A stretch of DNA of 64,000 nucleotides from Pyrodictiaceae archaeon (GTDB taxonomy: Archaea; Thermoproteota; Thermoprotei_A; Sulfolobales; Pyrodictiaceae). Position 1 is the first letter of the stretch, and each line of letters begins with the position of its first letter. Shown here piece after piece: positions 1 through 64,000 of this stretch. The stretch lies in NCBI GenBank assembly GCA_027036135.1, contig JALVSY010000007.1, positions 132,880-196,879 of the forward strand, given 5' to 3'. Below the pieces are notes generated by a model. The model saw nothing but the letters and a program-made list of their open reading frames with translations, was not told the DNA's origin and made no database searches. Position numbers and translations under genes: made by a program.

Positions 1-947
1 AGAGGAACCAGGAGCTTGATCGCGGCCTTGTCCCCGGGGTCTTCGCGGGCATGTGCGCGCAGCACTACCCCGAATCCACCACTACCAATAAACTCCTCGA
101 CAACGTAGCCATGAATCTCTCTCCCCACGAGGCACTTCTCCACGACCTCTCTACGGTTACGCGCTAGCTCCGAGAGCCTCACACCCCTGCAACTATCGCT
201 CTGGGAAGGAGCACTGTTCACAGATTCCCCGCGGGGAGCCTGTACTTGCCTGGGCACGGCTACTCGCTGCGCCGTCTTAGGCCTCGCCACAACTACTCTG
301 GGCTTCTCCATTGCCTGTTTCTTGGCCGCGCGCCGCGCAAGCGCTAGCTCGTAGCCCATGTAGATGAGCGCAGCCGAGGCTGTATAGTAGAGGACTGCCT
401 CGTAGAGCGTGACACTTAGGCCTAGGAGGGGGCGACTGGTTAGCGGCGTGCTTGGCTTTGGTAGGCCTAGGTAGCTCCAAGAAGCGTCGTAGAACGAGTA
501 GAGGAGAGCAACTATGCCCACTACGCTGCTAGTGGTCGCGGCGAGCCCGAGGCCTAGGAAGAAGAGAGGCGAGGACAAGTAAGCAGAGTAGATCATATCC
601 TTTACCGGGGCCTGCCGGAGCAGTGCTGGTAACTGTAGGTGAGTAACTGATAACAGGTAGCTAGTTAGGGGCGGGACTAGGGGCGCGAGGAGACCATAGT
701 ACCCGGATAGAACTCCTAGCCTACTCCACCCTAGACTCATTATGACCAAGCCGCTGAAGACAGCGAAGTAGGCTATAGCTGAGAACAACGTGTAGTTGCC
801 TAGCTGGCCCCCCGTGCCCAGGCCGTAGAGCCACCACTTAAACGGGTCGAATACGAGGCCCTGGCTACGAGCCATTAGCTCTAGGAGAGCAGCCGAGTAT
901 AGCCCGATTACTAGTAGCGCGTAGCCAGCTATGCGCGAGCGCTCCAT
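1..947 (-). CDS. Membrane-anchored Hanks-type Ser/Thr protein kinase (3' part runs off the window)
   Basis: Not in the ORF track. Manual translation from ATG 947 gives MERSRIAGYALLVIGLY..., several hydrophobic segments, then YVVEEFIGSGGFGVVLRAH...AAIKLL (G-loop and catalytic Lys). Frame is open to position 1. Confidence 0.85.
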   Translation of the reverse strand, partial: MERSRIAGYALLVIGLYSAALLELMARSQGLVFDPFKWWLYGLGTGGQLGNYTLFSAIAYFAVFSGLVIMSLGWSRLGVLSGYYGLLAPLVPPLTSYLLSVTHLQLPALLRQAPVKDMIYSAYLSSPLFFLGLGLAATTSSVVGIVALLYSFYDASWSYLGLPKPSTPLTSRPLLGLSVTLYEAVLYYTASAALIYMGYELALARRAAKKQAMEKPRVVVARPKTAQRVAVPRQVQAPRGESVNSAPSQSDSCRGVRLSELARNRREVVEKCLVGREIHGYVVEEFIGSGGFGVVLRAHAREDPGDKAAIKLLVP

Positions 948-956
948 GAATCATCC

Positions 957-1940
957 CTATGTGTTGCCGAGAACGCTCTCGTCCCGGGCACCCTCCTCGC
1001 CGCTACCAGGGCCCTCCTCCGAGCCATGGGTGTCGCCGGGGTAGTATATGGGCTTTAGCTTCTCCTCACCAAGATCCAGTAGGAGCACTGCCGCCCGCCT
1101 CCCGTGATAGAGGCTAGAGAACACAGTCACGACCCCATACTCTAGCTCACCGAGACCAACCTCTCCCTCAAGGACCCGTTGCCCGCCATTGCCGAGCCAG
1201 GCATGGGTGCCATCAACTACCTCGTGGCCCCGGATTATCAGGGATAAGCCGTTTTCTCGGAGAAACTCCCTCCACGCAGCCCTCCCGTAGAGATAGGTGC
1301 CAGGCCCCCGTGGCCCAGGGAGGAACCACTCAATAGTCCCGCGGGGATCGTTCCACAGGAGCTGGCCGATAACGGGATCCGCCTCCAAGGGGTAGAAGGC
1401 CTTGTCACTACTCCTCATCTTCTCGGCGCGCTCAGCTATCTCCTCGAGCGAGACTGGCGGCTCGGGGCTCATAGAGCACTTCTTACAGGGAACACCAGCG
1501 TGGACGAGGAGCACGGGGCCAGCGATAGCGGCCACGGGCATAGCTATGTAGACTATGCTTGCTGCACCGAAGTAGTTCTCACCCCTCTTCTCATAGGCCT
1601 CCTCGGCGAACCCGTAGCTAAGATTCATCCCCGGGTCCTCATGGTTACCCCGCAACAAGTAGACATTATCGTTCTCGAGGAAGACTCTCAGAACAAGCTC
1701 AAGATTCTCGACGCCACGCGGGCCACGGTCAACATAGTCCCCGAGGAAAACAACAGCGTCAACACCCTCCTCTCTCGCTACCCTGAGAGCCCACTCAGAG
1801 ACCTCGGGATAGCCATGAGTATCTCCGACAACGAGGAAGCGCTCACCACTCAGCCGGAGCACCGCTGGCTGCTCAGCAAGCCTCCCCGCAGCCTCCTCCA
1901 AGAGACTAAAAGACTCGTCAAACCCGGTACCAGAACCCAA
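957..1940 (-). CDS. PPP-family Ser/Thr protein phosphatase (metallophosphoesterase)
   Basis: Motifs GDTHG, GDYVDRG, LRGNHE, LWNDP, IRGHE; directly upstream of the kinase. Confidence 0.92.
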   Translation of the reverse strand: MGSGTGFDESFSLLEEAAGRLAEQPAVLRLSGERFLVVGDTHGYPEVSEWALRVAREEGVDAVVFLGDYVDRGPRGVENLELVLRVFLENDNVYLLRGNHEDPGMNLSYGFAEEAYEKRGENYFGAASIVYIAMPVAAIAGPVLLVHAGVPCKKCSMSPEPPVSLEEIAERAEKMRSSDKAFYPLEADPVIGQLLWNDPRGTIEWFLPGPRGPGTYLYGRAAWREFLRENGLSLIIRGHEVVDGTHAWLGNGGQRVLEGEVGLGELEYGVVTVFSSLYHGRRAAVLLLDLGEEKLKPIYYPGDTHGSEEGPGSGEEGARDESVLGNT

Positions 1941-2036
1941 GCCAAATCACCCAGCAACGACGAAGAAGGCACACTCTAGCTACGGCTAGGAGCTTCAACC
2001 AGGCCCCCTTTATAGGGACTAGGGGCCGGGAAGAGC

Positions 2037-2390
2037 CTAGACTAGCAGCGCCCTTATTGGGCGAAGAACGCGCTTGAAGGGGTCAAGCACTAGGCCAAAT
2101 ACCTCGAGAGTCACTACCCCGAGAAGATTCTCGTCATCCTTCTCCCCGAGCACAACGGGTGTATGCCTCTCACCATACCCAGGTAGCTCGAGAAGAACCT
2201 CTGAGACCTTACGCTTAACAACACTGCCATCGGCTAGGACAAACTCCATCTCACCCAGAGGCTCTAGGGCAAGCCAGCGCCACACATCCTCGCGCAAAAC
2301 AGTGTACGTCGCACCACTATCCACGAGAAAGCGCACTCTCTTCTCCCTACCACGATGCTTCACAACACCATCAACGTATACAATACCCAT
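2037..2390 (-). CDS. Clan AA (retropepsin-like) aspartic protease
   Basis: FLVDSGAT active-site motif and C-terminal LLGVVTLE; ATG 2390 follows GGTGA. Confidence 0.85.
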   Translation of the reverse strand: MGIVYVDGVVKHRGREKRVRFLVDSGATYTVLREDVWRWLALEPLGEMEFVLADGSVVKRKVSEVLLELPGYGERHTPVVLGEKDDENLLGVVTLEVFGLVLDPFKRVLRPIRALLV

Positions 2391-2573
2391 TAACAGCTCA
2401 CCACCTGCTATGTACACATGTTTTAAGGTTTAGAAACTAACAGCTTATTTGAACACTTGTCTCACCGTTACCATTACTAATTAGTGCTTTACGTTATTAG
2501 GGGCTTGCCGAAGAGGCGGCTCAGAGCCTATTAGTTAGTACCTGGGTAACTATGTTTCTTAGGGTGACTGTGC

Positions 2574-2837
2574 CTGGCCAAGTTACGGGCAAAAGTTAGG
2601 GTTGGTAAGCGAGGCGTTATAGTTATTCCGAAGAATATTCGTGAAGAACTAGGAATAGCGGAAGGCATGGTGCTTGAGCTAAGCGTTGAGGATGACCGTA
2701 TAGTCCTTCGTAAGGATAAGGATCTATGGAGTGAACTGAGAGAACGTGGCAAGAGGCTCAAGGCGGACATTGATAAGGCTGAATCGGAGCTAGATGAGGC
2801 GGAGGAGCTTTGGGAGAAGAGACTAGAAGAGTACTAG
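2574..2837 (+). CDS. vapB: AbrB/MazE-family antitoxin (probable CTG start)
   Basis: Manual translation LAKLRAKVRVGKRGVIVIPKNIREELGIAEGMVLELSVEDDRIVL. In-frame TGA at 2565, so only CTG 2568/2574 can start it. Overlaps the PIN gene. Confidence 0.85.
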   Translation: MAKLRAKVRVGKRGVIVIPKNIREELGIAEGMVLELSVEDDRIVLRKDKDLWSELRERGKRLKADIDKAESELDEAEELWEKRLEEY

Positions 2838-3265
2838 TTGACACTTATGCTATTATCGCTGACTTAACGGGCCAAGTCACGCCAAAGGCTCGCCAGCTCT
2901 TAGAAGAGATAAGGCTAGGAGTTGCTGAAGGCGTTTTGCACTATCTCATAATTTATGAACTCTTTTATCATTGGAGAAGAGGCAGACTGCCCTTTAGGGA
3001 TGAAGAGGAATTACTGGATTTTGTTAACTCGTACTTCATTGTCAAGGCGCTGGATACAACGATTGCGATAAAGGCCTCGGAGGTAAAGCTTCTTGGAGAC
3101 AGATTGCTAGTAGCAGCTAGTAATCCCAGGCTTCGTAGAAGAAGACTATCAGTGGCTGATGCAACGACTATAGCTATAGCCAAGGTAGAGAATATGCCTA
3201 TAGTTACGGGAGATATTGACTTATCCTATGTCGCTAAAAATCTCGGAGTCAGTATTATATGGTAA
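2810..3265 (+). CDS. vapC: PIN-domain (VapC) toxin
   Basis: VLVDTYA, YE, SVADA, VTGD acidic motifs intact. Confidence 0.9.
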   Translation: MGEETRRVLVDTYAIIADLTGQVTPKARQLLEEIRLGVAEGVLHYLIIYELFYHWRRGRLPFRDEEELLDFVNSYFIVKALDTTIAIKASEVKLLGDRLLVAASNPRLRRRRLSVADATTIAIAKVENMPIVTGDIDLSYVAKNLGVSIIW

Positions 3266-3589
3266 TTATTATTGTGTCATATTATAATTAACTGGCGCAA
3301 CTTGTAAATTGTTATAAATTTATAAATAAATAGGATATAGGGTACCAGATGGGGAAAATCTTGCCCAGATTCGTTAAGACCCTTGATAAGGATACCTTGG
3401 ACTTAATCAAGATGCTCAAAGAGACGAGAGCCTACGGCGACTATGTTGATTATTTCAAAGAATACGATTATGAGGATATAGGTGGCTAAATTGTCCTTCA
3501 TTATCCAGGGGGACTTTATGCTTGGCGCTCTACATAGCGCTCTCTTCGTCCTAGTAATAGAATGTCCTGGGTGTGGGTGTAAGGGATTG

Positions 3590-4768
3590 TTAGGCTGTGC
3601 GTAGTCTTTTTGTTGCTTCACTGAGCAGTCTTCTCGTTGCTTCTTCTGCTTCTACTCCCTTGAGTCTCTTGGTCTTCTCGGCTGTTTCCAATAGTCTCTT
3701 GGTCTGCACGACGAGGTCTATTCTCTTTGTCTTCTCTGCTTGTTTCTCCGCCTCTGCTAGCCTCTTTGTTGCTGCCTCTAGGTCTCCTTTCATGAGCAAG
3801 CGGTGGGCTTCCTCTACGTATACCTGGTAGAGATAGTTGTCGTAGACGTCGCGGTTTATCCCCTTTATGTACTCCTCCCTGGTCTTGGCTGGCTCGACTA
3901 CGTAGCTGAACCTCTTGGTCTCGGTCTTGCCTGTTGCTGGGTCCTCATAGGAGACTATTACCCGGGCTACTTCGCCGCTGAACTTTGCCGGTATCTCTAC
4001 CTCGCCGTAAAGCTCCATGGATTCCTCTGAGAGGGCTGGTATGCTCAGGGTTAGCTCGTCGTAACCTATTAGCCTAGCCTCTCCCGCTATTGGCTCAACT
4101 GTTATCTCAAGGTTCTTCGCGTAGGCCTCTGGGGCTGCTGCCTCCTCGAATACCTCTACTAGTTTCTCCACGTCGGCCTCGCTCACGTGCTCCATTACGC
4201 CGTGGCCTAGCTCCGCTAGGAGCGCTAACAGCTCCTTGTTGTAGTCCAGCCCAACGCCTATCACGTAGGCCTTCATCTTCTCGGGCCACTTGAGCTCCCG
4301 GTACTTCTCAGTACTCGTTATATCGGTTGGCTTCCCATCGGTCACGAGCACTATGTAGCCTGGCTCCCGATAGGCCTCGGCTATCTCGAAGGCCCTCTTT
4401 AGGGCACGGTAGAGCGGGGTACCGTCATCCGGGACTATAGTTGCCACAGCATCTAGTATCGCTTCCCTAGACTTCTCCGCATCAGCGTGCACGACGAGGT
4501 CGCGGGCCTGTAGCCCACCGAGGCCAAAGGCTATCAGTGTGACATAGTTGCCCCCGGGTATGAGCTCGACAAGCCTAGCAATAGCCTTCCTGGCGGCCTC
4601 TATCTTCTCCCCCTTCATGGAGCCACTAGCATCAATCAACACTATGTAGTGTAGCCCCTTGACACGGGCCGGGGCAGAGGAGGGCGCTAGGCGGAGACGA
4701 AACGCACCCTTCACAGGGGATACGAAGCTGTACTTATGGCTCTGCTCAAACACTATGTCTAGGCCCAG
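3590..4768 (-). CDS. vWA-domain protein, ArnB-like
   Basis: MIDAS motifs DASGSM, GTPL, LVTDGKP and a helical C-terminus. Start may be CTG 4768 (after GGGTGG) or GTG 4753. Confidence 0.85.
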   Translation of the reverse strand: MGLDIVFEQSHKYSFVSPVKGAFRLRLAPSSAPARVKGLHYIVLIDASGSMKGEKIEAARKAIARLVELIPGGNYVTLIAFGLGGLQARDLVVHADAEKSREAILDAVATIVPDDGTPLYRALKRAFEIAEAYREPGYIVLVTDGKPTDITSTEKYRELKWPEKMKAYVIGVGLDYNKELLALLAELGHGVMEHVSEADVEKLVEVFEEAAAPEAYAKNLEITVEPIAGEARLIGYDELTLSIPALSEESMELYGEVEIPAKFSGEVARVIVSYEDPATGKTETKRFSYVVEPAKTREEYIKGINRDVYDNYLYQVYVEEAHRLLMKGDLEAATKRLAEAEKQAEKTKRIDLVVQTKRLLETAEKTKRLKGVEAEEATRRLLSEATKRLRTA

Positions 4769-4925
4769 GAGAAACCACCCATACGGAACCTAGCCAAGGC
4801 CAGCCCCCATTATCTCTAACTACAGGGCAAGACAGATAACGATACGGCAAAAACACATGGCGCTGATGCGTGGTGCTGCTTTTCTACCCACGATACGGTT
4901 ACTCGTATACTGGTAGGGGAGAGCT

Positions 4926-5615
4926 ATGCCCTGGAAATGCCCAGTCTGCGGCCACGTAAACCCGGATGACAAGGAGTTCTGCGAGGTCTGTGGTGCGAAG
5001 AGGCCAGAGAACCCGGAGATCGTTGAAGCAGCTAGCCCCGAGGCTGTTAAGCTACAGGAGCCGAGAACCGTGGAGCCAGTCGGGGAACAGGCCGCGCAGG
5101 AGCAGAGCCCTGAGCAAGTAGAGGCAGTTACCGCCGAGGCCGGGGCAGTAGAGGAGAGCGCCGAGGAGAAGGTTGAGGAAGCTACCGAGGTTACCGAGGA
5201 GGCTGGAAAGGAAGCCAGAGCCGCCGAGAAGCCCGAGGAGACGGAGACCGCTAAGGAGCCCGTTGAGGAAAAGGCCCCGGAGACCATTTATCTCGAGGTC
5301 GTTAATAGCCCGGCCCCGGAGCTCATTGGGAAGAAGATACCCGTGCTTCTCAAGGTGTTCCCCCAAGTCAGTATTGGGAGGAGCCCAGAGAACGTGATAA
5401 TACTACCCGATCCCACGGTTTCCCGGAGACACGCAGTGATAAAGACCGAGGATGGGAAGCTAGTGCTCGAGGACCTTGGCAGCACTAATGGGACCTACGT
5501 ATACCGCCAAGAGAGCGGTGGCTTCGAGAAGGTTGAGAAAGTGGTGCTCGAGCCCGGTATGATCATAAGGTTCGGCGAGCAAACCATTGTACGCGTCACC
5601 ACGGAGCCAGCCTAG
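4926..5615 (+). CDS. Zinc-ribbon + FHA-domain protein, ArnA-like
   Basis: N-terminal WKCPVC...FCEVCG, acidic linker, FHA motifs IGRS, VSRRHA, STNGT; divergent from the vWA gene. Confidence 0.9.
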   Translation: MPWKCPVCGHVNPDDKEFCEVCGAKRPENPEIVEAASPEAVKLQEPRTVEPVGEQAAQEQSPEQVEAVTAEAGAVEESAEEKVEEATEVTEEAGKEARAAEKPEETETAKEPVEEKAPETIYLEVVNSPAPELIGKKIPVLLKVFPQVSIGRSPENVIILPDPTVSRRHAVIKTEDGKLVLEDLGSTNGTYVYRQESGGFEKVEKVVLEPGMIIRFGEQTIVRVTTEPA

Positions 5616-5697
5616 GAGAAGAGGTGGTCGCCTAGCCTAGGCGTTTTTGTCCCCGCCTAGCCCTCTTTATCCTCTAGCTATACCCGGTGTAATTCCC

Positions 5698-6742
5698 GTG
5701 ACTGATAGGGTTTTGCTCGATTTTGCTCCTGGGCTACGTGTACGCTTCGCTAACCGTGAGCGGGGCCTTAAGCGGATACAGGGCTTCGCTGGCGAGGCAC
5801 TAGCCTACCCGTGGTTATTTATGGCCCTGAGGGCTCCAGCAAGACGGCGCTCCTGCGCCAAGCGATGGTGCTTCTCCGGGAGCATGGGTACGAGGTCATC
5901 TACATTGATGCCTTGGCCGAGTCCCTTGGCGGCGCTGTCTCTGCGACCCCGGGTATCGGTGAGGCGCTACGAGGGCTTCTCCGCAGCCTCGTGGGCGAGA
6001 AGATCCAGGGCCTCGTTGAGGCCGTCTCGGTGCTTGTACGCGAGGCCCTGCGTAGGCTGGAGAGGCCCCGGCTAGCAGTGCTCCTCGATGATGCTTTCCA
6101 GGCTATTGGGCTAGGCAGGGTAGAGGCTTATGTGAAGCAGTTGCTTAACCTCATAGAGTACCCGGGCGCGGAGTACGATAGACTAGTGGTAATGGTTACG
6201 AGTAGTGAGGGGCGCTCACGCATAGTCCTCTCCAGGCATGCTTGGAGCATGAGCCTCTACCTATGGAACATGGATATGAACGGGCTCCGGGAGCTCTACG
6301 AGCAGCTGCCCGGCGACAAGCCAGGCCTAGGCACCGCGTGGCGTGTGAGCGGTGGTAATCCACGAGTGCTCCGGATCCTCTATGCGATGGGTTGGAGCAT
6401 TGAGGACGCCGTGGCCTGGCTAGTTGAGGAGAAGAGAGCCTAGCCGCGCTGCTGAGAAGGCTTAGACGGGAATCGCTTGAGGCCCTACGGCTCTTAGTCG
6501 AGGATCCTGGTGCTGCCGAGGAGAGGGTTCTCGGGGATAGGGAGCTACTAGGCCTGCTAGTGGATCATAACCTTGTATCAGTTATACCCGAGAGAAGGGA
6601 ATCCTTGTGGCTGGACAACGTGCCCCCGGCTAGGGACAGGGTACTGGGCATAGGAGGGAGCGTGGCGTGGCAGACCCCGCTTCACCGAGACGCCGTGGCT
6701 CACGTGCTCCAGCGCCTCTGGGCACGCACGGCCAAGGGGTAG
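5698..6742 (+). pseudogene. Archaeal AAA-type ATPase, disrupted
   Basis: Three consecutive frames (RVRFANRE..., VIYGPEGSSKT...LLDDAF, ...GIGGSVAWQTPLH) with shifts near 5805 and 6440; degenerate Walker A. Confidence 0.75.
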
Positions 6743-7971
6743 AGCCCCAGGGTGGCTAGGAGCACTGCTGCAGCGACGAGGAATGGTAGGGAGCGCCCCG
6801 GGATTATCCATAGGCTCTCCTTGCCTAGCTGGGAGTAGAGCCACCCAGCTACGAGGGGCCCAACTACCTGGCCGAGACTGGACAACATGTTTGACAAGCC
6901 GACGAGGCTCGCGTAGACGCCCCGGCCTCCTCCCAGGGCTACAGCGTTCCTGGTTAGCGGGAGACTAGCCCTCCCAGCAGCGAGCGCCGCTGAGAGCCCG
7001 AGGAGGACGATGAGCGGGGAGCCGCCGAGACCGAGCAACAAGTGGCCAATAATACCCAGGAACAGCACCGCTACTAGCACCCTGCCAGTGCCGAGCCGGT
7101 CACTGAGCGGCCCACAGCCAGCACCACTCCGAGGGCTAGGAGACCCGCGGAGGAGAGGACATCGCTTATCATCCTCTTCGTGTACCCATAGGCGCTGTGG
7201 AGATATATGTAGAGGAACTCGCGGAGAATGCCCGAGGCATAACCAGCAGCGAAAGCAGCCAATATTATCCAGAAAGCCATGGGCCCGGCCCCCAGCACCT
7301 CGGAGAAGCCCCGAATACCACGACCCCTATGCTTGACCCCAATACGCTCCAGCGGGGCCCGGGCCCCAACATAGGCAAACCCGGCACCAGACACAACGAA
7401 GAGCAGCACAGAGAAGCGCAGCACATCGGCATCGCCTAGGCCTAGGCGCCCGTAGAGAAACTGACCAAGAAGGGTACCCAGGGACCCAATAGCGAAGTAG
7501 ACCGACATAACGGTGCCACTACGCCTCGGGGAAAGCGACGAGGCAACAGTCTGTACCAGAGGCCAGAACAAGCCACCCATAAAAACCCCAAGCAGTGTTA
7601 AGGCCGATGATCGCTGCCACGGAGCGCGATAAGCTAATACGATAAACCAGGGTAGCAACCACGAAGAGCGAAGAAGCAACAATCAGCCTCCTAGCCAGGG
7701 GGGACAAATCGCTCCAAACACTACCAAGAATGGAGGATGCGGAGCGAGCACCCATAAACCAGCTAGTAAGACTAGAAACAGTAACCACGCCAGCTCCGAG
7801 GCCAGCAAGGTAGAACGCAAGCCCGAGACGAGACAAGCCAGCAGCAATAGCCGATACAAACACACTAACATATACCACGAAGAGATGCCTAGTCACATAC
7901 CCGCTACCCATAACAGACACCAAGGCACCTCTAGGATCTAGACCCCTTGTCACGCAACCAAGCCGCCTCAT
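6700..7971 (-). pseudogene. MFS transporter, frameshifted
   Basis: Three overlapping hydrophobic ORFs (7519-7971, 7074-7682, 6700-7080) with MFS-like motifs (GSVWSD, GQVVGPLVAGWLY). Confidence 0.7.
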
Positions 7972-8099
7972 CAGCCTTTAGTAATTCCGCCCAGTACATA
8001 GCAGAAAGCGTGACCCAGCTCCCCCCATTATTTACGCAATTCTTATAACTAGCTTAATACATTCCTAAGTATAACAGAAGAGTAATGGAGTGATCCATA

Positions 8100-10484
8100 T
8101 TGCTGCAAGAGAGTTCTATTCACCGCGGACCCCGAGCCAGGGGGTACCGTGGTATATCAACCGCGATAGCAGGGCTAATAGTGCTCACATTCCTCCTAGC
8201 CGTAGCCATACCGCTTCTCCTCAACATATACTCAGGGAGCGTACAATCACACCTCGCACTCAGCAACGAGCTAGCAAAGAAGCTGCAGGCTGTGTCACAG
8301 AACGTGAACATAACATATGACCCAGCTAGCTCGTCACCCCCAAGTCTGAGAGTCTACATAATGGAGAATAATGGGCCAAGTGATGCACATATAGAGTTCT
8401 ACGTTGTCACAGATGGCGCCAAAACCTATCTCGTAAAGGCTGCTAATACTTATAACAAGTATTTCCCGGTTAAAGACATTGAGATAGAAACCGAGCCCGT
8501 TTCCGCCTCAAATATAGTAGGCAGCTATATTGTGCTGAAGGCGCCTCTAGGCAAAGCATTAGTGAGGGTTATCAACGGGAAGCTTCTCGGAGCAATATTG
8601 GCGACGGGGAACTATATCCACGTAAACACGCCAGGAGTCACAGGAGCTACGGCTACTTATGCAGAAGTAGCCGCAAGTATAAAGACGAATTATATTAACT
8701 TGACAACGTTTAGCAGCCTCACGGGACTCTTTAACGACCCTAACATAATAATTGCTACGAATCCAGCTGCTAACCAGAGTAACTCCACATTATTGAACCA
8801 AGGAGCGTTCCAAGCCATTTGCTTTACTGGAACCAATCCCGACGACCCTAGCGGGGGGGTTAGTGGCGGCTTCCAGCCAACCGTTGACTCGGAGCAAGTA
8901 AACGCTGTCTATATTCATAATCTAGGGATATGGCCTGGCTCCATGGTGCTCGGGGGACGAAGCACAGACTATAGTACTAACTCAATACGATTCAGCCTAT
9001 ATATGGCAGGATATAGTCTCATAGCGTACAATACTAGCGAGCCCGGATTCCTCGCAATAACCACGGCTCATGATGGAAACGCGCTATGCTATAGCTTCGT
9101 CTTCAGCGATGGATACGTTATTAGCGATTGTATGCCAGAGGGAAGCATCACATGGGCATCATCCTTTATATCCTATGCGCTCTACAAGACTATGGCTGGA
9201 AAGCCCCAATACGGTACCTCGTACGTAGCAAGCGACACGCTCAATACAGTATTTAACACGGTGTATAGTGGTAAACTAGGCCTACTCTTCTGGAACAGTA
9301 ACTTCGTGGCTTATTGTCCTCCAGGCAGCTTTCATCTAAGCACAATGAGCGGTGAATACGTCTTCAACGTGACCGGGACTTGCTGGTTTGCTGAAAGATG
9401 GGAGAGTTACTGGGGTGAGGGAGCCTATGAAGGCATTATTAACGCTGGTAGCACGCTTACAATAACGTCTCCTCAAGAAATATTCGGGGATAATGACGTC
9501 GGAATAAAAGGTGAGGCAAGCGGCAATGTGCACTATGTGATAGAGTACATGCTAGATGCAAACCCTCTCGAGGTAAACGATAACCCTGACTTCGTGCAGG
9601 AATTCCCACAGTATCCGTCAGTGATAAAACTAACTTATTTAGCGGGTGATAAGAACCTACTCAGCGTATATGATAACACAGCAGGGAGAATTAAAAGAGG
9701 AGTTAATGCTTTCGGCATTTATCTCTACGGAGGAGAGTATCTAGCAACCGAGAGTGGGGCATCATACATTTACTATTACATACACGACTTATACGGCGAG
9801 GACGGCTATATAAGCGTATTTCAGTTCCAATTAGGAACCACGAGCGGATTAAGACCTTATATGGTACTCGCCGATACTGATGGAAACGGGCTTACTGAAC
9901 TCGTCTTGATAGATGAATGGTTTAGTCCAGATTATTATTATCATACTCATACAGATCTCTCAGATCTAGTAGGCGCCGGCGATATACGCTCAAGGTACTC
10001 ATATCACCCAGCAGCAGGGCTAATTGATACCTATGTCGGGTATGGCTGTGTTGCAAAAACCCTTGGCTACTTCTACATCAAGTTTGGCGGACAGTATGCA
10101 GTGAATGGTAGCCAGATAGCCGAGGTAAGCGTCCAGATACGCTTCAGCTACCACGACAACGTCGCAGGCGACGTAGATGAGGTAGACAACAGCACCACAG
10201 GTCTATTTGGCTTCGCCCTCGTGAACAGCAATGGAACCGAGGTATCAAGCAGCATGTACAACTACCAACAACTAGCGCCCCTCGAGGACACGTGGCCCAT
10301 CAGCATGCCTTTCCAGAGCCAGAGCGTCTACCTACCCGTGCCCGACAAGCCCGAGCTCTACTACGTTGTGTTCAAGTTCGGCGACCCTTATTCCTACGTC
10401 TATAGCGCGCGTAAACTCATACATGACGACGTCGACATGACTATAAGAGTTGAGTGGCTCGGAATATGGTATCTGCACCGCTAG
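8100..10484 (+). CDS. Large pilin-like/adhesin protein with class III signal peptide
   Basis: RG/ISTAIAGLIVLTFLLAVAIP prepilin-type N-terminus, Tyr/Asn/Ser/Thr-rich body, DTDGNGLTE Ca-binding-like motif. Confidence 0.7.
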   Translation: MLQESSIHRGPRARGYRGISTAIAGLIVLTFLLAVAIPLLLNIYSGSVQSHLALSNELAKKLQAVSQNVNITYDPASSSPPSLRVYIMENNGPSDAHIEFYVVTDGAKTYLVKAANTYNKYFPVKDIEIETEPVSASNIVGSYIVLKAPLGKALVRVINGKLLGAILATGNYIHVNTPGVTGATATYAEVAASIKTNYINLTTFSSLTGLFNDPNIIIATNPAANQSNSTLLNQGAFQAICFTGTNPDDPSGGVSGGFQPTVDSEQVNAVYIHNLGIWPGSMVLGGRSTDYSTNSIRFSLYMAGYSLIAYNTSEPGFLAITTAHDGNALCYSFVFSDGYVISDCMPEGSITWASSFISYALYKTMAGKPQYGTSYVASDTLNTVFNTVYSGKLGLLFWNSNFVAYCPPGSFHLSTMSGEYVFNVTGTCWFAERWESYWGEGAYEGIINAGSTLTITSPQEIFGDNDVGIKGEASGNVHYVIEYMLDANPLEVNDNPDFVQEFPQYPSVIKLTYLAGDKNLLSVYDNTAGRIKRGVNAFGIYLYGGEYLATESGASYIYYYIHDLYGEDGYISVFQFQLGTTSGLRPYMVLADTDGNGLTELVLIDEWFSPDYYYHTHTDLSDLVGAGDIRSRYSYHPAAGLIDTYVGYGCVAKTLGYFYIKFGGQYAVNGSQIAEVSVQIRFSYHDNVAGDVDEVDNSTTGLFGFALVNSNGTEVSSSMYNYQQLAPLEDTWPISMPFQSQSVYLPVPDKPELYYVVFKFGDPYSYVYSARKLIHDDVDMTIRVEWLGIWYLHR

Positions 10485-10501
10485 GAAGTGGGTGAAGCGC
10501 T

Positions 10502-11125
10502 TTGAGGGCGCAGGCGGAGGTTATATCAACCGCTATAATAGTATCGGTCGCGCTTATAGTGGCGCTTGGGCTGATTTATTACCTTAACCCGTTTACTGCA
10601 AGATCCCAGAGCCAGTATAAGCTCTACAGTCTCTTAACCTCCTATGCATCCGAGCTGGAAATAGCTCCCGTATCAACCATTAATACTACCTTGAATACTA
10701 CATCAGTGCTCATTGTTAAGAATACAGGGTCTCTGGGATTCCGTGCCTACTTGACGATAGTACCGTTCTACCAACGAGCCCCCGTAGAGGCTAATGTAAC
10801 CGGGCTAGTGTATAATATGACGAGTAACTACTCTGTTATTGATCCGGGTGATTTCACTGGGTGGACCCAGCTTAATGGGACAAATGTATCAGCGTTCAAT
10901 ATTCATCTCTACATTACTTCATCGTATTACAGATTATCCGACTTCGTTGGTGCAGCGAATGTAGCAGTGTACGATCTGGGAGTATTGAGTCCAGGTACTA
11001 CCCGTGTACTTAAAGTTGTACTAGTAAACCCTATCCCTACATATAGTTACTCAGTTATTATTCTTGCACGTGTTAGTAATGATTACTACGAGGTAGGGCG
11101 CTTCATACTATATAGTAGCGGCTAA
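10502..11125 (+). CDS. Minor type IV pilin-like protein
   Basis: MRA/QAEVISTAIIVSVALIVALGL class III signal peptide, VKNTG motif, several N-x-S/T sequons. Confidence 0.75.
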   Translation: MRAQAEVISTAIIVSVALIVALGLIYYLNPFTARSQSQYKLYSLLTSYASELEIAPVSTINTTLNTTSVLIVKNTGSLGFRAYLTIVPFYQRAPVEANVTGLVYNMTSNYSVIDPGDFTGWTQLNGTNVSAFNIHLYITSSYYRLSDFVGAANVAVYDLGVLSPGTTRVLKVVLVNPIPTYSYSVIILARVSNDYYEVGRFILYSSG

Positions 11126-11222
11126 AATACTAGCTTATTTGCATGGGGCGAGATTTGACTCTAAGGGTTACTTGAGGCAATCAGAGAAGCGCTTATGCCG
11201 AAGGAGTGTAATCATGTACTGT

Positions 11223-11594
11223 CTAGTATCCCAGTGTCCTTTTTATCTGCTCTATTAGCTGCTCCGCTGCACTTACCATGGCTTCTACGTCTTCTTTTGT
11301 GCATGTCTTCTCTGTTGCGCATTGATGTAGCCCGGCTGCGCGCTGGAATACGTCTAGGACTATGTCTCCGAGCTTCGTTGCTAAGTGGTTTTTGAGGCTC
11401 CAGAGCTCCTCGTCGCTCTCTATCCGCTTGCCCTCGGTCGCGTATATGTAGGCCTTGACTGCTAGGCTTACCGCGTCCCAGAGCATCTCGGCCGCCAAGT
11501 CCTTGCGCTCCGGGATGTTCTTCCTCGCTCTCTCTACGAGCTCCCTTGCCGTCTCTATGCACTCGTGTGCTCGTTCACGGAGACCCGTACACAT
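11223..11594 (-). CDS. PaREP1/HEPN-like protein
   Basis: AAEMLWDAVSLAVKA...AAGLH pattern of the PaREP1 family. Confidence 0.7.
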   Translation of the reverse strand: MCTGLRERAHECIETARELVERARKNIPERKDLAAEMLWDAVSLAVKAYIYATEGKRIESDEELWSLKNHLATKLGDIVLDVFQRAAGLHQCATEKTCTKEDVEAMVSAAEQLIEQIKRTLGY

Positions 11595-11900
11595 ACCAGT
11601 TATTACCCCCTATGGATGCCATCATGCCTGGGGCTGTGGGCTTCTTAGCCCCCCGGGCCCTGGGGAAAACTGTGGGTATATTTAAACACTATCTAGTAAA
11701 TGCACGGTTCCTGGAGCGGTATATCGGCTACTTTATGTGGCTCCTTGTTGTCTGCGTTGGCTCTTTTTCCTTTGTCGAAGAATTGTAGTGAAATGGGGAA
11801 TCAGTGAGAATCAAGTATCGTTACAATGAAGGCTGAATAGTTTATATAGTTTATAAGGATATCTAGATATTCTTCTTAGCCATCGTGTTTATGGATGTGA

Positions 11901-12343
11901 TTATGGGAGTACTCTGAGCCATGGTATTCTCTTAAAGTCTTCGTCAAAGGTGAGGATAGTGTCTATCCGTAGTGCTTACAGGTAAGTGCTATGATCCCGT
12001 CTGCTGGGAGGAGATTGAAGCGCTTAATAACATCTACGAGTTCTTGGAGGGAGGCTTTGTCTTCAAGTACTGTTATGCCGAGTTGCCTTATGAGCTCGTA
12101 GACCATATCTATTTCTTTCTCAAATGATTTATAGCCATGCCTTCTTATGTATTCTCTTAGTTCCTCTATGCGTTTTATGCCAAGGTCTCTCCAGGCCTTC
12201 ATCCGAGTAAGAGTATATATGACCTCGTCGATTACTTTTATGCTTGTATAGAGGTTTTCTCCCGTTACGAGATTCTCTATAATCTCGGAATACGGTCTTA
12301 CATCATGTAGGTAGTATACTATAACGTTCGTGTCTAGAAACAT
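11901..12343 (-). pseudogene. vapC: PIN-domain toxin with late frameshift
   Basis: FLDTNV...LLPADGII; stop at 11963; the expected tail IDTILTFDEDFKRIPWLRVLP continues in the shifted frame to 11901. Confidence 0.8.
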
Positions 12344-12347
12344 TCCC

Positions 12348-12551
12348 TTATTGCTCCTCCGCTTCTAGCATGAACTTGTCTAGCAGCTCTTTGGGGGCTG
12401 GGCCCAGTACTCCACGGTATTTTCGCAGGATACGTTTTCTTTCCTCAGTATTAATTATTTTTATTAGTAGCTCCTCTCCCTCCCTCAATTCTACCTTGTC
12501 GAGAGGCTTGAGTACACCGTTCTCGTATCTTACGCGGATAACCTTGGACAA
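12348..12551 (-). CDS. AF2212/DUF104-like antitoxin
   Basis: IRVRYENGVLKPL signature; upstream of the PIN gene. Confidence 0.85.
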   Translation of the reverse strand: MSKVIRVRYENGVLKPLDKVELREGEELLIKIINTEERKRILRKYRGVLGPAPKELLDKFMLEAEEQ

Positions 12552-12767
12552 TGAATGCACCTAGTACTTCCTTGGTAATATATTCCTACCTTGTGCTTAG
12601 CTTAATAGTTTTAGTTCATTGTCTAACTCCTTGCATAGCCTGGTCCCATTATTTGGACACTTGTTGTGTAATATTACTGGGGGTAGTTTCCGGGGTGGGT
12701 CTTCTTATGGCTGCTTTCTCTCCTCTCGTCTCTTGAGAGTGCCTCGGTTACCTGGCTAGGTTATTGT

Positions 12768-14657
12768 GTGGTGTCTTGCTTGGCTTGTCCTGTTAATCCT
12801 CTTGTTGCTGGGCCTGGTTGTCGCTATGCGCTTATGGGTAATGAGGCTATTGCCCGGGGTGTTGTTGAGGCTGGGGCTAGTGTTGTGACGGGGTATCCGG
12901 GTACTCCTAGCTCTGAGGTTATTGAGACTCTTCAGCGTCTTGGCAAGGAGCTGGGGATTTATGCTGAGTGGGCTGTTAATGAGCGTGTTGCGTTCGAGAT
13001 AGCTTATGGCGCTGCTATTGCTGGGGCCCGGTCAATGGCTACTATGAAGGCTCCTGGGCTCAACGTTGCCGCGGACCCAGTGGTGTCTGCCGCTTATGGC
13101 GGTGTTGATGGCGGGCTCGTGGTCCTTGTCGCTGATGACCCTGGGCCTCATACTACTCAGACCGAGCAGGATAGTAGGTGGTTTGCCCACGTAGCTAAAC
13201 TGCCTATGATTACTCCCTCGTCGCCGCAGGAGGCGAAGGACTTCACTGTTAAGGGGTTCTTGCTAAGCGAGGCCCTAGGGCTACCAGTACTCCTCCGAAC
13301 CACTACCAGGGTTAATCACGCGGTCGGCGAGGTCGTGACGGGGGAGCGCTCTGAGCCGCGCTGGGCCCGGGGGTTCAGGAAGCAGGTTGAGCGCTTCGTG
13401 AGGGCCGGGATGTCGTGGAACCTTGAGAGGCATCGCTGGCTTAACAGGCAACTAGCTAGGGCAGAGCTTGTTGCCGAGGAGCTTGGGCTTAACCGCGTAG
13501 AGGGAAGCGGGGAGCTATGTGTCGTCACCGAGGGCTCCGCGTACAACTATGTTGTCGAGGCGCTGAGGGAGCTGGGCCTAGGGGCCCGTGTTGTTAAGCT
13601 TGAGTTGCTCCACCCGTTCCCGAGGAGCTTCGTCTCCAGGGCTCTAGCTGGCTGCGAGAGAGTAGTTGTTGTCGAGGAGCTCGACCCCTACGTAGAGACC
13701 ATGGTTAAGAAACTGGTAGCCGAGGAGGAGAGACTGCACGGCCTAACCGTGCTGGGCAAGGACGAGGACCTAATGCCATTGGAGGGCGAGCTGGGCCCAG
13801 GCCTCGTGAAAAACGCGCTAGCAAGAGCCGCTGGCCTAGAGTACAAGCACCAGGAGATTGAGGCGCCTAGGGCTCCTCCTAGGCCGCCACCCCTCTGCCC
13901 CGGGTGCCCCCATCGCGGCACCTACCTGGGTATATTGATTGGTATTAGCCGGGCTGGATATCGCCGCGACGAGGTACCCGTGTTCGGCGATATTGGCTGC
14001 TATGCTCTGAGCGTAGGGGAGCCACTGAGGGCTATCTGGACTGAGCACAGCATGGGCGCTAGTATCTCGATGGCTGTGGGGCTCAAGCTAGCTGGGTTCA
14101 GAAACCCTGTTATAGCTACCATCGGTGACTCCACTTTCTTCCATGCCGGGGTTCAGCCACTAATAGAGGCTGTCCATAAGCGCGTCGATATCTTGGTTGT
14201 TGTCCTCGATAACCAGGTAGTGGCTATGACTGGGCACCAGTCCACGCCAGCGTGGCCCCAGACAGAGACTGGCAGGGAGACTAGGCCGGTGAGCCTCGAG
14301 GAGGTTATCCGCTCGATCGGCGTTGATAACTTGGTGATAGTTGACCCCGAGAACGTTGACGAGGTAGCAGACACGGTCGCTAAGCTGCTCAGAGCCCCGG
14401 GCGTAAACGTGATCATTGCTAGGAGGCCCTGCGCGCTACTAGACGCTAGGCTTAACGGGGTTAGGCGCCGCTACCGCGTGGTCGAGGAAAAGTGCACAGG
14501 GTGTAATGCCTGCATAGCTGCTACTGGGTGCCCAGCGCTCTACCGAGCAGAGAACGGCAAGGTAGCGATAATGGAGGCTGATTGCCTCGGGTGTGGTATC
14601 TGTACCCGCTTCTGCCCATACAACGCGATAGTCCCCGTGGAGGAGGATAAGCAATGA
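12768..14657 (+). CDS. iorA: Indolepyruvate:ferredoxin oxidoreductase alpha subunit
   Basis: MGNEAIARG, YPGTPSSE, CPGCPH, GDIGC, GDSTFFH and C-terminal ferredoxin Cys motifs. Confidence 0.95.
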   Translation: MVSCLACPVNPLVAGPGCRYALMGNEAIARGVVEAGASVVTGYPGTPSSEVIETLQRLGKELGIYAEWAVNERVAFEIAYGAAIAGARSMATMKAPGLNVAADPVVSAAYGGVDGGLVVLVADDPGPHTTQTEQDSRWFAHVAKLPMITPSSPQEAKDFTVKGFLLSEALGLPVLLRTTTRVNHAVGEVVTGERSEPRWARGFRKQVERFVRAGMSWNLERHRWLNRQLARAELVAEELGLNRVEGSGELCVVTEGSAYNYVVEALRELGLGARVVKLELLHPFPRSFVSRALAGCERVVVVEELDPYVETMVKKLVAEEERLHGLTVLGKDEDLMPLEGELGPGLVKNALARAAGLEYKHQEIEAPRAPPRPPPLCPGCPHRGTYLGILIGISRAGYRRDEVPVFGDIGCYALSVGEPLRAIWTEHSMGASISMAVGLKLAGFRNPVIATIGDSTFFHAGVQPLIEAVHKRVDILVVVLDNQVVAMTGHQSTPAWPQTETGRETRPVSLEEVIRSIGVDNLVIVDPENVDEVADTVAKLLRAPGVNVIIARRPCALLDARLNGVRRRYRVVEEKCTGCNACIAATGCPALYRAENGKVAIMEADCLGCGICTRFCPYNAIVPVEEDKQ

Positions 14658-15307
14658 ACCGTGTCATTAACATCCTCGTTGCCTCGGTTGGGGGCCAGGG
14701 AGGCCTAACACTCTCCAGAGTAATAGCAGCAGCCGCCGTCATGGCAGGCTACAGTGTGAGAACCGGGGAGACGCTGGGAATGGCGCAGCGCTTCGGCTCA
14801 GTAAAGAGCTACATAAGAATAGGCGTGGATACACCGGTATACTCCCCGATATTCGAGCCAGGAGAAGCAGACATCCTAGTAGGAATGGAGGTTACAGAGG
14901 CCTACCGTAACCACCACTACCTAAGACCCATGGGACTAGCAGTGCTGAGCACCGAGGAGAAGCCGCCAATAAGCGTCTCACTAGGCAAAGCAGAGCCAGT
15001 AACCATGGAGAAGCTCATAGAGGCCCTGGAGAGCCACGGGGCAGAAATCATCATAATCGATGCACCACGACTAGCTAGAGAAGCAGGCAACCCTAGGGCA
15101 GCGAACATGGTCCTACTAGGAGCAATGAACACCGCGAAGAAAATCCTACCAGACAACGCTGTAGAGGAAGCGATAAAGGCCATACTGGGAGGCAAACGCG
15201 CAGAAACCTCGATCAAGGCCTACTACCTAGGCAAGGAATACACAGAGAAACACAAACCAAGCAAAGAACATAAAGAGGACAAAACACATGCATCTGAACA
15301 AACGTAG
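14654..15307 (+). CDS. iorB: Indolepyruvate:ferredoxin oxidoreductase beta subunit
   Basis: VGGQG, GMAQRFGSV, NMVLLGA; ATGA overlap with iorA. Confidence 0.93.
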   Translation: MNRVINILVASVGGQGGLTLSRVIAAAAVMAGYSVRTGETLGMAQRFGSVKSYIRIGVDTPVYSPIFEPGEADILVGMEVTEAYRNHHYLRPMGLAVLSTEEKPPISVSLGKAEPVTMEKLIEALESHGAEIIIIDAPRLAREAGNPRAANMVLLGAMNTAKKILPDNAVEEAIKAILGGKRAETSIKAYYLGKEYTEKHKPSKEHKEDKTHASEQT

Positions 15308-15398
15308 TTTCGTTCTTTTCCCTTTTCTCTATTCACCTATCCTATACAGCGCCGGGAGCGTAAGCCTTAGCTAGAACCCCCGTAACATAGACTATACT

Positions 15399-15531
15399 GG
15401 GGTGTCCCGCCCGGCGCCCCAGAGGTCCCCGGCGGCAGTCATATGCGCACCCGACTCCTCATAAATCAGAGAGACGCTTGCCTACCATCCCGCCGCGGGT
15501 CATGCCCCTGGGGCGCCGGGTCTCGGGCCCC
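15399..15531 (-). ncRNA. Structured RNA closed by a bulge-helix-bulge motif, with K-turn and C/D-like boxes (predicted circular sRNA)
   Basis: Minus strand GGGG-CCCG-AGA-CCCGGCGCCCCAG ... CUGGGGCGCCGGG-CGGG-ACA-CCCC; 13-bp perfect stem; K-turn GGG-CAU-GA-CCC / GGG-GA-CCU; loop with CUGA, UGAGGA and AUGA. Confidence 0.7.
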
Positions 15532-15711
15532 CACAAGCTTCTAGGAGAGGCATTACGTGATAAGGCCTCAGCTTTTCCTCGGAGGAAAGGAATCTCCTCT
15601 CTTGCCTGCCAGTCCTTCGTGACTGTCTAGGATTATAGTGCTTCGCCACACGTTTTAGTGCCCCCTTTATGCCTACTGTAGTATCGAAGAAGGAGCTTAG
15701 GAGGTACCCTT

Positions 15712-16491
15712 GTGTTGCGTATTGTTAGTCTCGCGCCCGCTATTACTGAGACTCTTGTGCTCCTCGGAGCCGGTGACGAGTTGGTCGGTGTCTCTGTTTA
15801 TTGCAGGGACTATGCCCCGGGCAAGCCCGTTGTCGGTACCTATATCTCGGTTATTTGGAGGAGACTCGAGCAGGCCCGGCCCGATATCGTCTTGTTGCAG
15901 GATTATGTGCAGCGAGGCCTCTACGAGGAGCTGAGGAGACAGGGCTACCGGGCCTATATTCTCCCGCTCCCAAGCAGCCTCCACGGCGTGGCAGAGAATG
16001 TTGCAGCTGTTGGAGCCGTTACTGGGAGAAGGCTGGAGGGCCTCGTGCTTGCAGAGAAGCTTGAGGACGAGATAACCCAGCTCGGGGAGACAAAGCCGGA
16101 GAAAACTATGAGGGTTTATGCCGAGTACATCTGGCCCGACTACACCACGCGCATGAGCCCCGGGGCACTGAGCTTCGCTGACCATGCTCTCCGCTTGGCG
16201 GGCGCGGAGAACATCTACGCAGGGGAGCCACGAGCCTTTGTCGAGCCACGGCCAGAGGACGTCATCGCAGCCGAGCCAGAGGCCGTGATAGTCTCGGCCG
16301 AGAAGCTCATGAATCTAACCAAGGAGAAGTACCTAGAGAAGACCCCCTGGATAAGAAGACTAAGAGCCATAGAGGAGGACAAGCTAATAATGCTGAGAGG
16401 CGGGCCCGGCCAAGACCTAGCACACCCAGGGCCCTCGATAATCGAGACCACTAAGAAACTAAGAACACTCCTAAAGAAATACAGAACATAA
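15712..16491 (+). CDS. BtuF/helical-backbone metal-receptor family substrate-binding protein (cobalamin/iron-chelate type)
   Basis: RIVSLAPAITETLVLLGAGDELVGVS and C-terminal HPGPSII; no signal peptide visible. Confidence 0.8.
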   Translation: MLRIVSLAPAITETLVLLGAGDELVGVSVYCRDYAPGKPVVGTYISVIWRRLEQARPDIVLLQDYVQRGLYEELRRQGYRAYILPLPSSLHGVAENVAAVGAVTGRRLEGLVLAEKLEDEITQLGETKPEKTMRVYAEYIWPDYTTRMSPGALSFADHALRLAGAENIYAGEPRAFVEPRPEDVIAAEPEAVIVSAEKLMNLTKEKYLEKTPWIRRLRAIEEDKLIMLRGGPGQDLAHPGPSIIETTKKLRTLLKKYRT

Positions 16492-16582
16492 AAACGAGGC
16501 ATAATTAACGAGAAACAGCATTGATTGAAAAGAAGCCGAGCAGGATTGCAGCCTATCTGAGTTATCATAAGGGTACCATACC

Positions 16583-17046
16583 TTACCGTATAACTCTCAG
16601 CCCTAGGCCCGAAGCAACGTAACCCAGGCCCCGATCACCAGTAATTATTGGAGCCCTGTAACGCATAGCTGTCACAATTATTGTTGAATCTACTAGGCTT
16701 AGCCTCCTAGCTCGTAGCAATGGACGCTAGAGGCGCGTAGCAATTCATCCCCTCTATGCTTTATATCTGGGCCGACTCAACCCAGTCGTTCAAGCTAAGC
16801 TCTATTACAACAGTAAAATATCTCGTAAGGAACGTTAAGACCTCCTCTATGCTCTCAGGTATACGGCCACGCAGCCAGTGCACAACATACTAATATAAAC
16901 AACTGTTGCCGGAATAAGACCTCTTACCCTGCACGTCTAATTCCCTGTAAGAGCCTTGCTGCATCCGCGCCCAGCTCTCCATAAGCCATTGCAAGAAGCG
17001 CATACGTATCTACTACTACTTTGTGCGGCTCCTCCTCGCCCGCCAC
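16583..17046 (-). pseudogene. vapC: Degraded PIN toxin, paralogue of 2810-3265
   Basis: Fragments VVVDTYALLAM, HWLRGRIP, RRLSLVDSTII, IITGD interrupted by stops and shifts. Confidence 0.75.
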
Positions 17047-17258
17047 TCGTTCTCCTCCTCATCAAGCTCTCTTTCAGCCTCCTTGGCCGAGCCTTTGCAA
17101 CAACCCCGGACCTTGTCCCAGAGATCAGGCGGGCGAAGAACTATCTCGCGACTCCTCACCTCTAGCTCCAAGAGAGTACCTCAGCAATACCGAGGGACTC
17201 TCACACTCTTAGGCAGAACTATCGTTCCCATTCGTCCAATTCTTATAGTCAGGCTCAT
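17016..17258 (-). pseudogene. vapB: Degraded AbrB antitoxin, paralogue of 2574-2837
   Basis: MSLTIRIGRMGTIVLPKSVR, then frameshifts, then LELEVRSREIVLRPPDLW...ELDEEE. Confidence 0.7.
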
Positions 17259-17580
17259 AAATTAGACCCACTAGTTAGTCTAAGTCACTGCTCCTATTTT
17301 AGGTTCCATTTCCCGGTCTCTTAACAGCTAGTCCTGCACTCATTCTTTTCACTGTCCCGGCCTAACAGAGACCGAGAACCAAGCGCATAATAACATAGCA
17401 ACGCCAACCATTATGAGCACTAACAGAGCCCCAGGCAGCAATAGTGCTCGAGCCACACTAGTAGTAAGCAATTTATCCACTGCCCTAGAACCCTTAAGAG
17501 TACAAATTATAACAAGTGAGGGGATTAAATATACCGGCTACAGTGTCCGGGCACCTAGCAGGTATACTCTGCACTAGCTC

Positions 17581-19602
17581 ATGGAGGCCGAGAGAGCTTT
17601 GGGCAAAGCGGCTTTAGCGGTCCTAGTCATAGTTGCTTTCATAGCGGGGCTACTAGTCTCAGAGGCCCCGATCATAGGCAAGGAGGCTAAACGGGTACTC
17701 TCGGGCCTAGGGCTCTTAGAGACGACGCGGCCAGAAACAATAACCGTTACGAGGGAAAACACGGTAGCAGTAACCCTTACCGCGACAAAGACCGTGACAA
17801 AAACAGTAGAGAAAACCGTGACTGCGACGAGAAGCCTAGTGACCACTATAAAGGAGACCATTACAAAAACAGTTACAAGTACCACGACAAGGACAATAAC
17901 AGTAACAAAGACAACCACCCAGCCAGTAACGATGCCGCTGACGCAGACCAGTCCCGCGCCAAGAACCATGCTGAGCCAAGGAGTCCGGAAAGGGCTAGAG
18001 AGGCTAATCGAGGGCCCCTCGCCACCAGTGCCCGGGAGCCCAGCCTACACGTATGGGGGGCTAAGGCTCTACGCCGGGAAATACCTCGCGGTTAGGAGAC
18101 CGAGGTACCCCGGCTACTATGTCGCAACAATATACGTTGAGAGCCATGGGGCTACTCGCTACCTTGTGCCCTGCTGCCTAAACACGAGCGAGATGCTACC
18201 CCCGAGCCTCCTACTAGCCAACAGTACTTCCTTCACAGAGTACTATAGCGCAAGGAGCCTCTACTCATTCCTCGGGCCCGGGCCCCACACCATAGACGTG
18301 CCCATAGATAGTGGACACGCAGTCGAGTGCAAGCTATGGATAACAAACAGCAATGTCGCGCTGAGTGGTTGCAAGCCAGTAATGGTACATGTTAGCGGGC
18401 CCAGGCTGAACGGGTACCCCTCCCTCCTAGACGCTGTGCTCGAGTCCTACAACGAGACAGTGTTCGAGAAGCTGAGAAACATAGTGTACGGTGGCAAGCC
18501 GCCCAGCGACCTCGCTGAGGCTGCTTGGACAGCACTGAGCTGGGTGAGTAAGCACATCAGCTACGACTATGCGAAGGAGAGGGAGAGGAGCCCCGCTGTC
18601 TACTCGCCGCTACAGCTCCTAGAGAAAGGCAAAGGTGTCTGCGGCGACTACGCCGTATTCCTCGCCGCAGCGCTGCTAGCAGCGGGGGCGAAGACCGCCT
18701 ACGTGATAGCTATTAGCCTGAAACCAATCCCCCACGCTGTCGCCGCGATAAGCCTTAACCACACAATGTTCATCCTCGACCAGCACCTGCCCCCGATAGA
18801 GGCCGGGGACTACGCAGAGTACCTCCTAGGAAACAGGACAATACATGTCTACGTAATCAAGGCGACGTGGACGAGTAGCGGCGTAGCAGTAAAGGCGTAC
18901 CCAGCGAAGCTGAGCCCAGGGCTAGACACCTACCCATGGGACAGGATACCCGTGGAGACCGTGGAGGAAGCAATAAGCCTAATAAGCAGGGATACTGGGG
19001 CAAAGCCAGCCAAGGAGCTAGAAACAGTCATCGAGACCGGGAACGTCTACACCTATGTAGACCGCTACCTAGAGCCCCTAGCAGGGATAACCGGGCACCC
19101 CGTGCCAATAGGGCTCCTCTACAGCCCAGTGTTCGACAAGGAGTGGGCCAAGACAATAGCCGCTACCGGGGAACAAATACTGAGACAATACTACCCCCAG
19201 GCACTAGGACAGGGCTCCTTCTGGCTCACCTTGAACCAGACAATGGAGGAGACAAGGATAGAGCTATACGCGGTCCCGTTCCCCGAGCCAAGGATAACCA
19301 TAACCCGGGAAGGAGACAACCTAATAATAACGATAGAGGCATGGCAAAGAGTCACAGAGACCAGTATCCAGCTCATAATATACAATAGCGACAAGACAGT
19401 ATGCGCCGCAATAGCTCCACAGGGCTACACCTATCCAGGCACCACGACAATAACCGCGACAAAGTGGACAACAAGGCAAAACACCGTAACAATAACACTG
19501 GATAAGACCAGGCTCCTAGAAGCTACGAGCCAGTGCACAAGCCCAGTACTAGACATATGGATGAACAAAGCAATAATATACTCACTAAGAATAAAACCAT
19601 AA
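17581..19602 (+). CDS. Membrane-anchored transglutaminase-like (Cys-His-Asp) surface protein
   Basis: N-terminal TM segment, Thr-rich linker, GVCGDYA...PHAVA...ILD catalytic pattern. Confidence 0.85.
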   Translation: MEAERALGKAALAVLVIVAFIAGLLVSEAPIIGKEAKRVLSGLGLLETTRPETITVTRENTVAVTLTATKTVTKTVEKTVTATRSLVTTIKETITKTVTSTTTRTITVTKTTTQPVTMPLTQTSPAPRTMLSQGVRKGLERLIEGPSPPVPGSPAYTYGGLRLYAGKYLAVRRPRYPGYYVATIYVESHGATRYLVPCCLNTSEMLPPSLLLANSTSFTEYYSARSLYSFLGPGPHTIDVPIDSGHAVECKLWITNSNVALSGCKPVMVHVSGPRLNGYPSLLDAVLESYNETVFEKLRNIVYGGKPPSDLAEAAWTALSWVSKHISYDYAKERERSPAVYSPLQLLEKGKGVCGDYAVFLAAALLAAGAKTAYVIAISLKPIPHAVAAISLNHTMFILDQHLPPIEAGDYAEYLLGNRTIHVYVIKATWTSSGVAVKAYPAKLSPGLDTYPWDRIPVETVEEAISLISRDTGAKPAKELETVIETGNVYTYVDRYLEPLAGITGHPVPIGLLYSPVFDKEWAKTIAATGEQILRQYYPQALGQGSFWLTLNQTMEETRIELYAVPFPEPRITITREGDNLIITIEAWQRVTETSIQLIIYNSDKTVCAAIAPQGYTYPGTTTITATKWTTRQNTVTITLDKTRLLEATSQCTSPVLDIWMNKAIIYSLRIKP

Positions 19603-19696
19603 GAAGCAAAGAAACCGGCTCTTCGCGCCCCTCGCCGAGAAGAGACCATCAACTATGCTTGGGAACAGACTTAGGGCAATGCTTCTTGCCAAGGAA

Positions 19697-19912
19697 CTAG
19701 GCTAATCTGTTCCCCTCCCTGTTCTCCGGGACTAGCTGTCTTAGTTTTCTTAGTGCTTCTTCCCTGCTTATCTCGCCCATTATCCAGGCCGTGTAGGTCT
19801 CTGCTGCTTCCTCGCCCCTACCCTCCAGGTAGGCTCTATATGCTAGCCTAGCTATCTCGTCTAGCTCCTGTTGTCTCTTTCTAGCCCTTCTTAGTAGCAG
19901 AGCGGTGTCCAA
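19697..19912 (-). CDS. Small helical protein, putative antitoxin downstream of PIN
   Basis: Overlaps the PIN 3' end; shares GEIxxEEALxxLRxL with 28106-28312. Confidence 0.6.
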   Translation of the reverse strand: MDTALLLRRARKRQQELDEIARLAYRAYLEGRGEEAAETYTAWIMGEISREEALRKLRQLVPENREGNRLA

Positions 19913-20384
19913 TCCTCAACCCTCGTGTACACACAGCATACTCCCAGCCTAATAGCTCTCCTACAAGCCGCCAAGTCCCCGTAACAAGGTCGGCTCCTAT
20001 CTCCTTGGCTAATAGGGCGTAAATAGTGTCATGAACCGTGTTAATGGATACACTCGAGGGGTCAACCCCTAGGGATTTGAGAGCATCTAGGGCTCTTAGA
20101 AAGAGTGCCTTGAACCTATCCCTTGTGAGGGATAGGAGCTTTATCTCGTAGTCTTCGATTGTTCTCCTAAGCTCTCTGCGCAGAACCTGGCGCTCCCTAG
20201 GATCCTCTACCCGTGCCTCAAGCTCGTAGAACACTAGGCGTGAAGCACATAACAAACCCTTGTTACGCACAGCGAACTCTTGAGCCCTCTTATCACCCCT
20301 AGCAAGGTCCACTACGAAATTAGTATTGACGAGATACCTACAACGCCTCGCTGGCATCTCTAGATACCACTCCTCTTTCTCCAA
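19881..20384 (-). pseudogene. vapC: PIN-domain toxin, probably inactivated
   Basis: First Asp replaced (YLVNTNF). Adding one base at 19977-19980 restores LVTGDLAACRRAIRLGV, matching the paralogue FVTSDKRVCKRAVKLGV. Confidence 0.7.
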
Positions 20385-20588
20385 GTGCTAACATAATTGC
20401 GAATTCATGGTAACAAGATAACCAGGCATGGTAGCTTATAGATGAGTGAGGCTAGCCAAGCCCCTAGCCTACATGTTAACCCAACCCTCAAGATTATCTC
20501 CTCCTATTAGAACCTTTAAGTAGCGGAGAGGGAATGTAGAGAAAAACAGTGCATAGAATGCTAGAATTCGCTAGTGGTGCGGTAAGCG

Positions 20589-21422
20589 ATGCATAGGTGT
20601 TTCCAGGAGGGCTTGGAGAAGCTGTTCCGAGGTCCCTTGGCTGAGGCCTTCATAGAGCTCGCGGAATCCATGTGGGAGCGTGGCCGGAGAGAAGCAGAGA
20701 ACATTGCCACAATGCTACAGCGCCACGGCGTGGGCCCCGGGGCTAGGCTTCTAGAGCTCGGGGCAGGTATTGGCCGGGTAGCAGGCCACCTAGCAGCAAT
20801 GGGCTACAGGGTACTAGGCATAGACTACTCGGAGAAATTCGTTGAGAAGGGGAGAGAAATACTAGCCGAGAAAGGCATCACCGGCGTCGAGCTATTGGTA
20901 GCGGATGCATACACTCTCGAGGATGTACCCGGGCTAGGAAGCTACGACGCAGCCTATACGACGTGGACAACCCTCCTCGGCTACAGCCCCAGCCCAGAGT
21001 GCGACAAACAACTCCTAGAGACACTACACCGGGCAATCAAGCCAGGAGGACTACTAGTAATAGCCAATACCGCTAGCTACGACCGAGCCGCCTTCACCCA
21101 GGGCCTCTGCGGCTGCCGAGGCCCATTCCTCACCATACTAGAGAACTACGCCCTCACAGAGCAACCAGTACTAGACCCCGAGACAAACACCCTTACAAAC
21201 ACATGGACAATATACCGGCTAGACGGCAAAAACCTCCTATACCTAGACGAGGCAACCTTCAAGCTAAGACTCTACACCCTCAAAGAACTAAAACAGCTAG
21301 CCGAGCAAACAGGCTGGAAACTAGAAGCAGCCTACCACGACCCACAACACGGAACAACATACAAGCCGGGAATAAGCAGCCTCAACACAGTACTAAGACG
21401 AGGGGATGGTATCCTAGGATAG
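20589..21422 (+). CDS. Class I SAM-dependent methyltransferase
   Basis: LLELGAGIGR, GIDYS, KPGGLLVI motifs. Confidence 0.9.
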   Translation: MHRCFQEGLEKLFRGPLAEAFIELAESMWERGRREAENIATMLQRHGVGPGARLLELGAGIGRVAGHLAAMGYRVLGIDYSEKFVEKGREILAEKGITGVELLVADAYTLEDVPGLGSYDAAYTTWTTLLGYSPSPECDKQLLETLHRAIKPGGLLVIANTASYDRAAFTQGLCGCRGPFLTILENYALTEQPVLDPETNTLTNTWTIYRLDGKNLLYLDEATFKLRLYTLKELKQLAEQTGWKLEAAYHDPQHGTTYKPGISSLNTVLRRGDGILG

Positions 21423-21488
21423 GGCCGAGCGCGTTAGGGAACAAAAACTACTAGGGGCTAAAAAGGGTAAAAACATGGACTAGGACTT

Positions 21489-21638
21489 TTAAGCTACTAC
21501 GCCGACATCAAACTCTTTAGATTCTGTGGGTAGTAGCTGCTTCGCGGCTAGTATTACGGCTGCCATTGCTGCTACGAATACCATCTTTAGTACTGGATCG
21601 TTCTTCACGAGTAGGGCTAGTTTCCTTGCGGCCTTCAT
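21489..21638 (-). CDS. 49-aa hydrophobic small protein
   Basis: MKAARKLALLVKNDPVLKMVFVAAMAAVILAAKQLLPTESKEFDVGVVA; AGGTG SD upstream; below the ORF-track cutoff. Confidence 0.6.
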   Translation of the reverse strand: MKAARKLALLVKNDPVLKMVFVAAMAAVILAAKQLLPTESKEFDVGVVA

Positions 21639-21742
21639 GCTTCATACACCTCTGCCTAGGCTATCGCCATGCACTATATTAGTGCGGTGGATACGCATTA
21701 TAAGATTCATGAGGCCTTAATACAGAGGCTAGGAGGAGTATA

Positions 21743-22914
21743 ATGGCGACTAGCATAAATAGGATCCCTTGCTATAAGGCGTTGGGGAGCACTGTCTCCG
21801 TGAGCGACGAGAAAAAGAAGCAAGGAGAAGGGCTAAAGGAGATTGCTATAAAGCTTTCATGTCATGATTTCAGGTTGGAGCCGGACAAATTCGGTTTAAC
21901 AAAACCAGCGCTGACCTCGTTAATAAGAAGGCTCCCGGACCCCATAGCTCATACTCGTAATATAAAACCTATGGGGTTCAAACACATAATAGTTGGGATA
22001 CGTAGCAAGGAGCTTTGGCGCAGACTAGTAGATGCTACCCTGGTTAAGCAGCTCGCCGGGTACCGTATCCGAGGCTTGTTAGTGTACTCGGGTTCTTTCT
22101 CGGGAATATAATTCACGTAGCATATATCGTGCATGAGTCCCTCTTTAACCTGGTCTATAGGGAGGTAAGTGCCTGGGTAGAGGATCTCGAGAGAAAAGGA
22201 GTTAGCATTGAGTACTTTTTTAGTGGATACAGTATCCCGGTTAGGAATTGTACTGGGTCTCTGGGCTTTAGCGATAAAGTCATTAATTCTGCTCGAGAAG
22301 CGTTCAACTCCTTGTTGAAGGATACTAGGTATAGTTCTCGTATGCCTTTCCTAGACTACATTATTATCGCGACTCTTGATTTGTTTCCGAGACTTACCCT
22401 GAGGCAACTAAGTCATCTCGTGTACGCGGCGAGGGCAAGGCTCGAGAAGGAGCTCGATAAGTGGACTCTCTCGTTTCTACGCTACCGGTTCATTAATCGC
22501 CACTATAATGCTTTATCAGAGGCTAGGATCATTGGGCGTATGTGGGTTCCGAGACCGGTTCTCGGAGAATGCTATGAGCGCCTCGGCTTCATAGCTACGG
22601 GTGACTGTGCTGAAGACGTGTACGTTGCTGCTGCCGCTACGCTGGGTGCCGCTAACATAGTTGTTTCAAGGGAGTACGTTATGGCTACTATAGGTATCCT
22701 GCCAGAGTACCGCAACGAGGTTATCAATCGGATTAGGGACTGTGTTTTAAAGACCTTAGTGTCTTATAAGGCTAGGGTATTTCCTTTGCCTTTTGAGCTT
22801 TATGACCCGGTGCACAGGGTTTGGCGCACCGAGCCTGTGGGCTATGATCTTTACTCGTTGCTTCGCAGGTTTAGGCTCATGGAGAAAAGGGAGGGTGGGA
22901 AGAGGGGGAAGTGA
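21743..22914 (+). pseudogene. Putative winged-HTH/Lrp-like regulator split by one frameshift
   Basis: The frame of 22129-22914 is open back through about 22105 (GNIIHVAYIVHES), overlapping the stop of 21743-22111; internal LDYIIIATLDLFPRLTLRQLS is HTH-like. Confidence 0.5.
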
Positions 22915-23032
22915 ATTCTTTTGGGTGTACTGTTTTATGTTTTTCGTAGGGTCTGGGATATGGGTTCCTTACGCGAGGAGTTTTTAAGAATATTGTGGCC
23001 TAGTAATACGTAGAGAAGGGGTGTCCCTAGGT

Positions 23033-23344
23033 ATGGTATCTGTGGAGGAGGTTAGGAGGAGGCTTATGGGTAGCATGATGGGGTTGTATGCGGTGCTGAA
23101 TAGCGCTGCGAAGAAGAGCCATGGGCGTAGCTTCGAGGAGCTAGTGGTTAGCGACCCCGATGCTGCCCGGGAGCTCTTGGAGCGCGTGCTGGGCTCCCGT
23201 GCCCGCGTAGTTGCCGAGATATTGTTTCGGGGAGTTAATGGCTCCTTTCAAGGGGGAACAGGAGCGGGGGTAGAGGGTGCTGGCTGGGTTGATCCCTTTC
23301 CCCGCGGCTTCTATGGCCTTGGGCGTCTCCGGATCCTAGCATAG
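23033..23344 (+). CDS. Small helical protein, paralogue of 50871-51209
   Basis: LYAVLN...SFEELVVSDPDAARELL resembles VSMLN...DFASLLVTDPLKAYSVLL. Confidence 0.6.
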   Translation: MVSVEEVRRRLMGSMMGLYAVLNSAAKKSHGRSFEELVVSDPDAARELLERVLGSRARVVAEILFRGVNGSFQGGTGAGVEGAGWVDPFPRGFYGLGRLRILA

Positions 23345-23543
23345 CCCTGTGCCGCGCCTAAGGGTTCTCCAGTACCTCTAAGCAGGCCTCTCCGCGGTAA
23401 TCCTCCTAGCTAGGACTATTATAGAGCACCTATAGGGCCTCTTGGATTTCTTCTATTTCGTTCCCCTCTTGTGTTGCCTGGGTGTACTGGTTGGTTGATG
23501 CACCCGTGTACCTGGTTCTCGTTTTTCTCTCGGGGTGCCTTAG

Positions 23544-23906
23544 ATGCTTGGGTTAGGGGATATATTTCTTCAGCATTATCATTGTTTTCTCTTGGAGACG
23601 CTTGTCTTGGGCAACATTGACGAGGATGCGCTGATGGTACTGGATATGTATCTCGGTGATATTGTTACAGGGGTTGTTAGGAGGCATGGTTACCCTGTTG
23701 TGCTCGAGGAGGAGTACTACGATATCCTCATGTACATCTACGAGGAGCTGGTCAAGACCTGGTTCGGGGGCAGGGAGCCGGGCATAAGGGAGCTAAGGGA
23801 GAGGCTCAAGAAGGCCCGGAAGGAGAAGGCCCAGCTAGAGGTACTCGTAAGCTACCTTGTAAGCAAGTACCTGGAACAAAGCGGGACACTATACATCACC
23901 AGGTAG
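23544..23906 (+). CDS. Hypothetical protein
   Basis: ORF with host-like codon usage; true start may be near 23607. Confidence 0.6.
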   Translation: MLGLGDIFLQHYHCFLLETLVLGNIDEDALMVLDMYLGDIVTGVVRRHGYPVVLEEEYYDILMYIYEELVKTWFGGREPGIRELRERLKKARKEKAQLEVLVSYLVSKYLEQSGTLYITR

Positions 23907-24051
23907 CTAATACATAGATATTCTAGTGCCGCGAATTATTCACCACTCTTGACCCATGCCTGATCCAGGGCCTTCACCCGCATAATAGGAGTCGCTTTCG
24001 CCAAGCTTTATACTACTGTATACATGGGATAGTCTACATGGGTACACAGAC

Positions 24052-24279
24052 TTGTCTACGACTACTCCGAGCACCCGGATTAAGAGAGAACTCAGGGAGA
24101 AAATGAAGAAGTTTAGCCATGTTGATTGGAGAGCTGAAATAGAGAGATTCATTGAGGAGAGAGTACGCCAAGAGGAGCTAAAGCAATTATTTAGTAAGAT
24201 AGACGAAGTCCTGAGAGACGTCGAGGTTAGTAAAGAGCCTGCATGGAAAACTATTAGAGAATATAGGGAGAAGAGGTAA
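24052..24279 (+). CDS. vapB: RHH-type VapB antitoxin
   Basis: STRIKRELREKMKKFSHVDWRAEIERFIEE pattern; upstream of PIN. Confidence 0.8.
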   Translation: MSTTTPSTRIKRELREKMKKFSHVDWRAEIERFIEERVRQEELKQLFSKIDEVLRDVEVSKEPAWKTIREYREKR

Positions 24280-24285
24280 GACAAG

Positions 24286-24711
24286 ATGTTCGTTGTGGAC
24301 TCCTCCATCTACGCAAGCGTCTTAGTGAAGGACTAGAACTATGAGAAGGCACGCAAGTTCCTAGAGCAACATAGGAAAAGCGAGCTTGCTACTGTAGCAA
24401 CCGTCTTTGTAGAGGTTGCTAATGTGTTATGGAAGCGTACTTATTTATTAAAGAGGATATCCTTGGAGGCTTATCGCGAGATGAGCACGCTAATCCAACC
24501 ACTCATTAGCGCTAACGCCTCAGTAATATATGAACCCCTGGACTTGCTAGGCGACGCACTAAGCGCTGCCATCGACTATGGAATAACTATTTACGATGCA
24601 CTCTTTGTTGCAGCTACTTTAAGAACAAGGGGAAAGCTAGTAAGTTTTGATAAAAAGCTTAAACAGAAGCTAATGACTAGGAACCCTGACATCGTATACC
24701 CAATGTCGTAA
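24286..24711 (+). pseudogene. vapC: PIN toxin with internal amber stop
   Basis: MFVVDSSIYASVLVKD*NYE (TAG 24334-24336), then in frame EVANVLWK...ITIYDALF...SFD. Confidence 0.85.
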
Positions 24712-25274
24712 TTGTACAATGGTGCACTCGTAAACGTCACTAATTGATGAAAACTAAATGAATTAGCTTGAGAAACATGGCCACCCGGCCTAGTGACTAG
24801 AAGTGCACGTCTCCCTGAAGCAGCTTGCTGCCGCCCTGTCAGAGACCTTGCCGGGGAAGAGTACATTAGGGTAGAGGGGCCTAGGCCAAGGCTACCAAGA
24901 GGCTCTCATTCTCGGCTTGGCTGAGGTCCTAGGACCTTGCCCTACTGGGCTTGGCTGTCTATGTCTCCATAAAGGTTCCCGGGTATCTAGTGCCCTTTAC
25001 CCTGCACGCAATAGCCTCTACTGTTATTGCTACTCTTTGGATAACATTCGTGGAAAGTGCTTAGTACCTATATCGTAGCGGGGCCTCCGGGTACGTCAGC
25101 CTTCGGGGCCAGTGATCTTGGGCTCCCGAATCTCGGCGGGTTCGCAACTTATAAACCCCAATATATTTAGACTCAATAATATGGTTGTTCCTTGTCTGTT
25201 CTTTCTAATCCCGGCAGTGATGCGGAGAAGCTATAAGCTATGAGAAGTACATCATAATGGTAGGAGGTGTAAGT

Positions 25275-25514
25275 ATGGCTCGTGTAGTTGTCGAGGTGTC
25301 TGAGGAAGTAGCTGCATTGCTAGAGAAAGAGCCTTTGCTAAGATTTGCTGTGGCTGAAGCCGTGAAAAAAGAGGTCATGGAATACCTGCTCACAGTTATG
25401 GCCTTAGATAAGCTAACAGAGGATTCTAGACTTAGCGAGGAGGATGTGCTGGAGATAAGCAGGCTTGTTAAGAGAGCTGTACGGGAGAAATGGGATGCTG
25501 AGAGTGGTGGTTGA
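25275..25514 (+). CDS. Putative antitoxin
   Basis: Small protein overlapping the PIN start; LTEDSRLSEEDVLEI tail. Confidence 0.7.
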   Translation: MARVVVEVSEEVAALLEKEPLLRFAVAEAVKKEVMEYLLTVMALDKLTEDSRLSEEDVLEISRLVKRAVREKWDAESGG

Positions 25515-25974
25515 TACGAATAAGATAATAGCCTCCTTGCTACGTGAAGGCAAGGTGAGAAGGCTTCTTTTCCATCCAGGCCTAGAAGTATTATTGCCGA
25601 AATATGTCCTGGAAGAGATAAATGAACATAGGAAGTACCTAGAGAGGAAAGTTTCTCCAAAAGCAATAGATCTCATTCTTTCAAAGATCTCGAGGAGGGT
25701 TAGAATAATAGGTGCTAGTGAGCTAAGCAGGGAGACCCTACATAAAGCCCGTAGGCTGGCTGGAGATTTCGATATTGATGACTATCCATTTATAGCCGTA
25801 GCGATAGAATACAATGCAATAATATGGACCAACGATAAAGAGCTTATAAAATACGCATTAATAAGTAACGAGTACCTAGCTGTAGATACACCAGCACTAG
25901 AAGAATTATTAAAAGGCAAAGAACTGTCTAAGATAATACAGACAATGAGAGAAAAGTATGCAACGCGTTATTAG
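25495..25974 (+). CDS. vapC: PIN-domain toxin
   Basis: VVVDTN, LEEI, DIDDYPF, WTND intact. Confidence 0.88.
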   Translation: MLRVVVDTNKIIASLLREGKVRRLLFHPGLEVLLPKYVLEEINEHRKYLERKVSPKAIDLILSKISRRVRIIGASELSRETLHKARRLAGDFDIDDYPFIAVAIEYNAIIWTNDKELIKYALISNEYLAVDTPALEELLKGKELSKIIQTMREKYATRY

Positions 25975-26167
25975 TTAATGAAAGTCTAGTTTCTCAAATA
26001 AGTATACTATAACTATATCTGTGTATATTTTTCAATAATATGTACAGCGATATCTAGTCTTAACCCCCTTAACTCTCAGCTACATAATCTATAATTATTC
26101 AAATATCAAAATTATCGTCTAAGAATAATTCGGAATGAATAATCCTATGATTAATTTATAGGAAGAA

Positions 26168-26465
26168 TTATAAGGCATTGTCCCATATACTAGGTAATAG
26201 GTATGAAGTAAACTTATCTAGGCTTCCTTTCGCGAAGGATATGCCCTTGCTCCTAATGAGCCTCCTTAGGTCATAGGCCCTCTTTATACCATATTTGTTC
26301 ACGGCTTCTCTTCTTATAATGAAGTGAAGTACCTCGTCAACAACACCGATACTTGTCACTAATAAGGGGTATTTATCATAGGAGTTCTTCTGCTTCAGGA
26401 GCACGGGCACCCTCGTAGAGTAGTTGGATGAACACGTTGGAATCTACAAAGACATATTCCCTCAT
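26168..26465 (-). pseudogene. vapC: Truncated, frameshifted PIN toxin
   Basis: MREYVFVDSNVFI...EELL* then shifted VTSIGVVDEVLH; C-terminal half replaced by AT-rich DNA. Confidence 0.75.
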
Positions 26466-26674
26466 AGGGGCTCCCACTCTGCCTCAGCTAGCAACTCCTC
26501 TATCTCCTCCTCACTCGCCTTACCTAGTACGCCACGGTACTTTCGCAAAATCCTCTTCCTCTCCTCACCCACTGGGACAAGCACAGCTATTCTCTCCTCG
26601 CCCTCCCGAAGGTCAACAGGCTCTAATGGCTTCAACACACCCTTCTCATACCTCACTTTTACAACTTTAGACAA
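26462..26674 (-). CDS. AF2212/DUF104-like antitoxin
   Basis: VKVRYEKGVLKPL; close paralogue of 12348-12551 (ERKRILRKYRGVLG shared). Confidence 0.85.
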   Translation of the reverse strand: MSKVVKVRYEKGVLKPLEPVDLREGEERIAVLVPVGEERKRILRKYRGVLGKASEEEIEELLAEAEWEPL

Positions 26675-26971
26675 CTCCTTGCACCCATATAATGTATGGC
26701 ACCACGAGCCAATTAGCCTTTCCAACAAGGCCGAGTGATTCCAGGCTATCAGTGTGATAATTTATGGTTTCTATCTGGAAACTCTACTTTTATATCTTTG
26801 GGGTAGCGGCACATCTCTTCCAATGCATAGGTACATTACCAGACCACTTACCGCATAACCCATATAATTAATGGCTGATAGTGCTGCTAAGTCAGCGGCT
26901 CTTCAGCGTGCATTACTAGCCCCGACAACGAGTTCTTCCCGGTATACCCTTATTGGCTAGCCGTGAACCCA

Positions 26972-28003
26972 TTAGCGGCATCTATGTAGCCTAGCTTCTT
27001 GCCTCCTAACAGCTTCTAGCAGGTCTTTTGCCCGTAGCTCGTCTGGCGGTACTTGTTTCTCGGCTGCTTGTTCCAGGGCTGTCGCGTATACTGGTAGTTG
27101 GGGGAGGTATCGGCGGGGCAGGCTCGGGCACGGGTAAGCTATGTTTTCCCTAACGAGTATTTCTCCTAGCAAGTGTTGTCTCGGTGTCCTCGGCCTTGCC
27201 CCGCTAAGCAACTCATTGGCCTCCTTGACAACCTCTAGGGGGTCTTCTCCGAGCTCTAGCGCTGCTCGGTAAACCGCGTAGCTCAGCTGGCTAAGTCTCT
27301 CCGAGACCCAGTTGGCGAGCATCTTGTCGCTGAGGCTGCATAGCTCCACGAGGTAGCCTGGATTAGGGCCAGCGAGCCCAGTTATCTCTTCGAGGCTTCT
27401 CTCGCAGCCATTCTTCTCGCGGTACTCCTGGTAGAGCTTGGCGAAGGCCCTGGGATCCATGGGCTCTACGAGGAGGAACCCGGTGGAATACCCGGTGAGC
27501 CTACTAAGTGCCTCCGTTGTGGCAAAGAAGCCCTCGCTAACCGTCACCAGCAAGGAGGGGGTGCCGCAGGGCTTCTTGGCTAGGTAGCCAGCAAGGGCTT
27601 CGAGGGCCACGAGGGCTTGATGAGCATCTGTGAAGAGGAGGTGGAACTCGTCTAGCAGGATGAGGCTGGGCTTCTTCGCGCTCCTAGCTATCTCGGCTAC
27701 CAGGTCCACGAGGTTCACGGGGGCCCCGAGGAGACCCATAAGTTCCCGAAGCAGGCGGAGCGGCTCCACCCTCCCGGGGACCAGCTCGAGGGCCTTCCTC
27801 TCACGAGCATCAACTACTACCGCTCCGCCCACGTGTCTCCGGGCTAGGTAGTAGCGGGCAAGCTCGCTCTTACCAACACCCCGGGGCCCATAAACAACCA
27901 CGCTACGATAACCCCGGAGACTACTAGCCAGCTCATCTAACTCATCCACACGGTCATAGAACCCGGTCCCAAGACCAGTCCTGTATGCTGCGTCGATGAA
28001 CAT
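26972..28003 (-). CDS. Archaeal P-loop ATPase (ATPase_2-like)
   Basis: FYDRVDEL, GPRGVGKS, LLDEFH. Confidence 0.85.
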   Translation of the reverse strand: MFIDAAYRTGLGTGFYDRVDELDELASSLRGYRSVVVYGPRGVGKSELARYYLARRHVGGAVVVDARERKALELVPGRVEPLRLLRELMGLLGAPVNLVDLVAEIARSAKKPSLILLDEFHLLFTDAHQALVALEALAGYLAKKPCGTPSLLVTVSEGFFATTEALSRLTGYSTGFLLVEPMDPRAFAKLYQEYREKNGCERSLEEITGLAGPNPGYLVELCSLSDKMLANWVSERLSQLSYAVYRAALELGEDPLEVVKEANELLSGARPRTPRQHLLGEILVRENIAYPCPSLPRRYLPQLPVYATALEQAAEKQVPPDELRAKDLLEAVRRQEARLHRCR

Positions 28004-28105
28004 GTTTCGCGCATTACCCCTCTGTATTCATAGGCCAGAGAGGGCAGTGCCTCTTCTAGGAATAGTATGACTATTCAAGATGAGCTAGGAGCTAGAGACA
28101 CATAC

Positions 28106-28312
28106 CTATATCTGTCTTGCTGGCTCCGTCTTAGCTCGTACCCGTAGTAGCTCCCTAAGGCGCTTTAGGGCCTCCTCAGCCTCTATTTCGCCCTTGAAGC
28201 ATTTCTCCATAATCTTATCAGCTTCCTCTGGATTAGTATCACGAGCCCTTAGATAGGCTCTTGTTAGCTCAAAGCTATGCCTTTTAAGCTCTAAGACCTC
28301 TCTTCTGGCCAA
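28106..28312 (-). CDS. Small helical protein, putative antitoxin downstream of PIN
   Basis: GEIEAEEALKRLRELL; paralogue of 19697-19912. Confidence 0.6.
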   Translation of the reverse strand: MARREVLELKRHSFELTRAYLRARDTNPEEADKIMEKCFKGEIEAEEALKRLRELLRVRAKTEPARQI

Positions 28313-28780
28313 TGTCCTTCCCGTGTACGGTGATTTATGCAGGGGACTCCTAGTTTAACTGCTCGCTTACATACTCTCTTATCGCTTGTAACAAAGATTG
28401 CGCCAATGCTCTTGGCAGCTAGTATGTGGGCAGTATCATGAATAGTGTTCATTGAGGGATTCTTGGCCCCGAGTTCTCTAAGTATGTTCTCGGCCTGCTT
28501 CAATATACTTGGCCTAACCTATATAATGTCTATACCGTACTCGGCTGCTAATTAATCTACGAGCTACAGAGCCTCTATGAGCTGCCCGGTACTCATATAC
28601 AAGTAGTACCGAGGAGCAAAGCTCTCCCCTATGCTCCCTAACAAATCTAAGGGCTTCTAGCCTCTCTTTCTCTAGGTCGACAAAGAAGCTGGTGTCAAGG
28701 TAGGATTTGCAACGCTTAGCCTCGTCTCTCTCCCTTAATCCCTCTTTATCCCCGTCAACGAAGAAGCTATGGCATAGCAT
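28291..28780 (-). pseudogene. vapC: PIN toxin split by frameshift(s)
   Basis: YLDTSFFVDL...LCSSVLLVYE in 28514-28780; SMNTIHD...FVTSD in 28291-28503. Confidence 0.75.
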
Positions 28781-28944
28781 TTAAGCAGTATAATCTAGGT
28801 AGTTAAGATCACCGCGCAAGCCAGAGAAAGCCCGGATTAAGCCAAGGCAATAACAATACTAACCAATCCTTAGGCATAATTTAGCCTAGATCCCTAGCCC
28901 TATACTCGGTAGCAAACCCGCCTAGTATCTATAGGGGACATGCC

Positions 28945-30213
28945 ATGAATAGATTGTTCTTGGCTGGGCTCGTCATTGACTTGATTACCGGCATCCTTAT
29001 TACCTATACTGTTGTGGGTGAGCACGCTTCCTCGCAGACCCCGGGCCCGACTAGCGGAGTCGTTACTGTCACGGTTACCTCTACCTATACGAGCATCTAT
29101 ACAAGTACCTATACCGAGACACTTAGGCCCAATACAACGAGCACGACTAGTACTCCTCACCGCATCATAATGGGGACCGTGACCGCTATAATATATCCCA
29201 ACGGCACGGTTATCTATGTGTACGGCCGGGGTGGGGCCGCGTACAACCCGACCATCAGCCCCACGGCAACCAAGACGTCTCTTGAGTGCGAGGAGCTGAG
29301 GCAGAGCTATGAGGAGCAAATAAGGCAGCTAAAGGAGAAGTATGAGGGCGAGAAACTAGCCCTCCAGGCCCATCTCGAGAATCTCAGGGAGAGGCTCCTG
29401 GCCAGGATAAGGCTGCTCAACGATACCGTGGCGGGGCTAGAGAAGACAATAAGCATGCTGGACCAGTGGTACGGGGTCTACACCAGCGACGAGGAAAAGA
29501 CAGGGTTCATACAGGGGCTACTAGTCTTGGCGAGGAACAGTCCTGCAGCAAAGAACCTGGCATCACAACTAGCCACAGAGACCAGGGAGCCCGGGGATAC
29601 TCTCATCGCTTTGTTCTCCTGGATAATGCTCCACCTAGCTTACTACCCCGACCCAGTCATGAACGTCTCCTTGCCAGGCGGAGCTGTTATCGCTACTCAG
29701 CAGTACTGGAGCCTGCCAAGCGAGGTACTCGAGCTACGGGGAGGGGATTGCGAGGACCTCGCGCTACTAGCCTATGCCGTTATTGCCAACATGTTGCCCG
29801 GTGCAGAGACATACCTAGTAGTACTTGGTAATGGGAGCAGCAAGGGCCACGTAGCAGTACTGGTGAGAACCGGGCAAGGCTGCTACATAGTGGACCCCGC
29901 CGGGGACTACTTGGATGGGCGGCAAGCAGCCCTCAGCATAGGCAGCAGCCTAGTAAACCCCCTGAGCCTAGAACCCGATGCAAAGAACACCCTGATAAGC
30001 AGCGGGGAGGCCAAGCTAGTCTACACAACACCACTAGAAACCACGACGAGGCCGAGCATAGAGCCAGCCAAGGATCCATCAGAGCTGTTAAGGGAGTGGC
30101 TAACAATCCTAGGACTAGACCCGAATACAACGAGAATAGAGCTCTACACACCCACATGGAGCCTCAAAGCCACAGGTGTAGAAGCAGTGGTTGAGGCACT
30201 CAGCACTAAGTGA
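28945..30213 (+). CDS. Secreted/membrane-anchored transglutaminase-like protein
   Basis: Signal/TM segment, Thr-rich linker, coiled coil, GDCEDLA...GHVAV...IVDP. Confidence 0.85.
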   Translation: MNRLFLAGLVIDLITGILITYTVVGEHASSQTPGPTSGVVTVTVTSTYTSIYTSTYTETLRPNTTSTTSTPHRIIMGTVTAIIYPNGTVIYVYGRGGAAYNPTISPTATKTSLECEELRQSYEEQIRQLKEKYEGEKLALQAHLENLRERLLARIRLLNDTVAGLEKTISMLDQWYGVYTSDEEKTGFIQGLLVLARNSPAAKNLASQLATETREPGDTLIALFSWIMLHLAYYPDPVMNVSLPGGAVIATQQYWSLPSEVLELRGGDCEDLALLAYAVIANMLPGAETYLVVLGNGSSKGHVAVLVRTGQGCYIVDPAGDYLDGRQAALSIGSSLVNPLSLEPDAKNTLISSGEAKLVYTTPLETTTRPSIEPAKDPSELLREWLTILGLDPNTTRIELYTPTWSLKATGVEAVVEALSTK

Positions 30214-30351
30214 TTCCATGCCTTGCTTCCTTCCAGTTATTCTATTAATTGCCTCTATTCCTCGTGGTAGCAACGTATTTATCTCGTTGCTGTAGCGAGA
30301 TTCTATCACCTTGGGTTAGTACACCTTTTAACATATATAGGTGCACATGGA

Positions 30352-33300
30352 TTGGATACAGAAGACAAACAAGTCAGAGTACTCGTCGTGTCAACGAGAA
30401 CTAGTCTTGCCCCTCTCCTAGAAGCCGCGAGGAGAATCAATGAGGCCCGAGCGGCCAGTATTAGTGTGATTATTTATTATCAGCACGAGCTTGATAGAGA
30501 CCCTGGCCTCCTAGAGGAGCTCTGTAGTGACGCTGTAGAAGCAGACATTGTCCTTATTGACTGGAGGTCTGGGATGAGCAGGGCCCTGGAGCGGCTATCT
30601 GAGTGCCTCTCGAGGAGCAGGGCCCGTCTAGTGATCCCGCTCGTGGCTGGTGATCCGCGTGTACTGAGGCTTGCAAGGATAGGTATCCTTAGGGGCTTTG
30701 AGCCCCGAATGGGGAGCAGCGATCGCATAGACTTGTCTAGGGTGTGGAGGTTTTTCAGCTGGCTAGAGAGGAGCAAGCTGGCTAAGGCTGCTCCGGGGCT
30801 ACGTGATGCGAGGCTATGGGCTCTTGCAGTGAGGTACTGGAGTGAGGGGGACTCTTGGAACATTGAGCAGATGCTGAGAATGCTTCTCTCCAAGCTAGGC
30901 CATGGGCTCAGCTACGAGCCGCCGCGCCGCATAGTAGAGCCTGGTAAGGTTTACTTGCCCGGCAAGGGTGTGCTGGGGCTCCGTGAGGCACAGAGACTCA
31001 TAAAGGAGCCTAGGGTCGCGATTCTACTATATGCTGGTATGCACTTTGACCAGACACGAGTCGTCGCAGAGGCCCTAGCAGACGCGCTTGGGAGAAGAGG
31101 TATAGGCGCGTACATGGTTATTGGGGGTGGAAGCGAGGACTTAGTCGGCCAAACCAGGCTCATAGAGAAGGCACTGAGCGGGGCGAGGATAGAGGCACTG
31201 ATTAATCTCCAGTGGTTCCGCATAGAGGGAGGCCCCTATGGCGGTGACTACGAGGAGGCCATTAACCTCCTCAAGAGATTTGATGTACCTCTCATAGACG
31301 GGCTCATCATGTATATGAGCGAGGTAGAGGAGTGGCGGAGGAGAAGCCAGGGCTTATCACCGATAGAGGTCTTGGCTGGCGTCGCGCTACCCGAGGCTGA
31401 TGGCGCTATTGAGCCGATACCCCTCGCAGGCCTCGATGAAACCAGGGCAAAGAACATGGTGGTTCTCCGCGACCGTGTCGAGAGGAGAGCTGAGCGCATA
31501 TCCTCTTGGGTTAGGCTCCGGGGCAAGAAGAACAGCGAGAAACGAGTAGCAATCATAATCTACAATTACCCGCCGGGCAGAGACAACCTGGGATCAGCTG
31601 CCTATCTCGACGTGTTCCGGAGCATTGAGAGACTCCTAGCCGCGCTAGGCTCCGAGGGGTATAAGGTGGAGCAGCTCTCAGCCACTGAGCTGAAGAGGCT
31701 CTTTGTTGAGGAGGGCCTCTTTAATGCGGGTAAGGAGCCGCCGAGGAGCTGTGGGATACGCGTAGGCGCAGCGACTTACAGGAAGTGGTTTAGTGAGCTG
31801 CCACGATGCCTCCGTGACCGCGTTGTGGCGGTGTGGGGCTCTCCCCCTGGCGAGCTAATGGTTGACGAGAACGGGTTATGTATACCCGGCATAGTTGTCG
31901 GTAATGTCTTCATCGGTGTGCAGCCGTCAAGGGGGGTGCATGAGGATCAAGAGAAACTGTACCATGACAAGGATCTCCCACCGCATCACCAGTACGTGAC
32001 CTTCTACCTATGGCTGAGGAGGGGTTTCCGAGCCGACGCGGTTATTCATCTAGGGACTCATGGCACTCTGGAATTATTGCCTGGGAAGGAGGTGGGGCTC
32101 GATGAGTGTAGCTTCCCGGATGCCTTGATAGGGGATCTCCCCAACATATATGTGTGGCACGTCACTAATTCCTCGGAGATGATAGCGGCTAAGAGGAGGA
32201 GCTACGCCTACATAGTCACGCATCTGCCTCCACCGCCCTCCGAGGCGGGGCTAAGCCCTGGGCTTGAGAAGCTAAGGGAGATGCTAGACGAGTACATCGA
32301 GGCAAAGCAGCTCCATCCGGAGAGGGCTAGGCTTCTCTGGGAGAAGCTTAGGGAGGAAGCAAAGAAGCTAGGCTTTAGCCCAGAGAGCCCAGAGGAGCTA
32401 CACGAGATAATAGAGGATGCCGAGAGGGAGGCAATACCCCTAGGCCTACACATCCTCGGCGACAAATGGGGCGAAGAGGAGATAGAGAGGTACCTTGTCC
32501 TCTACGAGAGGAGGAAACCGAGTGGACTGCATAAAGTAGTAGCCAAGGCACTTGGCTACGACTATGACCGCTTGCTAAGCGATCCAGGCCTCCGCGAAGT
32601 ACTGGCCCGCGTGGATAGAGTCGTAGAGGACTCCATAAGGCGGGTAATGAGAGGGGATAAACGGGGCGCGCTAAGCATCCTACCCGCTAAGGCTAGGAGG
32701 AGCGCCGAGAAGGAGATAGAGACGCTGCTAGACGCTGTTAAACGGATCCGGGAATCCGATGAGATAGAGAGCGTGCTTCACGCGCTTAGAGGAGGCTATG
32801 TTGAGCCCCGTGTGGCTGGTGATCCTCTGAGATACCACGATGTGCTGCCAACGGGCTCGAACGGGTACAGTTTTGATCCGAGACTAGTGCCGAGCGAGGC
32901 TGCCATAGAGCTGGGGTGGAGACTAGCAGAAGAGCTTCTCAAGAGACACGTAGAGAAGCACGGAAAGTGGCCAGAGACAATAGGCCTCGTACTATGGGGC
33001 TTCGAGACAGCCGGTACCCGTGGAGAGACAGTAGGGCTCATATTCGCACTCCTAGGCGTTAGGCTTGTGCGCAAAGGGCCCTGGGGATATCGACTCGAGC
33101 CAGTACCACTCAAGGAACTCGGCAGACCCCGTGTAGACGTCGCTATCTCTATTTGCGGGTTCTTCCGAGACATGTTCCCACACCTCATAGAGATGATTGA
33201 CAGGGCTATTAGGCTAGTAGCTGACCTCGAGGAACCACTAGACTCCAACTATGTGAGGAAGCACGTCATCGAGATGAAGGCCAGGAAGCACCTAGACCCC

Positions 33301-34098
33301 TATGCCAGGATCTTCGGCCCGAAACCCGGGGCCTATAACACGCGGCTAACAGAGCTAATAGAGACCGGGGCATGGGTAAGCCAAGAGGAGCTAGCAAGAA
33401 CCTATCTCGAAGACATGGGCTACATCTATACCGAGAAGCTACACGGGGTAAAGGACACAGAGCACGTCGAGCTACTATTATCGAGCGCTGAGCTCGCGGC
33501 ACAAGTGAGGTATAGTACAGAGTATGACGTAGTAGACCTAGACCACTACTACGAGTTCCTAGGAGGCTTAAAGACAGCCGCGGAGAAGGCCAGGGGAGAA
33601 AACATTGACGCGTACTGGGCTGATACGAGTAGCCATCGGCTCCGAGTAACAACGCTCCAAGAAGCCATAGCGTACTCTAGCCACACAAGGATACTAAACC
33701 CGAAGTGGATAGAAGCAATGCTACGCCACGGCTACGACGGTGTTAGGGAAGTAGCTAACCGTGTAACAAACCTCCTAGGGCTCGCAGCGACAACGAAGAG
33801 CGTGCCAGAAAACATCTGGCACAGCATAGTAAATGAGTACTTAGGGAACAAGCAACGCTTGAGAAAAATGATGCAAGAGAACCCCTATGCGGTGAGAAAG
33901 ATGGCTGAGAAACTACAAGAGGCAGCTCTGAGGGGCTACTGGAGCCCCAGCGAGGAAGAGATGAAAATTATATCGGAGATACTGGAAGAGCTACTGCAGA
34001 GCCACGAGCCTACAGAACACGAGTCCCAGGGATGTACGGCACGCACTGGGCAGCTGGCCCGGGAACAGCATCACGATGTACTGGGAGGCGAAGCCTAG
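30352..34098 (+). CDS. cobN: CobN/BchH-family tetrapyrrole chelatase large subunit
   Basis: YNYPPG, PPHHQY, HLGTHGTLE, LPTGSN, RPRVDV, LNPKWIEAMLRHGY motifs. Confidence 0.88.
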   Translation: MDTEDKQVRVLVVSTRTSLAPLLEAARRINEARAASISVIIYYQHELDRDPGLLEELCSDAVEADIVLIDWRSGMSRALERLSECLSRSRARLVIPLVAGDPRVLRLARIGILRGFEPRMGSSDRIDLSRVWRFFSWLERSKLAKAAPGLRDARLWALAVRYWSEGDSWNIEQMLRMLLSKLGHGLSYEPPRRIVEPGKVYLPGKGVLGLREAQRLIKEPRVAILLYAGMHFDQTRVVAEALADALGRRGIGAYMVIGGGSEDLVGQTRLIEKALSGARIEALINLQWFRIEGGPYGGDYEEAINLLKRFDVPLIDGLIMYMSEVEEWRRRSQGLSPIEVLAGVALPEADGAIEPIPLAGLDETRAKNMVVLRDRVERRAERISSWVRLRGKKNSEKRVAIIIYNYPPGRDNLGSAAYLDVFRSIERLLAALGSEGYKVEQLSATELKRLFVEEGLFNAGKEPPRSCGIRVGAATYRKWFSELPRCLRDRVVAVWGSPPGELMVDENGLCIPGIVVGNVFIGVQPSRGVHEDQEKLYHDKDLPPHHQYVTFYLWLRRGFRADAVIHLGTHGTLELLPGKEVGLDECSFPDALIGDLPNIYVWHVTNSSEMIAAKRRSYAYIVTHLPPPPSEAGLSPGLEKLREMLDEYIEAKQLHPERARLLWEKLREEAKKLGFSPESPEELHEIIEDAEREAIPLGLHILGDKWGEEEIERYLVLYERRKPSGLHKVVAKALGYDYDRLLSDPGLREVLARVDRVVEDSIRRVMRGDKRGALSILPAKARRSAEKEIETLLDAVKRIRESDEIESVLHALRGGYVEPRVAGDPLRYHDVLPTGSNGYSFDPRLVPSEAAIELGWRLAEELLKRHVEKHGKWPETIGLVLWGFETAGTRGETVGLIFALLGVRLVRKGPWGYRLEPVPLKELGRPRVDVAISICGFFRDMFPHLIEMIDRAIRLVADLEEPLDSNYVRKHVIEMKARKHLDPYARIFGPKPGAYNTRLTELIETGAWVSQEELARTYLEDMGYIYTEKLHGVKDTEHVELLLSSAELAAQVRYSTEYDVVDLDHYYEFLGGLKTAAEKARGENIDAYWADTSSHRLRVTTLQEAIAYSSHTRILNPKWIEAMLRHGYDGVREVANRVTNLLGLAATTKSVPENIWHSIVNEYLGNKQRLRKMMQENPYAVRKMAEKLQEAALRGYWSPSEEEMKIISEILEELLQSHEPTEHESQGCTARTGQLAREQHHDVLGGEA

Positions 34099-34314
34099 GC
34101 AACTATGGCGCAGGGCTCCATAGGGGTGGTTAACTCTACTGCTGGTTGAGTTAACTGCGAGTTAACTTCACCAACAACTCAAGTGTGGAACTAAACGATA
34201 ATGCTCTCCCAGGACATGACTAGGCAGAAACCCGGAGGGAGAAGAGAGCACAAAGTAGCCAAGGGGCTTGGCACTGGGCTCTCGCTAACCAGGTGCTCGG
34301 AGACAAATACGCTC

Positions 34315-34719
34315 TCAGAGGGCTACTCGGCGAGCTCCCTTGAGGGGCTTTGCCACGTCCCTGGCTTTCCGGAGTATCTCTGTATCCTCTGTGACTAGTA
34401 CTAGGCCTAGCTTCCTAGCAACATAGACATAGGCTGAATCATAGTAGGTTAGCCTCGTCTTCTCTGCTACCCGGGCTATTCCTTCAATGTCCTCTGGCCC
34501 GAGCCTTATTATCTCCAGTATCCTTGCAGCCTTGGTAACTGATTTCATGAATCCGGTGTAGCTTCTCAGCAATTTCCTCCTCCAGGACACGAGAGCAGCG
34601 TTACCTATCTCGTAGAGCGTCAAGTCCAGTATAGCCGAGTCCTCTAATATACTGGTATACTTGTAGGGCTCAAGAATTATAAGGTAGAGGGCTGACGCGT
34701 CCAAGAGGTACTTAGGCAA
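34315..34719 (-). CDS. vapC: PIN-domain toxin
   Basis: LLDASA, YEIGNA, TYYDSAY, LVTED intact. Confidence 0.9.
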   Translation of the reverse strand: MPKYLLDASALYLIILEPYKYTSILEDSAILDLTLYEIGNAALVSWRRKLLRSYTGFMKSVTKAARILEIIRLGPEDIEGIARVAEKTRLTYYDSAYVYVARKLGLVLVTEDTEILRKARDVAKPLKGARRVAL

Positions 34720-34945
34720 TGTGAGCTCTGCTCCTCTCCTCTCTTATAATCCTTATCCACTCCTCCTTGCTTAGTCCCTGTAGCTGCTCCCTCATCTCCT
34801 CAAGGGCTTCGAGGAGCTGCTTGCGCCTAGCCTCTCTTATAGCCTCCTCTAGGGCCTTCTCAACCACCTCCCGTACATTGATACCTAGCTGCTCCGCCTC
34901 CCGCTTGAGCTCTTTCCTAACCCTCACAGAGAGTACAGTGCTCAC
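34712..34945 (-). CDS. vapB: CcdA-like RHH antitoxin
   Basis: STVLSVRVRKELKREAEQLGINVREVVEKALEE. Confidence 0.85.
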   Translation of the reverse strand: MSTVLSVRVRKELKREAEQLGINVREVVEKALEEAIREARRKQLLEALEEMREQLQGLSKEEWIRIIREERSRAHIA

Positions 34946-35815
34946 AGCAACCCTCCTCCGAGTATACGGAGGCCACGTATACACTAGATATATCTTACCA
35001 GCAATAAGCAAGGTAACCGACAAGAATCCAATGAATAACAACAACAGAGTAACAAACACCCTAGGTAATACACTAGGAACAGGTACCTCGTGAAACTGGT
35101 GTAGCTGAGCTAGATAAGATGCGGGCCGAGAGCCGGGTAGCTCGGCTAAAACTATTCTGGTAGATACTAATATTTTCAGTTATAGGAGCAATGTTTAGAC
35201 CCTACCAAGGATAATACACAACCGGGCCTGTCCCCGTCCCGGGGCCCTCTCTGGTCTAGCTCTTTTATGCCCCGGGCCGCGCATCGCTAGGGCTAATAGT
35301 TATGCTTATTGATCAATATTTTCGCCTATAGGCGTAACTGTTAGGCCTTACCAAGAGTATTACGCCACACGGGGTTCCCAAGTAGGTCTCTGGTGCCTGG
35401 TCTAGCACATTTACTACCCCGGTGTGTAAAAAACTGGGCTAACAGGTTGCTGTTGAGCCTAAGTGTATCCACTTATGGATCGAGCGGTGTACCGAGTACA
35501 CTGTACTGCTCCTCAATTATAGATATGCTTGTTGATGAGAACGTGTAGGCCTAGAGCGGGGGGAAAAATGTTTATCATGTTAATCCGTGCATCTCTCTGC
35601 CACTTTGCATGGCTACATGTTTTTAACCATATAGCTAGTCATGACTAGGGAATTCTCCGAGGAGAGTGCTGAGAACAAGAAGAGCTACAAATGCCTAGGC
35701 GGGACTGAGTGCAGCGATTCTGCGAGGCTGCATGGTTGTTCTATAATAGTGTGAGCCGGGGGTAAAGGATTAACAGTGATACTCTTGTCCTAGTATTCCG
35801 TGGAGGTGGCTCTCT

Positions 35816-36514
35816 CTGGCTATCAACGACAGTGCTAGGAGGCGGGAGCTGGTAAGCGAGATAATAAAGGCTATCGAGGAGGATCGTGAGCTACGCTATA
35901 TGCTGCTCGGTGCACTAGGGTTCCAGGAGCTTTTGGAGAGGTTTGCACAGCTAGAGGAGCGCCAACAGAAACTTGAGGAGCGATTCGCCCAGCTAGAGGA
36001 GAGGTTTGCTAGGATTGAGGAAAGACAGCAGAGACTGGAGGAGCGATTCGCCGAGCTTGAGAAGCGTTTTGCTAAGCTTGAGGAGAGGTTTGCTAGGATT
36101 GAGGAGGAGATGAGGGAGACTAGGAGGGTTGTCACAGTTATTGCTCATCGCTTCGGTGTTATTAGTGAGAAGGCTTTCAGGGAGGCTATGAAGTATGTTG
36201 TTGAGGACGTGTTCGGCGTCGCTACTGTAGAGAAGTGGGTATACAAGGACAATGAGGGCGTTGTTTACGGGTACCCGGCTGTTGTCGAGGTTGATGTGCT
36301 TGTACGCGACTCTGAGCACATATTGCTCGAGGTCAAGTCCAGGGTCTCGAAGGCAGATGTATCCGAGCTCTACAGGATAGGTGTGCTCTACGAGAAGGTT
36401 GAGGGGAGGAAGCCCCGGCTAGTCATACTAGGCGGCTTCATAGACGAGGAGGCTAGGAGGCTGGGCAAGAGACTCGGAGTCGAAATAGTACCCATTGTGT
36501 CACCGTCCATGTAG
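35816..36514 (+). CDS. Coiled-coil + PD-(D/E)XK nuclease protein (DUF3782-like), probable CTG start
   Basis: IEEDRELRY N-terminal motif lies upstream of ATG 35900; heptad repeats; EVDVLV...LLEVKS. Confidence 0.8.
   Translation: MAINDSARRRELVSEIIKAIEEDRELRYMLLGALGFQELLERFAQLEERQQKLEERFAQLEERFARIEERQQRLEERFAELEKRFAKLEERFARIEEEMRETRRVVTVIAHRFGVISEKAFREAMKYVVEDVFGVATVEKWVYKDNEGVVYGYPAVVEVDVLVRDSEHILLEVKSRVSKADVSELYRIGVLYEKVEGRKPRLVILGGFIDEEARRLGKRLGVEIVPIVSPSM
35936..36105 (+). repeat. Imperfect 21-bp tandem repeat encoding about 8 EERFAxL heptads
   Basis: GAGGAGAGGTTTGCTAGGATT and GAGGAGCGATTCGCC units recur. Confidence 0.85.
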
Positions 36515-36627
36515 CTTCTTCCGCCTCCAATTGATACTGGTTATCTTCAGTGCATTGGGTAACCTGTCTCGTTGTGTAATTCTTCGACCCGATTATTCCT
36601 TATCACTGTCTCTGGTGATACCTGGCC

Positions 36628-37053
36628 GTGGATGCGGGTCTGGAAGAGCTTGCTAGGTGCTTGGGCAGGGTTGCGAGACGCTGGGGGCTTCGCTATGTTG
36701 TTCTCTATGGGTCCCGTGCCAGGGGGTATGCTGGACCCCATAGCGACTATGACTTGGCCGTCAAGGCTGGTAGGAGGCTTGGGCTCCGTGAGCGCGGCGC
36801 TTTGTTCTCTGAGCTAGGGTCTTGTCTACCGCCAGGGGCTCGGCTGGACCTAGTATTGCTTGATGACTGGGACCCAGTTCTGGCCTGGGAGGCTCTGGGG
36901 CGCGGCAAGCTCATCTACTACTGTGGAGAGGAGTGTCTAAGGGAGTACTACGAGGACCTTGCCAGGGCCTTGGACGAGGTCGCTGACCTTGAGCCTGTTA
37001 TAAGGTTGTTCCGGAGGGAGGCTAGGCGTGCCCTCGCCGGGCATCGTGACTAG
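36628..37053 (+). CDS. Minimal nucleotidyltransferase (MNT) antitoxin
   Basis: LYGSRARG...SDYDLAV. Confidence 0.9.
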   Translation: MDAGLEELARCLGRVARRWGLRYVVLYGSRARGYAGPHSDYDLAVKAGRRLGLRERGALFSELGSCLPPGARLDLVLLDDWDPVLAWEALGRGKLIYYCGEECLREYYEDLARALDEVADLEPVIRLFRREARRALAGHRD

Positions 37054-37453
37054 GGTTACTCGGGCTCGTAGGAGCCTCGAGAAGCTGAGATGGATAGCTT
37101 CTAGGCCCTATGAGGAATACATGAGCGACGAGGATATCAGGGTACTAGCTGAGCGTTATCTTCACATATTGCTAGAGGCTATACTCGATCTTGCCGCGTT
37201 CATAGCTGCCCGCAGGGGTATTGCTCGGGGACCCACTTATCGCGACGTTGTAGAGGCTGTTATCTCTGCAGGGCTTGTTCCCCAGGAGCTCAAGGAGCTG
37301 GCGAGAAGCATCCCTGGTATGAGGAATATACTTGTCCACGGCTATGCCGAGATAAGACATGATATACTCTACGAGACGCTGAGGAGCGAGCTTGAGGCCT
37401 TGGGGAGGCTGCTCCTTGTTCTCTGGGAGGAGGCTGAGCGGCTAGACCCGTAG
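37028..37453 (+). CDS. HEPN (DUF86) RNase toxin
   Basis: MRNILVHGY Rx4H motif; paired with the MNT gene. Confidence 0.9.
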   Translation: MPSPGIVTRVTRARRSLEKLRWIASRPYEEYMSDEDIRVLAERYLHILLEAILDLAAFIAARRGIARGPTYRDVVEAVISAGLVPQELKELARSIPGMRNILVHGYAEIRHDILYETLRSELEALGRLLLVLWEEAERLDP

Positions 37454-37520
37454 ATCACGGGGCTATGAAAATGAACCGGGGAGTATCGGGAAGGTAATGG
37501 GTGCTCTTGACCCCCTGCAC

Positions 37521-39230
37521 CTACTTTTTCGTGCTTTGCTTTGTCTCGGGTGTGTAGCAATATTCTCTCCTTGCATGGTCTAGTGTTATTTTGCCGTCTT
37601 CTAGGTCTTGGAGTATTAGTTGCTCGTCTCTCTGGCAGGGGTCTCCGTAGCCTCCCCCGCCTGGCGTGTTTATGTAGACTGTGTCTCCTGGCCTGAGGAC
37701 TATGGTTTTCTTAGCTCCTAGTTCTATTTTCTCGCCATTAGCTCTTACCACGTAGTGGTGGGATGATTGGCCAGGTTTGCCTCCTCTTAGGCCCCATGGT
37801 CGTAGCCTGTAGCGCTCGGAGAATACTGTGACTGTTGCTTCTTCTAGTACTGTGAATGCTCTTGTTATTCCTAGTCCTCCTCGGTACTTGCCTGCTCCGC
37901 CGCTGTTTGGTCTTAGCTCGTAGGCTTTGAAGAGGACTGGGTACTCTGTCTCTATTACCTCTATAGGTGTGTTGAGCGTGTTGGTCATGTTGGTGTGTAC
38001 TCCGTCTACTCCGTCGCAGCATGGTCTTGCGCCGGTGCCGCAGCCTATGGTCTCGTAGAATGCCCAGGCCCTGCCCCCGACCGTGACGTTGGTCATGGTT
38101 CCGCAGCTGGCCGCTGGTACTTTGTCCGGGAATGCGTCTGCTAGTGCCCGGAGCACCACATCCGCTATGCGCTGCGATGTCTCGACGTTGCCTCCACCCA
38201 CGGGTGCGGGGGGCTCTGGGTTCACTATGGTTCCTCGCGGCGCGTGTATCTCTACTACGCGGTAGAAGCCATGGTTCATAGGCATATCCGGGTCTATTAC
38301 TGATTTCAGCGCATAAGTTGTCGCCGCGACTGTTACTCCATAGACAGCGTTTAGGGGCTCATCCACCTGGCTATGGGACCCCGTGTAGTCTACTCTTATC
38401 CGCTCCCTGGTTATCTCTACCCTAGCGTGTATCCGTGCTAGCTCGCCGCTGCTTAGCTCTAGGTAGTCCTCTGCCTCATAGACCCCGGCTTTACCGTGCT
38501 TCTCTACTAGCTCTACTAGCCGGTTCCTCGTGTAGCGCTCTGTGTAGCCCAGTATCTCGCTCCACGCCTCGAGCAGGGCCTCGGCGCCATACTTCTCTGC
38601 TAGTTCGCGTACACGCTTCTCCCCGAGGCGTAGCGCCGCTATCTGAGCCATGAGGTCTCCTTGGAAGTACCTCGGTGTCCTAACGTTGGCCTGTATGAGG
38701 CGAACTATGTCGCGTCGCAGCTCTCCATTCTCTACTATCTTTACGGGTGGTATCACTGTTCCTTCTTCTAGGAGTAGCTTTGCTCCCCCGCCGATGCTCC
38801 CGGGGACTGCTCCACCCACGTCTACGTGGTGGGCCTTGTTAGCTACTAGTGCTACTAGCTTGTCGCCTACATAGACGGGTTTGAGCACCATGAGGTCGTT
38901 TAGATGAGTGCCCGAGATGTACGGGTCGTTGGTTAGTACTACGTCGTCGGGGCCTAGTTCCTCGCCCTCCTTCTCAAGGTACCTTACTAGGTTCTTTGCC
39001 CCGACTGGCATGCTTCCTAGGTGGACTGGTATGTGCTCTGCCTGTGCGAGTAGGTCGCCGCTCGGGGTTAGTACCGCGCAGCTATGGTCTAGGCGGTCTC
39101 TTATATTGGGGCTGAACGCGGTGTTTCGTAGGACTACTCCCATTTCCTCCGAGGCGTAGATGAGTGCGTGCCTTATTACCTCGACAGTGACGGGGTCAAC
39201 CATTTGTTCCCGCACCTCTTTGCGCCACAA
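37521..39230 (-). CDS. Hydantoinase B / 5-oxoprolinase subunit
   Basis: SPNIRDRLDHSC, HIPVHLGSM, NDPY..GTHLND, TPGGGGYG. Confidence 0.93.
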   Translation of the reverse strand: MWRKEVREQMVDPVTVEVIRHALIYASEEMGVVLRNTAFSPNIRDRLDHSCAVLTPSGDLLAQAEHIPVHLGSMPVGAKNLVRYLEKEGEELGPDDVVLTNDPYISGTHLNDLMVLKPVYVGDKLVALVANKAHHVDVGGAVPGSIGGGAKLLLEEGTVIPPVKIVENGELRRDIVRLIQANVRTPRYFQGDLMAQIAALRLGEKRVRELAEKYGAEALLEAWSEILGYTERYTRNRLVELVEKHGKAGVYEAEDYLELSSGELARIHARVEITRERIRVDYTGSHSQVDEPLNAVYGVTVAATTYALKSVIDPDMPMNHGFYRVVEIHAPRGTIVNPEPPAPVGGGNVETSQRIADVVLRALADAFPDKVPAASCGTMTNVTVGGRAWAFYETIGCGTGARPCCDGVDGVHTNMTNTLNTPIEVIETEYPVLFKAYELRPNSGGAGKYRGGLGITRAFTVLEEATVTVFSERYRLRPWGLRGGKPGQSSHHYVVRANGEKIELGAKKTIVLRPGDTVYINTPGGGGYGDPCQRDEQLILQDLEDGKITLDHARREYCYTPETKQSTKK

Positions 39231-39234
39231 AGGG

Positions 39235-41286
39235 TTATTGGCGCCTCACATGTATGGAGTAGAAAGAATCTATACTCGCAAAGAAGCCTGGCGGCACCAG
39301 TGCTGTGCTCTCATCGCTCTCGATAACCGCTGGGCCCTCTATCTCGGCGCCTGGGCGTAGCTCTAGGCGCCAGTACACCGGTGTATCCACCCACCCTGTC
39401 TCCTCGAAGAAGACTCGTCTTGTTCTCCGAGGCTCTGGCCTATACGGTCTTGGCTCGCTTCTTGGGAGCCTTGGCTTCGGTATAGCACCTATAGCTACTA
39501 TCCTTGCGTTGACTATTGCTACTGGCTCGCCTCTCATATCGTAGCCATAGCGGGCTCTGTGCTTCTCGTGGAAGGCTTCCACGGCCTCTGCTATGTTGCC
39601 GCGGTAGGGGACTATGAGCTCGTAGGCTTGGCCTAGGTAGCGCATGTCTAGTAGCCTCGTGATCCTTATGTCTCCCTGCTTTACTCCCTCCGATACTAGC
39701 ATCTGGGTTGCCTCCTGCTCTAGCTCGCTGTATATCCTTTCCAACTCCTCCTCGGAGACCTCGTCTGCTCTCTTAACAACTGCTTTGTGGAGGTCGTGAC
39801 GATAATCAGTGACTAGGAGGCCTAGGGCTGAGAAGACTCCGGGAAGCGGGGGAACTATGACCTCCCTTACCCCAATCTCGGCCGCGAGGGCTGCTGCATG
39901 CAGGGGCCCTGCTCCCCCGAAGGCGTACATCGAGAACTCTCTTGGATCATGGCCCCTCTCAACGCTGACTAAGCGGAGCCCACGAGCCATCACGGTGTTA
40001 GAGATCCTTATTATCGATGAGGCTAGCTCAACTATATCCATCCCGAGTTTCTCGGCTAGCTTGGCGAGCGCCTTCTCCGCCAGGTCTCTGTGTAGCTTGA
40101 CTCTTCCACCAGCTAGCTCGTCGGACAACCTGCCAAGGACATAGTTGGCATCCGTTATCGTTGGCTCTGTGCCGCCACGGCCATAGCAGGCTGGGCCTGG
40201 CTCGGCTCCAGCGCTCACGGGTCCTACGCGGAGAGCGCCGCCGGGGTCTATCCAGGCTATTGTGCCCCCGCCTGCGCTGACCTCTGCTAGGTCTATGTAG
40301 GGGTACCTAACGGGGTACCCGGAGCCTCTTAGGAGGCGGCCCATGTGGACCCTGCCGCCTACCTCATACTCCTGCACCACGAGTGGCTCTCCGTTAACAA
40401 CTGTCGAGGCCTTCGCCGTGGTACCGCCCATGTCGAAGCCGAGGGCCTTCCCGATACCCATTAGCTTAGAGAAGTGGGCTACCGCTACTGCTCCTGCTGC
40501 TGGCCCGCTCTCGATGAACGCTGCAGGGTACCTGGTGGCTTCATCGCTGCCGGCTACGCCGCCGCTGCTCTGCATTACGAGGAACTTGCCTCTGAACCCT
40601 CTCCTCCTCAGCTCCTCGACTACTCTCTCTATGTAGCGGGCTAGGAGGGGCTTGAACAGCCCGTTTACCACCGTGGTACTTGTTCTCTCATACTCCTTTG
40701 GCTGGGGATCCGTCTCGTAGCTAGTGACGACTATTGCGCCTGGGCATTCCTCCTCTATTATCTGCTTAGCTCGATGCTCGTGGCTTGGGTTGCGGTAGCT
40801 ATGTAGGAAGCTTATTATGAAGACCTCTGCTTCCCGGCACCACTGCCTAGCTATTCTGCGGACCTGGTTCTCGTCCAGCGGCTCTAGCTCCGAGCCATCG
40901 GGGCCTATGCGGCCCCTTACCCCTATTCTCCGGGACCGTGGGACCAGGGGGGCTGGCCGCTGGAAGAACAGGTTGTATAGCTCTGGTCTGTTCTGCCTAC
41001 CGATCTCCAGGACGTCGCGGAAACCCTCATTGGTTAACAATACTGCCTTGGGTAGGCGTAACCCAACTTGCCCCAGGAAAGTATTGGTGCCAATGGTTGA
41101 GGCATGGACTATTATCTCTACGCTGTCCAAGGCCCAGCCAAGCTTCTCGATACCCTCTATTAATCCGCGCCACGGCTCCCTCGGCGTGGTGAGCACCTTT
41201 AGGTGTAGGATCTCGCCGCTCTCATCGTCGAAGCCAACTACGTCGGTGAAGGTACCGCCTATATCTGCTCCTATACGCCTAGCCAA
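39235..41286 (-). CDS. Hydantoinase A / 5-oxoprolinase subunit (ATP-binding)
   Basis: DIGGTFTD, SGPAAG, DMGGTT, FGGAGPLHA. Confidence 0.93.
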   Translation of the reverse strand: MARRIGADIGGTFTDVVGFDDESGEILHLKVLTTPREPWRGLIEGIEKLGWALDSVEIIVHASTIGTNTFLGQVGLRLPKAVLLTNEGFRDVLEIGRQNRPELYNLFFQRPAPLVPRSRRIGVRGRIGPDGSELEPLDENQVRRIARQWCREAEVFIISFLHSYRNPSHEHRAKQIIEEECPGAIVVTSYETDPQPKEYERTSTTVVNGLFKPLLARYIERVVEELRRRGFRGKFLVMQSSGGVAGSDEATRYPAAFIESGPAAGAVAVAHFSKLMGIGKALGFDMGGTTAKASTVVNGEPLVVQEYEVGGRVHMGRLLRGSGYPVRYPYIDLAEVSAGGGTIAWIDPGGALRVGPVSAGAEPGPACYGRGGTEPTITDANYVLGRLSDELAGGRVKLHRDLAEKALAKLAEKLGMDIVELASSIIRISNTVMARGLRLVSVERGHDPREFSMYAFGGAGPLHAAALAAEIGVREVIVPPLPGVFSALGLLVTDYRHDLHKAVVKRADEVSEEELERIYSELEQEATQMLVSEGVKQGDIRITRLLDMRYLGQAYELIVPYRGNIAEAVEAFHEKHRARYGYDMRGEPVAIVNARIVAIGAIPKPRLPRSEPRPYRPEPRRTRRVFFEETGWVDTPVYWRLELRPGAEIEGPAVIESDESTALVPPGFFASIDSFYSIHVRRQ

Positions 41287-41596
41287 AACACATGCACCCG
41301 GAAACTATGTAAATATAGCTAAGGCAAAATAGTATCACTGCTTATCAATAATGCGCTTTATTGTTTGAATCCCTGCTGCAAACGTAATGAATAATGGTAT
41401 CGTTCTAATATATTCTTCCACGAAGGACATGTTGTTGGGTAATACTGGGGCAGTGCTCTCTAGCCTATTTTTCAACAGAATAGGTTCGGGTGGGGGTGAG
41501 GGAGTGGTTATTAGGCATAAGCGCTTCTTCCCCGACGCCGCGCCAGTGATCACGCCGCGCGCTGCACCGCTAATGGAGCCCGGCATAGGCCTATGC

Positions 41597-43009
41597 CTAG
41601 GAGCTGCCACTATGGGCTCGAACTCCATGGGGCGGCATAGGTGACTGTCTCTCCCTCTTTTTTCGCAGAGTCTTCATTATCAATGAGTAGTCAGCAACCA
41701 TCCTTGCCTCGTCGAGTGCTGTGAAGGGCTTATCTAGGTCCCTGATCCTCCTGGCCACTACTGCGTAGTAATTCCTAGGCCCCGTTAATCCTGTCTTAGA
41801 GCTTTTCTTCTCCAAGGCGCTGAGGATCCGCCTTGCCTCCTCTAGGTCTATGTTGCTCCACTTAGCCTCGATGAACGTTGTTGAGTCGCCGGGGCTTCGT
41901 ACAATCAGGTCTATCTCTGTGCCCCGGTGCCACCAGGGACCAGCCTCGTGAGGAGGTGTAGGCACTATTCCGAGAGAGTATAGTTCTCCTATATGGTCTC
42001 TGAGCCATTGCTCAAAGACTCTCGGGGCATAGCTCTCGGCAACCCTTCTTGCCTCGGCAACTATTTCGGGAGGGGTGCCTAGCTCTATGAGGCTCTTTAC
42101 CTTGGCTATGTAGCCGTAGTAGAACTGGAAATACGGGTCTCGTATCAATATTCTCTGGCCACGTCTATATCCAAGCGGCCGGATTCTCTCAACTATGTAT
42201 CTATGCGCGCTTCTAGGGTCTATGCCCGCTTTCTGAGCCGCCTCGCCTGGCTTCGTAGCGCCCTCGGCTATGGCTTTGAGTAATGCTGCATAGCTACGGG
42301 GCTCGCGTAGCTCCTGCCTTAGGAGCGAGGGTGCCTCCTCGAGTAGAGGGGAGCCAGGGGAAAGCACTTTCTCTAGGACATCGCCTAGGTTCTTGGAGCC
42401 GAGTGTCTGTGCTAGGTAGGCTGGGGTGCCACCGACTACACTGTATGAGAGGAGAGCATCTACTGGGTTCATTTCTGGCCAGAAGCCCCATGCCTCCAAG
42501 AGCCTTAGGGGCCGGAGTCTTATCTGAGCTGTTCTCCTCCCGTGGAGTGGGGCCCGGTAGCCTAGGAGCTTTTTCTCGAAGAAGGATACAGAGGAGCCCG
42601 ATAGGATGAGGACTAACTGGGTCCCGGAGAGCACTGTATCAATGCTCCTCATTAGCCTACTGGGGAGCGAGGGCTCGGCCTCCACGAGGTACTGGAATTC
42701 ATCAAGAACCACAGCGAGGCGCTCTCCGCGGCCAGCTATGGATTCTATTGCTTTTATAACATCGTCTCCTGGTACGTATATGCCTAGTTGCCTCCCAGTG
42801 CTCTCAGCGAACTCTCGGCTCAGCTGCTTATAGCTTAGCTCTGCCGCCTCGTAGTAGATGCCCTTGTGCCTCCTAAGCCATTCTAGTATGAGGCGTGTCT
42901 TTCCTACACGGCGTCTACCGTATATGATTACTAGCCTAAACCCTGGCCTATTCCACTCCCGCTCAAGTACACTAAGCTCAACCTCCCTATCAATGAAGGG
43001 TGTCTGCAC
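41597..43009 (-). CDS. Archaeal ATPase fused to DUF234/PD-(D/E)XK domain
   Basis: FIDREVEL, YGRRRVGKT, LDEFQYL, EIDL...EAKW. Confidence 0.88.
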   Translation of the reverse strand: MQTPFIDREVELSVLEREWNRPGFRLVIIYGRRRVGKTRLILEWLRRHKGIYYEAAELSYKQLSREFAESTGRQLGIYVPGDDVIKAIESIAGRGERLAVVLDEFQYLVEAEPSLPSRLMRSIDTVLSGTQLVLILSGSSVSFFEKKLLGYRAPLHGRRTAQIRLRPLRLLEAWGFWPEMNPVDALLSYSVVGGTPAYLAQTLGSKNLGDVLEKVLSPGSPLLEEAPSLLRQELREPRSYAALLKAIAEGATKPGEAAQKAGIDPRSAHRYIVERIRPLGYRRGQRILIRDPYFQFYYGYIAKVKSLIELGTPPEIVAEARRVAESYAPRVFEQWLRDHIGELYSLGIVPTPPHEAGPWWHRGTEIDLIVRSPGDSTTFIEAKWSNIDLEEARRILSALEKKSSKTGLTGPRNYYAVVARRIRDLDKPFTALDEARMVADYSLIMKTLRKKRERQSPMPPHGVRAHSGSS

Positions 43010-43044
43010 AGCGTACCCTAGTATTCGTATCCAGTTACGCGTAC

Positions 43045-44277
43045 CTAGATACGCTTAGCTCTCAGCGATCTACGCCTAGTCTCTAAGGCCTCTGGGAAAG
43101 GCGCTGGCTGGTAGTGCTCCTCGCTATAGTCATCGCGTATCCTCACCCAGCCGAGAAGTACTAAGCGAACATTATCGGTGCTAATCCCTTTATTCCCAGC
43201 GGGTCTAAGGACTATCTTTTCACCAGGTATGTCTAGATCCTCCACCACTGCCAGGGTGTCACCGTCATTGCTCCTAATGCCTGCTAGTAGGCCCCTAGCC
43301 CAGCCGGGGCGCAGCCACCGAGCCGGGGCATCTGGTCTTCGACGAGACTCTATGAAGACGGTGTTTGTACACGTATAGATTACTTCTTCGCTACTGATAC
43401 TGTATGGGCACAGATGAGCAGCTGGGACTCCTCGCAGCACTATGGGCTTGCTCGCGGAGAAGAGCGAGGCGTAGAGGCGCTGGCGATAGGCTCGCCTATC
43501 GCCTCGACTCCGCAGCCTAACAAGCTCCGGCGGCACACTAGGCGCTCTAACAACATCTACTCCTAGGCCGCTGAGCTCCCTTGCCAATCTCTCCTGGCCC
43601 AGCACTATAACAGTGTCTGGCTCCACAGCCTCTACCAGTGCGCGCTTGTACACAACACCCCTATGGGTTACGAAGCCATCGGTATCCATAACGTATTCTC
43701 TGCACTCACGGGCCGCGCGAGTAGTAGCTGCTATGACCAGGTCTATTACCTTCTCGGCCGAGACATGGCCGACAAAGAACCCCTTACTAGGGACGAGGTC
43801 TTGTAGGGACAAAACGTGCCCATCGCCGGGAGGGGCCAGGGACACCATGCCCGGGGTACCGAACTCGTTCTGGCCTACATCAGCCTCCACCACGCATAGT
43901 CTCAGAGCATTGCGTAGCCAGGTGCTCAGCGTAGACTTCCCGGACTCTGGTGCGCCGACGACTACTATACGCCTAGACCCGGTTTCCTCAAGCTCCTTAA
44001 CCACTCTTTGCCACTCCTCTACAAGCTCGTACCCCTTCTCAACCAGCCTATAGGCGCCATTAGCTCCGAGCCCTAAGCAGAGCCTGGAATCCTCCAAAGC
44101 GTATAGAGATGATCCGCGCTCACCCCTAACAATTATCTCGGCCCCGCCTTCCAGCACAAAACCGGTCGCCATGAAGGAGCCGCGCTCAATAACCACCTTC
44201 GCGGGGCCACTAACCCATACACCACTGCCCCTGGCTACCTCAATGCACTCCATGGCGCGTGCCCCGCTCACGCCCAT
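43045..44277 (-). CDS. Clp1/Nol9-family polynucleotide 5'-kinase
   Basis: GAPESGKST, DVGQ, DTDG, RRAYR. Confidence 0.85.
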   Translation of the reverse strand: MGVSGARAMECIEVARGSGVWVSGPAKVVIERGSFMATGFVLEGGAEIIVRGERGSSLYALEDSRLCLGLGANGAYRLVEKGYELVEEWQRVVKELEETGSRRIVVVGAPESGKSTLSTWLRNALRLCVVEADVGQNEFGTPGMVSLAPPGDGHVLSLQDLVPSKGFFVGHVSAEKVIDLVIAATTRAARECREYVMDTDGFVTHRGVVYKRALVEAVEPDTVIVLGQERLARELSGLGVDVVRAPSVPPELVRLRSRGDRRAYRQRLYASLFSASKPIVLRGVPAAHLCPYSISSEEVIYTCTNTVFIESRRRPDAPARWLRPGWARGLLAGIRSNDGDTLAVVEDLDIPGEKIVLRPAGNKGISTDNVRLVLLGWVRIRDDYSEEHYQPAPFPEALETRRRSLRAKRI

Positions 44278-44471
44278 AATGCACCGAAGTGAATCCAAAA
44301 GCCTAATGGGTGCTTCCCTCCTACAGGGTTCTCGTAATGTTTCTGGAAAGAACTGGGAGAACACGGGGAGAAAGATAAAACATAGTAAGACCCTAGTATA
44401 GCCCCCGGGAGACCCACCCCAGACCACAGAGACCTAGCAGAGCAACGAGTACCTCGTGGGGTGCGCGTGTC

Positions 44472-44690
44472 TTGGCTTTACTCATGGCGGCTCGTAGAGA
44501 GGAACACATAGTGGGCAAGTACAAAATAACCATACTCTATGACCACGAGGGTAAGCCGATAGGTGCCCTCATAGAAGGCGGGAGACTAACAAAAACACTC
44601 TATATCGCTGCAAAGGAGCGAGCTACTCCACGCCTACCAAGACAGGTGCTAAAGTTCCTCGCCAAGCACGGCTTCAACGTAAAAGCCTAG
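44472..44690 (+). CDS. Small basic hypothetical protein
   Basis: ORF with GGGGTG SD upstream. Confidence 0.7.
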   Translation: MALLMAARREEHIVGKYKITILYDHEGKPIGALIEGGRLTKTLYIAAKERATPRLPRQVLKFLAKHGFNVKA

Positions 44691-44699
44691 AGGCGGCTC

Positions 44700-44764
44700 G
44701 GCCGTCGGGGCTCTATTCATCGGCTCCGAGGGCCTCGATTCAACGAAAAAGCCTCCTCACAGCC
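44700..44764 (-). ncRNA. Candidate C/D-box sRNA
   Basis: GGCU-GUGAGGA-guide-UUGA-(CGAG/CUCG hairpin)-CGAUGA-guide-CCGA-CGGCC; all boxes are variants. Confidence 0.35.
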
Positions 44765-44809
44765 CACTTTCTCCCGATTTCTCCTCGCCCCCTAGCTCAG
44801 TGCCTAGCA

Positions 44810-45619
44810 CTAAGGAACTTGTTCTACCTCGATTCCCTGGTGATCTACGTAGCCTTCTTTAGTAATTGTACCTAGTCCCGACCTGTTTGCCTCAAACCCG
44901 GGACTGCCGAGGAAGAGTTGCTCGAGTTCCTTAGCTAGCTTCTCGGGCTTTGTCTCGGTGCTACGTATCACTGATGAACCGTCTCGGCTGAACCAGTAGA
45001 TTCTCGAGTAATGGCTCGTTATGAGTACTCTAACGCTCTCAGAGAAGTCCTTTTTATCAGCGACTAGTATAAGGTTCTCGATTAAACTTAGCCTATGTGT
45101 AGCATAGCCTGCTACAACGTACCCGTAGTCCTCGAGTACATTAGCCGCCTTCGCAGCTGAGTGGTCAATGAGCTTACTCATACCCATCTTTGACAAGGGA
45201 AGCAAGTTGCCATAGCCTAGCCTGTAGCTTCTCTTCTCCGAGCCCATAGTTACATGGAGTAGTGCTGGCATGTAGCCTGGTTCGACTACGAGCCTCCACC
45301 CTGTTGCTTCCTCGCTCTTTTCCTCGCGCATGTATATCCAGGGGTCAAATGCTATGAGCTCTATTAGTACTAGTTGTGTTAGGCCAGGAGGTCCGACGTG
45401 GCGACATCTAATGAAGAGCTTGTTGCTATGACTTATTGTCTCGAAGGCCTCGTAGGCTCCTATGAAGTGCGCCTTGTCGAGCCTACCCGTGCTCCTCTCG
45501 CAGTAATTCCTAACCATTTCCCTTGAGAACAGCCTCGTAATACCTATGACGACGTAGTCCAATGACCCACTACCGAGTATTTCTAGCCTATTCTTATCCG
45601 GTTCTAGGCTAGCGCGCAT
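44810..45619 (-). CDS. Hypothetical protein
   Basis: 269-aa ORF, no motif recognised. Confidence 0.7.
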   Translation of the reverse strand: MRASLEPDKNRLEILGSGSLDYVVIGITRLFSREMVRNYCERSTGRLDKAHFIGAYEAFETISHSNKLFIRCRHVGPPGLTQLVLIELIAFDPWIYMREEKSEEATGWRLVVEPGYMPALLHVTMGSEKRSYRLGYGNLLPLSKMGMSKLIDHSAAKAANVLEDYGYVVAGYATHRLSLIENLILVADKKDFSESVRVLITSHYSRIYWFSRDGSSVIRSTETKPEKLAKELEQLFLGSPGFEANRSGLGTITKEGYVDHQGIEVEQVP

Positions 45620-45626
45620 GAGGCTC

Positions 45627-46103
45627 TCACGCTCCTAGGAATTCTCCTAGCTTCTCGAGCAGTGATTCAACCCGCTTACTTATTGCCTCGAAGTGCGTCT
45701 CACCGCTAAGCCCTTCGCGCGAAGCTATAAACGCTGCCAACCCGGCATAGAACGCGTCGAGGACGATAACGCCTAGTTGATTAGCCGCGTCGCTGGCTAT
45801 GCCCCAGTACCAGTCTAGGCCCGAGCCCGGGGCAACACCCCTGCTTAGGGCATACGCCTCCAGGCCCAGCAGTACACTAGCCCAGAGCCTCCTGAAGGCC
45901 TCTGGGTACTCGCCCTTAGCTTGATGAGGCTTTGCGTGCTCTAGGCTATTCCGCGCAGCCTCTAGGAGGACACGTGGCTTCTCCTCCCCAGAGACCATGT
46001 CCAGGAGGAGACGGACCATGAGAGCCTCCGGCGTGGTTCCCCTACGCTCAGCTTCCTCGCGTAGAGCACGTAGAAGCGTCTCCGGTAAAAGGACAGAGGA
46101 CAG
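45627..46103 (-). CDS. PaREP1/HEPN-family protein with N-terminal RHH-like segment (probable CTG start)
   Basis: Frame is open upstream of ATG 46019: LSSVLLPETLLRALREEAERRGTTPEAL; body EAFRRLWASV...AYA. Confidence 0.7.
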   Translation of the reverse strand: MSSVLLPETLLRALREEAERRGTTPEALMVRLLLDMVSGEEKPRVLLEAARNSLEHAKPHQAKGEYPEAFRRLWASVLLGLEAYALSRGVAPGSGLDWYWGIASDAANQLGVIVLDAFYAGLAAFIASREGLSGETHFEAISKRVESLLEKLGEFLGA

Positions 46104-46253
46104 TAGGCTGCACCCCCATGCTATACTTATTAGGAGCTACTCCCACCCTTATTTGCAGCGCTACTTCTTTCAAAAACCTTACCAACGGGTAACCCAGGAA
46201 TATAACTCGCTCAGCCACATATACTTGTAGTATGAGGAGAGGGAGCCCCGAGA

Positions 46254-46718
46254 ATGGCTAGAGCCATAGTACCCCTTGTAGCCCTATTAGCGTTAATAGC
46301 TCTAGTAATCTCCTCCTTCGCCAGCCTAGGCACCATATTGTCGCCTAAGCCGGGAGCTAGTACTACCTGTAGGCTTGGCCCCCTAAGAGCCAACATTGGA
46401 GCAAGCTACTACGATGACTCGCTTGTAGTTAGCTACGTTATTCAACCACCTAACCCATGCTACAAAGTAGAATCAGTAATTGTACACCAAACCGGGCTAA
46501 GCGGCAACGAGGCAGACATAACATTAATGATGAGGGCGACAGGGCCCGTGCCAGGGAAGATGTGTGTACAGGTACTACCGCCGCCAGTTACTGGCGAAGC
46601 CCACATAAATGTGCTAGGGAAGCCCTTGCTGGTGAGGATAAATATGGAGCTAACACTGGTGCTTGACAACGGCTCCGTGGAGCACTATAGCTGTACCGCG
46701 CTCATAAAGAACTCATAA
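46254..46718 (+). CDS. Secreted Cys-containing small beta protein
   Basis: Signal peptide, PNPCY and MCVQVL motifs. Confidence 0.7.
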   Translation: MARAIVPLVALLALIALVISSFASLGTILSPKPGASTTCRLGPLRANIGASYYDDSLVVSYVIQPPNPCYKVESVIVHQTGLSGNEADITLMMRATGPVPGKMCVQVLPPPVTGEAHINVLGKPLLVRINMELTLVLDNGSVEHYSCTALIKNS

Positions 46719-46882
46719 AAGAGCAAAACAGGGGAGCCGTAACCCTGTGGGGAAGCAATCTTATACCTTCACGACTCCATACATCGCCATGAGGCACGTA
46801 ACACGTCCCTGGCCATCGTTTTTCAATGCTTCGCGCACTAGAGGAGCACAAGTCTCTCCGTGCCATTAGAGGTGTGTAATGC

Positions 46883-48175
46883 ATGGAGCAAGGCACTGTG
46901 CCCAGGTACTTACAGAAGCTAACCCCTGTTAACGAGGCACTCGAGATAATAAAGAAGAGGATTAAACCCATATCCGAGGCCGAGGAGCTGCCCCTTTGGC
47001 AGGCTGTTGGCAGGGTCTTAGCAGAGGATCTTAGAGCACCACACGATTTTCCTCCTAGGCCCAGGGCTGCTTATGACGGCTACGCTGTTCGCTCGGAGGA
47101 TACTCCTGGGAAGCTACGCGTCATAGGCGAGGCGCCTATAGGCCGGGTCGAGATAGAGTACCGCGTTGAGCCCGGTACGGCTGTGTATGTCTCTACGGGG
47201 GCGTATCTCCCGGAGGGAGCTGATACCGTTGTCCCCGAGGAGGCTGTGCGCCTAGAGGATGGTTACATCGTTATTGATAAGCACTTTGAGCCCGGCAAGA
47301 ACCTCGACCCCGTAGGCTTCTATGCCAAGAAGGGCCAAGTCCTTCTACCCAAGGGCTACGTGCTAACAGAGCTAGACATAGTGGGTCTACTAGACATAGC
47401 AGTGACGAGGGCAAAGGTTTACCGGGAGATAAGGGTAGGGATAATCGCGACTGGGACAGAGTTATTTGAGCCAACGAGCCCCGAGGAGGCAGAGAAGCGC
47501 ATACTCAGAGGAGAGGTAGCGGAGACAACGGCGAAGCTCATAGAGAGCATGATAAACCGCTATACCCCCTGGGCTCGCGTGGTTAGGAGAATACTATTAC
47601 CAGACCATATAGATACTATCGAGTGGGTGCTCCGGCGCCAGACAAGCGGCCTAGACCTAGTCATAATGACTGGTGGCACGGGGCCAAGCGAGGTGGATCC
47701 CTTCTACCAGCTAGCCGAGAGGATGAACGCGGAGGTGCTGTTCCGGGGCCTCTTCGTGAGAGGCGGTAGACCGACCTCTGCGGCGATCCTGCAAAACGGG
47801 GTCCTGCTCCTAGCGCTCTCCGGGCACCCAGTCTCAGCGCTACACGGCTTCCTAAGGCTCCTATACCATGTGCTCAAGCACATGGGCAATGTTGAGCGGG
47901 CAGGAGAGCCACCGATACAAGGCTACGCAGCGTTAGCCTCACCGCTTAAGTCAAAGAGGCCCGAACCAGTTAAGGCGAAGCTCTATTACCGTGATGGCGT
48001 GCTAGTAGCTGAGCCGTTGCCGCGGGAGAGACAATTATCCTCGGTCACGGTTAGCAACGTGGAGGCCGACGGAATACTCCTAGTCGATAAAAAGGAGTAC
48101 GAGCCAGGCGAACTAGTACCAGTAATGATATACCGAGAACCAGTACCACTACCAACAAAGGAGCAAGAGGGGTAA
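46883..48175 (+). CDS. moeA: Molybdopterin molybdotransferase
   Basis: GRVLAED, DGYAVRS, TGAYLPEGAD, TGTEL, SGHPVS. Confidence 0.92.
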   Translation: MEQGTVPRYLQKLTPVNEALEIIKKRIKPISEAEELPLWQAVGRVLAEDLRAPHDFPPRPRAAYDGYAVRSEDTPGKLRVIGEAPIGRVEIEYRVEPGTAVYVSTGAYLPEGADTVVPEEAVRLEDGYIVIDKHFEPGKNLDPVGFYAKKGQVLLPKGYVLTELDIVGLLDIAVTRAKVYREIRVGIIATGTELFEPTSPEEAEKRILRGEVAETTAKLIESMINRYTPWARVVRRILLPDHIDTIEWVLRRQTSGLDLVIMTGGTGPSEVDPFYQLAERMNAEVLFRGLFVRGGRPTSAAILQNGVLLLALSGHPVSALHGFLRLLYHVLKHMGNVERAGEPPIQGYAALASPLKSKRPEPVKAKLYYRDGVLVAEPLPRERQLSSVTVSNVEADGILLVDKKEYEPGELVPVMIYREPVPLPTKEQEG

Positions 48176-48228
48176 CCCAGCAAGTACTTATACTATGAAC
48201 ATGCTTTTATTTACCTGGTGGGAAACAC

Positions 48229-48537
48229 GTGCCACTATACGTTATCCTATCCAAGCTAACCGATAAAGGCGCACAAACAGTTTTCAAGAAGCCGGAGAGA
48301 ATCCTAGAGGTGAACAAGGAGCTCGAGGAAATGGGGCTAAGAGTAATCCACCAGTACCTTGTCTTCGGTGACTAGGATTTCTTAAACATAGTTGAGGCCC
48401 GGAACAACGAAGCCCTCGCAGCAGCACTGATAAACCTGAACATAAGGGGCACTATAAGAACAACTACCTACAAGCTAATGAGCATCGACGAGTTAATAAA
48501 AGCGGTCAAGAAGACCGCAGAGAAGAAAGAAGACTAA
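48229..48537 (+). pseudogene. GYD-domain protein with amber stop in the motif
   Basis: MPLYVILSKLTDKG...YLVFGD*DFLNIVEA (TAG 48373-48375); the frame continues to TAA 48537. Confidence 0.75.
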
Positions 48538-48552
48538 GGAACTGATATTGCT

Positions 48553-49821
48553 CTAGTTGCAGTGGGGCCTAGCCTCTAGTTTTCTAAGTCTTTTCTCTAT
48601 CTCTTTCTCGAAGAACTCTGCTAGCCTTTCTACCTCGTCTAAGCGTCCACTACGCGCCTGCTCCTGTGCATAGAGGATCAGGGGGCGCATGAGTTTCTTC
48701 AACAAGCTCTTAGTGAAGAGGGCCAAGGGCTCAGCAACAACCCCGTCTATCCCGCGTCCCCGTAGCACACTAGTAAGCTCTTCTAGCTCCTCTGAGGCAA
48801 CCATCTCCGCGTATCGCATAATCTTCGCGATAGCCTCGTCAGCCAATCTTTTCTCCCACTTAGCTATGAAAATCCTTATCTCATCCTCTATTATCTTCTC
48901 CGCCTTAGGTATCTCTGCTAAGCGCTTCTCAAGGGTATCCCTTATAGCCTCCTTCACCTCGTCTAGGCCAGCGTACTCGATGTGGCCCGGAACAGGCTTC
49001 TCAACAACTGATGGCACTGATATATCAACTATGAGGGTGCCGGGCTTAAGCACCGAGAGAACATCCCTTGTAAGCACTGGCTTAAGGGCATTAATAGCAA
49101 CGAAGACGATGCGCGCGCTACTGACTGCCTCGCGTAGCTTATCCAGGGGATAAGCACTACCCCCGACCTTTGCTGCTAGCTCGGCTGCTTTCTCATAGCT
49201 ACGATTAACGATGGCTATGCGTGCTCTTGGCCACTTCTCCCTCACGAGACTAGCTATTATAGAGCCAGCATCGCCGGCACCAATAACCGCTACTAGCTCG
49301 TCACCGATATCGCCTAGCCTCTCCCATGCAAGCTTCACAGCCGCTCCGGGAAACCCTACATTGCCCCTGGATATCCCGGTCTCGCTTCGAACAAGCTTAC
49401 CGACGCGAACAGCGAACTGGAAAAGCATAGACAAGTACTTCGAGGCGAAACCCAGGCGACGAGCCTCCTCATAAGCCCGTGCAACTTGGCCAAGAATCTC
49501 GTTCTCACCAATAATGGCTGACTCGAGGCCGGCTGCTACACGGAACAAGTGACGAACAGCATCTACTCCGCGAAACACTCTCGCATAGCCAGCAGCGTCT
49601 CCGAGGAATTCACGGACTCGTGCAAGGAACTCCTCCTGGTCATCGCTGAGCGCGTAGGCCTCGAAACGATTACACGTAGCGAGTACAACGAGTTCACGAG
49701 AAGAACCAGCAAGATAACTATAAGCGTCGCGCGCTCTCTGCTCAAGAGCACCGATAACCTCTAGGGGGGCCCAGCGATGACTAATACTCACCGCAACAAG
49801 GTCATCAAGACCAGGAGCCAC
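48553..49821 (-). CDS. hemA: Glutamyl-tRNA reductase
   Basis: TCNRFE, GLESAIIGENEILGQ, IGAG, DISVP. Confidence 0.95.
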   Translation of the reverse strand: MAPGLDDLVAVSISHRWAPLEVIGALEQRARDAYSYLAGSSRELVVLATCNRFEAYALSDDQEEFLARVREFLGDAAGYARVFRGVDAVRHLFRVAAGLESAIIGENEILGQVARAYEEARRLGFASKYLSMLFQFAVRVGKLVRSETGISRGNVGFPGAAVKLAWERLGDIGDELVAVIGAGDAGSIIASLVREKWPRARIAIVNRSYEKAAELAAKVGGSAYPLDKLREAVSSARIVFVAINALKPVLTRDVLSVLKPGTLIVDISVPSVVEKPVPGHIEYAGLDEVKEAIRDTLEKRLAEIPKAEKIIEDEIRIFIAKWEKRLADEAIAKIMRYAEMVASEELEELTSVLRGRGIDGVVAEPLALFTKSLLKKLMRPLILYAQEQARSGRLDEVERLAEFFEKEIEKRLRKLEARPHCN

Positions 49822-50087
49822 GAGCTATCACCATCGTCGTGGCGATAAAACAGGGCACAGCGGTACTGGCTCCACTACCTCACCTTCTCCTATCAACATA
49901 AGCTACCACTATCACTCTTGTAATGGTTTCCCCCTAAAAAATAAGGATGAGGAAGGACACCTAAATAATAGACCGGCGCCGAGAATAGTACCCGAGACTA
50001 AGGAGCTGTGCCTAAACATTTTGGCACAGTACTATGCGCATACCCTCTACCCCGCACAAGTAATTCGACTCTTTGGACTAAAGGTGC

Positions 50088-50867
50088 GTGAACGTCTTGG
50101 CCCGCACCCCTGCACTAATAGTCGCGATTAAGGAGCCCAGGAACCCCGATGAGTACTGCTTCGCGCAACGCCTCCTCTACCTAGCAGAGAGCATGTGCGA
50201 CACTAGCCAGGCGAGCTGCAAGCTGGGCAGAAGCGGGGCCGAGATCCCATACCCCTTGCTAGTCGCCACAATCCTCCACGCCGCTAGCCGCGGCGACAAG
50301 GTAGAGGGCTGGATAAGGGTGCAGGGAGAGCAACAAGCACTAGCAGCTTTACAAACAGTTCTTCGCCGAGAAAAAGAACTGGCCTTCCAGGTAGTAGCTG
50401 AGACTAAACACAATATACTAGTAAAGATATTAATACCTTTGAATAAGTGGTGTGGTGGTTGCCGCTTCTGCCCACACATAGATACACTGCCAAACACTAT
50501 GCCGGTAAGCATAGTTTTGACTAGCCAATACATAGTCTTTAGCCTGATAGCCTCTAGGCCACAGGTGCTCAGACAAATGGAGGACCTAGGCTTTAGAATA
50601 CTAGACGCGCTACCAGTAACCGAGTACGAGGACCCATTGACCTCGAAGCAGGAGATAGCACTAGTACTAGCCTATCTCTACGGCTACTACGCCCACCCCA
50701 GAAGGACAAGCATAAGGGAGCTAGCAAGCAAGCTAGGCATGTCTGGCTCAGCGCTAGCAGAGCTACTGAGGAAAGCCGAGCTCAAGGTAATAAAGAACTA
50801 TGTTATCGGTAACCTAGCGCACCACATATACCTAACAATCAGGCAGAAGGCGCAAGAAGCAGACTAG
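50088..50867 (+). CDS. HTH_10 (bacterio-opsin activator-type) transcriptional regulator
   Basis: LTSKQ...AYLYGYY.HPR...ELASKLGMS...LRKAE; CxxCxxCP upstream. Confidence 0.85.
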   Translation: MNVLARTPALIVAIKEPRNPDEYCFAQRLLYLAESMCDTSQASCKLGRSGAEIPYPLLVATILHAASRGDKVEGWIRVQGEQQALAALQTVLRREKELAFQVVAETKHNILVKILIPLNKWCGGCRFCPHIDTLPNTMPVSIVLTSQYIVFSLIASRPQVLRQMEDLGFRILDALPVTEYEDPLTSKQEIALVLAYLYGYYAHPRRTSIRELASKLGMSGSALAELLRKAELKVIKNYVIGNLAHHIYLTIRQKAQEAD

Positions 50868-50870
50868 GCA

Positions 50871-51209
50871 CTACCTCCTACCAGCCCTCTTCTTCCAGGC
50901 CTCAATCTCCTCCAACAATGGCCTGGGATCACCCTTCTCAAGCGCATCAATTACTTGTAGAAGCCTACTAGGCGGGATAATCACAACCAATACACTCCGG
51001 AGAAAGAAGCGGGCACGGCGCTTATCGCCTTTCGCGTACTCAAGAAGTACACTATAGGCCTTCAAGGGATCAGTTACAAGGAGCGAGGCGAAATCAGACT
51101 TATACTTCTTAAACGCGATATTGTTGAGCATCGATACAGCGCCCAGCGCAGTACCGCGCAGCCTCCGAGACAAGAGCTGCACAAGCTTATCCTGCGCCGA
51201 AGCCGACAC
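50871..51209 (-). CDS. Small helical KaiC-associated protein
   Basis: Downstream of the KaiC-like gene; paralogue of 23033-23344. Confidence 0.6.
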   Translation of the reverse strand: MSASAQDKLVQLLSRRLRGTALGAVSMLNNIAFKKYKSDFASLLVTDPLKAYSVLLEYAKGDKRRARFFLRSVLVVIIPPSRLLQVIDALEKGDPRPLLEEIEAWKKRAGRR

Positions 51210-51367
51210 CCCGATACTACACCTCGCCGCGCTATAAGAACGTAATCCCTGCCCCTAAGCCCCCGCTACCACTCCAAGCCAATAACATTAACTCTGCTTA
51301 GTGGTACAGTAAAAAGCTAGCGCTCATTAATCGGAGACCAGACTAGGTTACCAAATAGATATAGGTG

Positions 51368-52986
51368 TCAAAGAAACACGCTCCCAGCCTCTCGATCCTC
51401 CTTAATCCCGAACTCCTTCATCCTTGGCACACACGTGAACTTTAACACGGAAACAGGATAGACTACTACGTCGCATTCTATGTGCATCGAGACATGATAG
51501 GCTTCAAGCGTCCAGATCTGTCGTAGAGGATCCTCTGAGCCCTTACCAAGCAAGCGAGGCGCCGTGCTAATAAAGACAACAGCGTCATATGTTGATACTA
51601 ATGGGAATCTCTGCATGGCCTCTTTCCCAGGCACTGTATAAATAAAGACACCGAGGACACGCTTCCTCTTATTCCATAGTATGAAGTTGTAAAGCTCCGG
51701 AAGTATCTCTTCTCTCGGATGAAGCGCTTCGAGAAGCTCTACGCCCTCAATCATGAGTATGTCTGGCTTGTAGTGCTCTACGGCGAATCTCATAAGGAGG
51801 AGGAGCTCGTGAACCGTGTAGGCGCTCGGATTAAGTGATATCACGTGCACCGAGCCACCGTTACGTGATCCTAGTTGCTTTGAGAGCTGCTTTGCTAGGC
51901 ATTCGGTTATTTCGCGAAGAGCCGGAGCACTTGTCTTGAAGCTAATTATTAGTATTTTTGCCCCACGTATTGCCTTCTCTAAGCTAGCCAATAGGGTCAC
52001 TAAGAACCGGCTACTGACAGGTATGTCGAGTCCGATAGCTATCTGAGCATCGCGAGATAGCACAAGGCGCGGACATACTTCCTCGATGATCTGGCGCCTC
52101 CTTATATAAGGCATATCTAGTACCACGAGGGGCGGGTTAGTCCTTGAACCATAGATTAATGGTGTACATAGATTATATAGTGTGGAATAATCCGGTGGTG
52201 GTATCTCTTCTAGTTCCTCGGGAGAACTATGTCTATCATTTCGTGGGGCCTTATGTAGAACGTTACCTCGGAGAACCGGATGGGCGCCCATCGCACCTTC
52301 CTTATCTCCATTATTCGTAGCGGCTTTCCCCTCTTCATGACGGTGCGTAGAATGAATACTGCATCAACAACGAATTCCTCTACGCCCTCGCCTACAACTT
52401 GTGCCCCGTAGGGATGCTCTGCTACGAGGATGCTCGTGACTCCTAGTGACTTGAGACCGTTTACGAAGAAGTTCTGTAGGAGCTTTCTTATCCTGGATTT
52501 CTGCTTCCCTAGTATCTGTAGCATGACCGTGACGCTGTCCACTACTAGGCGCTTAGCGTTCATATCCATGGCCATGCCTATGATGTCCTCTAGTTGCTGT
52601 GCAAGAGCCTCATCATCAGCTATTGTTAGTGCCTCAACGTAGCGGAACAATCCCTGCTTCTCGTATTTCTCGAAGTCTGCTCCAAGGCTCTCCATATGGG
52701 CATAGAAGTCTTGGCGAGGCTCAACGAAGTTCACATAGATGCCTGGCTCGCCGCGCTTAAGCCCCTCATAGATGAACTTGGCAGCGAGAGTTGACTTACC
52801 GGTACCAGGGTTCCCGGCTACTAGGATTATTGCTCCCTTCATGAAGCCCCCGGCGAGGAGGCGGTCAAGCCCACTAATACCACTCGGAGTTATCTCGATG
52901 CGTGCTAGCCGAGGCGCGAACATATTGATTTCTTCTCTTTGCTCCTTGTACCCCTCCTTTCTGGGCTCTTGGGTCATGTCGTGCAC
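51368..52986 (-). pseudogene. Two-domain KaiC/RAD55-like ATPase split by a frameshift near 52225
   Basis: SGISGLD, GNPGTGKS, VVDS, EFVVD, RKVR in 52210-52986. An inactive second RecA-like domain continues as PEELEEIPPP in the shifted frame. Confidence 0.7.
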
Positions 52987-53173
52987 CTCAGCACAGAGCT
53001 ACGAAGGCAATACGGCCAAACTTGTGCTGAATTACTAGGCTTATTCCTATAGGATCGTAGTACGGACGTGGTAATTAACGTACTACCTCCGTTTCCTGGG
53101 AGAGCACTATGTACTCGCATTTATTGTTTATGCAGGACAGATTTGTTCCGGTTTCTATTACTACTTGTGGCTC

Positions 53174-54052
53174 CTAGGTCATTATTCTGGGCGAGAATAG
53201 CATTATGAATGTGTCTAGGAGTGTTAGCATTGCTATGTATTTTGCCGCGAGTAGGCTGTAGCCGTGCACTATCCGTGCTACTATGAAGGCTGCCGCAAGT
53301 ATTATGACTATTAATGAGTAGTAGTAGAGGCCGAGGAGTAGGCCTGGGTTAACGGCTCTACCAAAGCCCGGGAGGCTCATAACGGAGAGCTTCTGGACGA
53401 GGCCTACTACTATTCCTGCTGAGAAGGCGTATGTTATTGATGCAAGGGCTCCTATGAAGCCGTACTCGCTTAGACGAGCCTTGACCAGGCTTAGTAGCCT
53501 ACGAGTGCTCTGCGCGTGGCTGGATGCTACGCCGAGTACGCGGTGCATCATGCCCCTGCTCTTAGTGGCTGTTACTATGTTGTAGGCGTATATCCTTACT
53601 TTGCGGGGCGCGTTGCTAAACGCTGCGCGGAACGCGTTGTCTAGGTCCCCGGTCATCTTGTATATCCTGGCCATTCTCTCCACGAGCATCGACATAGGCT
53701 TATCAAGTATCTTCGAGGCTGCTAGTAGCGCGTCGGCAGCAGAGCCTGTTGAGGCTAGGAGGCTAGCGTAGAGGGAGAGAAGCTCCGCTACCTGGTACTC
53801 AAGAGCCTCTGATATCGCTGCTTCTCTACGGGCATATAGGTAAAGGGGGAGAGCAGCAACTGTTATGGCGCCGGATATCTCTATCATTGTGCCGGGATCA
53901 GTTATCACGGGTATGAACCTGAACAACACGATCTGGTGCCTAGGCACTAGTAGGGCGTAGCCAGTCTTCGCTGCTAGCCCTGGGTAGAGGAAGAGCCAGA
54001 GAAGCGGCAATAGTAGAGCACTCGCCGCTGCGACTAATTGTCGTGTATCCAT
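53174..54052 (-). CDS. Type IV pilus/T2SS F (TadC-like) membrane platform protein
   Basis: TM-cytoplasmic-TM topology; in an operon with the secretion ATPase. Confidence 0.75.
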   Translation of the reverse strand: MDTRQLVAAASALLLPLLWLFLYPGLAAKTGYALLVPRHQIVLFRFIPVITDPGTMIEISGAITVAALPLYLYARREAAISEALEYQVAELLSLYASLLASTGSAADALLAASKILDKPMSMLVERMARIYKMTGDLDNAFRAAFSNAPRKVRIYAYNIVTATKSRGMMHRVLGVASSHAQSTRRLLSLVKARLSEYGFIGALASITYAFSAGIVVGLVQKLSVMSLPGFGRAVNPGLLLGLYYYSLIVIILAAAFIVARIVHGYSLLAAKYIAMLTLLDTFIMLFSPRIMT

Positions 54053-54057
54053 GATGC

Positions 54058-54912
54058 TTACACCCTTATGCGCGACACCATCGAGTCAGCCATTACTGCT
54101 ATAGCCGCGCTCGTAGCTGGTATAAGTATGAAGGTTGAGATAAACAATATGTTGTCGAACGAGAGCAGGGGTGTCCTTGGCGGCTGTATAGCGAAGAGGA
54201 GAGCAACCACACCCACCGCGACTGGGAGCATTGCTCCTATAGCGACGAATATCTCTAGGAGCGCGCCGAGAGAAGAGGAGAGATTCTCGACGTATGACTC
54301 TGAGGCATAGAGGTACTCTGATACAACAGTGTCTATCACCTCCTCTATACTGCTACCCGTCTTAGCAGCTGCTGCAAGGCCGCCGAGGAGGCTCTTCAGG
54401 CTAGGGCTAGGAGTTATCTTCGCTGCCTCGCTGAGGGCTTTATCAAGGGGGATACCGGCTCGAATCGCTGAGGCAATGTACTCTAGCTCTATGCTGAACT
54501 CCCTTAGCTCTTCCCTCTCCTTCTCCCACAGCTCTATAAAGGCGGCAGCAATCCCGCTGCCAGCTAGTATGCGTGTTGCTAGCGCTGATGCGAAGGAGAG
54601 GAAGCGTGGCTCAAGCTTGCTCGCACGCCCCTTGTAGGCTGTGCTTGGAAGCATTATGTAGAGCGCGAGGCCTATCACGGCGAAGCTGAAAGCGAAGCCA
54701 ATGCCGAGAACTATTGTGGCCTGGAGCGGGAAGTGCCTGGCCGTGTAGAAGTAGGAGGCGAGTAGAGCCGGAAGCACAGTAGATAATAAGACAATGATTA
54801 TGGTGAACATTGTTGTGTAGCTGTCTAGGCTACGAGCAATCCCGGAGCCAAGGACATGGTACTCGAGGTCAGGGTTAAGGCTTAGCCCCAGCCTCTTAAC
54901 GAGCTCCCTCAT
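54058..54912 (-). CDS. Type IV pilus/T2SS F (TadC-like) membrane platform protein
   Basis: AGIPLDKAL...TPSPSL pattern with flanking TM segments. Confidence 0.85.
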   Translation of the reverse strand: MRELVKRLGLSLNPDLEYHVLGSGIARSLDSYTTMFTIIIVLLSTVLPALLASYFYTARHFPLQATIVLGIGFAFSFAVIGLALYIMLPSTAYKGRASKLEPRFLSFASALATRILAGSGIAAAFIELWEKEREELREFSIELEYIASAIRAGIPLDKALSEAAKITPSPSLKSLLGGLAAAAKTGSSIEEVIDTVVSEYLYASESYVENLSSSLGALLEIFVAIGAMLPVAVGVVALLFAIQPPRTPLLSFDNILFISTFILIPATSAAIAVMADSMVSRIRV

Positions 54913-56525
54913 CCCCGGGACACCCTCTTGTAGGTATAGGGCGATGTCTCCGAGAGCGCCTCCTCGTAGACCTTGTCTGGTTCCCTCATGTAGCGTCTCA
55001 CAACCTCGTGTAGCTCCAGCATATCAGCATCCTTCTCAGCTAGCCACTTGATAACAGTAGCCCTCCTCTCAAGGTCGCGCCACACCTCCTTGGAGCTAGT
55101 AACTAGTAGCTCAGCTATGGATGCGACAAAGCTACTCTCGGGGCTTGTTAGAACCCAGTCGTCCTCCCTGCTCCTCCACTGAACCAGTCTATCTAAGTAA
55201 ATCTCGTCCCGGGCCGGGTCATACTCCCTGGTCTCGTCTAAGCGAATAACCTTTCTCGCTACACGGCCCCCTCTCTCAAGCCGCAGTATGTGCACAAATA
55301 GCTTCGTCGCGGCTATGAGGCTCTTGGGCACATTCATGGGGGGCGAGGCAAGACGCCTTATAAGCACATCAGCGCTCTCGGCATGAACCGTTGTCAAGCC
55401 ACCGTGCCCGGTCGCTAGTGCCTGGAAGAACGCGAAGGCTTCGCGGCTACGAATCTCGCCAACAATTATGACGTCTGGCCTCATCCTCAAAGCGCTCTCG
55501 ACTTGTGCTTGCAAGGTAACGTTCTGCACACCAGGCATATCGCTTAGCCTGGTGTGCATCGCTGTCCAGTTATCGTGGAACGGTAAGTAGATCTCCGGGG
55601 TATCCTCTATGCTAACAATCTTGTACTCCGGCGGGAGGAGCATTGCTAAGGCGTTGAGGAGCGTGGTCTTACCGCTCCCCGTGGGCCCATATATGACGAC
55701 GCCCTGCTTGTACTGGATAGCAGCCCAAAGCATAGCCACGATACCAGGGTCAAGTGTGCCCTTGTTAACTAGCTCTATTACCGTGAAGGGCTCGGCGCGG
55801 AACTTACGAATAGTGAAGCTATGCCCACGTCTAGAGACAACATCAAGAACAATATGTACACGGTAGCCCTCGGGGCGGAGAATACCCTCAACAACGGGTC
55901 TCGCGAGGCTAGGCTCTTGGCCAGAGCGGAGACCAAGCTTAAGAACCACGCGCTCAAGCTCAGCCGGGTCATTGAACACAATATTGCTCGTAAGCCACTC
56001 GAACTCGGAGTGATAAACAAACACCGGGGTCAATAACCCGTTGCACGAAATATCCTCTATATGGGGGTCACGGATAATCGGGTCAAGCCTACCATACCCA
56101 ACAAGGTCGCGGGCAAGATAATAAGCGACCCGGGAAGCCTCATCCTCAACACTCCGGCCAACCCTCTTTAACCGGGCACGCAAAGGAGCAAGAGCCCTGC
56201 GAGCCAATGCATAAGCCTCACGAATGCCCTCGCCAAAATCCTCTATAGAGGAGAAGCGACGAAGAAGACCCATATCACGAAGAATATGGGAACGAAGCCT
56301 CTCAAGAACACGGGCCCCGATATTACTAAGCCCAGGCTCCTCAACATTATAGAAACGCCTACCATCAACATCCTCGACAACACTAACAGCAACAGGAGGC
56401 TCGTCACGAATAAGATATCGGGATAAAAGTCTCGAGGTCTCTCTATTTTGTACTTTTTCGCCTCCTAAGTCTTTGCCTTCATTACTTGTTGATTCTCCGT
56501 AAATACTAGCGCTTGTTTTTGTAAT
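54909..56525 (-). CDS. VirB11/TadA-family pilus assembly ATPase
   Basis: GPTGSGKTT, SIEDTPE, LRMRPDVIIVGEIR, TGHGG. Frame is open upstream of ATG 56273 through FYNVEEP to about 56540. Confidence 0.9.
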   Translation of the reverse strand: MTKTSASIYGESTSNEGKDLGGEKVQNRETSRLLSRYLIRDEPPVAVSVVEDVDGRRFYNVEEPGLSNIGARVLERLRSHILRDMGLLRRFSSIEDFGEGIREAYALARRALAPLRARLKRVGRSVEDEASRVAYYLARDLVGYGRLDPIIRDPHIEDISCNGLLTPVFVYHSEFEWLTSNIVFNDPAELERVVLKLGLRSGQEPSLARPVVEGILRPEGYRVHIVLDVVSRRGHSFTIRKFRAEPFTVIELVNKGTLDPGIVAMLWAAIQYKQGVVIYGPTGSGKTTLLNALAMLLPPEYKIVSIEDTPEIYLPFHDNWTAMHTRLSDMPGVQNVTLQAQVESALRMRPDVIIVGEIRSREAFAFFQALATGHGGLTTVHAESADVLIRRLASPPMNVPKSLIAATKLFVHILRLERGGRVARKVIRLDETREYDPARDEIYLDRLVQWRSREDDWVLTSPESSFVASIAELLVTSSKEVWRDLERRATVIKWLAEKDADMLELHEVVRRYMREPDKVYEEALSETSPYTYKRVSRG

Positions 56526-56739
56526 AAAACATCCCCCAAACTAATAACTCCTTAGGTTATCGTTCACCTATTTAAGCAATCGATACCTTGAGTAAAAGCA
56601 ATTAACACTATTTTATCTCAATTTAATTATTCTAATTATTGTATCATTCTCTGAGACAGAAATAAAGGATTAAAAAAGCAAGAGAAGATTTTAAGACTAG
56701 GATGCTCATGCTGCATTTATCCAGTTATATTTAACTCAT

Positions 56740-57174
56740 TTAACTCCGTATAGTTGCTACATAGGTGGCAGTAACACCATCCTTAGTGACCACCTTAACT
56801 ATTATAGTTGATCCCGATTTCAGCGAAAGACCTGTAACATTCACCGAGCCTACGCTACCAGGCGGTATCTCTATATTAGTTACCGAGGTATTTTCCTTTA
56901 TTACCTCACCGTTTGAGGCGTTTATGACATAGACGGTACTGAGATTTACCGGTATATTACCAATATTCCTCACATATACGGTTAGGGTACCACTGCTGGA
57001 GTTATAACTTACACTATCTATCGTTATTCGCTCTTGCAGGCTCGGCGATGACGTAGGTTGATTGCTCACAGTCCCGCTTACCCATGTATAGAGGAGCACT
57101 GAGACAGCTACCGCGATGAGTACTAAGAGCGCTGTAGCCACAACAGGAGATATACCCCTTAGTTGATACTTCAT
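56740..57174 (-). CDS. Major archaeal type IV pilin
   Basis: MKYQLRG/ISPVVATALLVLIAVAVSVLLYTW, VYVRNIG. Confidence 0.92.
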   Translation of the reverse strand: MKYQLRGISPVVATALLVLIAVAVSVLLYTWVSGTVSNQPTSSPSLQERITIDSVSYNSSSGTLTVYVRNIGNIPVNLSTVYVINASNGEVIKENTSVTNIEIPPGSVGSVNVTGLSLKSGSTIIVKVVTKDGVTATYVATIRS

Positions 57175-57411
57175 AGCGCTTACACCTCTTATTTCTATTC
57201 TCCGCGCTGTGTTTCTTGTATATGTTTTTGGTTTAAAAGAGTTTGCGTAATGTTTGTAGCCAGATACTAATCTTAGCATAAACCTCGATTTACGCGATTA
57301 CAACAAGTTTATTTTTATTACTCCTTCTAGTCTTGAGGAGAATCCCTTATCTTAGGAATATTCAGAGTAAAAGCGAGATTAGAGGCTAGGGTTGTTCGGC
57401 TTTTAGAGGTT

Positions 57412-58302
57412 TTATGATACTACTCTTGCTACGTAGAGTTTTGATCGTGCTAGGTCGTAGAACATTTCTACTCCCATTAGTCTTGGTAGTTTAGCCAGTA
57501 TGTCTCGTTCCGTCATTATGCCTATTACGTGGTAGTTCTTATCGACTACTGGTAGTGCTGAGACTCCTCTCTTCCTCATTATTCGGAGCGCTGTTGAGAT
57601 GTCTGCCTCGGGCTCTATTGTTGCTGGAGCACCCACTGCTATTCTTAGGACTTCGATGTTGAAGACCTTGTCTTGCTCGCCTCTCTTTATTAGTTCTAGA
57701 CTTTCCTCGGCTGCTAGGAGGTCTAAGAGGTCACGCGCCGATATTATTGCCTCTATGCGCTGCTCCTCGTCAACCACGGGCGCGTGGCGGTGGCGGTGCT
57801 GCACCATTAGGCGGAGGGCGTCTATGACCCTGTCTTCTAGGCCTAGGCTGTGTACTGGCCTTGACATTATTTCGTGGACTGCTGCGTTTATCGAGCTTAG
57901 AGCCATTACGCCCGCTATGTGTTTCTCCGAGATCACTCCTAGTACGCAGCCATCTGAGTCGGTTACTACTACTGCTCCTATGTTTAGCCGGGCCATCGTG
58001 TCCACGACGTCCTCGACACCGAACTCGCCTACCACGAACCTGGGTGCGTCTCTCCTCATTATCGTCTCTACACGTGTATTGTTGAGACGCTCTGCTAAGT
58101 CCCCCTTCTCATAGCCCTCGAGTATCTCGCCTAGCATGCGCCTTATCGATAGTATGCCGCTTAGGCAGCCCCGCTTATCTACCACGACAGCGTGTCTTAC
58201 ACCTCGCTGGTCGAGGGCAACCATTGTTTCTAGTAGGCTCTGGCCCTCCTCGAGGATAACGGGTGGCGGGTAATGGCCTATTAGTACTAGTCTGCGTGAC
58301 AA
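57412..58302 (-). CDS. CBS-domain protein (two Bateman pairs)
   Basis: Repeated PVVD...GI(M/L)(T/S)xRD motifs. Confidence 0.9.
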   Translation of the reverse strand: MSRRLVLIGHYPPPVILEEGQSLLETMVALDQRGVRHAVVVDKRGCLSGILSIRRMLGEILEGYEKGDLAERLNNTRVETIMRRDAPRFVVGEFGVEDVVDTMARLNIGAVVVTDSDGCVLGVISEKHIAGVMALSSINAAVHEIMSRPVHSLGLEDRVIDALRLMVQHRHRHAPVVDEEQRIEAIISARDLLDLLAAEESLELIKRGEQDKVFNIEVLRIAVGAPATIEPEADISTALRIMRKRGVSALPVVDKNYHVIGIMTERDILAKLPRLMGVEMFYDLARSKLYVARVVS

Positions 58303-58378
58303 GGCTACTTTGCGCCTCCACGCCTATTGAGGCAGCAAAGTAGGGGCCTAAAATAACCCACTCCTATCCCACGCGGCT

Positions 58379-61300
58379 CTATAATGGGAGTAACTGGTGG
58401 GCTTCCTCTCTTGTTAGCCCGCTCTCCGGGCTCGTCAGCGCTCTTGCTAGCTCGGCTAGGACGTGGTCTAGTACCTGCTGGTAGTCAACGGTTCCCTCCT
58501 CTATCTTGTCCATGGTCTCTTGTAGCTTCCTAGTAACCTCTTCCGATACTAGGCTCGGGAATCTCCGCATCAAGAAGTTGTAGACACCTATACCCCTCTT
58601 CGTGGCCACCATTTTACTAGCCCTCCCCGAGGAGACCACGTAGCCGCGCTTCATCAGCGTCTCTATGATCTTTGCATAGGTACTTGGCCTGCCAATACCC
58701 CTCTCCTTCATCAACCGTACCACGTCTGCCTGGGAGAGTAGCTGGACCGGGCTCCAGACAATTGCTCGTAGCCCCGCTGGCTCGTACTCTGCCTTTACTA
58801 GGGGCTTCTCGGGCCTCAGCACCGGGTATATGTCTAGCCAGGCCTTGTCCACTATCTCGACAACCTTCTCCATTTCCTTGACCAGCTTCTTTGGCTCCTC
58901 GCCCGGGACACGGGCCTCGACTAGTACCTCTGCTCTCTGCTTCCTCACCCTAGCTGGCTTCATCTGGCTAGCTATGAAGCGGCGGAATATGAGGTCATAG
59001 AGCCTATAGTGACGATTACTCAGTGGTCTGGCTAGCTGGAGTGCTCCCTCCTCTACTAGGCGTCTCAGTGTCTCAGTATCAATTGGCCTAGTTGGCCTTA
59101 TTGCTTCGTGGGCTCCCCCGGTGCCCCAGTGGCGCGGGTAGAAGAGCTTCTCTAGGGCCTCGTCTCCGTAGCGGTAGCGGAGGTACTCGCGTGCAACAGC
59201 TATGCCAGCGTCACTTATCCTCGTGCTATCGGTTCGGTGATAGGTTATCAGACCCAGCTCGAAGAGATCCTGAGCGAGCCTCATCGCCTCGGGGGCTGGT
59301 ATCCCGAGCCTCGATGCAGCCTCCGCTAGTAGCGCATCCGTGGTAAAGGGAGGCAGTGGTTTGAGCTCCTCCTCATACTCCTCCAGCTTAGTGACAGTGG
59401 CTCTTATCCCGCCCTGCTCCTTGAGAGCCTTAGTGACCTCTATGATCGCTTTCCTCTTGGCTCGGCGCCTCTCATTAAGCTCCTCGAGCCTCTCCAACGC
59501 ATTATAGTCTCTTAGTACCTGGTCTAGGAGCTTCTTTGACTCCTCTAGCTCTCTCCGTAGCCTCTCGCTTATCTCGTCGCCCCGTAGCTCGAGTACTAGC
59601 TCACCCTCGCCCGTCACCGGTCTTAGGCGTACACGGAACAATGGTATCCTTAGATAGATGTTACCGAGGGTGTGCTCAACTATCCACCCGAGCACGGGGG
59701 TTTGGACGCGGCCAGCGCTTAGGTTGTAGTTCGGTCTCCGGCACTCCTCCCTCATGTGAGCTAGTCTCTCGAGCGCGTTCATCATCGCCATGCTGTTCTT
59801 TAGCTTCCTTACGGCGTGGCGGTGCTTAGCCAGTATGCCCCACTCGCAGAACCATGGCCAGAACTTTGTCCAGAGCACGGGGGATAGCGTGAACCCTATC
59901 CAGCGATCCTCTACTCTCCGGACTATCTGTGCCTCGACGAGTCTCTCGTAGAAGGGTCTCGCGTTATGGATTGCCTCTAGTATCGCCTTCCTCGTTATCT
60001 CGTGGAACTCTACCCTCACAATACTCTTGGCTGCTGGCCTGACGAGGCTTGCTAGATCCCAGCCTATCTTCTCTCCCTCGGTGTCAGGGTCCGTGCCTAT
60101 CATTACAACATCTACTTCGCTAGCTATGTCGCGGAGCGCCTCCACGATGTCCCAGCTATTCTTTACAAGCGGTGAGCCGCAGACGGGGCAGCGTAGCTCA
60201 CCCTCGCTTGTCACCGGGTTATACTTGGTTGGGTCAACTACCCATTGGTGGCCACAGGCTAGGCAGCGAGCAAGAGGGGCATAGACGGGTAGATAGCGTC
60301 TCTCCCCTTTCGGGGCAACTAGGACTCCATGGATGTTGCGGGCTGTTCTCCACTCGTAGCCCTTCACGCTATTCTCTAGGACATCTAGGAGCCATGTAGG
60401 CTCTATTCTCTCGGAGGGCGTGGCTGGCTTTACTAGGTCGTAGACGTGGCCCCCACTAGCAGCTATTAGGAGTACGTAGTCTCCGGTGGATACCTCGTAG
60501 ACGCGGAGCGGGCCTATTTGCCGAGAGGATGGTTTCCCGAAGAAGTTCGCTATTGTCCTAGCCTTGTTCGGGCTCTCAACTATGAGCAGTGCTGTCTTGA
60601 CTAGTTCCATGAACTCTGGCTTTATCCTTCCCTCGAGTATGTCTCTTACGCGGCGCCGATCCTCATCTATTTCGCGCAGGATCTTGGCTAGGTCTAGTTC
60701 TTCGAAGCGGTGCCACTCAGCCTCTATTAGCCACCTAGTCCTCTTCATTAACCCGTTTAGGAGGCGCTGGTCATCAGCTATCACGACGCTGAGGCCCTTG
60801 GTTATGCCTCCTGCGAAGAGGCGGCTCGTCCTACCCGAGGCCTGGATATAGGTAGCGACGTCGGGGACGAGTATGTAGGCCTTGCCCTCGGCTCGTACAA
60901 CAGCTATGTCTTCTGCCTGCTCTAGCGCCTCCCATACGTCTTCGCGGCGGAGTGTCTCGCGCATCCACTCGAGGGCTTGCTGGAACTCCTTGGCATAATT
61001 TGTTATTATTTGGCCGCTTCTCAGCTCCTCCGCTATCTTCATCAATGCTGCCTGGCTTATCTTGCGCACAATGTTGCGCAGCCTCGCTAGGAGGAACTGG
61101 GCTCTCTCCTGTACATCCCTCGGGCCATGCTCTACGAGCACGCTTAGGGCCCGCAGAATGCTGACAGGGTGGGGCTCCTCGAATCGTGCACTGAACTTTA
61201 GCCGGGGCACACCAGCGAATACAGCGTAGCGAATCCTTTCCGGAAGGTCTAGGCCGCGGACAGCAACACCGTAGTATATCGCTACGCCTACTAGGATCTC

Positions 61301-62638
61301 TGTCTCACCGCTCCTAAACCGGTCAAGCGCTACCTGGTTACGCGAGGTAAAGGCCTCCGCTGCTACACCGTTGTTCCTAAGGTACTCTGCTAGCTGCTCA
61401 GCGTACTCAGCACCCTTGTCAAGGGGTACATATACTAGGCCTCCGCCACCAAGCCTCTTGACAAGCTCTAGCACCTTGGCTTCCATGCCCTCGGAGCCGG
61501 GGTACGTGTAGGCATCAACAATGTTCCTTATCGTCTCCGTGGAGGCTCCCGCCTGGAACCCCATTAGGGCCTGGAACAGCCTCACCCTACTCCCACGAGG
61601 CCTCCCAGTAGCGCTACTAACTACAAGAACTGCTGCCCTGCGGCGAGTTCTCTCTATCCGCTTCTGGACCTCCTCGAGCCTCTTATAGAGCGGGGCTAGT
61701 GCCTCTTCGAAGACGCGTTGCCTCAGCCTCCTGACCTCTTCCGCTGTTACTCGTTGGCCTCGCTTGCGGAGCTTCTCCCGTAGCCTTGCTAGGCGTTGCT
61801 CGAAGAGCTTCTGTGCCCGCTGTGCCTCGTAGATTACTTGGCGCTGTAGGCGGAGTAGCTCCCAGCCAGCCTCTATGGCCTTGTCATCGAAGCCCGTGAG
61901 GCGGAGGACTGCGTCAACACTCTTACCGCTCTTGAGCACGGCGTCAACATCGTCTACGAAGAGGAATCGGAACCACTTGTTCCAGTTCTCCCTGTAGCTG
62001 AGTATCTTGTCTATGTTGCGGAGCATGAACTGGCTAGTAGTTATCAGTATATCGAAGTCCCCTGCCTCGAGCCTCTCCAGGTACTGGCGGCGAAGCTTAT
62101 GGGACAACCGGCTATGGAAAGCTATTATCCTCGCCGGTACACCCGCTGCATCAGCTATCTTGAGTGCACGCTCCTCAACCATTCTCACGAGCGGCGTTGT
62201 CGGCACAACTATGTAGCTCTTCTCCCCCTTGCTGGCAAAGTACACTGCCATCAATACGCCGAAAGTGGTCTTACCCACACCAGTCGGCGCTATTACAGCA
62301 AAGCTCTTCCCCTTCAGAACCCTCTTAACCCATGCTCTCTGCGCGCTCCAGAGCCGGCTTCCCGTGGCTTTCTCGAAGAAAGCCTCTACCTGGGCTGCCT
62401 CCCTCTCTATACGCGCATAGTAGTCCAGGGGGCTACCCTTGCGGAGCCTCCCCTGCTTACGCAGAACCTCGGCCACGTCAAGGACCGATTCGGCTGCGAC
62501 TTCTTCCTCGAGGCAGCGGGGACAGGGGAGCCCGCGGTGAAGCCTGTCATCGCCCGCGGGCCCGCCGCAGTTAGGGCATGAGTAGAAGTAGACTCCTCGA
62601 GCTAGCTCGCTGCTCGCCGTTTTACTGGCTTGAGCCAA
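58379..62638 (-). CDS. rgy: Reverse gyrase
   Basis: N-terminal Zn finger, APTGVGKT, DDVD, QASGRTSR, VESPNKA, DPDTEGE, SAGRVQTP, ITYHRTD, GRPSTY. Confidence 0.97.
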   Translation of the reverse strand: MAQASKTASSELARGVYFYSCPNCGGPAGDDRLHRGLPCPRCLEEEVAAESVLDVAEVLRKQGRLRKGSPLDYYARIEREAAQVEAFFEKATGSRLWSAQRAWVKRVLKGKSFAVIAPTGVGKTTFGVLMAVYFASKGEKSYIVVPTTPLVRMVEERALKIADAAGVPARIIAFHSRLSHKLRRQYLERLEAGDFDILITTSQFMLRNIDKILSYRENWNKWFRFLFVDDVDAVLKSGKSVDAVLRLTGFDDKAIEAGWELLRLQRQVIYEAQRAQKLFEQRLARLREKLRKRGQRVTAEEVRRLRQRVFEEALAPLYKRLEEVQKRIERTRRRAAVLVVSSATGRPRGSRVRLFQALMGFQAGASTETIRNIVDAYTYPGSEGMEAKVLELVKRLGGGGLVYVPLDKGAEYAEQLAEYLRNNGVAAEAFTSRNQVALDRFRSGETEILVGVAIYYGVAVRGLDLPERIRYAVFAGVPRLKFSARFEEPHPVSILRALSVLVEHGPRDVQERAQFLLARLRNIVRKISQAALMKIAEELRSGQIITNYAKEFQQALEWMRETLRREDVWEALEQAEDIAVVRAEGKAYILVPDVATYIQASGRTSRLFAGGITKGLSVVIADDQRLLNGLMKRTRWLIEAEWHRFEELDLAKILREIDEDRRRVRDILEGRIKPEFMELVKTALLIVESPNKARTIANFFGKPSSRQIGPLRVYEVSTGDYVLLIAASGGHVYDLVKPATPSERIEPTWLLDVLENSVKGYEWRTARNIHGVLVAPKGERRYLPVYAPLARCLACGHQWVVDPTKYNPVTSEGELRCPVCGSPLVKNSWDIVEALRDIASEVDVVMIGTDPDTEGEKIGWDLASLVRPAAKSIVRVEFHEITRKAILEAIHNARPFYERLVEAQIVRRVEDRWIGFTLSPVLWTKFWPWFCEWGILAKHRHAVRKLKNSMAMMNALERLAHMREECRRPNYNLSAGRVQTPVLGWIVEHTLGNIYLRIPLFRVRLRPVTGEGELVLELRGDEISERLRRELEESKKLLDQVLRDYNALERLEELNERRRAKRKAIIEVTKALKEQGGIRATVTKLEEYEEELKPLPPFTTDALLAEAASRLGIPAPEAMRLAQDLFELGLITYHRTDSTRISDAGIAVAREYLRYRYGDEALEKLFYPRHWGTGGAHEAIRPTRPIDTETLRRLVEEGALQLARPLSNRHYRLYDLIFRRFIASQMKPARVRKQRAEVLVEARVPGEEPKKLVKEMEKVVEIVDKAWLDIYPVLRPEKPLVKAEYEPAGLRAIVWSPVQLLSQADVVRLMKERGIGRPSTYAKIIETLMKRGYVVSSGRASKMVATKRGIGVYNFLMRRFPSLVSEEVTRKLQETMDKIEEGTVDYQQVLDHVLAELARALTSPESGLTREEAHQLLPL

Positions 62639-62826
62639 GGCCTATGCCAGTCCCCCGAGTCACGGGTATAGAGAAGCTAGTACAGCGTTCCGGTTAAAGG
62701 ATTAGGGCTGGCCAAGGCACCCCCTAGATAAGCTTTGATGAAACACTATATGATAACCAGATTATAATTCTAAAGATAACCCTTATACAGAGCTGGGGTA
62801 ACATAGACATCTGGAGGACACGCGTA

Positions 62827-63663
62827 ATGCATGCCTCTCAGTGGTACCCGGGCTACATCGAGAAGTACCGAGAAGCAGAGCTAGCAAGGGAGCTGCTGAG
62901 AGCAGCGCTAAGAAAGCTAGAAGAATTGCTTGACAACGACGTAGTCATCGTAGGGGCCGGGCCTGCTGGCCTAACACTCTCATGGCTCCTCGCAAGTAAG
63001 GGGCTCCGAGTAACAGTTGTGGAGCAAACACTCGGCTTAGGAGGAGGAATGCGTGGAGGAGCCGCCCTCCTACCAGCCGGGCTAGTAGAGGAGGGAGAGG
63101 CTGCAAACCTGCTCAGAGAGGCTGGCGTGGAGCTGAGGGAGACAAGGCTTCGTGGAATCTATGCTATTGACCCCGTGGAGGCTGCTACGAAGCTAGCAGC
63201 TAGAGCGATTAGTGCTGGTGCGAGATTCCTCGTGGGTATCTACGTCGAGGACTTGATCATCCGGGGACATGGTGCAAGGAGACAAGTGGATGGCGTAGTC
63301 GTTAATCTCCGCCCCGTGGTTGAGGCTGGATGGCACGTCGATCCCTGGTTCATAGAGGCGCGAGCAACTGTTGACGCGACCGGGCATGATGCTTGGCTCG
63401 TGAAGCTCCTTGAGAAGAGAGTTCCCGGCTCCGTGAAGCCCAAGGGTATGAGTAGCCTTGATGTATGGCGTGGTGAGAGGCTCGTCGTTGAGAAGACAGG
63501 GGAGGTATTTCCCGGGCTCTACCTCGCTGGGATGAGCGTTGCCGAGACCCATAACCTGCCGCGAGTGGGGCCCGTTTTTGGCGGGATGATTGCCTCGGCT
63601 ATCCGTCTCGCAGAGATTCTCGAGAAGAGACTCATGGACAGGGAGGCGGAGATCCATGGCTAA
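62827..63663 (+). CDS. thi4: Thiazole synthase Thi4 (His-type)
   Basis: VGAGPAG, GGGMRGG, WHVDP, DATGHDA, PRVGPVFGGM. Confidence 0.93.
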   Translation: MHASQWYPGYIEKYREAELARELLRAALRKLEELLDNDVVIVGAGPAGLTLSWLLASKGLRVTVVEQTLGLGGGMRGGAALLPAGLVEEGEAANLLREAGVELRETRLRGIYAIDPVEAATKLAARAISAGARFLVGIYVEDLIIRGHGARRQVDGVVVNLRPVVEAGWHVDPWFIEARATVDATGHDAWLVKLLEKRVPGSVKPKGMSSLDVWRGERLVVEKTGEVFPGLYLAGMSVAETHNLPRVGPVFGGMIASAIRLAEILEKRLMDREAEIHG

Positions 63664-64000
63664 GACTGTTGTCCTTGCTGCTCGGAGCGGCTCGGTTACC
63701 GACGAGATGAGGGAGGTTGCTCGGGTAGAGAGGGTGAGTCCGGAGAAGCTTAGGGACCGCATAGCATCTGGGAGAGTTGTGCTGCTTAGGAATACTAGGC
63801 GCAGCAGTGTCAGGGTAGCTGCTGTGGGTGAGGGGCTTAGTACCAAGGTCAACGTGAACATAGGCACGAGTGGGACCGTGGTGGATCTTGAGATGGAGCG
63901 GGAGAAGGCCCGTATAGCTGTGAGGTATGGCGCGGATAGCGTCATGGATCTGAGCATTGGAGGGCCACTGGACGAGATAAGACGCGTGCTGATGAAGGAG
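63656..64000 (+). CDS. thiC: Phosphomethylpyrimidine synthase (5' part)
   Basis: MAKTVVLAARSGSVTDEM...KVNVNIGTS...GADSVMDLSIGG; overlaps the thi4 end. Confidence 0.92.
   Translation, partial: MAKTVVLAARSGSVTDEMREVARVERVSPEKLRDRIASGRVVLLRNTRRSSVRVAAVGEGLSTKVNVNIGTSGTVVDLEMEREKARIAVRYGADSVMDLSIGGPLDEIRRVLMKE

Follow-up and report, generated by a model that had tools for sequence, protein, structure and literature searches.

The Locus and Its Fold

The window considered here, a stretch of 64,000 nucleotides from a Pyrodictiaceae archaeon, holds between an iorB gene and a btuF-like gene a short element (15399-15531) whose minus strand folds as a long rod with an hBHBh' motif at its base. Both neighboring genes lie on the opposite strand, and the element has no minus-strand gene beside it. 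The motif, checked base by base, has an outer and a central helix of 4 bp each and two bulges of 3 nt, and the inner stem that follows has 13 perfect base pairs, or 16 without a break if one G-U is counted. The bulges, the 4-bp spacer, and the flanking helices (outer 4 bp, inner 16 bp) have the geometry of an hBHBh' substrate. The parts are given below from 5' to 3', with their conservation across the six members of a family to which we return (the window copy, G002a, G002b, G019, L031, and L030).

15532, minus: fifth G, read from the sequence, enabling slippage of the outer helix
15528..15531, minus: outer helix h, 5' strand GGGG, pairing with 15399-15402; kept in all six members, by G-U pairs in G002b
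15524..15527, minus: central 4-bp helix H, 5' strand CCCG; C-G pairs invariant in all six, fourth pair G-C in five and A-C in G002a
15521..15523, minus: 5' three-nt bulge AGA (AGA in five of six members, AGC in G002b); the predicted 5' cut presumably falls after 15522, by the position rule
15505..15520, minus: long stem h', 5' strand, 16 nt, the first 13 perfect Watson-Crick; compensatory changes at two pairs in G002b
15497..15504, minus: K-turn-like bulged strand CAU-GA-CCC; consensus kept only in the window and G002a
15431..15496, minus: interior rod; 63% mean identity, no rRNA complementarity in the search described below
15466..15469 and 15456..15461, minus: CUGA and UGAGGA within the interior-rod hairpin, read from the sequence
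15426..15430, minus: K-turn-like non-bulged strand GGG-GA; not conserved in the G019-like members
15410..15425, minus: long stem h', 3' strand, from the fold and the genome-wide BHB scan
15406..15409, minus: central helix H, 3' strand CGGG; invariant in all six
15403..15405, minus: 3' three-nt bulge ACA (ACA in all six); predicted 3' cut after 15404
15399..15402, minus: outer helix h, 3' strand CCCC; CUCU in G002b, still pairing through G-U
15404..15521, minus: predicted excised and circularized RNA of 118 nt, a rod with a 7-nt junction loop, from the BHB geometry

The interior rod carries conserved motifs of its own: GCGGGAUG(G/A)(U/C)AG, a C(U/C)GA-N4-UGA(G/U)GA hairpin, and GUCGGGUGC.

A first-pass annotation had described these helices, bulges, and the 13-bp stem, together with GGG-CAU-GA-CCC / GGG-GA-CCU, CUGA (15469-15466), UGAGGA (15461-15456), and AUGA (15442-15439), and it had assigned the BHB to one strand. 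Going over the element base by base, we located every one of these features where it had been placed. Handedness (each bulge 3' of its central-helix strand, a rule taken from the tRNA 37/38 intron of pre-tRNA) is correct on the minus strand only. That strand reaches a minimum free energy (MFE) of -87.1 kcal/mol (z -4.97), which none of 200 shuffles equaled; the plus strand reaches -78.9 kcal/mol (z -5.78). Closed as a circle, the predicted 118-nt RNA folds at -65.0 kcal/mol at 37 C and -7.8 kcal/mol at 95 C.

The same annotation had taken the element to be free-standing, and so it proved, with no tRNA, rRNA, or interrupted coding sequence found around it. ARAGORN reports no tRNA gene in the window or in the five related loci. 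The scan against known RNA families that the annotation had called for yields no match at the Rfam gathering threshold in the window, and between 15100 and 15900 at E<=10 it returns microRNA and PyrR205 noise only (PyrR205 reaches 12.7 bits, E 9.4, where gathering requires 35.6). We rejected two familiar identities. For a tRNA or rRNA intron, there are no ARAGORN genes, no Rfam matches, and flanks only 30% identical; for an H/ACA sRNA, there is an ACA, yet the 16 contiguous pairs of the lower stem leave no pocket. A limited search of open-access text found no paper describing the element. The processing machinery that had been invoked is encoded by the host genome: two tRNA_int_endo (EndA-domain) ORFs, around C30:170973 and C7:997554, together with RtcB and two L7Ae-family ORFs.

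A Small Family with Conserved Ends

Five relatives were found (L031 scores 84 bits and L030 77 bits), and across the resulting six members, identity is 90-93% in the BHB and lower stem, 63% in the interior, and 30% in the flanks. With ends so conserved and flanks so different, what is conserved corresponds exactly to the cassette that the BHB bounds, about 135 nt long, its limits being those of the outer helix. This is the pattern expected if the immediate flanks of the rod serve the BHB and nothing else, as had been suggested: conservation stops precisely where the outer helix does. The BHB itself is kept in all six, strictly in four and relaxed by A-C mismatches in two (two mismatches flanking the central helix in G002a, one next to the bulges in L030), and no copy has lost either 3-nt offset or the 4-bp spacer. 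Pairing is preserved through two-sided changes at 9 of the 46 consensus pairs, interior helices included; the covariation statistics are weak, because the family has six members only. The conserved ends and interior motifs span two genera and metagenome copies. Between the orthologous window and G002a copies, the element is 91% identical and the surrounding 1.3 kb 89%, a comparison that is weakly neutral.

Several weaker resemblances were dropped. Partial matches in G006 and on contig C16 of the window's genome lie in coding-like sequence and were put down to chance, 3-mismatch pattern matches in seven other family genomes stood at control level, and three metagenome pattern matches (best E 0.043) were likewise attributed to chance. 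Six pattern matches in GC-rich bacterial contigs were discarded as chance; the three of them scored with model R1 (L017, L019, and L024) gave nothing at E<=1. Viral contigs yielded no match to the two-half pattern, the CRISPR spacer discussed below, or the 5' 19-mer, and their nine matches to the 3' 17-mer are not family members by model R2. Phage and plasmid collections gave no match to the element.

Contexts, Apparent Mobility, and CRISPR

The family is present in 3 of 29 Pyrodictiaceae genomes and in 2 of 151 sampled in the order, with one full copy in the window's genome (G000) and a maximum of two in any genome; the complete same-genus genome G004 is without it. Its contexts are four and unrelated: the iorB/btuF gap, the neighborhood of an MBL-fold ORF, a stretch in which all 10 tested ORFs lack a Pfam match, and an integrase contig. 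In the last of these, L031, the copy lies 1.6 kb from an intact PF16795 archaeal integrase, which adjoins, on the same strand, a 3' tRNA-Ser(GCU) fragment whose matches in G003, G000, and G004 are intact tRNA-Ser genes. L031 also carries repeated operator-like palindromes, and a downstream 381-aa ORF is common to L030 and L031 (80% identity). No PF16795 integrase is found near the element in G000 or G019, PHROGs match none of 10 for the G019 and L031 ORFs, and the ORFs of L050 have weak Pfam matches only.

One of the 79 CRISPR spacers in the window's own genome matches L031 at 32 of 32 positions, G019 at 32 of 33, and the window at 22 of 22; the match covers the first 32-33 nt of the element and is followed by unlike sequence. 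Judged by these identities, the spacer is derived from a relative of the element. Integrase, att layout, and CRISPR target come together at L031 and do not do so at the window or G019 loci. Taken as a whole, the cassette appears to travel with mobile DNA that is targeted by host CRISPR.

The rarity, the unrelated contexts, the integrase-bearing element, and the CRISPR match are all additions to what the first-pass annotation had described.

G004, G001, and G003 show no DNA match to window positions 14900-16200, and the btuF-like protein is just 25-38% identical in relatives; there was no orthologous empty site to align. Four metagenome DNA runs contain no contig joint that skips the element; the X5 contigs end at its edges, which proves nothing. 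One further metagenome contig (record 14) shares only the 3' 48 nt (15393-15440). We set aside a MITE or other non-autonomous transposon, whose signature of dispersed copies with target-site duplications had been named beforehand and was looked for: inverted arms are present, but there are at most two copies per genome, and none of the six is flanked by a target-site duplication.

The K-Turn and the Question of a Guide

The rod had been read as carrying a K-turn with C/D-like boxes, and a guide function had been suggested with it. As a description of the window, the K-turn consensus stands, and it is well formed; as a feature of the family, it does not, since the consensus is kept in just two of six members (the window and G002a), reads GG for GA in G002b, and is absent from the three G019-like members (G019, L031, and L030). 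The window's K-turn may bind L7Ae in its own lineage only. The terminal boxes are not conserved: the C box is degenerate, as is the inner C-like box, the K-turn strands are CAUGACC and GGGA, and four of six members (G002b and the three G019-like copies) lack the D-like AUGA. D'/C'-like boxes are present (CUGA-N4-UGAGGA in the window and the canonical CUGA-UUUA-UGAUGA in G002a), and the D'-like box is engaged in a Watson-Crick hairpin with GUCGG, with a U-to-C change in step with the pairing.

The search for targets was for perfect matches in 16S and 23S rRNA, and the 67-nt interior has no antisense match of at least 9 nt there, whereas 151 of 200 shuffled interiors reach one. A 15-nt genomic match was rejected as a target because it lies same-sense inside an ORF and is therefore chance, and L031, L050, and the window show no local complementarity. 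Archaeal C/D sRNAs are half the length of the window element. With boxes that are not conserved and no rRNA antisense match of at least 9 nt, a guide role is without support, and the element is probably not a methylation guide.

What Is the Cassette?

What, then, might a gene be that consists of little more than a splicing motif and the rod that it encloses? The reading to which we lean, and lean tentatively, at somewhat less than an even chance, is that of an RNA cassette that has spread horizontally among Pyrodictiaceae and their mobile elements, predicted to be cut by EndA and closed into a circle by RtcB. An EndA-cut motif at the base of a hairpin would probably give a small circular RNA product. 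The element would be transcribed on the minus strand from a promoter of its own, the crenarchaeal splicing endonuclease would cut within both 3-nt bulges, and RtcB would seal the product as a circle of about 118 nt, rod-shaped and with CGGGACA as its 7-nt junction loop; the two "exon" stubs left over would have no other role. Our best guess is that such a circle would be a heat-stable RNA working on behalf of the mobile element, perhaps by controlling copy number or the interaction with the host, or else a selfish passenger. Counting against this reading are the near-invariant ends, the slipped fold, and the chance-level BHB geometry set out under the alternatives below. In the six copies, too, there is no conserved promoter at a fixed distance and no clear oligo-T terminator, and a bacterial-type promoter and terminator scan, a method ill-suited to archaea, returned nothing.

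A bolder version would have integrase-bearing elements of hyperthermophilic Pyrodictiaceae hijacking host EndA and RtcB by means of a self-contained BHB cassette to make a heat-stable, rod-like circle that serves the element, with CRISPR countering them and the chromosomal copies captured or left behind. No earlier case of a circular RNA that depends on EndA and is encoded by a mobile element would then be known; we regard this version as possible, if on balance doubtful.

It is unlikely, to our minds, that the element acts as DNA, its BHB offset being incidental: an imperfect inverted repeat at which a mobile element recombines or attaches, a hairpin for replication or packaging, or a non-autonomous transposon. 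EndA reads shape. Near-invariant ends (90-93%) go beyond what it should need and could instead reflect a sequence-specific DNA-binding protein, and arms so much better conserved than the 63% interior resemble protein-recognized repeats. The distribution is sporadic and the contexts are unrelated, one copy sits on an integrase contig, and the spacer and the metagenome piece, covering the first 32-33 nt and the 3' 48 nt, look like att-type partial copies. Even the wobble pairs of the BHB and the lower 11 bp are balanced (4 G-U vs. 3 A-C), so that they leave the strand undecided. Across the sense structure as a whole, however, G-U outnumber A-C by 23 to 7, and the consensus energy is -62.9 kcal/mol, compared with 18 G-U, 15 A-C, and -50.7 kcal/mol for antisense; the sense strand folds better by 12 kcal/mol, and its MFE is the lower in five of six members. 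The interior helices covary, and the 3-nt offsets and 4-bp spacer found in every member are needless for a simple inverted repeat. Against a DNA-level role, too, are the single copy in G000, the lack of target-site duplications (0 of 6), and the lack of an integrase near the G000 and G019 copies.

Equally hard to credit is a structured RNA, small and linear or acting in cis (e.g., an antisense or stabilizing hairpin), that is no EndA substrate, its BHB being a by-product of a slipped GC-rich stem. A rod-like family with conserved interior motifs would suit it, and the energetics lend it something: the MFE favors a slipped register in which the 3' bulge is not clean, and the strict BHB register lies above it by 3.7 kcal/mol at 37 C and 1.3 kcal/mol at 95 C, because the five-G run permits the helix to slip. 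At a looser threshold (h2 >= 8), BHB geometry in the window's own genome gives 284 matches vs. 240-270 in three shuffled genomes, which is chance level. One BHB-like site, C30:218205-218324, lies inside 23S rRNA, where we rejected it as an intron because the sequence is contiguous (and 94-99% identical) in five of five relatives; a site so well formed and yet unspliced tells us that geometry alone is no proof of an EndA substrate. The window element, on the other hand, ranks first among the 11,665 BHB-like sites of our genome-wide scan (right-handed hBHBh', 4+4+4 bp, G-U allowed, intron 20-300 nt). For a linear RNA, it would be odd that the two bulges scarcely vary in sequence (ACA in 6 of 6, AGA in 5 of 6), that G-U pairs rescue the outer helix of G002b despite sequence change, and that conservation ends exactly at that helix.

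Less probable still is a decaying relic, the core of an archaeal intron without its ORF or an old mobile-element remnant with no present function. The element is rare, patchy, and single copy per genome, and G002a has A-C mismatches within its BHB, all as decay might leave them; but a relic should not keep ends at 90-93% and interior motifs across two genera and metagenome copies amid random flanks, with helices maintained by compensatory changes. As for a circular C/D-box-like guide or L7Ae scaffold directing 2'-O-methylation, the original proposal, the window's K-turn, the D'/C'-like boxes, and the encoded L7Ae-family genes speak for it, but with a K-turn in two of six members, a degenerate terminal C box and a D-like box absent from four of six, a D'-like box paired in a covarying hairpin, no perfect 16S or 23S rRNA match of at least 9 nt, and twice the usual length, we think it very improbable.

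Known Systems and What the Cassette May Mean

Besides tRNA introns and rRNA precursors, only a few RNAs are known to undergo BHB cleavage with circularization, and if the EndA-cut, RtcB-closed cassette that we favor is real, it would join them while resembling none exactly. In archaeal pre-rRNA, the 16S and 23S processing stems carry BHBs, EndA cuts both bulges, and a ligase circularizes the excised part (PMC12558985, PMC7714728). As there, a long helix with a basal BHB brackets the RNA to be released; here, the cargo is a 118-nt rod outside the rRNA operon, sporadic and mobile-linked rather than universal. The tRNA-Trp intron of Haloferax, Pyrococcus, and Halobacterium is a C/D box sRNA that is BHB-excised and circularized (PMC12558985), and the cassette is likewise a predicted BHB-excised circular small RNA with K-turn-type motifs, but whereas that intron sits in a real tRNA whose exons are the main product, the cassette has no tRNA, unconserved flanks, and no rRNA guide target that we could find.

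The circularly permuted SRP RNA gene of Thermoproteus, which matures through BHB cleavage and circularization (PMC4731332), offers a stand-alone noncoding RNA gene with the BHB-dependent maturation that we predict here. SRP RNA is universal, permuted, and of known function, whereas the window element has no match among known RNA families. In Haloferax, EndA substrates other than tRNA and rRNA have been described along with the circles that come from them (PMC7714728), among them the BHB intron in the HVO_1309 5' UTR (PMC7714728), and the cbf5 pre-mRNA intron of Crenarchaeota is another such substrate (PMC2738675). The window element is predicted to be of this kind, but those introns interrupt an mRNA, and it has no adjoining minus-strand gene. 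On the mobile side, SSV-type and pNOB8-type integrative elements that target tRNA genes have an integrase and a tRNA fragment in a border/attP layout (PMC3293823), which L031, with its intact PF16795 integrase by a same-strand tRNA-Ser fragment, resembles. The cassette itself lies 1.6 kb beyond the integrase and is not the tRNA att site, and the passages of PMC3293823 on that layout describe no such cassette.

Should the element turn out to be a DNA repeat only, the finding would be minor. The cassette is compact (about 135 nt) and predicted to be stable at 95 C, and the CRISPR spacer match offers a rare direct hint of such an RNA element meeting host immunity. A gene made of a BHB and its cargo alone, moving between genomes, would make of the splicing machinery a general maker of RNA circles, possibly for mobile elements.

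Structure and position of the element

Read base by base on the minus strand, window positions 15531 to 15399 run GGGG-CCCG-AGA, stem, returning stem, CGGG-ACA-CCCC, the hBHBh' form of the bulge-helix-bulge (BHB) that the archaeal tRNA splicing endonuclease (EndA) cuts, and all of the coordinates in the first-pass annotation are correct. Over the BHB stand 13 perfect Watson-Crick pairs, part of an uninterrupted run of 16 that includes one G-U, followed by GGG-CAU-GA-CCC/GGG-GA-CCU, a GC helix and then an interior in which CUGA (15469-15466), UGAGGA (15461-15456) and AUGA (15442-15439) lie where they had been placed. Folding energy is -87.1 kcal/mol for the minus strand (z -4.97; 0 of 200 shuffles equally good) and -78.9 kcal/mol for the plus strand (z -5.78).

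The strict BHB register is not that of minimum free energy (MFE). A fifth G allows the outer helix to slip and to pair with the middle C of ACA; the penalty for forcing the BHB register is 3.7 kcal/mol at 37 C, falling to 1.3 at 95 C. In our models the precursor would retain its BHB stem at 95 C, and the predicted 118-nt circle is rod-shaped, its junction lying in a 7-nt loop.

Features around the element
ending at 15307, plus strand: IorA-like and POR-gamma (IorB-like) open reading frames (ORFs)
15531-15399, minus strand: the element
starting at 15712, plus strand: Peripla_BP_2 ORF

Because both neighbors are on the plus strand, the element is antisense to each and interrupts neither. The earlier view that no tRNA or rRNA exon and no interrupted coding sequence surrounds it holds: ARAGORN finds no tRNA gene in the window, and Rfam 15 gives no match at the gathering score; relaxing the limit to E 10 brings in nothing but noise.

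A family bounded by the BHB

BLAST against 41 related genomes found a copy at the orthologous locus of G002 (G002a; element 91% identical to the window copy, surrounding 1.3 kb 89%), another in G002 on a contig of 2.1 kb (G002b; 79%) and one in a different genus (G019; 69%); a 24-nt match in a further genome, G006, was dropped as coding-like sequence. With a covariance model (R1), 3 of the family's 29 genomes were positive, with these same four copies; a six-sequence model (R2), run on a sample of 151 genomes from the order that did not include G002, found the element in 2. Both scans scored only part of the first-look candidates, so that weak copies may have escaped them. The element is absent from G004, a complete genome from the same genus. 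A pattern built from the two halves of the sequence recovered both G002 contigs from the genome-contig collection and added two members from metagenome contigs, L031 (84 bits) and L030 (77 bits).

Across the six members (alignment A3), identity is 90.3% in the 5' BHB half and lower stem, 92.7% in the 3' half and stem, 62.9% in the interior and 30.4% in the flanks, the last over few columns. Given so sharp a drop outside the BHB-bounded segment, what was inherited or moved is exactly that cassette, outer helix included. Its six copies occupy four unrelated genomic settings.

Genomic settings of the six copies
setting 1: between iorB and btuF; the window copy and G002a
setting 2: adjoining an MBL-fold ORF; G002b
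setting 3: a G019 stretch (L026, G019:C1:996000-1015999), with Pfam matches in 0 of 10 and PHROG matches in 0 of 8 ORFs tested, and no tRNA
setting 4: the context shared by L031, which carries an integrase, and L030

The stretch around the G019 copy may be an uncharacterized integrated element. L031 is 3.4 kb long. Its left end is the 3' part of a minus-strand tRNA-Ser(GCU), and ARAGORN calls no whole tRNA there; positions 41-99 match tRNA genes in 29 of 29 family genomes, and at the matching sites G003, G000 (the window's genome) and G004 carry an intact tRNA-Ser(GCT). An intact PF16795 archaeal integrase adjoins the fragment on the same strand, followed by two ORFs that match neither Pfam nor PHROGs and, scattered between genes, two operator-like repeat families of five copies each (370-2337 and 423-2895), one of them a 29-nt palindrome of the type AGAGGGTTGAAAC...GTTTCAACCCTCA. 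The cassette comes after the repeats, at 3094-3231. The layout is that of the att border or attP of tRNA-targeting integrative elements, as described in PMC3293823. The ORF convergent with and downstream of the L030 copy is 80% identical to its counterpart in G021:C102, the continuation of L031.

Several observations sit beside these. The operator-like repeats resemble the sites that plasmid or viral regulators bind. Contig C102 of G021 ends at 2296, 82 nt short of the cassette position in the 100%-identical L031; G021 may therefore hold an unassembled copy, although the model search found none. No PF16795 integrase lies near the cassette in G000 or G019. Elsewhere in G000, C16:202707-203387 encodes a protein homologous to the L031 integrase (30% identity; PF16795 scoring 136 bits), and C16:215540-215902, at a distance of 12 kb, is a homologue (38%) of an ORF of the L031/L050 element; a related integrated element may reside there, in which no BHB cassette was found.

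The sole other match to the element in G000 is an exact 22 nt at C7:579352-579373, within a CRISPR spacer. The array (C7:579247-579660; L002 1396-1790), outside the window, has six 25-nt repeats, the distal one degenerate, and other arrays built on this repeat lie on contigs C7, C9, C36 and C40. One of the 79 spacers extracted, 53 nt long, matches the family: 32/33 to G019 (E 1.4e-11), 32/32 to L031 and 22/22 to the window copy. Its last 10 nt are unlike every member, and so the protospacer would have been a further variant or a truncated copy. Crenarchaeal crRNAs carry an 8-nt handle, and oriented by it this one would be complementary to the sense RNA of the element, a point of little weight. 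A 190-nt metagenome piece (run X5, record 14) holds only the element's 3' 48 nt, with both sides unlike. Such partial copies, together with the near-invariant arm sequences, favor one of the main rival readings, a repeat that serves a mobile element at the DNA level; overall we consider it unlikely.

Strand and quality of the BHB

The RNAalifold consensus of the six members is a 46-pair rod, with double changes that keep the pair at 9 of the 46; in G002b two stem pairs are altered on both sides (G-C to U-G, C-G to G-C), and the outer helix is retained through two G-U pairs (GGGG/CUCU). Over the BHB and 11 lower pairs the wobble tally is even (4 G-U versus 3 A-C). When the whole consensus structure was predicted for each strand separately, the sense strand gave -62.9 kcal/mol and 46 pairs (23 G-U, 7 A-C) and the antisense -50.7 kcal/mol and 39 pairs (18 G-U, 15 A-C); single-sequence MFE favors sense in five of six. 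There is thus moderate support for an RNA whose template reading would follow the minus strand of the window, where the BHB is right-handed, as had been proposed. The copies show neither a promoter at fixed distance nor a clear oligo-T terminator; each has AT-rich, TATA-like words 30-75 nt upstream, which is weak evidence.

How good is the BHB? We scanned both strands of the whole G000 genome (2.2 Mb) for right-handed hBHBh' geometry (three helices of 4 pairs each, counting G-U, and an intron of 20-300 nt), and the window element is the best of 11,665 matches. At looser settings the geometry is cheap: inner helices of at least 8 pairs number 284 in the real genome versus 240, 270 and 270 in three block-shuffled ones. 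A BHB-like arrangement within the 23S rRNA gene (C30:218205-218324, L033 ~3149-3268; 5+4+8 pairs, no G-U, 103-nt "intron") is a warning against BHB calls from geometry. We rejected it as an intron; it is contiguous and 94-99% identical in five of five relatives and is therefore native rRNA structure. Since such matches are common and the strict register is not the MFE, the case for the element's BHB rests on exceptional quality and conservation, not on geometry alone. (Contigs C3, C10, C11, C25 and C38 of this genome are short and very AT-rich and contain simple repeats, the rest being GC-richer; they may be contaminants or mis-binned sequence.)

The bulge ACA is found in all six members and AGA in five (AGC in G002b). 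A strict BHB is present in four; in G002a two of the pairs next to the central helix are A-C, and in L030 one is. Another main rival, a structured RNA that stays linear and unspliced, we consider unlikely; that the element is a relic we find improbable.

The interior

A K-turn had been proposed over the stem. Its consensus, a 3-nt bulge and then GA opposite GA, stands in the window copy and G002a and does not extend to the family: G002b has GG at the site, and G019, L031 and L030 have the 3-nt bulge without G-A pairs. Binding of L7Ae, the K-turn protein, may be a lineage-specific extra. The window's CUGA-N4-UGAGGA is a conserved segment of the form C(U/C)GA-N4-UGA(G/U)GA, canonical in G002a. 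In the RNAalifold consensus, however, this segment forms an ordinary hairpin with GUCGG, a pairing that the U-to-C change fits. The suggested guide function finds no support, the 67-nt interior having no perfect antisense match of at least 9 nt in 16S/23S rRNA (151 of 200 shuffled interiors have one), and a C/D guide is very improbable.

Discussion

The machinery is encoded in the genome. Two ORFs of G000 (186 and 182 aa) carry the tRNA_int_endo domain, as is expected for a broad-specificity heterotetramer, and the ligase RtcB and two L7Ae-family ORFs are also present. The abstracts and passages we consulted describe no such cassette. In its predicted action it resembles the stems of rRNA processing, the sRNA that is an intron of tRNA-Trp, the permuted SRP RNA gene product of Thermoproteus and the intron in the 5' UTR of HVO_1309. 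It is a member of none of these, lacking exons, a known cargo and an Rfam family. The analysis establishes the conserved unit, its BHB, the signals of mobility and the CRISPR match, whereas that the element is transcribed, cut and circularized, and that it has any function, is inferred. Our preferred reading, held tentatively and at a little under even confidence, is a self-contained, horizontally spread cassette: a minus-strand transcript would be produced, cut in both bulges and circularized.
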